A stretch of DNA of 63,900 nt, counting the filler, from Dugesia japonica (lineage: Eukaryota): the NCBI GenBank assembly GCA_001938525.1. It is 6 parts of 6 records of this genome, joined end to end, with 100 filler letters (N's around TTAATTAATTAA, not from the genome) between each part and the next. Parts side by side here need not be neighbours in the genome. Positions count along the whole stretch, not along the records: positions 11,617 to 21,212 come from MQRL01627914.1; 5 more parts are not named here. One strand, 5' to 3'. Position numbers and translations under genes: made by a program. This document shows positions 1 through 63,900 of this stretch, piece by piece (position 1 is the first letter of the stretch; every line of letters starts with the position of its first letter). The notes beneath the pieces were generated by a model. That model was not told the DNA's origin and searched no databases. It was given only the letters and a program-made list of their open reading frames with translations.

Positions 1-761
1 TTTTAAATTTTTTTTAAAATTATAATAATAATACAATTCTTGTGCTTAAACCTGACTCATAATCTTTATTATTTATAATGATCATGATGATTTTTTCTGT
101 TTTCCCCCTATAATTTCTCTCAAAAATATCAAAATATTTTAATATAATTATTTGTTTTAATCTTTATTTTTTTCTCATCAATATAATTTTATTTTTAATA
201 CATGGATACTTTCAACACATTTATACAAATTATAAATAATAATAGATATTCCATGTTTTATTGACATTCTTCTTTTCGATCACTTTGACTTATTTTCTGA
301 GCACATTTTACCTTAGCCATCTAATTATTGATTATCTTCAATCATTGTATATTTTAATATTTAATCAATTCTTCGTTTTCTCCACAGCTTTATACAATTT
401 TTTTTTCTTTTTATTGTTTTACCCTAGATTTTATTTGATATTTCTTACACTTTTTAACTTCAGTCATTATTATTTAATAATCGTTTCCTTATTATTTCAT
501 AGATTATTATTTCTTTTATTTCTTATTATTTTCTTATTCATTTTTTTATTAACCTTTAATTTATTTCCTTCACTGATTTTCATATTTCACAATAGGCTGT
601 TTCAGTCCAACAATTACATCAATTACAACTAAACAAATAAAATAACAAAACGGATGTCAATAAAGTTACAACAACAAATTTAGTTCTCTTTTGGCTCTTC
701 AACTCTTTCTTTATTTTTATCTATGAATATTGATCGGACAATAAATTCAACATAGTTATGT

Positions 762-885
762 TTTCATTAAAAAAAGAAAAAACTTCAATCAAAATTTTGA
801 TCGAAGCTTTTTCTTATTTTAATGAAATCTCAAATGCGATCAATGGTTAAGTCCAACAATTATTCTCAGAATAATTGCAATTATA
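762..885. repeat. Penelope pLTR-derived repeat, locally palindromic
   Basis: TTTCATTAA..GAAAAAACTTCAATCAAAA|TTTTGATCGAAGCTTTTTCTTATTTTAATGAAA is an imperfect palindrome. The motif recurs at ~28520 (after a Penelope GIY-YIG), 43508-43545 (-) and 45070-45160; its tail recurs at ~33245-33295 (-). Confidence 0.55.
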
Positions 886-1384
886 TAATAGTCATGTTTA
901 CTCAATAGATCATTGTTGATCCTGCTTAGGAATTGAATTTCGTCAACGGATCCACTGGTAATTGTATCGGTAATTTTTTAAATTTCTCTTTCAATTTGAT
1001 TCATTTTGAATTGTAAAAGTGACTTATTTTACGAAACCTACTGTTTATATACTTGTTGTGATACATACATACTCGTTATATGATTGGGTGTAATTTGTTT
1101 TAAATGATATGATTTGTTATCTAAAAGCACATATTCATAAAAATGACGAGAGCATGCATTGTGCATGCTATCTAAATAATACAAGGTAACTATGTAAATA
1201 ATATACTCTCAAGCTCTATACACTCATAAATCCCATTAAATCATAAAAATATTTCCTTATAAGTTTTTATATTAGTTATATATGAAAAGGTTCCATGAAT
1301 TTATGATTTTTTTTGAAAAAAGTTCTATGTTTTCATCATTTTGTAAAGAGAAGTTTTCAGCAAATATGTTTTTATACAATATTT

Positions 1385-1750
1385 ACAGTACTAATATGTT
1401 TTTTTAAATCAAAAATTGAAACTAATAATGTGTTTTTTATAAAAAATGTCAGTACTAATATGTTTTTATGAAAAATTGGCACTACTAATATGTTTTTTAT
1501 AAAACATTGTCACTACTAATATGTTTTTTATGAAAAAGTGTCACTATTAATATGTTTTTGTGACAAATTGTCACTACTAATATGTTTCATTTGAAAAACT
1601 ACCTCACTATCATGATTTTCTATGGAAAATTACCTCATTGATATGATTTATTTTGGAAAAGTACATCACCAATAGGTTTTATTTTGGCAAATTACCTCGC
1701 TAATATGTTTTTTATATAAAAATTACATCGTTAATATGTTTTTATAGAAA
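1385..1750. repeat. Degenerate minisatellite, ~30-31 bp unit, about 12 copies
   Basis: Repeating TCACTACTAATATGTTTTTTATGAAAAATTG-like unit. Confidence 0.8.
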
Positions 1751-1809
1751 AAGTTCTGTTTTATCATTTTGTAAGAAAAGTTTTAATTTGAATATTTTAT
1801 CATGTAAAT

Positions 1810-3465
1810 ATATCAAAGACTCTCTTCTTTGGTTATTTTTAAAAGTTATATTTTATCATGTTAATAAATTTAAATTTTAGACTGTCTAGTTTCTTGCAAT
1901 AATATCAAGACTGTCCAATGTCTTGCAATAATATCAAAAATATCAAGACTGACCAATATCATACATGAATATCAAGACTTCAAAAACAAAATCAATACTG
2001 ACCAATCTGTTGAAAAATATCAAGTCTGACCCGTATACTACAAAATATAAAGACTACCCTAATGTTTTTTTAATAATGAATGCAATATGGATGCAATATG
2101 AATGCAATACAGCAACACTAGTCTGGGAATTTTAATAAATGCAATAGGGATGTAATATGAATGCAATACAGCAACACGTGCCTAGGAATTTTTATTGTTT
2201 TTTTTAATGAATTCAATAGGTATGCAACTCAGATGCAACACGAATGCACTACACAAACACTGAAAATCACGTGCCTAGACATTTTAGACCGCCTCAATCT
2301 CTTACAAAAATATCAAGACTGACCCATATACTGTAAAATATCAAGACTGACCCATTTACTGTAAAATATCAAGACGGCTCCATCCCATGCAAAATAAAGA
2401 GACTCCTCATACCATGCAAAATAAAGAGACTGTCCCATCTCTAACATAAATATAAAGTCTGCTCAAAAAAATTTTTAATTTCCCTCCATCATAAAATAAA
2501 TTTTTAAATTTCNNNNNNNNNNNNNNTTTTAAATTTCCTACAAAAACAATTTTCCCTAAAAAAATCAAGACTACCCTCTTCCTCTTCAAAAATAATAAAA
2601 AACATCCTTTCCCATACAAAAATACAAAAAATACTCAAAATTACATCATTTTTTATAAGAATACCATTATTTTCAACTAGCTCGTCATTTTTTAGCAAAA
2701 TACAGCATTTACCAAAATTTGGATTTCAAATTTTTATTACGTCACACCCACCAAGCAGAAAAATTTCAAATAAATCTTATAAAATTCGATAATTGATTCT
2801 CTTTTAACGCATATCACTTTCTCCCTCCTGAAAAATGGTTTTAACACACTTATACTACTTACAAATATCAACCAATCAAATTTAAGCACAACCAATCAAA
2901 TTTAAACACAACCAATCAGAAATTAAAGAACAATCGACATTCAAAATATTTATCATCATATTATCTTTCCAACAACCAACCAACCACTAAAATCCAACAA
3001 CACCCTACAAATCTACACCCACCCAAAAATCACCCCACGATAACTCAAACACCTGAGCTTGTGCGCTACCACACTTTTAGGACAAACCATTCATCCTACC
3101 ACATAACTCCTTTACATAATATACAGACAGAATTTTTGTCCAACCACAACCATATCATAAAACTCGGCAAAATTCTTTTTCCAAGATCTCCAAACCACCC
3201 TCGAGTCCATTTTCACTCTTTTACACACACACATAAACTCAACTTGACCTACTTTAAATTAACACACACAAATGTTAAAAATAAAAATACACACACACTT
3301 CTAGGATAAAAAACTTGATTCGATCAAAAAAAATTTGATCCTAAAAGTCTTTTAAAAAAAAGCACAAAAATCGTAGCACCATCGTAAGCAGTTGTCGAGT
3401 CTCCCCTACCCGGAGGGGGTGGGAAAGGGGTTCAACTTGTGCTTGTGGGCTACTATCTCACTACT
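1810..3465. mobile_element. Right end of a non-autonomous element with a Polinton/Maverick-type terminus
   Basis: Many ATATCAAGACTG(A/T/C)CC motifs, AAAATTTGATCC motif, ends GGGCTACTATCTCACTACT (3447-3465). Same architecture at 30470-31233. Confidence 0.55.
2871..2919 (+). promoter_or_regulatory. Three tandem CCAAT boxes (20-bp period)
   Basis: ACCAATCAAATTTAAGCACA ACCAATCAAATTTAAACACA ACCAATCAG. Confidence 0.35.
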
Positions 3466-3894
3466 CATCAATGTTATCGACAAAGAATTAACATGATAGT
3501 CAACCATGAGTTGCTGCTTCTCCACAAGAGGTGTGTGTTGATCACATGCTCGGCAAGTTTATATCCAATTTATTGATTATCTAACAACTACTACACTATC
3601 ATAAATTTAAGAGCTACACTGTTTAATATTGTAAGTTCTTTATTATTAAAAAGTTTTGTATTTTTTAATTTTTTTTATGTAAATTAATTTTTAATGGTAT
3701 TTAAGTTAAAATTTTTACATGACAATAAGAATTAAATGACAAATTTTAGATCAGTTTTTAGATAAAAATTCATAAAGAAGAATAAATCGAAGAAATTAGA
3801 TATTTATTTACAAAATATCCTTCAACAACAAACATTTCGGGTAAAAATATTTTAGGTTATTATAATAAGGTTTTAGAGAATTATTTTTATCCTC

Positions 3895-4850
3895 TTAGAC
3901 AACTTGGGAAATTCCTGACTTACGCTGCTGGAATTTGGAACTTGAGTCAAATTCCAAATTGTTGGTCAAAAGTTTTCTTAGTTTTGATTTGAATTGTGAA
4001 AAATAATTTTCTATTGGGTTCAAGAAAGGGCTATATAGTCGTAGATGAAGGACTTTATGATTTTCTGTTGTTGTCAGNGCATTGTTGTGGATAGATGCAT
4101 TATCGTGAATAAAGTAATATTCACTTGCATCCAATTTTAACGAAAGGTCATGAATAAATTTCATGTAGAGCACTTGGTTGACAGACCCTTGATAAACCAA
4201 ATGATGAATTGGACTTTTTCCCAATCGCCATTATGATGGATATATTCTGGCCTAGCTTAGTTGGTACCTGAATATAGGCACTGTAACCACTGAAACTTCT
4301 TCGTCTGACTCGTTGGGTCCACACATTACAAAAGCTATCGTCTATATATATGCATTGACTTGACCGCATTTTGTCCTCAAAAATTTTTTCCACATTCTTT
4401 TCTTAGATTTTTTACTCGATCAGAATTTTTTTTCAACAACAGAATATCGTAACTTCTTGATTGTATAAAATCTGTTCTTTAAAAAGGTCGATATTGTTGT
4501 TGTCGATGTATCCAGACCTTTTTCTTCGAAAAAAAGTTTCATTTCTTTCAAGGTCATGCGGTTTTTTTTATTGATTTCGACTAATAATTGGTCCCCCATT
4601 TCTTAATTAATAACTTTTTTCTGTGCCCACCATGTTTTCCTTTCGAAATTGAACCTATTATATTATATCTAAAATAAGATTTTTGATTTATTTTAAATAA
4701 AATATTTTAAAATTTACTTAGAGATAATATTTCTTAAAGAGCCGAAATTCACATTTAGAATTTCGCTGACAGATTTCAAATCTCTGCCCTCTTCATAAAT
4801 GTTTATGATCCAATCTTTGTCTATAGCAGAAATCCTGTTAAAATATAATA
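3895..4850 (-). pseudogene. IS630/Tc1-superfamily (DDE_3) transposase, frameshifted
   Basis: Motifs CIYIDDSF, GQNISIIMAI, FIHDNASIH and YSPFLNPIENYFSQFK across ORFs 4148-4393 and 3895-4224. HTH-like N-terminus at 4714-4850. Confidence 0.8.
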
Positions 4851-6693
4851 AACAAATGAAAGAACTTTTTTGAACGGATTTTCGGAAGCCTGCAAGATTC
4901 TGTTGACTCTCACTTGAAATTGCTTCATAATTTTCGAAATTCATATTTAAAATTTTTAAAATTGTAGTAAACTTAGTTATTTTTTGAAAAAAGTGTGTGT
5001 GTGCTTGCTGTGTGTTTGTTTATTTTTCTAACCTTTTTAGATTTTAATATTAAATTCACTTGTTAAACTTTTAAGTAAGATCTTATTTATTTAATTTAAT
5101 TTTCTTATATTATAAGGATCCAATCAAAATCAAGCAATTTATTATCAAGTAAGAATTTGATTGTAACTNTTCACTTCCTAAACTTTCTTTAGTATACACA
5201 TATTGGTAAAATGGATTTTACTCTAATTAACAACGCCAGTAGATTGATAGATAGATGTCTTTGGATTTCATTACTATTCTTGTTTTTCAGCAGTAATCGG
5301 TGAGATGATGATATTCTAGTAGCACTAGGCAATGGTAAATGAAAGTTATTTTGGTGACACAATTTATTGCTAGTCCACTATTTAAGTCAGTTTGCGAAAG
5401 ATACTGATTGAATAATTTAAAGTACCAGACCAAATGAAATGGAAGATCAACGACCGGTGATCAGTATGATTTGTACCAGGGTTAATTGTCGTTACATTCG
5501 GAAAACTACCAGGTGATTTTCTGGTCATATTAGTAACATGAAAAAAATTCTAAATTTTATTAACATTCATATTATTATAACATAGGAACTACATCAATAA
5601 ATAAAACCTCAGACTTACTCCTGAAATTTTTTATACTGCAATGATTAACAACTATTTTCTTCACAAGTAATTAGGCAGAGTTTTCCAATGTACAATAGCT
5701 AGTACAAAATTGGTTTTTTGAAGGTGAAAAGACTAACTTTTTTGGGGGTTTATATAGGTTTTTACCGATACCCCGACTTCTACGTCATTGGTCTGTCAAT
5801 TTAATTTAAGATTTCATCAATATGTAAAATTACGTCAATTAAGTCATTCATACTTATACTAAATAAAATTAAATTGATTTAGGCAGTCAGAACAGAATTC
5901 AAAAGGTGTGCCAACCATTTTAAAAAGTAAACCTCAATACAGTTTGTTTGCATACTTCGTAGAACGAACCAGTTCCTTTTTAAAATTTACAAACCTTGAG
6001 AAAATGGAACTCTCTTGTTTTATATGGAATATATAATATTCCGTATTGAAGCCTTAACAATGTAGCTGTAATTTTGATTTTTTTTAAAATAAGGAAGTAT
6101 TTTTTCTAGAAATCATGCTTCTTAATAATAATATAAAAATACGAACACGATTCCCTCATTTTGACTTTCTGTCTACAGAATTCAAACTCATTTCTGATTA
6201 TAATTTCAGAGAATGGACGATAAAATATCATCAGAAATATCAAAATAATGATCCTCGTCGTAAATTCTCAAATACAGTAAGCGTTGCTTATTATGATTAT
6301 TGGTTATTAGAATCGTCGCTTTATAGAATCAAATTCTTTTTCCGCCGTACGGATTTAATATTTCCTATTTTCGGTTGTTAGAATCTCCATTTAATAGTAT
6401 TAATTATAAGTTGATAAACATGATCACAATAAGCGGCTTTTACTGTAATAATAATATTATAATTATTAATAATAAAAGTTAAATATTTTAATAATAACAA
6501 TATTAGTAATTTACAATAGCAAAAAAATTGAACAGTTTATAAAGTTAACACATGATTAAAATTTACAATGAAGGCTGATTGGTTGTCAAATAAATTGCAC
6601 ATGAAGTAAAAATGTAAAACCAATGAAACAGAATCGTTAAAACAAGTAACACAAGTAAAAATTAATAAAACAAATTGATATAATTTCTTGAGA

Positions 6694-7790
6694 TTAGCTT
6701 TCCATATTTTCTATGAGCGATTGTTTTTCAATAGGTTTACCGACTGATTTTGCGTTGAAAATAGGATTTTCGTAAAGGTTCAGTTTTACATCTTGCTTAT
6801 TCGCATTAGAAGAAATTTGTTGGTCCAATCTGTGCATCGGGCCCTGATTTTGATTAGCATTGAATACTACGCTCATGACATAATTGGGAGACGAACGACG
6901 AAGTGGCTGACCACAACACTTTATAACAAGAGTAGCGATAAAAGTTAACACGATGAGAAACAATAGAATAACTGTTGTTACAACGATAGATATAATTGGT
7001 GTACTATGAGACTGAAATTTAATAAATAAACAATTCATATTTTAACATTAATTTAAAATCTCAATTAAAAAAAATAAAGTAAAATATATCTTGAAATTAA
7101 ATCATTCCAAAGTAAGGTGCGTAGACAAGAGGAAAGGACTATGGGTGTGGATAATTGTCCATAAATTTGGGATAGAAAATAAAAAATCAAGGAATCGAGA
7201 ATGAGTAGAAATCGATAAATAGCTAAAACTTTTCTTTATATGACTATTTGCTGCTCCTATGGACGTTAAGCTGACACAATAATGCAAAACATATGTATTA
7301 AAATAGTTGTTACACCTGAGTCTCAAATTTTGGCATCCAAATTTTCTAATTTTTTATTGTGAAGCGCAAATTACCGACGAGGAAGTAATTTAAAATCTTA
7401 CCAATTCGAGCAAAAATCAAAGAATCGATTTATTATAATAATGAAAAGAATAAATATATAATATTACAACAAATCATTATTTTTTAGCTCTCTATACAAA
7501 AAAATTGGTTACGGTCCTGCCATGCAAAGTTGGTATTAATTATGAGGACAGATGTAGCATGTGGAGTTTAATAGGGTATCTAATATCATTCTTGATGCAT
7601 ATTAAAATCGGTAATTTTTAACTACAGTGAACTTGAATGTCGAATTTAAGCAATACCTGATACACCTATTTCTAAAGAACATATCAAAGATTCTTGTAAT
7701 AATAGCAAATTGATAATTTTGTATCGATTTGAATGAAAAAGAAAAAGGATTCAGTTTAGGTAATGTGAACCATTTCAAGTATTGAAACTA
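6694..7790 (-). pseudogene. Decayed type-I membrane protein gene with a WSC-like Cys domain
   Basis: Last exon (acceptor TTTCAG at ~7012) encodes a TM helix (IISIVVTTVILLFLIVLTFIATLVI), KCC and a tail. Exon ~7510-7790 reads CIRYCLNSTFKFTVVKNYRF*YAS...STCYICPHN*YQLC, WSC-like with stops. Confidence 0.4.
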
Positions 7791-8384
7791 GAGAGTTTAT
7801 CACCCACCGCACAACGATGGATTCTAAGGCCAACATATTTTTAATTATCATAATTATAATTTAGTTAAACGATAATTTAGGAAGAGTTTGAAAACAACAA
7901 ACCTAGATTGCCTTTGAAATGAAATATCTCTTGTTCTCATGAAAATTGTTAATACTAAGATTATTGTTATTATTAATTTCATTATTAATATTATGATTAA
8001 TATCATTAAATTTACTTGTAATTTGAATATTATTTAAAGAGTCAAATTTCATAAATACGGTTAAATAAATATTAATAATGAATTAATAATAAATTGGACT
8101 AGCCATATATAAAATAGACCGGGGTTTCCAAATTTTCCAGCGATGGAATACTCCACAAATCCTAAAATTCCAATTGAATACCATATTCTCTCTGCGGTAA
8201 GTAATTATTCGTAAATTTACAGAAGAATGGCATGTGTAAGAAATAATGACACTAAATCTATGCTTTATTCTTATTAATCATAGGATACATAAAATCAGAA
8301 ATTTTTACCCATAGTGAACTTGAGTGTCGAATTTATGTAATATCTGATATATAAATATTTATAAAGAAAATTTGTAGAGAAATT

Positions 8385-9811
8385 AGTAGGTAGATAGTAG
8401 CGCACTAGATCACTAAGAAATATTAGTCGCTTATAAACTACTTACAAATAGTNNNNNNNNNNNNNNNNNNNNNNNNNNNNNNNNNNNNNNNNNNNNNNNN
8501 NNATAAACTACTTACAAATAGTAAGTAGCTAAATTAAATAATGATTATGAAAAATTTGTATGACTCATCATTTTTGCAACAAGAAATGAATCATGTTAAT
8601 GAGTCATCGGTTCTGTAGAACAAAGACAATGACTCATAGGATGAGTCATACATTTTTTCGAAAAATTTATCTAAGTCAGAACAAAGACCCGCCTAACCCA
8701 CCCCCTAACAAAGAAAAAATTTCTAGATCATGACACCCCCCCTCCCCGACAAAGAAAATTATAAATCAAAGATTTAAAAAAAAAAATTTTTTTATTAATT
8801 TTTTTAATTTTGGTTAGTTTTTTTTATTTGAAAAATTTTTTTTTTAGAAAATTATTAAAAATATTATCCAGTGACTTATTCAATGTGTCTTTATTTAAAC
8901 TACTTNNNNNNNNNNNNNNNNNNNNNNNNNNNNNNNNNNNNNNNNNNNNNNNNNNNNNNNNNNNNNNNNNNNNNNNNNNNNNNNNNNNNNNNNNNNNNNN
9001 NNNNNNNNNNNNNNNNNNNNNNNNNNNNNNNNNNNNNNNNNNNNNNNNNNNNNNNNNNNNNNNNNNNNNNNNNNNNNNNNNNNNNNNNNNNNNNNNNNNN
9101 NNNNNNNNNNNNNNNNNNGTAATTTATTAAAAATTGTAATGACTTCTATTTAATTTTGGCAATATTTTAGCTTTCATCTAATTATTACAATTAAAATATC
9201 TATGTAAGATAACACAGAAAAGAAAATGTATATATAGAAAAGTCTAAAATGTATCAAAACAATAAACTTTAATTTAATTATAACATATGTAATCAAAATA
9301 ATTAAATTATCAAACGGGATTTTATTTTGAAATGCAAAAAGAATATAGAAATGCATTTGGTAAGTAGTTTAAATAAAGACACATTGAATAAGTCACTGGA
9401 TAATATTTTTAATATTTTTCTAAAATAAAATTTTCAAATAAAAAAAAACTAACCAAAATAAAAAAAATTAATAAAAAAATTTTTTTTTAAAAAATCTTTG
9501 ATTTATAATTTTCTTTGTCGGGGAGGGGGGTGTCATGATCTGGAAAATTTTTCTTTGTTAGGGGGGTGGGGTAGGCGGGTCTTTGTTCTGACTTAGATAA
9601 ATTTTTCGAAAAAATGTATGACTCATCCGATGAGTCATGGTCTTTGTTCTAACCGGCGATGACTCATCAACATGACTCATTTCTTTGTTAAAAAATGATG
9701 AGTCATACAAATTTTTCATAATCATTATTTAATTTAGCTACTTACTATTTGTAAGCAGTTTATAATCGACTAATATTTCTTAGTGATCTAGTGCGCTACT
9801 ATCTACCTACT
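8385..9811. mobile_element. Foldback (long-TIR) non-autonomous element with Polinton-type termini and 6-bp TSD
   Basis: Begins AGTAGGTAGATAGTAGCGC and ends GCGCTACTATCTACCTACT. Arms of at least 450 bp are inverted. TSD GAAATT at 8379-8384 and 9812-9817. Confidence 0.9.
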
Positions 9812-10858
9812 GAAATTATTAAATATTTTTGTAATAGTCGATTGATAATTTGGTATACATTTAAATAGGAAATAAAGGCTTCAGTTTAGCTTATGTGAAT
9901 CATTTCAAGTATTAGAAGTAGAGAACATGTATAGAATATACAGGGTGTTCAAAAAGTCTAAACAATTTAAAAAATTTATTAAGGTTTGAAATATACTAGA
10001 AAACTCTTGAAATATATTATGTAATTAATAAAGTTTTTAGTCCATTTAAAATAAAACTTTTATATGTTCCCCATTTATTGCACGGAGGATATCTAAGCGA
10101 TAATCAAATTAAATAAAGATATGGTAGAGAATGAACAATTATTTCAAATCGATATCGATTAAGAGAAATTCAAACATTCGACATAATTGTTTCATTTACT
10201 GAACTCATTAGCATTATTTGATAAACACTTATTTTCAATTAATACCAAAAAGATAAATCTCACAAATCCTTTATACATAGAAACAATTAATTAAAATTTT
10301 AGGATAAATTTTAGATTCCATATTTTTAAAAATATTTAATATTAATTTAAGAAAAATCCATGAATAAAAAACTAACATGTTTTGGATCAGGATTGAATTG
10401 TATTAAGTTCTGATGTTTTGATATGCATTTTTTGAATTCTTTTTCAAAAGTATCGTGAATTGTTAAGCTGTAATTTTTCGATGTTAAATATTTCATAGTT
10501 TCATTAAGTTTTTTGGATATATCTGCTGACTTGTTCTACAGTACAAGAAATATTTTATTACTTAATATTTGATATAAGAAGAAAAATCAATATTCTAAAA
10601 TCTATCTATATAATCTTTTACTATAAATTTTTATAATAAAAATTAATTAATTTTGAGATTAAGATATTTTTATCAAGTATTAAGTGATACAGAGAAAGTT
10701 CAATTACACATTGAAAGACTTATTACCACATAACGTAAATTCATGTGCATTTCTGGGTGACGGAATTAATTTATATTTGGAAGATTATAAAACTAAAGTA
10801 ATTTGTAAAGTATCTTTAATTGTTTAATCTGTAAAATTTAATATTTTTTCAGACCATT

Positions 10859-11510
10859 ATGGATTTTTTACAAACCGTCATTTTTGACGGGTCATAATTT
10901 ATAAACAATTTTTTATTTGTATTGAAGAATATCGATGAACATTTTTTTAGAATAAATATTGAATTTTATTTCTATACTATAAAAAATATTTCTATAATAT
11001 TAAAAGAAGAAATTAGAGGGACAAAAACAACAAATTGAGAAATGAAAGAAATTATTACAAAAATAGATATTATCAAGAAGGAGCTAAATCTAGAAGCCAA
11101 TGTTGCAGCAGTTAAAATCAAATAAAAGAATTATACAACAACTGCTAAATTTAATGGCTTTCAATGAAATCGTCCAGTTACATTTAAAAGGAATAATTTA
11201 GTGGAAAACATCATAAATCCATATTCTGATTCCAGAAGATATGCTAATTCGAATGCACCCAATAATTAAAATGAAGAAAATTTAAGAGAATGGGAAATAA
11301 TTTTCCACAGAGATCCAAACGATGTTCGACTTGTAAAGAAGAAGGACATGTCAGAGCTAATTGTCCGAATGTAGAATGTTTCCAGTGTAACACTTCAAAC
11401 ATCAATGCTATGAGGTTCGGGATATTAAAATAGATTATCGTCAATTCAATGTTGTTGCGTACGATGAACGTTTAGATGAATTGATGATAGAACTATGACA
11501 GATCAATTCC
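10859..11510 (+). pseudogene. Ty3/gypsy gag remnant with CCHC zinc knuckle
   Basis: From 11323: CSTCKEEGHVRANC followed by PNVECFQC (second knuckle broken). Upstream frame has stops. Confidence 0.65.
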
Positions 11511-11560
11511 AAAAAGNNNNNNNNNNNNNNNNNNNNNNNNNNNNNNNNNNNNNNNNNNNN

Positions 11561-11572
11561 TTAATTAATTAA
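11561..11572. other. Artificial contig-joining linker (also 21257, 33353, 45669, 54200)
   Basis: TTAATTAATTAA (stops in all six frames) flanked by about 44 N on each side, five times. Confidence 0.95.
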
Positions 11573-12299
11573 NNNNNNNNNNNNNNNNNNNNNNNNNNNN
11601 NNNNNNNNNNNNNNNNAAATGAAATGAATAAAAGATGTTTATTTAATATATTTTTATAAAATCAAATATAATTTAAATATAATAAAATATGAAATTAAAT
11701 ATTTGATTTTTCACTTTTTGAATATGAATTTTTAAATTTGTTTGTTTAATTAACTAATTATGTCATAGTTTTTTATTTAATAAATCGTTGTAATGAATTT
11801 GAATTCTGATGTTAATGATTCCATGAGTTTTCAAAACCCAACTAACAATAATAGTGTTGGGCTAGAACACAATAAAAATGATAAATAATTTAAATGATGA
11901 ATAATGAAAATAATAACGGACAATGAAAGAATTAATAAGAAATGTGAACTGGACCAGGGAGTATTATCAAGATTATTATTATTATTATTATTATTACTAT
12001 TATCATTATCATTAATATAATTTATCTGAAATTATAGAAAAGATCGGAATAGAAAAATCGGGCGTAAAAGACCCAAATTTAGCGAGACGGAAATAAAAAT
12101 TATAAATACCAAGAGGAAATTATGAACTAAATAATTAAAATAATATACTGTACTATAGTAATTTATAAAAGGGGTATCTACGACCCTATTTCATTACTAT
12201 ACTCACGCTATTTAGCGTTCGATATTATTATTATTTCTTAATTAAAGAAATAATCTGGTCAAGTCATTGTCTGGTTAGGATGAATTAAGTCCAAACTTA

Positions 12300-15200
12300 A
12301 TAACAAAATCCATGAATCACTCTAAGCCAGACAAGGAACATCGATAATAACTGAAATTATTCATAAGAGGTCACACCAAGTGACCGATGACAAGGAAAGT
12401 CAGTCTGAGTTGGGGTGCACAAAATTATTGCAAGTCAGAATGAAAAGTGGGTGCACACTAACTACTGGCAGGCGATCACCTATCCAAGGAGCAGAATTAT
12501 GAACAGAGGGCGACGATTGGTGGACGAATGATTGGCTTGACATTGTGGTGTAAACGAGGAATAAAACTCGTTTGCACGGAGAAAACAGACAGAAGTTAAA
12601 ATAAAATTTTGTTTTTACAATTATTATTGTCACATTTTAAATCAATCATTACTACAGTTATAAATCTAGTTAACCATTAGTGGAAAAGAGGAAAAACCTT
12701 ACCAAAAGTAAATAAATTTTGTTGTTATATTTATACATCATTATAAAATCATTATTTGTATGTAACTACCGAGTGCCCTGATTAGAGGTCGTGCTCCCGG
12801 ACAGACTAAGATATTATTGAAAATTTATGAAGCAGATAACAGCCAAAATTATATCGACGAAGATATTATAGCGCAATTAGGAAATAGATAACATCCAAAA
12901 TAGTATCGAGAAATTACGTAAAATTATTAGGTTCATCGGCAAATGGGATCTACTAGTAATGAAAAAGATTAAAAGGGGTTCTGGGAGCTCGGTCGTTACG
13001 CTTGGTCATCTTTAGCTAGTTCCTTGTTTTAGCAGATGTAATTGTGTAGATATTGACGATTAGGAATTTGCTCAAAATATTAAGTTTTTCTATTTTAATG
13101 TTAATTTATTTCAGTAACGAATCATACATAAAATAATGAACAATATAATATCCACCAAGAGTTTTCTCANAATATNAAGTTTTCTTTTTANATTTATAAT
13201 ACTGATTAACTTCGTTAGAATTATAAGTTTAATTCATTTTTACAAAGTTTATCGTCATCTGAAATTTTCTACTTATAGACTATCTTTCGAGAGCTCCGCA
13301 AGCATGAAAACGAGAAAAGACGGTAGTTCTGAATCGTCATCTTCTCTGGTTTGCATGTTAGGAGCGTGAACGAAGCCATATTAGACCGTAGGCCAAAGAA
13401 ACGTCCATTGATTAATTGAAAAACTCAAAATCCAGAATTGCAAGCAACAGCTGAAGATGTTGCCGTGGCTACTGAACAACTGATCATCGAGAAACAGTAG
13501 AAAGGATGAAGGAGAGAGTGCTACGCTATTTGAGAGATGATACTGGGAGCTACGATCGAGTTTCGAGACCCAGAGATCATCCAAGTGGAATCATAAATTC
13601 AATAAATGTATTAATGTGTACAAGAGTCGGGGTTCTTTATTAAATTACTTAACGTGATATGTATGTCACATTGTGGCTAAACAATTTGTGTCTGTAGAGA
13701 CAGTCATAGGTTTAAACGCGTTTATTCAATCATTATTTTCATTTTTGTGTAGCAGTGCAATTGAGGAGTGAATTTTAGTTACATTAGTCTTCACACAACT
13801 TTTTTTGTCTTTGTGTGAGGTTCAAAAATGTGTTTGGTTGCGTTTTTTGTATTTTTCAAAATGTATTGTAAAATTTTAAATATAATTTTAGGGTTCCTCA
13901 CACTAGGTGCCTGTATATGAGTCCAAAATCAGTTAATTTCTGGTTGCTGTAAATTAAATAAGTTTGGAAGGAATCGATAATTATGTAAATATTTTACTTC
14001 AATCTGTGCTTTGTAAGCTCTGAACAGAACTGCAATATTTTAATTATTATTATCAAATAATATAAAAACTTGAAAACAAAAACAATAAGATTCAATAATT
14101 TATTATCAATTATCACAACTCCAATAATTTATAAAAAGGACAACTTTTTAATGTAAATTTACAAGCCGTTACTTGGCGTTTTCCTATAAAGAACAGAGTA
14201 TNNNNNNNNNNNNNNNNNNNNNNNNNNNNNNNNNNNNNNNNNNNNNNNNNNNNNNNNNNNNNNNNNNNNNNNNNNNNNNNNNNNNNNNNNNNNNNNNNNN
14301 NNACTCGTCCAGATTGTATCAACCTGCGTTTACTCAATTGATTTTAAGTCGTAATTTTAATTTAAACTTAACTCGAACCTGTAGATCGAAGGGTTATATT
14401 TCACTAGCCTTCTAACGCTAGAAATATAACTAAATTTAAACTTTGATTTTAACAAAATTAAATTTACCTTTTCGCAACTTTATCAATCAACTAATAAATT
14501 TGTCTTAAAATTTTGTGNAGTAAAATTTTNTCCCATTTCTGTTGAGTGGTTGCAATCTATATAAAATTGCACAACCAATCAGATAAATTACCAAAAATAG
14601 TCTGCTATCCAAATTTGGTAATTTTAAAATTACCAATTTTGACTATAATCTAATTTTAGAAATTTTCTTTATTCTTCAATTTCATGTGACTTATTAGTCA
14701 TTTATTTGAAACTAATCAACTGGCTTGAACAAAGNNNNNNNNNNNNNNNNNNNNNNNNNNNNNNNNNNNNNNNNNNNNNNNNNNNNNNNNNNNNNNNNNN
14801 NNNNNNNNNNNNNNNTTTATTATCTACTTATACATATGTCTACCGAATTATTGCTATTTAATATTTCTATATCTATTATTACAGTATTAGCATTATCTAT
14901 TTATTTATATTTTGTACTGAATTTATTATTATCATTAAATATTCCTATAATTACTGTTATCATATTATTATTACAGTTAATTATCTTATCTTTATTTAAA
15001 GTTAAGTAATGATGTTGCTTCATAAGAAAACATAAAAGAACATAAGGTTGGGGATAGGATTCGCACGAACCCTCACATTTGTAAGGAGTGTTAGCCTACA
15101 ATTGTTATTTCTTTTAATTAATTTTGCACCTATATCTTAGTTAAACTATTGCAAGTAAATTATGTCTACAATTTTAGTAAACAAATCCAATGACGAAAAG

Positions 15201-15800
15201 ATGCTGAAAAGAAATGTAGTAGAAGGGCAGCAAAGGTGGAAAGATGAGAAGAAATTCTGCAATTAAAAGGACAACTAAACAGGTCCTCATCAAAATTCGC
15301 ACAGTTTAAGGAGAAGGAGTTGGCTCTTCAGCTGGCCAACCGCCTTATGGCTAAGGTTATTAAGATCTACGCCAACCGCGTACTCTGTGAACATTGTAGT
15401 TACATTACAGAACGCCAGAAGAATCGAACGAGGTAATGGAGCAAACGGTGGATCTAGATTCCTAACAACGGATGATGAAGTGTAAATATATAAATAAATG
15501 TTAATGGGTGCTGATTGAGTATTTTTCTTTTATTATAGTTTTGATTGTTGAGGTGAAATTATCATATTGAATTTCAACTGAGTATGTGTGAGAGATTGTT
15601 GTCAGTGTTCATAAATTCTGTGAATAAGACGCTATACAAAAAGTCACGCTGAACCCGTGGAAAAGAGGGGCATGTCACAGAGGTTACACAAATGCTTGTT
15701 AGATATGACGCGCCTAGACACAGTAAAATGAGAATGAGATCGGAGGATTTAGAGAGAAAATTAAAACATCAAAATCCTAAATACCCAACAACAGTAATAA
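12300..15800 (+). mobile_element. Probable 3' accessory region, PPT and start of 3' LTR of a large LTR retrotransposon
   Basis: GC-richer ORF remnants each followed by AATAAA (~12300-12600, 13280-13606, 15178-15500). Purine tract GGAAAAGAGGGG (15659-15670), then TGTCACAG at 15673. Confidence 0.45.
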
Positions 15801-15899
15801 TTTTTGAAATAATTTATTTTTATAAAATTTTAATTGGTTAATTTTAATTCTTATTTTATATTTAATTATTTTATTTAATTATTGTAAATTATATTTATT

Positions 15900-16563
15900 T
15901 TAGGATTGTTTTCTTTGCTTAGTATTTTTTCATGTTTTTTCCATGTAGTGTAGAATTGTAGCTTGTTCGAAGTGTTTTCCATGTAATGTGATGTTGTTCT
16001 GATGAAATTTTGTGTTTGCGTTGAAAGTGTTTGAAAATTTCACTTTCATTTTGTTTCAAATGTTCCTTAACTCTTGTGTGGATGATTCTGCATGTTTTAC
16101 CTATATATCTTTCTTGAAAAATGGTGCATATCATTTTATAAGTGACATTTTTCTTATTGCAAATATTTCTACAATCACAAATGCATTTAGGACCACAAAC
16201 ATTTTGTCTTGGTTTCTGTAATTGAATGCCCAAAAGTAATTGCGTTTTAAAAATAATTCTTGGATAGGGTTTGTGTTTAGCATTTTTTATTATATTCTGC
16301 ATGATTTGGCTGCATTTCTCATTAATAAAAGGTCATTTAATAACTGTGTTTGTTTTTGGTTTGATTTTATTTTGTTTTGTATTTAAAGATAAATATTTCG
16401 ATATAATTTTATTTGGATAGCCATTATTTGAAAATTTATATTTTATCAACTTCAGAGAGATCAATTTTATTTCTTCATTTGAAGATAGTCTCTCGGCTCG
16501 AATTCTTTCCCCGTTAATTATACCAATTTTCTGGATTATGGTAGTATTACTACTCCAAGGTAA
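15900..16563 (-). mobile_element. Penelope-like retroelement 3' part (RT thumb + GIY-YIG endonuclease)
   Basis: PWSSNTT...ERIRAERLSS...FSNNGYP followed by CDCRNIC-NVTYKMIC..YIGKTCR..RVKEHLK. The upstream RT part is at 21139-21212. Confidence 0.85.
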
Positions 16564-16817
16564 TGTTGCGATCCCACCTGAGTTGAGTGAAAAATAACGT
16601 GGCTGGGGAAAAACAGCCCTCAGGGGAACCCTTTCAAGAATTTCCCCTACCGTCCCTGGGGTAGGTTTTCAGTTTATGGCGGTTGACCTTACTCTTAATG
16701 GAAGGTACACACCAATAAACCTTTTTATTCGGGTTCAATGATTTTTCCCTTATAATTATCCTCAAAAGACAGAAAGTACAATTCTGGTTACAGACATTTT
16801 ATTAAAAGAAAAAATAT

Positions 16818-17200
16818 TTAAAGTAAATCCAGCGCTTTTGGATCTAGCCATTGGTTGGCTTCCGTTACCACAAGATTGAAAGCAGCAATTTCATCATCAT
16901 CATTCCACTGCACTACATTTGGGTTGCCAATTTGTCGGGATAAATCAGCAATATACTGCTTTAAAAACTCAATCTTTCTCTGCAGTAATTGTTTATTTTC
17001 AGTTTTTAATGCTTTGGTTTGAATGGCAAGGTCATTTTGTTTTTTTATAATTAAATCCCATTTTTCTATAAGCTGGTCACGTTGGGAGAGATGTTTTAAA
17101 AGGGCTTTGTCGGCTTTGCGCTTTAGGTGCCTTTCAAGAAGGAGGCGACGCTGAATGCGGTGGCATCTTCTAAGTTTGTTGGGAATGTTAATTCGTGGCA
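16818..17200 (-). CDS. LTR-borne accessory ORF 4 (basic coiled coil + conserved FLKQYI..GNP..VQW.D..AAFN..QWLDP domain)
   Basis: Open frame after acceptor ATTTAG|TG, AATAAA downstream. Homologous to ORF 41601-41828. Confidence 0.65.
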
Positions 17201-17324
17201 CTAAATAAATAAACATTAATAGAGAACAATGATGGTTATTATTATCGAATTCATTATGAATGAGGCCAGCAATTGGAAATCAAGATTAAAGTGTACAAAA
17301 TTTTATTTTTTCAAGGTATCAAGA

Positions 17325-17692
17325 TTAAACACGGGGATTAGGTTTGGTCTGGGGGCCCTTATCAATCATAAGAGGCTCCAGATAGGATTTCGTTTTCAAT
17401 AACAAAATGTCTTTGACCAGTTTATTCTCACGGTCATGGCTGGACCGGATGATTTCCGCGAGCGATTCTAACTGGGCCTTACAGACTCTCTCTTGGTCTT
17501 TTACCACCCTCATCTCTTTGCAGACATTCACACATTTAGTTTTGTACCGTTTTACCTTAGCGTTGGCGGTCGCGATCTCCGATTCCCATCGCCTCTTCGC
17601 TAATTTATATAGGTCCCAGGTGATCTCTTTATCTTCGCTATCCTCACGTAATTTTTTGGTTGGGGCCTGAGATCGATTCAAAGATGAGTGCA
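17325..17692 (-). CDS. LTR-borne accessory ORF 3 (coiled coil, unknown)
   Basis: Open frame HSSLNRSQ...KPNPRV after acceptor TTTCAG|TG, AATAAA after the stop. Confidence 0.55.
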
Positions 17693-17841
17693 CTGAAATA
17701 TAAATAACGTAAAATTTAAGCTTTTTAGCGAGGACTGAGTAGAGTTCAAAAATAAGACAAAATATCATAAGACACTGATTATTTAATGCTGAAAAAACAG
17801 AGAACACAAATCCTTTTTTTGTATAATTTCAAACAGAAAGT

Positions 17842-18284
17842 TCACATCAATACATCAAGGTGTTCTTCTTCGGCGTTTTCATTGTTGTTGCTAATCATCG
17901 CATTCCGGACACCCCACAGATTATTTTGTATGAAGGAAGTCAGTTGTGCAGTAGNNNNNNNNNNNNNNNNNNNNNNNNNNNNNNNNNNNGAGCCGTCAAG
18001 CCAAACCCGTTCTATCTGTGGTGTCGCATCGGATCGTTCGAACGAGAGTGGTGCTGGAGGGATAACAACCCGATACCTTCTCGGTCCACACCAACTATAA
18101 TAAGCAGCCCGCTCTGTCGAGTCCCATTGTCTTTCATTAGCGGCTTGCTCTGGAGATAAATTAGTATGATCAACCAAAACATCGGCATCTCGGTTGTATG
18201 GGTTCCTATATCTCTTAAATGTAGTCCGACCCGAATAGACATCCAGATATACTTCCTATTTAGAGTCCATAAGTGTTTCTTTTT
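17842..18284 (-). CDS. LTR-borne accessory ORF 2 (unknown, one premature TAG)
   Basis: Acceptor TTACAG, then KETLMDSK*EVYLDVYSGRTTFKRYRNPY...YYSWCGPRRYRVVIPP...LDVLM. Confidence 0.5.
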
Positions 18285-18464
18285 CTGTAAATACAGCTAA
18301 TGAGGTTTGTATCTACTAGAGGGGACACATTTAGATAATATTCAAAAACAATAAATGGTAATTAAAATAAAACACAAATTTTAATTCATAAACAAAATAC
18401 GACACAACAATTCGATTAACTACACTTTAAATCAGTGGATTCACCAGGGTTTCCGCTACAGTGG

Positions 18465-18647
18465 TCATTCCTCATTCATATCCACCCTAGGTTTAAGGGG
18501 AAACATCTCGACGAAACATTGAAGGTCAGTCTTTTCGGGATGCTCCACCCTGCCCTTTGTTAAATAGTGGATTATTAATTGTATTAGACGAGTAGATCGT
18601 CTTTGTTTTCTTATCCGACGTAGGGTATCACGCAATATCGCTGGCAT
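18465..18647 (-). CDS. LTR-borne accessory ORF 1 (60 aa, Arg-rich)
   Basis: CTAAC branch point, pyrimidine tract, CCCTAG|ATA ATG, then MPAILRDTLRRIRKQRRSTR. Confidence 0.4.
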   Translation of the reverse strand: MPAILRDTLRRIRKQRRSTRLIQLIIHYLTKGRVEHPEKTDLQCFVEMFPLKPRVDMNEE

Positions 18648-18899
18648 TATCTAGGGAAAATAAAACAGTAAAATTGTTAGAATAATCTTGACATTATTTC
18701 CATATCTTTTACCCGAGTGTTTTAGGTTATTACACTATATTTACAGGGTTGATACCGACGATAATAATTATTACCTAAAATTGCGGCTAATAAAAAAATT
18801 GATATTTACTACTGATTATGACTTTTGCTACGTTATCTCATTTCATACAGAATTTGATTAAGNGAGTCCGGGTTTTCGCCAACACATGGTAATAGGTAA

Positions 18900-19989
18900 T
18901 CCAAATCATTGTGGATTTTAAAATGATAATACTCGATATTGATTTATGAATAATAACAGGCCAATAAGAACTACGCCGACAACCCAGTTAATAATATTAT
19001 CCATGATAGCGCAATAGTAACGATAATATGGGCAATGATACTCATCATAATAACATTGGTAATAGCTATCAAGTCTAACATTGAAAATTCATGATGATGG
19101 AACTAATCACCCAATTGTGGATGTAATAGCGTTGTTTAACAGATCAATGCAAGTAATATTAATAGAATATTAATACAAATCGTGATTTGTTTATTATAGT
19201 CATATAACATTATAAAGGAGAATATAGAGTCTTCAATAATCTTTTTCACATTTCCGCCTAACCTGGTTGCTTGGCAACTTAGTTAATCTTTACATCTCGT
19301 GTTGCAGCGGCACACCTATTATAAGTAGCTAGTCATGTGGATTTCACAACAAGTCATACATTTTTCAGCTAGTGGAATGCACACCATTACTTGACATTTC
19401 CTACCATCCTCATTTCGACAACAGATTCATTGGAGTTATTATTCTAAATCACTAGGTTGACGATACGGTGTACTAATGCTATGTGAGTTTGCGACATAAT
19501 GTGGAATATTCAATAGTGGAAAAGGGACATTTACAGTAATTCTCTTGCTGGTGTAAAACATGGGAATTCAACAAGAAAAATCGTGAACCTTTTATTGGCT
19601 GCTAATAGGAAATAATTGGATAGTCTGATACCGTTCTCTTACTAGTAGAGTAGGTATAACATTACTGATATTATCGTGAAGAAATCTATCATCAGAAAAC
19701 TCTATTCTTTCGGTAAATTCTGGTTGGACACAAAACATTTGGTTGCTAATAAATCTTGATTTTAGATTATGAAATTATTCAAATCAATTGCTGAAACAAA
19801 GAAAATTACTGTTAGCATCTCAATGGATTATAGTGGATTACAGAACGGTTTGTTAAAGATAAGTATACTGGAATTCCCGTGACTTTATGATATAAAAATA
19901 AAATTTTGATAATTTGTTTTTCTTGTGTTAATCGTCTTATTTACTGCTAATTAATAATGAAAATACAAAACTAGAAAAGTGAGTTTCAT
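18900..19989 (-). pseudogene. Decayed secreted or membrane (env-like) ORF
   Basis: MKLTFLVLYF signal-like start, Cys-rich middle (CCRNEDGRKCQVMVCIPLAEKCMTCC), hydrophobic C-terminal segment (SIIAHIIVTIALSWIILLTGL). Many stops and frameshifts. Confidence 0.35.
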
Positions 19990-20482
19990 TTTATTTTGAA
20001 TCAGATGAAAATGATTGTGAAATTATATTTATTCTAATNNNNNNNNNNNNNNNNNNNNNNNNNNNNNNNNNNNNNNNNNNNNNNNNNNNNNNNNNNNNNN
20101 NNNNNNNNNNNNNNNNNNNNNNNNNNNNNNTTTTTCTTCTGCAACGGGTGTCTGTGGAGGAATTCAAATCGAGTAGTTTTATGAGTGACTTCTTCTTCGA
20201 TTTATTTCGTTAAGGAAATAGTTGGTTTGTCCGGCAGGTACTTTAATTTCTTTCTTTAATGACCACGGCGGAATCAAAATTTCTAAAGTAGATGGTTTAA
20301 AATGCGACTAAGTTTTTCTTTCAACTAACTGTATGAGATACTGACGGTAACTTATATCGATGATTCTCCAAAAATTTGAATTAATATACTTTCAAGGTTG
20401 GCGATAATACTTGTTCGATTTAATTTTGAAGCTAAGAGTTCTAAAAAAATTTTGTGTGTTTTTCCGCTAAAGTTAGGGGTCC

Positions 20483-21060
20483 TTTTATAGGGTTTTCTTT
20501 ACACCCGATTGTGGTTTATTTTTAGATGGATGTTTTCTGGTTTTTATTGGCGTTAGTGTTGTTTTTCTAAAATTTTCTCCAAGTTTTGGTGCCATGATTG
20601 GCAGCTATCTTTATCATGGCACCTGACATCTGTTTCTTTGTTCTATTTTTAATTTCAGGTTTTCTATTGGCCGGATCTTGGAAGTCTTGCAGTACCCTTC
20701 TGAAAGGTGGCATGCTTTCCTTCTTGGGAATTTTAATTGCACCTGGATGTTTTCTCTTCATTTTTTCTTGTCCGGGTTCTTTCTGACTTCCGGGAACAAA
20801 GTTATCTGGTAAAAACAGAATTTTCTTCTAATTTCCTTCTTTTTTATTTTAAAATTAATTAATTTTCTTTTGTTAATTAATTGTTTTCCAAATTGTTTTT
20901 TCTTCGTTGTTTATTATTAAATTAGTAATTTGCTTAATTTGAATATAATGATGGCTGGTTGTATTGTTCATATTTATCAAATTTCTTCATTTAATTCTTG
21001 GTTTAATGATTGTCCTTGTTTTTCTTCTTTCTGTTAGTGATTTTTTTCCGGGGATATTGG
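20483..21060 (-). promoter_or_regulatory. U3-like Pol II promoter: four CCAAT boxes and a TATA box
   Basis: CCAAT (-) at 21056-60, 20666-70, 20597-601 and 20546-50. CTATAAAAGG with TATAAAA at 20489-20483. Confidence 0.6.
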
Positions 21061-21138
21061 CGTAGCTCACTTTCCCTATTTTGCCTTTAATGACCCCCGT
21101 GGTTTTAATTCTCTTCAACTGGGTGTTTCACTCCAACA

Positions 21139-21212
21139 GTAATATATATCCACTGTGAAATGGTTTCATATATAATTGGGTAGTTAATATTTCACCAGGT
21201 TTCTTTTGGATT
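21139..21212 (-). mobile_element. Penelope RT fragment (upstream partner of 15900-16563)
   Basis: IQKKPGEILTTQLYMKPFHSGYIL matches uninterrupted Penelope copies at ~25826 and ~44395. Confidence 0.85.
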
Positions 21213-21312
21213 NNNNNNNNNNNNNNNNNNNNNNNNNNNNNNNNNNNNNNNNNNNNTTAATTAATTAANNNNNNNNNNNNNNNNNNNNNNNNNNNNNNNN
21301 NNNNNNNNNNNN

Positions 21313-22635
21313 TAATGAAGAATCTGTTAATGTAATTAAATTTAAACCCAAAACATTAGAAATTGAAAATATTAAAGATAAAATGACTTTGACGATTTTA
21401 AAAAAATATGAAAGCATTATAATGAAAGATAAATGGGAAATTGGAAAAACTAATATTGTAAAACATGAAATAATAACAAATAGTAAACCAATTGCAATTA
21501 ATCCTAGGCGTCAACCTTATCACTTAATAGTTAAAATGAAGTAAAATATTAAAGAAATGGAATGATAAGTAAATGTGACTCCCTTTGGAATGCTCCTTTG
21601 GTTTGCGTAAAAAACGAGACAATGATGAAAAACAACTTTGTTTTGATTATAGGTTGTTAAATGAAGTTACAGAAAGATTAATTTTTCCTATTCCAAACAC
21701 TAAAGAAATGATGGATGTTTTACAATCCGTTTCAAAGGTCTGTAAATTACAAAAATTACAGAAAAGTCGTTTGAAAAGCCAATGGAAAAGGATAAAACAT
21801 TATACTTACAAACGATAGTAAGTTATTAATATTTTGTTGGGTATCCTTTCTTCTTGATAATAGAGGCTTGGAATTAATGAACTTGCTACATAAGGAAATG
21901 AGTATATTATACCATATCTTTTCTAGGACTTAGTCTTTCATGTTGAAACCGTCTAATTCTTTGGGAGGGACTACGACTATATGTGTGAAACATTGATTTA
22001 TCACTGAAGACAACATGTGCCCCTTTATCAACATTCCATTGCTGTTTAGATATCGCCCATTGCAATCGTCTGTTCCTATGCTTATCATTGACCAACGGCT
22101 TGCTAACAGCCGGATGACTTCTTAATTCATACTTATTGTGAATGCGGTTAATTAAAACTTCGACATTAATGTTACAAAATGATGGTCGTAAATGGCAAGA
22201 AGGGTATAAAGAAATCGATTTCATTAAATAGAACTTAAGCTTTGTAAGAAATTATAAATTTAAATTGATTTAAAATATTGTTTATACAATTCACGATAAA
22301 ATTTGGATTCCAATAGAAATGAGAATTAAATTTATTGATTATACACATCAATTATTATGTAATGCTGGATCGAAAAAAGTTCTCAAATATATTTTGAGAC
22401 AATTTGTTATGGAAAATAAAACTGATATAATATATGAGACTGTACAAATCTGTGAAAAATGTTAAAAAAAAAAGAAAACTGTAACTTCAAAAACAAAAGA
22501 AGACATAATTAAAATGAAGCCTTCAGATACATTTGAAATTATACATATTGATTTCTGTGGACCGTTTAAAACCGCTAGAAATAGTAAAAATTCTATATTA
22601 GCTATTATAGATCAATTTAGCAAGTATATTTTAGT
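21313..22635 (+). pseudogene. Ty3/gypsy pol remnants (RT N-terminus; integrase zinc finger and core)
   Basis: GKTNIVKHEI..PRRQPYH, WNAPLVCV, LCFDYRLLNEVT..FPIPNTKEMMD. After a Tc1 insert: YTHQLLCNAG..CEKC, FEIIHIDFCGPF..ILAIIDQFSKY. Confidence 0.8.
21723..22165 (-). pseudogene. Tc1-type transposase fragment inserted in gypsy pol
   Basis: AVSKPLVNDKHRNRRLQWA...HVVFSDKSMF (Tc1 linker and first catalytic D motif). Confidence 0.75.
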
Positions 22636-23614
22636 ATATGGATACATCAGCACTGGCTCACCCCTCCCAGCCGACAAAGTGAGTTAGTAATGAAGCATTT
22701 TGATTAGTCTTTACTATTACGAAAAATTGTTTTTCAAATTCGGGTTCGAACGTCCGAATTTTTGCTGGTGAATGTAAAAAATTCGAATTTTCGGTTCGAG
22801 ATTTTTCGGTCAATTGTTATTTTACAATTTCAAGTTTGGTCTTATTGAACTACGAATTAAACACTGAACCTTTTTTGCATAGGGTTTGCTGTAGAAATAT
22901 GCTTGGTTCTTTCAGAAAAGGTATGTCAGCACTGGCTCAGTCNACTATGATTCATCAATTTATCTACCAACACGTATCCTATGGTCATGGAAATGATGGC
23001 ATTCAATTCAAAATATAATACTGAACATTTTATGTATAGAGTTTGCTGTAGAAATATGTTTATTTCAAAAGATAGAAAATTGCCAGCAGCCATGTCTCAC
23101 TGAGGAAATAACTGATCGATTTCAAGAATTGCTCAAATTAGCCATTCCCGTTGAACGATTTGACCAAAATGGCCTGAAACAGCCAAAAATTGTCCTCATT
23201 CGACTTTACCAAATAATTTACCAACCAAAAAGCTGATAAACTTTTGCCACCTAAAAAGCCTAAAGAATTTTCTCAACTAAAAAGCCTAAAATTTGAAAAT
23301 AATTCGCAAAGCTTTTCAAAATATGATTAAAAGTTATGTAATTGCAGAGAAATTTTTCTCGCCAAACTCCTGAAAAATTTAACACCAATTAATTCTTTAA
23401 AAATAAAATTTTACCGATTAAATCTAATAACATAATTTGTGTGCAAAAATTTTCCCAACTAAATACACAAGGAAAAACAAACCAAATTAACTAATATTAC
23501 TTAATATGATGCAATTTTAAATTTCCAAATAAATGAATTAGGATTGTTTCATTACATCACTAATTCTTAGGGCAGGTATTTGTGTGTAGTGTTGACCGCC
23601 ACTATTCCTCTACT
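22632..23614. mobile_element. Non-autonomous repeat ending in a Polinton-type terminus
   Basis: Ends CCGCCACTATTCCTCTACT. Shares AAAATTTTCCCAACTAAATAC and the terminus with 27000-27866. Internal repeat shared with 42290-43200 and 50880-51240. Confidence 0.55.
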
Positions 23615-24281
23615 AAGGTATACCTCGTTGTATTTGTGATTATGCTAATATATTATTTTTGAAATAAAATTTCTAGTTTAGCCTCTTTAATTTCTTTTGT
23701 TAGGGTGTGCATTTTCTTTTATATTTTATACTTGAGTTGTTTGGATTCTGACTCTTTGAAGTTGNNNNNNNNNNNNNNNNNNNNNNNAAGATAATAGTGG
23801 AAAATGTGAATATCTATAAACACCAATTTAATTTGATCAAAGCTATGACTTTATTTTAATGAAATTTTATTAATAAGTATCAATTTTTGTTTTTTAAAAT
23901 AAATATTTAACATTGTTTTAACGAATCAAATTTATCTAGATATTTCAAGTGTATTTTAACAATGATGGTATTAATAAGTAATAAGTGAAAATTTGTAAAT
24001 GAAATTTAAGAAAAATTATATTTGTCAGTTTTAAAATTAATTAATTTACAATAAATAAATTTAATTAATTTTTTATGTTTATTATAATATTTGTTATTTA
24101 TTTCATAATATTTAAAATTATATAATTTTAAATATTGTGATATTGTATTATTTTTTTCCTCAGTTGCATGAAATCTGTTAGAAATTAATTTGATAAATAT
24201 CCAATTATTCAAATAAATTAAATTAATATTTTATTAATATGAAAATGTGCTTTTTTCTTTCAGATTATTTAATATTGATTA

Positions 24282-25360
24282 ATGAAATTATTTATTATAA
24301 ATGGAGAAAATAATGATGAAAAAATAGGAATTCTTATAAAAGAAGATTCAAAGGTGAGAGATATAAAATGCAATTTAGATGAGATTCTCCAAGGAAATGG
24401 AAATTTTACTAAAGAATATTTCACATTAATTCATAAAAGTATTATTTTATGGAATGATAATTCAATAATAGACAACAAAATATGTGAAAACGATGAAATC
24501 TGGTTTGGTAAAATTGATAATTATTTGAAAAAGTAAATTAATTGATGCAAATGGAATATTTGTGATTAATTGAATTTATTACAGAGATGACGTCATTGTT
24601 TATATTGCTCACATTTATGGTGGTGAATATTTGATTGCGAAAAGGAATGATACAATTTCAAGAGTCAAATCAATAATAGAAAGAATTCATTCTGAAATAA
24701 TCAATATTTGGAATGCAGATGGCAAACAAATGAGAAATGATCAAATTGTTACCGAGATTAACACAAATGAGAATTACCAATTGATTATTGGGTGAATTTT
24801 AATATTAGTTAATTGTTTAATTAATTTATGATAAGATGTGATGATGGAGTGGGAAATGAGATCAATAATACATTTGAGAAATGCCGAAATTCTCATGACA
24901 TATATTGGGAGAATCAATATTTGTGAGCATTGGTTATATCGTGATTATTGATTGATTATTAAACATTTAGTACTGATGAGATTCATGATGATAACAAAAA
25001 TGAATCAGCGAGAACAATATTGATAAGTCTTATTGATAAAATAAAGTGATTGATTGATGGAAATATTTCACAGTTAATCAATAATTATTTATTGCAGACA
25101 AATTATCTCATCAAATAACCCCATTGATGACAGATTGAATCAAAATTTGTCTGATTTGCCCGCCTCATTTCGCAATTTGACAAATTTATTTTGCAACGAC
25201 ATGACAGGTCGCATTTTGGATATTTGTAATGATTATTGGAGATTTGTGATTAATCAATATGAGAATGAGTGAGATTGATATTTGTGTGTGACAATTGATT
25301 TATTATTGATTGATCATGTAGTGTTGTGAAGATATTTGATCGATATTTCCAATTTGCAAT
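24282..25360 (+). CDS. Multi-exon gene: two ubiquitin-like domains + helical domain (possibly BAG6-related), 3' end not found
   Basis: Exons 24282-24532, 24585-24791, 24836-24922, 24971-25045, 25098-25268 and 25322-25360 splice in frame with 44-53 nt GT-AG introns. UBL motifs EDSKVRDIK..LIHKSIIL and RNDTISRVKS..DGKQMRND. Confidence 0.75.
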
Positions 25361-26083
25361 GTAAGTTTGATTGATTGAATTATGAATGTCATCATTGAAA
25401 CATTCATATTTGTGATCATGATTGATATCCCTCATTTGATATTGATTATTGCATTTACCGATTTAATATGTTACTGAATTTTACTAATTTAAACANAATT
25501 ATTTCAATATATTAACAAATTTGTATATTACATCAATAGATACAATTACTTTTACAATAATACGTCATCCTAAGTAATTGACATTTTGATTTATTCAAGT
25601 TATTTAGAGAAAAATATATGATTTTAGAAATGATTTTATTTTATTAAAAATCAAATAATTCTGATAGCATATAAGAAAATTTATCTATGGTTTAGATACA
25701 TAGATTATATTTGCTTTGTTACTAGTTCTCCTTTAGAAAATATTTTGGAATTAGCCAATAGTATTAATAAAAACATTAAATTCATTTTACAGAAGTCAAT
25801 TGACAATTACTTTTTCTGGACACTTATCCAAAAGAAACCCGGTAAAATATTAACTACTCAATTACTAATCTCATTTTACTAAACCATTGCAGAGTGGGCA
25901 TATATTAGTATTATTAGTATTATTATTATTAGTAGTAGTAGTATTATTATTAGTATGAGGAAATAATTATTATTTAATAATTTTAGACCAAAAGAATTTG
26001 ACTTAATTCTGGATAAAATTTTTTAGCTACTTTTCAATTATTATTTCTTTATTAAATTTAGAGTTGAAGTAGAGAAATAAATA

Positions 26084-26181
26084 ATGTCTCAAAATATTAG
26101 TTCTGATTTGCAAAATGAATTAACAATTGAAGATTTACCTAACATGGTGGCAGCGGTAAATACCGATTCTATTACAGAGAG
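26084..26181 (+). CDS. Isolated first exon, importin-alpha-like
   Basis: MSQNISSDLQNELTIEDLPNMVAAVNTDSITER|gt resembles the LPxMVxxVxSD helix preceding ARM1. A paralogous start and upstream region lie inverted at ~53215-53375. Confidence 0.35.
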
Positions 26182-26679
26182 GTTTACATTTATTGCAAAC
26201 AATGAGTTTAAACAAGATTTATTAAAAATTTTAATATAATTAACTATTAATTTTTATTAACATACATGCATCATTTATATTATTTAACTCTAAATCCAAA
26301 TTAAAGTAACGCATTACCAAAATCAATTAAAATTTTAAATTAAACAAAACTAACCGGATTAACTTTTCATCATACAATTATTTTCAATCTTCATCATAAC
26401 ATTTGGCTGAATATTTCATTTTTCTAAACATTTAAATTAAAAGTCTATTGAAAAATTAATATTAGTATAATAATTGTCAAACTTTATCCTTAATGGAATA
26501 AATCAAAATGCAAGTACTTCATATAGACTGTTTTCTCGTAATATTAAATAATTGCTGATTCCGAACAGTATTATTGTTAAAATAACATGCTCTCGGTCAA
26601 AGTAATATCAAATCGGGTATACTTTTTGACTGATTTTAACTCTTAAAAGTGATAATTTACTCTCACTTATTGGTTTTCT

Positions 26680-26935
26680 CACTGTTCACTGGACTTCAAT
26701 AATCAGCGCTCTGATGACTAGTGCTCAGACATCAAAACTATGTTATCTGTTCACTAGTGCTCAGTCATCAATATTCTACTAGCTATACACTGGTCCTCAG
26801 ACATCAAAATTCTGTGCTATGTTTACTGGTCTTCAGTCCTCAATACTCTACTCACTGTGTACTGATCTTGGGTTATCAATAGTTTTCTCGCTCTTCACAG
26901 GTCTTCACTCTTTATTAGTTTTCTCACTCTTTGAT
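26680..26935. repeat. Degenerate 36-bp tandem repeat, about 7 copies
   Basis: CTGTTCACTAGTGCTCAGTCATCAATATTCTACTAG-like unit. Confidence 0.6.
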
Positions 26936-29309
26936 AGTCTCGCTTTTCATTGATCTTAAATGTACTGTTTGGTTAATTTTAAAACTTCATAAATTTTTCA
27001 TTAATTATTTTACTTTGATTGAATCATTAAAATTTGAGATACTTTTTCAATTTTCGAAAAAAGTTACCAAATCCGAGATGACAACTGAATATCTTCGTTA
27101 GGAAACATTTTTCCCGAGACGATATTTTAACTTTGCACAGTCACGTTTTCCTCCTGAGTAAAATAATACCAAATTTGAAACCATACGAGTTATGTACGCA
27201 AAGAAAAATTTTTATTTGTGAAAAATAATCTCAATCGAATTCTTCATCGATTGATGTAAAAATCTCGATAAAAAATGTTTTCAAAAACTTTCGAAATTTC
27301 GGATGTTCTCCCGGATTCCCATAAAAATTTAATTTAAGAATTTTAAAAATATGAAAATTTAAACAAAAAGTGACCTAATTTCACAAATTTACCATAAAAA
27401 TAATGTTAAAAAACTTTAAATTTTAAACAAATACAACTCTTTCTTTGAATTTCCGTAAAATTTCATCCCAAATTAACCAATCTTGAGAAAATGATTGACC
27501 GAATCACCCAAAAATTACCTAAACCGACCTCACCGAGGAAATATTTGACCAAATTCACCTGGACCAACGAAAAATCAACCTTATTCAACCTCACCGAGAA
27601 AGGTTTCGACCAAATTCATCAGAACCAATCAAAATTCAACCTCATCGACGTCACCGAGGAAATACATTGGAAAATTCTAAAAAACAGTTACCGCCTAAAA
27701 TATTAAAAAATATTTCCCAACTAAAACCACAGGATAATGTATATCCACTTTGCCGTATAATAAGCTTGAAAAATTTTCCCAACTAAATACATTAGAAAAA
27801 TTTAAAAACAGTTAATCCTTGGCTTGCAAAATGTGTGCTGTTCTTGACCGCCACTATCCATCTACTATCATACAGAAAAATGGTATAATTAAGGGTGAAA
27901 GAATTAGAGCTTAGAAAAACTGGTCGTCTTCAAATGAAGAAATAAAATTCTTAAATAGCGCAACCCAAAAAAAATTATAATATAATATAAATTATTTTAC
28001 AAAAGATACAAAATATAATAAAATCAAACCAAAAAAACAAAATTATTGAATTAACTTTTATTAATGAGAAATGTATCCAAATCATGCAAAATATAATTAA
28101 AAAAATACTAAACTCAAGCACGATTCAAGAATTATTTGAGCATCCAATTACAGAAACAAAGATAAAACATTTCTGGCCCTAAATACATTTGTGATGATAA
28201 AAATATATTCAATAAGAAAAATATCACTTATAAAATAATATGCACCATTTACAAAGAAACATATTTAGGTGAAACATGCAGAACCATCAGAACAAGAGTT
28301 AAGGAACATTTGAAACAAAAACAGTGAAGTCTTCAAACCCTTTCAACACAAACATAACATTTGACCAGATTAACGTCATATAACATGGAAAACATTAGCA
28401 ACATGCTACATTTCCGCACAATTTATAGAAATAAACATGAAAAATTATTAATTAAAGATAATTCATGAAGACAATTGTCAAAAATTTGAAGTACTACTAA
28501 AAAATTTTAAAAAAACTTTTGATTCAAGCTTTTAATTTAATGAAATCTTTACATCTGTTAGGCTAGAACAGTAAAAATCTTTTCATAAATTTTAATTTAT
28601 TGCCACAATAATCATTATTGCTACACTTTTAAAATAAATGTTTACTTTTAAAAAACCCACAGAACAAAAAAAGACAAAACAAATATTAAAGAAATTAAAA
28701 ATTCAAGGAATAACAAGATAAAATGAAACATGGTAATTTTAATGTTTGAAAGTGATGTCAAAGAGGGAACAGTTAATTCGTTATAATATCTTATTTGTTA
28801 AATTATAGGATAAACTTTTTTTTAAAATAAAATTTCTATTATGATTGTTTGATTTCCGAAAAAAACAATACTGACCAAATTTGAAATGTTTTAAATCCTG
28901 AATAATAATGACAATATAAAACAAAGCAAATATTAAAAAATTGTATGTAATATTATCTAATTATACAAATAAACATTAATATATAAATATAAAAAACTAA
29001 ATAATTCCTAAAATAAATGTATTTAAAACTTCTCATTGATTGTTTGTTTTATAATTAACTCTTTCCATGTAAAAATATTTTTATTATACTAATATTTATA
29101 TGAGAGCTGTTAGACTACAGTATTAAATATACTTATTAATATTAAAATGACAAACTCTGTTAATAAATCTTAATCATAATAATAAAATCATAATTTCATA
29201 AATAAAAGGTTTTTAATTAAAAAATATTAATAAAAAAATAATTTTTATTTATTAAAACAATTGTGTTAAAAAATTATTTAATTATAATATTAATATTAAA
29301 TTCTAATTC

Positions 29310-29834
29310 TATAAGTGGCATTAAATCCATCGTATGCTGAATTCATTTTCCTGTTATAAATATGTTTAAAGAATATAATAAATTAAATAAAAATTAATAC
29401 CTTTCTTCATCCATAATTCTTCTAGTATTCTGTTGAAATTCTTTATCCTTTGCGTAAATTCTTAGGATTCCCCTTCCAAGGTTGGTTCTTCACGCCATTT
29501 CTTCCTAGTGTATTCATTTTTTGTTGTTTTTTTTACAGAGATCCGCTGACCATACCGAGATGTAAAGTCTTGTGGAGGATTTTCCGTCTTGAAAGACAGC
29601 CTTTGTTTATCTTTGCGCAATCTGCTTGTAGTCCCCCCCTTTTTCTACAAATGAATAACTTTAGAAAAAAAAATTTTATTAATACCTTTTCCCAATTTCA
29701 TTAATAAATCCCACTGGTAGCTTTGGAAATTCTGCTCCACCAGTTGATTTAATTGGACTGTAAATAATTTTAGAAATAATACATTAGAAAAATCAAATTA
29801 CCATTTTCCAGTATCATTTGTTGTTGATTTCATA
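29310..29834 (-). CDS. Small four-exon gene or pseudogene of unknown function
   Basis: Three clean 41-49 nt GT-AG introns separate GC-richer exons. Spliced frame MILENVQLNQLVEQNFQSYQWDLLMKLGKEKGGTTSRLRK... Confidence 0.35.
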
Positions 29835-30034
29835 GTTTAAAGAATTTTGTTTTCAAAAGAAAATGACGAAATTTATGATTGAATTAGTATAAATTATCAA
29901 TAAAGTTCAAAGTCTGAACTTAAGCAATAATTTTCTAATTCATTATAATAATAATCAACATCATCATCACATCGTAATATTATGATTACGTTATTTATGC
30001 TAAATAATATAAAAAATGTTATGTATTGAATAAG

Positions 30035-30400
30035 TAACAGTTGACTTGGAATTCCTGACCATTTTGCGGATCTGAGTCTAGTCAACTATTGACGATGATG
30101 ACTGATTGTTTTTCAAACATTTGTAGTGGTGTTCAATTATGTCCGAATGTGAAAGGATATAAACACTGCTACCGGAGATACGCATACTGTAATCGAGCTT
30201 AGCCTAGTTAAAACTACGCAAGCTAATCGATAAGTTCAATTATGAGCGGACTCGNNNNNNNNNNNNNNNNNNNNNNNNNNNNNNNNNNNNNNNNNNNNNN
30301 NNNNCTCCGTCGGACTGTACATGTCGGAGGAGGTAATGTAATGGTATGGAAGGAAAACAAGACTGTTACTGACACAATGCATGAAAATAATTAATAATAA
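30035..30400 (+). mobile_element. LTR retrotransposon 3' UTR, PPT and LTR start (fragment)
   Basis: GGAGGAGG (30326-30333) followed by TGTAATGG at 30337. Confidence 0.35.
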
Positions 30401-30469
30401 TTTAAACTAATGTACATAATTAAAAAAACTTAATGTTTTACTCTTTAAATACCTTTGAGCATATATATT

Positions 30470-31233
30470 TAGACTACCCATACCATGCATAAATATATCG
30501 ACTGCCCATAACATGCATAAACTTCTTGTAATATTATCTTAAAAAATATCAAGACTGCCAATATCTTGTAATAATATCTTAAAATATATCAAGACTGCCC
30601 ATATCTTGTAATAATATCTTAAAAAAATATCAAGAAAGTCCCATTTCATACATAAATAAATTAATTTAATTTAATTTAATTTAATTAAATTTAATTTAAT
30701 TTAATTTAATTATATTAAAAAGATTTCCCCCCCATTCTATGCAAAATATAAATAATTCGCATCCAAAATATCAAGACTGCCCCATCTCATACATAAATAT
30801 AAAGTCTTCTCACAAAATTAAAATCCCCCCGCCCTAATCCAATAAAATTTTCATTACCAAAAAAAATCCAGTATTAAAACAAACCATTTTCATTAATTAA
30901 AACAAAAATTCCCTTCGAAAAAAAAGATTTTAAAAAAAGGTAAAAAAAAGATAAAAAAAAAGATTAAAAAAAGATTAAAAAAAAGATTATAAAAAAAGAT
31001 AAAAAAAGATTTTAAAAAAAGATTTAAAAAAAAGAAAAAAATTTTTTAAAAAATTGATCTGATCAAAAATTGATCCGATCAAAAATTTCTGATCAAAAAA
31101 TTTTTGATCCCCAAAAAAAGAATTTGATCCCAAAAAATATTTTGATCCCAAAAAAATTTTAATGCCAAAAAGTGTAGTCACAAAAAAAATCGGTCGCAAT
31201 CAAATTGTGACCGTGCGCCACTATCTCGCTACT
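30470..31233. mobile_element. Right end of a non-autonomous element with a Polinton-type terminus
   Basis: ATATCAAGACTGCC and AAATTTGATCC repeats as at 1810-3465. Ends GCGCCACTATCTCGCTACT. Confidence 0.6.
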
Positions 31234-31327
31234 AGCGTGGCAGTGGAATACGTAAACAGAAAAATAAAATAACATCAACTATAATCAAAAGACGACGATT
31301 ACATGGAACCATATTTGCAATATAAGC

Positions 31328-32312
31328 ATGTATGTCGGAAAAACTAAATTATTGCTTTTTCACCACAACATTCCACATGTTGTTGTTGAAAGCTCTACAT
31401 TTGAAGAAATCTACCCAAAAGATTCTATAATTGAGTATGCTGGACAACAAATTGAGTTCAATATTATTGGTTCAGATAATCATTACTTGGGTTTGAATGA
31501 TATGTTGAAGATACAAATGATACGTAAATACAAAAGGCGGTAATTGAACCAGCATTGAACTTTGAATCGGATACAAAAAACACTTTTCTTGAAGTCATTG
31601 GCTATCATAAAGAATATGACAAGTGTAAAGGTTGGATTAAAACATTTGCAAAGCTAACGCTCTGTGGTGCACTAATCTGGATTTCTTTGACCAACCTAAG
31701 TATATATTGCCAGGAGTCAATGTAAAAATTAAATTGACGAGAAATGTGGGTTCGGCAATTTTCAAATATACTAAAGACGTTAAAGAAACAGTTGAGATGA
31801 ATCCACAACCATACATTATAGAAGCAAAATTGGAAGTGCAATGTGTTTGTGTTGATCAGTTGGTTATGATTGAACATCGTTAAGGATTGGAACATCAAAA
31901 TTCAATCTACTCCAGAAAATAAAAATCGTGCTTTTTATAATTCTCATTCTGAAATTTCGGTGTAAAGTCCATTTGCTCGGCGAGAAACGTTGATCTTCAA
32001 GAAACATATACTACTGACTTTAATACCGACTATACTGAGGCATATGTTCAATCGATTATTTGTAATATGAGTCTGTTAAATGTAGATCGAAACAATAGTA
32101 TTACAATGAAGAAATTGAAAGACTCGTATACGTTTTTCACTTTAGTATTGGCTCCAAACTTTGCAGTTGATCAACCGCAATTGAGAAAAACCGGAAATTT
32201 CAAGTTGGATGTGCGATTTCATAAAGCCTTGACGGAATTTGTGAAAGTTTATGCATATGGAGTATTTGATTCGGAAATTCAAACCACCAATAATGGAGTA
32301 GTGGTTGTATAA
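31328..32312 (+). pseudogene. Polinton/Maverick double-jelly-roll major capsid protein (group-1 type), decayed
   Basis: VESSTFEEIYP..QIEFNIIGSDNHYL, DFFDQPKYILPGVNVKIKLTRN, and C-terminal YTFFTLVLAP..KTGNFKLDVRFHKAL..YGVFDSEI. Preceded by a core-protein tail RGSG..KRRR..TIF*. Confidence 0.8.
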
Positions 32313-32379
32313 ACAATACATACATGTATGAGTGTATTGCATAGTATGAAGTATGTTTTGTTTTTTATAAAGAGAATTT

Positions 32380-32745
32380 ATTGATTGATAGTAATTTTTA
32401 GATTGAAACTATACTGAAACGTGATTTGGACAGAAGACGATTCAAAGAAGTGTATCCACTGGAACGATTACCGGACTTTTTACAAAACGGATCCTATGTA
32501 ATCAATACACATAACTCGAATTTGGATTGCTATTCATCTCAAATTAAATATTATTCGTGTATTTGATCCAATGGGTATGTTTTACCCACTATTGCTGGTA
32601 ACAACATTTGAGCGTATGCAACAAGGTGTCGAATACAATCAAATCATGTATCAGAATCCATTGACGTTTATATGTGTCAATATTGTATTGAATGACTTAA
32701 AAGCCAGTATAAACNATTTTAATGTGATTATCAATAAAATTTTAA
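32380..32745 (+). pseudogene. Polinton adenain-like cysteine protease, decayed
   Basis: FKEVYPLERLP..YVINTH..WIAI..FDPMG..YNQIMYQ...IC pattern. Confidence 0.65.
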
Positions 32746-33197
32746 ATGCCTGTGTTTTTTATTGATTATGAATCCTTTTTGGATAATAATGCCAATTATT
32801 TAATTAAAGAATTATGTATAATAGATGTGAATAATATTTTTCAACCATTTTATTACATGTTTGCCATGATGGAATCAATGAGTAGTTTATCAAAATTTGA
32901 TCAAACAACTAATGAGTACTTACGGCTCTGGCATCATCATCTCAGGTGGATTGATGGAAATTCAAACTTTGATTCATCTAGTATAATCAATAACTTGAAA
33001 GCAATTCCAAAGGATGCGCTGTTTTATGTGAATCATCAAGTAAATGGAAAGAAAGTTAATACTCTCAAAGACCTTTTCCCGAGTCTTCGAATCGTTAATT
33101 ATATTTCATTATATTTTCTGTCCATATTATAATCATGGAGATTATTGTGCTTACAAAAAATGTTTAAAACTGTGTGTACATTACCTGTCATCATGTA
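32746..33197 (+). pseudogene. Polinton-associated DnaQ-like exonuclease-fold ORF
   Basis: FIDYESF..YLIKELCI..HHLRWIDG..FYVN. Frameshifted tail CAYKKCLKL. Confidence 0.5.
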
Positions 33198-34059
33198 AGT
33201 AAATCTTTTTCCTTGCCTTTAGTAATTAATAATAGTATTATTTTACAATTGCAATTATTGCGAGAATAATTGTTGGACTTAACCATTGATCGTTTTATAG
33301 AATTCATTNNNNNNNNNNNNNNNNNNNNNNNNNNNNNNNNNNNNNNNNNNNNTTAATTAATTAANNNNNNNNNNNNNNNNNNNNNNNNNNNNNNNNNNNN
33401 NNNNNNNNATCTGCTAAAAATGAAACTTGCGTACTTCAAATATGTGAAATAAAAATCATAATAAATCTTTAAATAAATTATCAGAAATGTCATTGATAGA
33501 ATCAATATCAGCAAAAATTCGTTAATTGTTGAAATGAAAAAACGTTTATAGATCCATAGTAAACGTACATTCAATTAAAAACTTTTCATACACAACAGAT
33601 TTAGTTATTAATCCTTTGACAGTCCTGTGCATCATATGTGATGCACAATTTGTCTTATTATTATTAACAAAATTTAGTTTGAAACTAATGNNNNNNNNNN
33701 NNNNNNNNNNNNNNNNNNNNNNNNNNNNNNNNNNNNNNNNNNNNNNNNNNNNNNNNNNNNNNNNNNNNNNNNNNNNNNNNNNNNNNNNNNNNNNNNNNNN
33801 NNNNNNNNNNNNNNNNNNNNNNNNNNNNNNNNNNNNNNNNNNNNGTAAATGGTTGTGAAAGTAAGCCCCAAAGGTTATTTTAAAAAATAATATGCCTTTT
33901 ACATAAAATGCCTTGTAAGATATTTGTTATTGATGGATTTATTTTCAAATATGTAGGTAAAGGATTGAATACATTTTTGAATATATTTTTTCAATTATAT
34001 ATTACGTCTTTGTACAATTTTGTTTAAAATTAAATTCATTTAAATATCTCCGACCTCAA

Positions 34060-34498
34060 ATGGTTAAACTCAAAAACCTAAATTATTGTAGGTGAGTATT
34101 CTTCCTATTTTATTTGACTGTAAAAAAATTTTAAGTCNNNNNNNNNNNNNNNNNNNNNNNNNTTTTTTTAGAAAAGATATAAACTCGTATTATATTAAAT
34201 GAAGTTTGGAGAAAGTGTGATTGAAAACAATTATTTGTTGAAAATTAGGAAAAATATTTAAAAAAATAAATATATTAATAATTTATTTTATACTATATTT
34301 TTTAAAATTATTAATTATAATTGAAATTAATCTGTTTTAATTAATTTGTTTTAATTATCCAATAGAGAATTAAGAATCCCAAAACTCCGTAATGATGAAG
34401 ATGAACTTTCGATGATTTTGAATCAATTACTTTACGATATAGATTCGTCAACGAATTCATTAAGCGAAAATTTTTCAATGGTGAAGGATGATGTTTAA
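34060..34498 (+). CDS. Putative two-exon 54-aa protein
   Basis: Exon 34060-34091 (strong donor AG|GTGAGT) joins 34366-34498 in frame: MVKLKNLNYCRELRIPKLRNDEDELSMIL...DDV*. AATAAA at 34551. Confidence 0.35.
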
Positions 34499-35116
34499 AT
34501 AGACTTTGAATAATTTTTTTGTAATTTATAAAATATTTAATTTTGATCTTAATAAAGATTTTATTAATGATTACTAATAATTAAATATTTGAACTAATCC
34601 AGAAATAGTAATAAAATTAACTACACAAATACAGTATTAATTTAAGTTACTATCAGTAGTACAATAAATTCATATATCGAAAATTGAATTTAGAAAGTAC
34701 ATAAGATTATTTTTAGTATCCAGAAATCTCATTAAAACCGATCAGAAAACTTCAAACACTAAATCGTTAAAATTATTAATTAACACAGATATTTACATAT
34801 TTTGACAGCAAGATATTTTTGTTACGGTTCAATTATTTTATGAGTTAAGTGATAACAATTTTAAATAATTATTTTTTTATCAATTCTTGGCAAACATTTG
34901 TAAAAACAATTGATTTTTTACATGAAGTTAAAATCAGTAATGTCAGCATTCTGTTTCCATTAATTGTTGATTTTATATTATTGTATAAATAAAATATTCA
35001 CATTGTTCAGTGGACAACTTGGCAAATTTTACGTTGGTTAAATAATACCAAGTTATTCTTTCTAAAATTTACATTTTTAGTATATTTTGTTAAGGTGAGT
35101 TTTCTTTAGCGTATAT

Positions 35117-35330
35117 GTGTAACAGTGCAGAGTAGATATATGCGTTTACACTGGCTCATCTCCGCCTTGTGCGCACACATGTTTCCAGCGATTTGATTGG
35201 TCGAAAGTAAGCTGTGCAATTACGTAACTGAATTATAAATTGATGCACTGTGCCACAGTTGTGTGTCGCGACTTAATCGTATGTGTTTCGGTGATGTAAT
35301 CGATGCTTCTGTAATAGTACATTTTTCTTT
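35117..35330 (+). repeat. LTR-like or promoter-bearing repeat fragment
   Basis: Starts TGTAAC; contains GATTGG, TATAAAT and CAGTT. CGCACACATGTTTCC..ATTTGATTGGTCGA recurs at ~54118-54150. Confidence 0.35.
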
Positions 35331-35649
35331 TAGTTGATGGAATGTTTGTTTAAATTAGGTGAAATTCTTTATTTTTTGTTCAAATTAAATTAATTTTTTT
35401 GTTTAAACCAACCCATCAATCCACAACCTCAACAGGTATGGACACCAGGTCCCATGTACAATACCCCGATTATGAGTCCACCACAAGTTCCTAATATGGC
35501 ATTATTAACAGAGAGCAATTTATCGACTATTGAACGAAGAGTGACTGACCAAAACTTGCGCTCTCTGAATAACCAAATCGCCGAAGATGATAAATTAGAA
35601 ACCCAAACCGCATGCATGATGATTTCTCAGAGAGCGAAACTATTACAAA

Positions 35650-35940
35650 AAAGGATAAAATAAACGGAAGATGGGTAATAGCCATTATCGATACAGGAGC
35701 AAGTACGACGTTAGTCCACAAAAGAATATTAGAAGATTATCGACTACTCCGAATAACAATTACTAAAGGAGTTATCATCACGGCCTCTGGAGAAAAAATC
35801 TCACCCATTGGGGAAGCATTATGTGCAATAGAAAGTGGCGGAACCCGTCTATGGCATAAATTACAAATAATGAATAAACTGACTTTTGACTGCTTATTGG
35901 GATTGGATCTCTTACCACGCCTATTCTCGGAGGGAATATT
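35650..35940 (+). pseudogene. Retropepsin aspartic protease domain 1
   Basis: AIIDTGASTTLV..TASG..CLLGLDLL. Confidence 0.85.
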
Positions 35941-36259
35941 AGATTTGAGGAAACTAACAATACGGGAAAATCACGATCGGGAATATGCACCGGTAGGTTA
36001 TCAGAAAACTCGAATAATAACCAAACAAAAACGTTCGCAGCAATGGAATCAACTAACACCTAACCAGCAGCCATGACTCTCATCAGGCGGGATAATCAAA
36101 ATAACTCAACTCAAGATCATCAGAAAATTACCAACACCGCCACCATGATAAGAAACGATTGGATACGGTTTCAAGAACGGGAACCCAGATGGAAAAACAA
36201 AAAGCAGCATGACCTAAATGGTAACCTTTCAGATGTGGTATGCGCAAGCCTCAGCGGCG

Positions 36260-36885
36260 GACCAGTATTAACAATTATGGTTAAAGTTAACGGTAGACCC
36301 ACAACGGCCTTATTAGACACAGGAGCGACCATCTCTTTGCTATCGATAGAAGAAATCGCAATAACAGAGTATAAAAATATACCGCCCACCAATACCACAG
36401 CAGATTTGGCGAACGGAAGTAGTCTTAAAATAATTGGGGAATTAATCTGTGAAGTGGAATATCAGGATAACAAAATTAAGCACAATATGATCATAGTAGA
36501 GATGGCTGGACAGTGTATTTTGGGTACCGATATTCTTCCAGTTTTAATGAAAAATGGAATATTGAACTTTTTAACGTTACGATTACAATCATATACTCAC
36601 GTTAAAGATCACGAAGTATTCACAACAGAAGAAATCTTGGTGCCTAGTAGATGCCAAATGTATTGTGTAGAAAGTACCAAAAGTGCATACNNNNNNNNNN
36701 NNNNNNNNNNNNNNNNNNNNNNNNNNNNNNNNNNNNNNNNNNNNNNNNNNNNNNGAGGAATAACCACGGTCAATAAAAGCGGAGAAGTACCAGTCAGCTT
36801 GGTCAACTTCACTGAGAAAGAAATCACAATCAAACCGAATTCCAGAATGGGTACACTAACTCCCATCGAATCGGAAACAGACTAG
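36260..36885 (+). pseudogene. Retropepsin aspartic protease domain 2 + dUTPase-like spacer
   Basis: ALLDTGATISLL..LANG..CILGTDIL, then EILVPSRC...VPVSLVNFTEKEITIKPNSRMGTL. Confidence 0.85.
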
Positions 36886-36945
36886 ATAGAGGAAATAATT
36901 GCCGAACCAGAAATCGATAGAACATTTAAAGTTGAGACGGAAACT

Positions 36946-37948
36946 TTGTCAGATGTCCAGACACAGGCAATACTACAATTATTAGATGAATTCAGGGACA
37001 TTTTTGCGTGGGCTGATGAAGAGCTAGGTATGTGTACGGCTACAATGCACATAATTCCGTTAACAGACGAAACTCCAAGCAAGCAGAAACCATATGCAAT
37101 GACGGTTGAGAAAAAGGAGTTTGCCAACAAACAGAAACAGCTAAATTAGTGAAAGTAGGAGTGATAGAACCTAGCTACTCACCATGGCAGTCGCCAGTAG
37201 TGTTAGTGGATAAGAAAGACGGGACACGGCGATTCTGTATCGATTACAGAAGGTTAAATGCACAAACTAAAANAGATACGTATCCACTGCCAGACATCAA
37301 TGAGTTGTTACAGTTACTGTGTAACGCCAAAATATTAACCACATTGGATTTGCGAAGCGGGTATTGGCAGATACAAATTAAACCAGAAGATGGGGAAAAA
37401 CAGCTTTTTCCAATGGGCAAGGATCTGTACCAAGTTATTCGTATGCCTACTAACGCACCGGCTTCTTTTCAACGAATGATGAATTATGTAACTCATGGTA
37501 TATCCCAATGTATGGCATATATTGACGACTTGCTCATATATTCGCCAACATTTGAAGGACATCTCAATGATTTACGTAGAGTGTTTATCCGTTTACGAAA
37601 ATGGAACTTGAAAGTTAAACCTACCAAGTGTGAGTGGGCTAAGAATAAGGTAACGTATCTCGGACATTTGATATCGGACAAAGGAAAAGAACCTGATCCC
37701 CGAAATACCACGAAAATACGAAATCTAGCGCCCCCAAATAGTGTGCTCAAAATACAAGAATTTCTCGGCCTTGCAAACTACTATCGCAAATTTATTAAGG
37801 ATTTCGCTAAAATTGTGAAACCGATGCAGGAATTGGTCAAACAAGATACTGCATTCATATGGGGACCAGAGCAATAACAATCGTTTGAGACATTACGAGA
37901 CAAATTATTAACTGCACCAATTCTGGTGCACCCAGATTTCAAAAAGCC
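36946..37948 (+). pseudogene. Gypsy reverse transcriptase (frameshift and stop)
   Basis: [63 protein letters not shown]. Confidence 0.95.
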
Positions 37949-38559
37949 ANNNNNNNNNNNNNNNNNNNNNNNNNNNNNNNNNNNNNNNNNNNNNNNNNNN
38001 NNNNNNNNNNNNNNNNNNNNNNNNNNNNNNNNNNNNNNNNNNNNNNNNNNNNNNNNNNNNNNNNNNNNNNNNNNNNNNNNNAACATTTTCGCTCACTCAT
38101 ACATGGACACGAGGTCCTAATCTATACGGATCACCTACCAATCACTTTTATGGCTAAGAAACCATTGCGATGGAATAGAATGGCAAAAGGCAATTGGCAA
38201 TGCAAGATTATTGCCCTCTATTAAAATTTAAAACAGATAAAGCCAACTCAAATGCCGATTGTCGGTCGAGAATCGGTGGACCAGAAGCCACAGAAAGTAT
38301 CCCGAAGATACGGAAACATTTACATTACGTGAATTGTTAGAGAAAAAATTGGGAATGGTATACTTCATATTAGCCGAGGATCGAAATTTCGATGGGCTGA
38401 AACAAGCACAGACTGATGATGAGGAGATCAGGATCATCACAAAATATATGGAAAATTACAATTTAGAGAAGTTAGAATGTGAACCCAAGATGAAAGAGCA
38501 CTTAAAGAAAAACGGAGGTCGTTTTGCAGTCACTAAAGGATGGCTGACTGCTCAGGACG

Positions 38560-39825
38560 GAGAAAATTCTGTATTAGTCATTCCTAAAGCAAGACGAGAT
38601 ACATTACTCGAGCAATATCACATTGGAGGACTAGGAGGAGACATGTCCCATAAGAAAACCGAGTCAAAACTAAGGCAGAAATATTACTGGCCACACATGA
38701 CGGAATCGGTAAAGNNNNNNNNNNNNNNNNNNNNNNNNNNNNNNNNCAGAAGAGGAACTGGTAAACGCGTGAAAGCATTATTCAAAACCAATAGCCGTCC
38801 CCGCCGCACCCATGGAAATAATAGCTATGGACGTAGTTGGACCGTTACCACCAACGCTGAGTGGAAACATTTATATACTAACAATCATGGATTACTTGTC
38901 GAAATTCTCAGAGGCATTCCCTAGGAAAAATCAGAAAGCAACCACCATAGCGGACATCTTGGTACAAAAATTTTTCAGCAGATATGGCACACCCAAGAAG
39001 ATATTAACCGATCAAGGAAAAAACTTTATGAGAAACATATTAGCAGAGATATCGAGCTTCCTCAAAATACACCAGTTACGAACATCACCTTATCATCAAC
39101 AAACAGATGGATTAACGGAAAGATTTAATAAAACTTTAATCAATATGCTGTCTAGTTCTGCACAGAAGGAACAGAATAATTGGGACAAACATATTCAGAT
39201 GTGTCTATTTGCATATCGAATGAGTGTGCATCCTGCCACTAAATACACTTCATTTGGTCTTATGTACGGTAGAGAGTGTAACATGCCAATTGATTTAGAG
39301 TTTCAGCCACCTATAACTCAATACCAAGACGAAACGGATTTCGCTGCAAATTTCAAAGAAACTATGCAGAAAATATGGAAACAGGCCAAGGAGAATGTAG
39401 GATTTTACAAAGAGAGCTATAATGATTTGCACGATAGAACGGCAACGCAACACTCATTTAAAAAAGGCGACATGGTATTGATCAATTTACCGGACATTTG
39501 TGTTGGCACTACATCGAAATTAAAAAGGCCATGGCAAGGACCATACGAAGTAATCGAAGTGACTGAAACCAACTTCAAAGTTCGAAGGAAGGGGAATCTA
39601 TTAGAGAAACCAAAAATATACCACGCCAACCTATGCAAAAAGGCAGCAACGACGGAAGAAATTGCGCCAACCACAAGTATTGCACTCATTACGACGGAAC
39701 ATAGAAGGCCAGGTAGGCCACGTAAGTCGGAAAATCTAGTGTCAAATATATCGCATAGTTACCCATTACGATCACAACAAGCTATGATGATACTTGAGAA
39801 GCATCAAGCCCAGTATTCGTATTAA
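38560..39825 (+). pseudogene. Gypsy integrase (zinc finger, DDE core, GPY/F, C-terminal AT-hook)
   Basis: YH..LRQKYYWPHM, IAMDVVGP, ILTDQGKNF, DGLTERFNKT, WQGPYEV, RRPGRPRK. Confidence 0.95.
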
Positions 39826-39851
39826 GTCAGTTAAGCCATCGAGTTAAAGCA

Positions 39852-40280
39852 ATGGGTACCAAGATAATCTATCCTATAATTCCACGAGGAACACAGACAC
39901 CGGTACTTGAGAACTGTTGTACGCACTTCTCTCGAGTGACATGCCCAATCTCACCAAATCTAATCGAGGCAAGTTGCCTACCATGCATACGGAAAATTCA
40001 ATCAATTTTAAAATCAGCGTTGCGGGAAATTGCTGGTCGCAGATTTGGGTTGTTGCAACAAGATGAGCTCAGTGGAAGACGTTGTAAGAAAATGCATGAT
40101 AAGCTGACAGTTCAAGTGCCATTGACACCCGACTAATTACATACTCTATGCGAACGTTGTGTCAGTATTTATAACGAAACCCTCACTCGAGCTATTGAAA
40201 ATTTCCATACAATATTAATAATATGGGACTGATTGGTATTATGGTCTTAACCAGTGGACCCCCCGCCATGGAGTGGTTTA
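39852..40280 (+). CDS. Accessory ORF, Cys/His domain copy 1 (one internal stop)
   Basis: CTHFSRVTCPI..CLPC..C..VQVPL..*LHTLCERCVSIY..FHTILIIW. Confidence 0.6.
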
Positions 40281-40378
40281 GAATCATTATTAAGGAAAAG
40301 AAGTCTCAGCGAGAACGCTGAGTCTGAAGAAGATGGAAAGGGGAACTAGCGGAGAAAGATGTTAATTCAGAACTGAAA

Positions 40379-41773
40379 ATGGACATGCAAACAAAAGACG
40401 ATGAAAAGATAGAAACGGAGTTACAGAAAATAACGAAGTTTTTGAAAGATGACGCATTAAAATATGCAAACAAACAAAGAAAAGAAAGGAGAATGAAAGA
40501 TAGTTTGGCTTCACGTCGGGAGTTTCATACTAAAATCGGCAACGAAAACACGGACACTAGAAATATTGCACTAGCTACCAAGGAATTGAATTGTTCAGAT
40601 AAACTAGTTACGCCTAAAATAACTAAGACAACAAATATTAATCATCTATCTCAAACTCAAACAACATTATCTATGATTAATGATAAATCAGTTACTATAT
40701 CACGATACATTACAATTGTATCTTTTGGTTTAGATAATCGAACGCGTCGACTACTTGCAATCGAGGCTATGAACGCCACTACATGTTATACGATCAAGTA
40801 CCAGGGAAGCCGGACACCAAGATCCGAAGAAAGTTGTAATCACATTACCCATATAACCTGTCCGCTGTCGGCACATCAATTGGAAGAGAAGTGTTCACAA
40901 TGTGTTAAGCAAACACAAATGATATTAAAAGAGGCATTAAAGGCCATTTACGATCAAAGAGCATGGTTATCCAAAAAAGAAAATTGGTTCAGGAAAGACT
41001 GTGATGAGTCACGAATTAAAACACCAATTCAAGTACCAATTCGTCAATCTGTTGTCAAAAAATTATGCATGCCATGCACAGATATTTATAGTCAGGAATT
41101 ATTAGCGTCAACTCATGTATTTCACCATACATTAGTACAATGGAACTGGATTCGAGTTTATGAACCATTGGAGATCCAATTGCCATGGGTCATGGTCGAA
41201 CCAACTATCCAAAGTAAACAAAAGCTAAAAAATATGGCATCACTAGACATACAATCAGATAAATTGGCTCGTAGGAAATCGAAACCAATCAATATCACGA
41301 ATCCTCAGGAAGGGTTACAAAAACAAGTAAAATTGATGAGAGAAGCATTTCAAGGTCAATGGGATAGAATGGAGGAAAAAGAAAGACAATTAGTCAGAAT
41401 AACGCCTGGAACGGTGAGAAAAATGAAAATGACATTAGTACAAGATGGGGTGGATCGAACAGAACCAAGACAATCAGAAAACAAATTATCACAAGAAAAC
41501 AAGAACGTGTTTACATTTGGAAATCATAGTCAAAATATCTCTGTTGTTATGGGCAGTAATCAACACAAGTTGGGACTATGGTATATAAATTTGGTTAACA
41601 ATGAAAATTATCAGAAATATTGGAAGAGGACTTCCTATAGCACTATGCATTATGAGGAAAATCGATTTCCTCAAGCAATATATATCCGACCTTTTTCTTC
41701 AATTAGGAAACCCTTCCTGGGTCCAATGGGACGACAACGACGATGTCGCCGCCTTCAATTTTTTGATAGCTGA
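40379..41773 (+). CDS. 464-aa accessory ORF containing Cys/His domain copy 2 and coiled coils
   Basis: CNHITHITCPL..CSQC..C..IQVPI..LCMPCTDIY..FHHTLVQW. Long uninterrupted ORF in AT-rich DNA. Confidence 0.7.
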   Translation: MDMQTKDDEKIETELQKITKFLKDDALKYANKQRKERRMKDSLASRREFHTKIGNENTDTRNIALATKELNCSDKLVTPKITKTTNINHLSQTQTTLSMINDKSVTISRYITIVSFGLDNRTRRLLAIEAMNATTCYTIKYQGSRTPRSEESCNHITHITCPLSAHQLEEKCSQCVKQTQMILKEALKAIYDQRAWLSKKENWFRKDCDESRIKTPIQVPIRQSVVKKLCMPCTDIYSQELLASTHVFHHTLVQWNWIRVYEPLEIQLPWVMVEPTIQSKQKLKNMASLDIQSDKLARRKSKPINITNPQEGLQKQVKLMREAFQGQWDRMEEKERQLVRITPGTVRKMKMTLVQDGVDRTEPRQSENKLSQENKNVFTFGNHSQNISVVMGSNQHKLGLWYINLVNNENYQKYWKRTSYSTMHYEENRFPQAIYIRPFSSIRKPFLGPMGRQRRCRRLQFFDS

Positions 41774-41828
41774 TCCAGACCAGTGGTTAGACCCTGGCGT
41801 ATTAGACGAAATAGAAATGTCATCTTAA
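41650..41828 (+). CDS. C-terminal part of LTR-borne conserved ORF
   Basis: RKIDFLKQYISDL..GNPSWVQWDDNDDVAAFNF..QWLDP aligns with the ORF at 16818-17200. Confidence 0.7.
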
Positions 41829-42055
41829 TAAATGTTTTCGAGTACCTTTGGTTTAAATTTTATGTGTAGGTTAAGGGAAAATCGTGAACCCAAATAAAAA
41901 GGCCTGTTGGCGCATACCTCCCATTAAGAGAGAGGTCAACCACCATATGCTGAATACCTAACCTGGGGGCGTTAGGTTAATTCTTGAAAGGGTCCCCTGA
42001 GGGCTGTTTTTCTACAGCCACACTTTTCTTCATCCAACTCAGGTGGCACCCCAAC

Positions 42056-42110
<55 letters not shown>
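42056..42110. repeat. (AAT)n microsatellite (others at ~50705-50770 and ~51718-51910)
   Basis: Direct reading. Confidence 0.95.
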
Positions 42111-42289
42111 NNNNNNNNNNNNNNNNNNNNNNNNNNNNNNNNNNNNNNNNNNNNNNNNNNNNNNNNNNNNNNAACACAAATTATTTAATGTTTTTAAATA
42201 AATTTATAAATATAAACGTGTTTTGTATGAAAGTATTCAAGTGAGTTGAGTTGAGTTGATACTATAAATAGATATTACTCAATGATACA

Positions 42290-43200
42290 GTCAAATTTCG
42301 AATTTGTGGTCTAAACGTTTTTCGGTCAATTTTTATTGTATGGTTGCAAATTTGGTATGTTTGAACTTGGAATTAAAATCTCTATATAGATTTCAAGTTA
42401 CTTTTGTCGAAGCATTTTGGGTTCTAGAGATAAAGGTACTAGCGCACTAAACCAGTTTGACTTTGGTTTAGAAATTTCTCGGGCTATTATAATCCTATGG
42501 TGATAGTTTTCGTATGTGTGGACTCAGAATAAAATACTGAACATATTTTGTTTAGAGTTAACTGTAATAGAATTCATGGTCGAGAAAATAATATAATCAT
42601 AATTAATTATAATTATAATCAAAATAATAACAATTTGTAAAATATTTTTATACTATTCAACTCAGAATTAAAAACTATAAAATTATAACTTTACTTTTTT
42701 CAAAACATGCTTGGTTCTCTCAGAAAAGTTAATAGCACACTAAACCATACCCCCGTAGTGTTTTTCAAGATTATAAATGCTTCCTTCTATATGAAAATCA
42801 AAATTTTTAATTAAAAATTTCAATAATTTATTTCTCGGTGAAAAATTATCGTATGAGGTTGAATTTTCTATAGGTATTCTTAGAATTAAAAGTTCTTTAT
42901 TTGCTATATAGGGTTAGTTATATAAACATGCATAGTTCTCTCAGAAAAGTTACTAGTGCACTAAAATTCTTTCATTTTGGTTTATAAATTTTCCAGCCTA
43001 TATTTATCGTATGAGTACAGAATAGTGTCATCAAACTCCGAATCATAATCTGTCTATACATTGTCTGAAGGACTTATAATTATAAATTCTTGGTTCTCGA
43101 AATAAATAATAATTATTGATTATACTTGTAATTATAATATTTATTATTTTTAAATCATAAAAATTAGAATAAGGAACTGTCTATATATTGCTTCATGAAC
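42290..43200. repeat. Diverged tandem copies of a dispersed repeat
   Basis: GGTTCTCTCAGAAAAG..TAGCGCACTAAA and CTCAGAATTAAAA motifs repeated. Related to 22790-23070 and 50950-51230. Confidence 0.55.
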
Positions 43201-43507
43201 TACTATCGAAAAATGCTTTCTTCTTGATGAAAAACTATTAAAACATTTCCATATGTTTTTCATTGTTTAAGTCATTTGAATTAATTATAATTTTAAAATT
43301 TTGAAATTATTTTTATTAATAACTTTATAAATAAGTACAAAATTTACCATATATAAAATACACAATAACATAATAAAAATTATAAATACGAAACAGTAAA
43401 TTTTACAATATAACATAATAAAAATTTTAGAAAAGTAAATTTTACAACATAAACTAGAAAAACTTTAATTAAATTTAAATTTGCCTATAATTACCCTATA
43501 AAATTTA

Positions 43508-45160
43508 AGATTTCATTAAAATAAAGAAAAAGCTTCGATCAGAATAAAATGTATTTTTAAAGAAATTCAAATTTTCGACACTTCTCTACTTCAGGAGTAT
43601 GATGACTCTTTGATAGATTCAAAACGATAATATTTTATCAAAATTTTATTGGTCTAAAATTTTTTTTTTAAATTGAATCTCAAAAAATATTTTTTAATTA
43701 AATTGATTTGAAAAAAACAAATATACTAAAATATTAAAATAAAATTATTTTTCTATCAACTTCTAATAAACATTCAAAAGCTTCTCCAATTCATATCGAA
43801 AATTTTATCAATATTTTTTCATTTTTTACTAAAAATTGTTTTTAAATTTTATCTATTTACATTGAAACTGATACTAATTTCTTTAAAATTTTAATTATTG
43901 TAATTATTGAAAATCACATTAATCTTAGGTTTCCTCAATAATTAATATTTGTTCATGTTTTTTTGAAGTGTAGAAATGTAGCCTGTTCCTAATGTTTTCC
44001 ATGTAATATGATGTTTTTCAGGTAAAATTTTGTGTTTCTGTTGATAGGGTTTGTAGACTTTACTTTTTTTCTGTTTGAGATGTTCCTTAAGTCTTTAACG
44101 GTTGGTTATGTATGTTTCTCCTATACATGTATATGTGATCGAAAAAAGTAGTCTGGAAATGGGTAACAATTTGTCTCCTATTTTAGCGATAACTTTTATG
44201 AACTACATTGAAAAAAAAATTATTCTCAAAGCTTAGAAGAAGATACATATATGGTTCAAATATATATATGATATTTTCTTTGTTACTAATTTTCCTTTAG
44301 AAAATGTTTTGGAACTAGTTAATAGTATTACTGATAACATAAAATTCACTTTAGAGAAGTCAATCGACTTTCACATTCATTTTCTGGGCACATTAATCCA
44401 AAAGAAACCTGGTGAATTATTAACTAATCATTTCACACATTTTTATCACAATGGACATATATTATCCTAAAGTAGTAATACTACTATCAAACAGAAAATT
44501 GGAATAATCAAGGGTGAAAGAATAAGAGCTGAAACACTCTCTTCAAATGAAGAAATGAGATTGATTTCCCTCAGGTATATAAAAATTAAATTTCTAAATA
44601 ATGTTTATNNNNNNNNNNNNNNNNNNNNNNNNNNNNNNNNNNNNNNNNNNNNNNNNNNNNNNNNNNNNNNNNNNNNNNNNNNNNNNNNNNNNNNTTTATT
44701 AAAAATTCTTTAGTAAAAAACGAAATAAATTTGATAAAAATATTTTTTATATGAATTGGTAGAAGCTTTTGAATGTTTAGTAAAATTTGATAGAAAAATA
44801 ATTTTATTTTAATATGTTAATATTTTAATGTTTATATATTTTAATGTTTATATATTTTAATGTTTTAATATTTTAATATATTTGTTTTTTAAACATTTGA
44901 GAGATTTTCAAATCAATTTAATTAAAAAATATTTNNNNNNNNNNNNNNNAAAAAAAAGATTTTAGACCAATAAAATTTTGATAAAATATCGTTTTAAATC
45001 TATCAAAAAGTCATCATTCCTGAATAAGACAAGTGTCGAAAATTTGAATTTCTTTAAAAATACGTTTTATTCTGGTCGAAGCTTTTTCTTTATTTTAATT
45101 AAATCTCAAATGCGATCAACGGTTAAGTCCAACAATTATTCTTGCAATAATTGTAATTAG
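43508..45160. mobile_element. Penelope insertion with 5' inversion and inverted pLTR-like arms
   Basis: Arms 43508-43835 and 44705-45106 are inverted. GIY-YIG fragment (-) at ~43920-44130; RT (+) LEMGNNLSPILAITFMNYIE and WFKYIYDIF at ~44150-44590. Confidence 0.75.
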
Positions 45161-45740
45161 AAAATATAAAATTTAAAATTAACAAAAAACTTTACATTAT
45201 AAAATATGAAAATTTCAAAAATTTTAAAAATCATTATTTATACAACAAGATTTATTTAATACAATATTGCTTCTTTATAACAAATCTTTTTCTGTACACA
45301 CACCAGGGCTATATTTGAACCTTGATAGTCTAAAAATAAAATACAAATAATAATTAATTAAATAATTTAATTGAATTGATTGATTGGATTGAGCAACCAC
45401 TGAGACNAAATACCACATATTATGTAATAAATGGTGTCCATATGTTATGCCTATGTTCTTATCAACCCAAAATCTCTTATCATGATTATATATCAGTGCT
45501 ACTTTGGGATCCTTGAAACTATACAAGTGATGATTTTTAGTACCTATCCTGAATTGGTTCGCCGAAATACTTTCATTATTATTATAGCAATCCGAATACG
45601 ACTGATGTGTAATTTCAGTATCTCNNNNNNNNNNNNNNNNNNNNNNNNNNNNNNNNNNNNNNNNNNNNTTAATTAATTAANNNNNNNNNNNNNNNNNNNN
45701 NNNNNNNNNNNNNNNNNNNNNNNNCAAATTAAAGTGTTAC

Positions 45741-48700
45741 CACATGTTTTCTTGCATATTTTTGCAACACTAGGATTGGTACACATATCTTTCATATCAG
45801 GACAAACTGTTGGTTCAGCTAAATAACAACAAATAAATCGCAAATTTAATAACAATTTATGAGAAGTCTACTGCTTATTAATGTAGACGATGCTGATGAA
45901 CCGCTTGTAGAAGATTTGGAAGTTGTTGAAGATGCTGAATTTTCATTTTTTTACTTAAATTTTTATTGAAATAGTTACCGCAAGTCTTTTTGCAAATCTT
46001 TGCAACACCGGGAATGGTACACATGTCTTTCATATTTGGACAAACTGTTGGTTCAGCTGTAAAAAAATAAAAATAATAAAAAAAATAAAAATAATAAAAA
46101 TACCATAATTGAATTTAATTTATTTGTAGTTTCACTTTATAATATTTTTACTTTTCACCGATTTTATAATTTGAAGTCTATAAATTTTTAGAACAAGCAA
46201 TCGGAATTATATTAAGTTAATATTAATAATATTGTCTACTCAATGATTGTTGGTAAGAACATAAAACAAAACTAAATGTTAGTTGATAAATTAATCAAGT
46301 AATTGTCATCAGGAAAATTGTAACAAGAATCAATAAAAATGTATGGAAATTAAAATACCTTTTAAACTTTAACAAGAACCATCAGAAAAGAAAGATTTTA
46401 ATAACATACATGAAGTAAGATATGCTTCAAATACCTAATTACAAATGCTTCATTAGACATTGATTTCAAATACTAAAATACGTTTTAAACATTTTAAAAT
46501 GGATAATTATGTTATCAATTTGTTAGAAATGAATTGCTGTAGAAGTAGAAATATTTAATTAATTAATAGCAATATTAACTTAATATTTAATATTTAATTT
46601 AATATAATATTACAGATATGAGATGTAGAGAGACATGTTCAATGGATTCATTCCAGTTCAATACTTGATAACAGAGCAGGATATTTTGCGTTGTCCGGAT
46701 AGTTTGTGCCCATTTTCAATTAGTGGAATTAAAACAAGTTTTAATCTTTTCATAATGATTTGTTTTGATTTTTTTATAATGCAATTCTATATTATACGTA
46801 TTGAAATTGTTTGTGTTTTTAAAATCTTTAAATGTGTGTATCTTTAAAACGAGACGACCTAGAAAAAAGTGTTACTATCTAATTATTCATAAAATAAGGC
46901 AAAGAATAATTCTTTAAATCTTTGCCCCATGTTTAACAAACACCCTGTATATATATTCTACATATATATAAATATTATATATATTTATTTATTTATTTAT
47001 TTAAATATATTCTATTATCATTATATTAATAATGATAAAATGATTTGTTTAAATGATCATCGAAATTATTACACCAATTTTTATAATGAAGAAAATAAAA
47101 TTATAGGTATTTTGTACTTTTCTTTTACTGGAAAGGTAAAAATGCTAAACCAGCATGAAACAAAACATGCGATGTTTATGGTAAAGGTGCTTTATATGAG
47201 AGAACTGTTCGGAATGGTTTGCTAGATTTAAAATTGGTGATTTGAATCTTCGTGATAAGGAATATCTGGGTTGATTCAGTACCACTGATAAAAATGAGAT
47301 CCAAATACTTATAGAGAATAATCCACACTATATGACACGTGAATTAACGGACATATTAAATATACCAAAAACTAAGATCCATGAGCATTTATTTGGAGTT
47401 TATTGCATAAACCATTTATTTATAAAGAACTTGATTAATTGCATCAACATCAGCGATTCGTTAAAAAACGCAACTAGGTGACAATGTTTTTGAAGCAATT
47501 AGTGACATGAGATAAGAAATGGATAATTTTTAATAATGTTCAGCAGTTAAGATCCTCGGGAAAGTGAATAGCATCACCATTAATCACCTCTAAAGTTGGT
47601 CTTAATTCGAAAAAGGTTATGTTTTGTGTCTGGTGGGTCTGGCAAGTAAGTTTATTTAATGAACTTCTACCAATTAATCAGACAATAAATTCCAAAAAGC
47701 TCGTTTGCAATTAAACGAATTAAACAAACAATCGGGAAGGAGTCGTGTTTCATTTGGAAAATGCGCACATTTATGTATTTGGCTACTAGCAAAAATGTTT
47801 TTTGAGCTCGGTTTGCCATTTTTCCCCATACGCCTTATTGACATCATATTGCACTCACAGGTTTAAGCTTATTTAGGTCCTTGTGAAATTCTATTAATGG
47901 CACAGGTTTTAGCTGTTTGGTGAATAAAATATAGTTTTGATATATTTATTTCGTCGGAAAACCTGATAAATTCTGGAAGAATGGAATATTTAAGTTGCAT
48001 GAACGATGGAAAGGCTTGTAGAATAAAATGACAGCTATGTAATTTAATAAATGTATTTTNAAAAAANAAATTATCTGATTTCTTCTTTGAAATTCTCAGT
48101 ATTAATTTNCATTCNTTTGAGTATTCAAACAAACATAGTTATTTCATAATGTTTTTCTTTAAAAAAATTAAACGAAGAATATCTTAGTTAAAGTTTTAAA
48201 ATTGAATTTTTATTATTTAGAAATTAAAATACTGCTTATTATTGTTGACGATATTGAAGATCCACTTGTTGAAGACTTTGAAGTTGTAGAAGATGCTAAA
48301 TTGCCAATTATAATCTTTTAAATTTGCAATTTATTTATTTACCACATGTTTTTTTACATAGCTTCGCTACACTAGGATTGGTGCACATTTCTTTCATATC
48401 GGGACAAACTGTTGGTTCAGCTTGATAACAATTTTAATAAATAAAATTATGGAAAAAATAATAAATAACGCTATTTTAAATAAAGATTTTTTTGTGATAT
48501 ACTTCGAAGAATCAACCGTTATCATAAAACAAAATGAAAAAAATGAGATTATTCAGTCGGTATTATTAATAAAGATTTAATCAATTATACTGAATATTAA
48601 ATAGCTATAATAAAAAACTAATGAATTTTTATTATAGCTATTTAATATTCAGTATAATTGATAAACTATAATAAAACATTTAAATAAAACATTTAAAACA

Positions 48701-61673: not shown

Positions 61674-62440
61674 ATGAGTAATTTAGTTTGGAAAAAAGAT
61701 AAGGTGGTTTTTAAAAATAAACTTTTTCCTAGTAATTTTCGATTGTTGATAATTGGATCTTCTGGATGTGGAAAAAATGTTCTCTTAACACAAATGTTAC
61801 TTACACCCGGTTTTCTCGATTATGATAATTTAATGTTTTACTCAACTACAATTAATCAATTTGAAGTGCAGTTAATAAAACACGGATTTTTAAATGGGTT
61901 AACAAAGCAAGAAATTTTATTAATGTTTGAGAAGCAGGCGATCGTTCCAAATTCCTGTGACACCCCAAAAGAAGTTGTAGATTTTTTCATTCAAAAGAAA
62001 TTTGTAATAAAAAAACCTCAATCAATAGAAATATTCCTAAGCATTAAATCAAGTGAAATTGTTCGTTGTGATACTTTAAAAAAGGATAAAAAAATCTTGT
62101 AATTTTTGATGATGTTGTAAATGAAAAAAATCAACAAATTCAAAAAAGGTATTTCACGCGAGGTCGACATTCAAATTGTAATGTAATTTACATTTCCCCA
62201 ACATATTTTCACCTTGATAAAAATTCGATAAGAAATAATGCAAATTGTTTTATATTTTTTAGATTAAATAAAAGAGATCGTGATAGTGTTTATAGTGATT
62301 TATTTTCTTCTGCATTTGAAACTAAAGATGATTACGACTATGATAAAAATTTCCACTGGAGAAAACCCTATACATATTATTATTTAAATCAATTAACAAA
62401 TAAAGTTACAACCGATCTTTTTGCTGAAGAAAATGAGTGA
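61674..62440 (+). pseudogene. A32/FtsK-like packaging ATPase (frameshift near 62095)
   Basis: Walker A IIGSSGCGK, LVIFDDV, FTRGRHSNC, SIRNNAN. Confidence 0.9.
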
Positions 62441-62930
62441 AAGAAATATTACAGAAGAAGAATTAAGAAAATTAGTAAATTCAAATCTTAGTAGAACAGT
62501 TAAAATTAATGGTAAAAATTATTGGATAGGGAAAAAAGTAAAAGATGAAATTAAAAAACGTCAAGAAAAAGAGGGTGGTTTTATTCCATTGTTGGCTTTA
62601 ATACCTGCATTACTTTCTTTTCTTACTGGCGTTGGCAAAGTCGCAGCTGTCACTGGCGCAGTTGCAGGCGCCGTTAAAAATTCGCGAGAGGCATATAATA
62701 GAAAACTTGAAACTGAAAAGTTGGAATATGAAAAATTACAACGAGAAAAAGAACCCCCCACTACTACTAATATCCCAACTACTAATATCCCAACTAATAA
62801 TAATAAGGAAGTTGAATATATAAGTGAAATACATGGTCAAGCGATTTATAAATATTCAAAAAATCAAAATTTATAACCTTCGAAAGAATTAAAAAAAGGA
62901 GGGGGATTATATTTGAGACCTTATGGTGAG
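62433..62930 (+). CDS. Virion core protein, adenovirus pX-like
   Basis: KEGG|FIPLLALIPALLSFLTGVG (protease site + hydrophobic helix), downstream KGGGLYLRPYG. Confidence 0.65.
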
Positions 62931-62964
62931 TATGGTGATGGAATTTATTAAAAACCTTATTAAA

Positions 62965-63825
62965 ATGGCGAGCGAAGCGATTAAAACTTATGTTTTAGTA
63001 GAATCTAGAATTGAAGAATTAAAACAAATAATTGAAAAAGAAGAAAAATATAATGAATATTTTTCTAGTAAAGTTCTTCAATCTAAAAATCTTCTTTCTT
63101 CTCTTGCTTTTCAATAATCTCCACTGATTTCAGCTTTACAACAATCTGCACAACCAAATCTAAATCTAAATCCAAATCCAAATCCAATTCCAGATCCATG
63201 TCCAACAACAAATCCATTTGAAAATAAAAATCCATTTACTCCTAATATAGAATTACACCAAAGTATAAATTTACCCTCAACATTAACTCCAGAAATTTCA
63301 AATGAAATTATTTTAGAAAAAACATATATAAAAATAAAAATTAAAGAAAGAGAAATATATTTAGTTACAGAAAATGAAATACCATATTTTTTTAAAATTC
63401 CAGATACACTTGTTCCTTATTCAGATGGAGTAATGAATTTAATTCTTGGAAATGTAAAAGAAACTGATGATATAAATTTAGAAGATTTAAATATTTATTT
63501 GAATGGATTAAAGATTTCTCATGCTCACAGCAGCGCCTATATAAAAATGTTGGAAAAAAAATAACTCCACCTGAAAAAATAGAGCCAAAAACTCCAGAAA
63601 GAAAAAAAAATAATTGAAACACAACCATTATTTCATCCATTACATCAACCGGTTGAGGGGCAAGGGAACCCAATTGATTTATTTGAAAAATTAATAGTTT
63701 TACTTTCAGCTAAAAAAGCTGGTCATGAAAATGTTGGCTCANAAATAAAATCAGTTTGTAAAAAATTAAAAAATGAAAAATTAATTTCAAAAGAGAAATA
63801 TAAAAAATATCAAAAATATTTTTAA
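62965..63825 (+). pseudogene. Conserved Polinton ORF with C-terminal L..L..LL....AG[HN]...I...L helix
   Basis: PIDLFEKLIVLLSAKKAGHEN..IKSVCKKLKNEKLISK. Several stops. Confidence 0.55.
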
Positions 63826-63830
63826 GTAAA

Positions 63831-63900
63831 ATGTCTCATCAGTTTTTAGTTACTGGTAAAGGATCAAAATTAGAAGTTAATTTAAAAAGACCATTAGATT
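63831..63900 (+). CDS. Probable minor capsid (penton) N-terminus
   Basis: MSHQFLVTGKGSKLEVNLKRPLD, plus position in the element. Confidence 0.5.
   Translation, partial: MSHQFLVTGKGSKLEVNLKRPLD

Follow-up and report, generated by a model that had tools for sequence, protein, structure and literature searches.

Four putative accessory genes within a mobile unit of Dugesia japonica, probably a giant solo Gypsy LTR

Four short reading frames lie in a row on the minus strand of a Dugesia japonica locus (assembly GCA_001938525.1), and raise the question of whether they are expressed as alternative last exons from a single promoter, and what kind of DNA carries them. A preliminary description of the 63,900-nucleotide stretch analysed here (the window, filler included) had proposed that one leader is spliced to one or another of these frames, possibly completing a split A/TG start codon at the junction, in the manner of adenovirus late or complex-retrovirus expression. 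That account had missed the location of the array inside a 4,575-bp insertion. The best overall explanation, to which we give a probability of roughly 50%, is that the insertion is a solo long terminal repeat (LTR) of a Gypsy retrotransposon, with accessory genes that the repeat's own promoter would express as alternative last exons.

The insertion, its class and its surroundings

The features that bear on the nature of the insertion are as follows.

16564–21138, minus strand: mobile unit of 4,575 bp with TGTTG...CAACA ends, likely a solo Gypsy LTR (contig joints; ends read directly)
16560–16563, unstranded: left target-site duplication, 4 bp, GTAA (read directly)
21139–21142, unstranded: right target-site duplication, 4 bp, GTAA (read directly)
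15900–16559, resuming at 21143–21212, minus strand: Penelope-like repeat, host of the insertion, with a GIY-YIG remnant (profile and contig joints)
35594–39825, plus strand: Gypsy-type pol of a related element, with two protease domains, reverse transcriptase (RT) and integrase; decayed, with N gaps (domain scan)
41654–42056, plus strand: homologous 3' end with the C-terminal part of the fourth cassette (67% identity over 423 columns)

That 16564–21138 is a mobile insertion is virtually beyond doubt. Contigs from four public runs (four studies, one possibly of the source sample) were placed on 16400–21212, and the empty site of the unit is present in contigs of all four. The best empty-site joint, from 16559 to 21139, is carried by 15, 12, 9 and 3 contigs in the respective runs, and 13 of the 15 joints listed skip the whole unit, a further 141 joints lying outside that list. 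The Penelope-like repeat is interrupted by the unit and resumes beyond it; its GIY-YIG remnant was detected at E 0.0011, below the Pfam cut-off.

Several properties of the insertion are those of an LTR. The termini are of the TGTNR type (TGTTG at 16564, CAACA at 21138), and a short target duplication, GTAA on both sides, accompanies the empty site. Further, the last 417 bp of the unit, including the end of the fourth cassette, match 41654–42056, directly behind a Gypsy pol and in the same orientation as its protease, RT and integrase, an association that concerns these 3' 417 bp only, at 67% identity. Since the end of the insertion recurs directly behind a Gypsy pol, sequence comparison makes it probable that a Gypsy retrotransposon left the unit as a giant solo LTR, in which the cassettes run in the sense direction. 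The match at 41654–42056 is the sole substantial one to the unit elsewhere in the window; the second element has only 417 bp in common with the unit, the remainder being missing, and is itself truncated upstream of its protease. Scans of the DNA and of the locus came back empty, and the sequences covered contain no full-length copy bearing paired LTRs, primer-binding site and polypurine tract, a point against the LTR reading. No internal direct repeat was found within 16564–21138, and an Rfam scan of 12 kb gave a single match at E 0.58, below cut-off.

TGTNR ends with a 4-bp duplication are also common to Ginger transposons, as described in the accessible part of PMC2836005, and the unit might instead be a non-autonomous DNA element or an internally deleted derivative, Ginger-like, with captured exons. 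The ends of the unit do show weak inverted similarity (47% ungapped over 45 nt, P=0.004 in one of five lengths tried), and neither a primer-binding site nor a polypurine tract was seen with it. The perfect inverted repeat, however, extends to 5 bp only, against 40–270 bp in Ginger1 and 50–180 bp in Ginger2 (same portion of PMC2836005), the target GTAA is neither CCGG/CCGT nor RTATAY, the same terminus stands behind an RT-bearing pol, and the domain scan found no transposase. We consider this alternative quite unlikely, and rejected membership of Ginger itself, since the duplication length fits but repeat length and target sequence fail.

Other sequences in the window were recorded alongside. 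Within the unit, a short terminal motif at 16605–16643 collects most RNA reads of distant relatives; at this 3' end of the repeat it likely represents a cis element that is conserved. In the second element, two aspartyl-protease domains stand in tandem ahead of the RT (35594–36885, plus strand), and behind the integrase (39798–41773, plus strand) two ORFs have a duplicated Cys/His-rich domain in common (33% identity over 94 aa, E 1e-18), for which the Pfam search returned no family. The Gypsy fragment at 21314–22687 (plus strand) was discarded as the internal region of the LTR, since it is on the opposite strand and the target duplication and N gaps stand between it and the unit; it is a separate, decayed piece of pol, broken by an ORF on the other strand (21907–22251) that resembles part of a Tc1/mariner transposase. 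Polinton/Maverick remnants occur at 59932–63564 (plus strand), with double-jelly-roll, PLA2-like, integrase and A32-like ATPase hits, and at 31953–33132 (plus strand), with no family hits. AT content, ATT repeats and this mixture of Gypsy, Maverick and Penelope elements give the DNA a planarian-like look. A divergent host Six3/6-like homeobox exon lies at 56303–56779 (minus strand), its closest matches at 77% and named matches at no more than 60%.

Four reading frames and the constraint upon them

The array itself consists of four cassettes, listed in the order in which they would be transcribed.

18465–18650, minus strand: cassette C1, 61 aa, phase 0, acceptor 18650, own ATG at 18647 (codon 2), no family
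17842–18284, minus strand: cassette C2, 146 codons, phase 1, acceptor 18284, own ATG at 18270 (codon 5), no family
17325–17692, minus strand: cassette C3, 121 aa, phase 1, acceptor 17692, opening AG/TG CAC, coiled-coil-like
16818–17200, minus strand: cassette C4, 126 aa, phase 1, acceptor 17200, opening AG/TG CCA, predicted 84-residue helix

The preliminary description of four ORFs, each behind a pyrimidine tract and AG and each with its own stop, holds for frames, tracts and stops but not for the openness of C2, which in this copy is closed by an in-frame stop at 18256–18258 and contains a gap of 35 N (17955–17989). The poly(A) hexamer, previously credited to three cassettes, is found in all four spacers (P=0.24–0.33 per spacer and about 0.005 jointly, by a mononucleotide shuffle that probably understates A-runs). 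The cassettes are spaced 124–180 nt apart, and the frames have a GC content of 39–45% vs 25–31% in the spacers. Two ORFs of at least 110 aa are observed where shuffled sequence yields 0.056 on average (P=0.002), in a count in which the removal of N broke the C2 frame.

The cassette frames are very probably coding in the element family, to judge from how related sequences differ. Between C4 and its homologue, 39 of 66 differences over 53 codons fall at position 3 (P=1.6e-5), with dN at 0.28 and dS saturated, and the end of the homologue is a few codons at most from that of C4. Among RNA reads of relatives, 14 of the 23 cassette places listed are at position 3 (P=0.006), based on few reads and on the best-supported rows (24 of 40 rows shown, 28 outside the list); the share in these rows is 6/7 for C1, 8/15 for C3 and 0/1 for C2. 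That the differences of relatives are mostly at third positions argues that the frames are under coding constraint.

The window copy, on the other hand, is decaying, as the stop in C2 attests; contigs covering 18256–18258 differ from it at this codon in all four runs. With that stop codon left aside, 18 cassette places were classified among the best 40 of 1,034 contig differences, and within these 11 are at codon position 1, a count that speaks against the reading favoured here. Four places are silent, all in the phase-1 frame of C2 and mixed among copies, and the other 14 are replacements, at which 98–100% of the X9 depth differs from the window copy, a pattern that fits private decay of this copy after insertion.

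Could these frames be coding remnants, chained into one mRNA or left from a former polyprotein, with acceptor and TG patterns arising by chance? C2, C3 and C4 are in phase 1 at their acceptors, three cassettes as first reported, and C1 is in phase 0; the agreement of three cassettes in one phase has, by simple arithmetic, a chance probability of 1/3. Hexamers are common in this DNA, the 649 nt that lie upstream of the TATA box containing 10 of them, and GT donors are present inside every frame; these points speak for such chaining. Against it, the coding signal or GC content is kept up to the stop of each frame and the spacers are AT-rich, and the C4 homologue terminates near that same point, a few codons away at most; we hold it to be extremely unlikely.

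Protein relatives are scarce. None were found for C3 or C4 in a collection of 5.8 billion proteins, compared at near lengths only, nor for C4 among 1.84 billion protein representatives. A Pfam scan, which was the sole family search for C1, assigned no family to any cassette and gave sub-threshold coiled-coil hits only, as in C3, where they are weak. In the Atlas, C3 falls into unnamed clusters at 0.91–0.92 with low recognition, and C2 into no cluster. The predicted structure of C4 comprises one long helix of 84 residues and one short helix; that of C2, at a pLDDT of 42, is unusable.

Also inside the unit, the segment 18900–19790 (minus strand) holds a strong acceptor-like site at 19790 together with broken frames, short ones, that include hydrophobic stretches (Kyte-Doolittle 2.0–2.4 over 19 aa), and is possibly a decayed fifth cassette, encoding a membrane protein.

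Promoter, acceptors and start codons

Three further features, all recognized by motif, would supply the transcript.

20482–20671, minus strand: promoter-like block with a TATA box at 20489 and GCCAAT boxes at 20671, 20602 and 20551 (motifs only, function putative)
20131–20460, minus strand: putative ATG-free leader with candidate donors at 20410 and 20389 (motifs; N gap 20039–20130 adjoining)
16724–16729, minus strand: AATAAA, candidate poly(A) signal of the LTR, some 165 nt short of the unit end (conserved in the second element)

The TATA box lies downstream of the three GCCAAT boxes, some 650 bp in from the unit's 5' end, and no ATG occurs between it and the N gap at 20130. Transcription would start near 20460, about 30 nt past the TATA box, and the ATG-free leader would be spliced onto one of the four acceptors, and the poly(A) hexamer that comes next would terminate each mRNA. 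For C1 and C2, translation would begin at their own ATG; for C3 and C4, a leader ending in A would, if splicing proceeds in this way, be the likelier provider of the ATG. The proteins, two coiled coils and two orphans, might be element-encoded helper or anti-host factors, which is a guess. If the TATA box and the AATAAA at 16729 mark the U3/R and R/U5 borders, then R would measure about 3.7 kb, with the array inside it; alternatively, the TATA box may be an internal promoter within a long U3.

The TATA box and donor-like motifs reported earlier are indeed present, at 20489, 20410 and 20389. That these donors end in A, which had been offered as a clue, carries no information because 9 of the 13 GT dinucleotides in the leader follow A. 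Nor are the two donors supported as such, because one X1 contig joins 20303 to 20468, across the segment that contains both, and we think their use unlikely. Summed contig depth over the donor bin is 5–37 times below that over C3 and C4, depth being no measure of copy number and given no weight as evidence. One X1 contig leaves out a 56-bp piece of the promoter block with one CCAAT box (20507–20562).

When 242 AGs are ordered by an ad hoc score, the C3 acceptor comes joint 3rd and those of C1 and C4 are tied at 5–11, while that of C2 is outside the top 25. GC steps coincide with the cassette acceptors, and the acceptor of C4 has 146 nt free of AG upstream, a distance of at least 120 nt being reached at 6 of the 171 T-rich YAGs of the window. 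TG follows 10 of the 243 AGs of the unit (a background of 4–5%), and occurs in phase 1 at both of the cassettes that have no nearby downstream ATG (2/2, a post hoc count): the first downstream ATG of C3 is codon 60 and C4 has none, which bears out the preliminary description on this point.

In raw RNA from four runs of three studies, of which 6–26% was read through, 18, 157, 25 and 106 reads matched the unit (306 in total), all partial fits and from distant relatives only, with no read at 99% identity or above and 10 at 95–99%. These reads contain no joints and no start or end peaks, at a depth of 0–0.7 in the acceptor and donor bins, an absence that is uninformative rather than negative. None of the 15 contig joints listed falls at a cassette acceptor, and X1–X3 contigs, presumed to be RNA, cross the acceptors unspliced. 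Overall, we lean slightly towards expression of the cassettes as alternative last exons from one promoter, and advance the assembly of a split ATG at the splice junction as a tentative proposal, rather less likely to be right than wrong.

The start codons could be provided in other ways. In each of the four frames an in-frame ATG falls somewhere from codon −25 to codon +5; for C3 it is at codon −25 (17768) and for C4 at codon −5 (17216). Moreover, an alternative C3 acceptor at 17788, followed by the in-frame ATG at 17768, ranks 1 of 242. Given this acceptor and ATG upstream of C3 and the ATG upstream of C4, a split ATG is not required, and the LTR-borne genes may be read without one, from their own ATGs (18647, 18270, 17768 via 17788, and 17216), reached by way of other acceptors, by leaky scanning or from separate small promoters, or else behind a short phase-1 coding leader. 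In favour of this, MDG1 elements carry small accessory ORFs (according to the available portion of PMC11952523) and env of Drosophila Gypsy elements is also joined to short peptides (bioRxiv 10.1101/2023.08.03.551782, in the sections at hand). Yet the ATG at 17216 lies within a T-rich tract with about 130 nt upstream free of AG, so that cis-splicing cannot deliver it; C1 would lose its frame behind a coding leader in phase 1; and the two TG starts, at 4–5% each, would have to be coincidence. We judge this set of explanations somewhat unlikely.

A start codon might also come from a spliced leader. Flatworm spliced leaders end in ATG and planarians trans-splice (PMC12582326, accessible text), and the close spacing of the cassettes, with a poly(A) hexamer and then an acceptor in each interval of 124–180 nt, is what an operon-like polycistron resolved by trans-splicing would present; C1 is, further, in frame with a leader ATG. 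A leader that ends in ATG nonetheless reads phase 0, which meets a stop after 4 codons in C3 and after 25 in C4, and for these two cassettes a spliced-leader ATG was rejected on that ground. Trans-splicing could thus serve only C1 and C2, and agreement of the leader ATG with the ORF is found for C1 only. As an account of the array, it seems to us very unlikely.

Known systems and implications

Expression by alternative last exons from an LTR-borne promoter, as favoured here, has partial counterparts in known systems. Coding frames in or overlapping the LTR occur in MMTV (sag) and in lentiviruses (nef), one per LTR and in U3, and complex retroviruses and the adenovirus late region reach several 3' frames via alternative acceptors. 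In contrast to sag and nef, which belong to vertebrate viruses, the present unit has four frames, apparently downstream of the promoter.

The closest likeness in start-codon usage is to errantiviruses of the springer subclade, Drosophila Gypsy elements with an accessory frame whose start codon is partly provided by a spliced leader; their env is spliced to the AU of the start codon (bioRxiv 10.1101/2023.08.03.551782, as far as that text is accessible). The split-start mechanism thus has precedent in Gypsy elements. In springer, as that source describes it, a single env frame lies between pol and the 3' LTR, with a split AU/G and mapped junctions; the present unit differs in having four non-env frames inside a presumed LTR, with a putative split A/UG and no junction among the reads and contigs covered. 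The retroviral flavour of the preliminary description survives in this form, in that a Gypsy LTR is the most likely identity of the DNA around the array and a split start has been published for a Gypsy env. The array would likely operate as errantiviruses and complex retroviruses do when they express accessory genes by splicing.

Among Gypsy elements with additional coding capacity, Burro/GYPSM1 of planarians shares with the unit giant size (an internal region of up to 25 kb and a total of more than 30 kb), accessory ORFs and Smc-like coiled-coil motifs, according to the portion of PMC6431247 available. Its hallmark there is a giant polyprotein in which env is placed between gag and pol, together with BIR, ankyrin or MATH domains; compared by that description, its extra domains reside in a polyprotein of about 4,900 aa and in accessory ORFs, not in an LTR array. 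BIR, ankyrin, MATH and env gave no match in the frames scanned, the related element being truncated upstream of its protease. Ogre elements of plants have LTRs of 1.9–6.5 kb, the size range of the unit, and, in the partial descriptions at hand, carry their one or two extra ORFs in the internal region rather than in the LTR. MDG1/412 elements, set beside the unit by the description in the accessible part of PMC11952523, are Gypsy elements with short accessory proteins (70–110 aa) under purifying selection, encoded upstream of gag. A prior description of a multi-gene LTR of the present kind was not found in the open-access literature, surveyed mostly as title-level listings. The novelty would consist in four orphan frames within the terminal repeat of an otherwise Gypsy-class element. 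The complete picture, of a Gypsy family whose LTR is a unit of four genes or more, with an R of about 3.7 kb, alternative last exons and an A-ending non-coding leader that completes two AUGs, is doubtful when all its parts are taken together.

The usual view is that LTRs encode no proteins and that solo LTRs are inert promoters. If the proposed reading is true, each solo LTR of this family would, independently of gag-pol, be a mobile unit that expresses orphan proteins within an animal genome. The genomic RNA would then have to read through four poly(A) sites, and how a multi-kilobase R with several poly(A) sites is reverse-transcribed would be a puzzle. Should the splicing part of the reading be wrong, the unit would still deserve curation as a terminal repeat of unusual length that bears ORFs; should it be right, a style of regulation typified by complex retroviruses would operate in an invertebrate Gypsy lineage.
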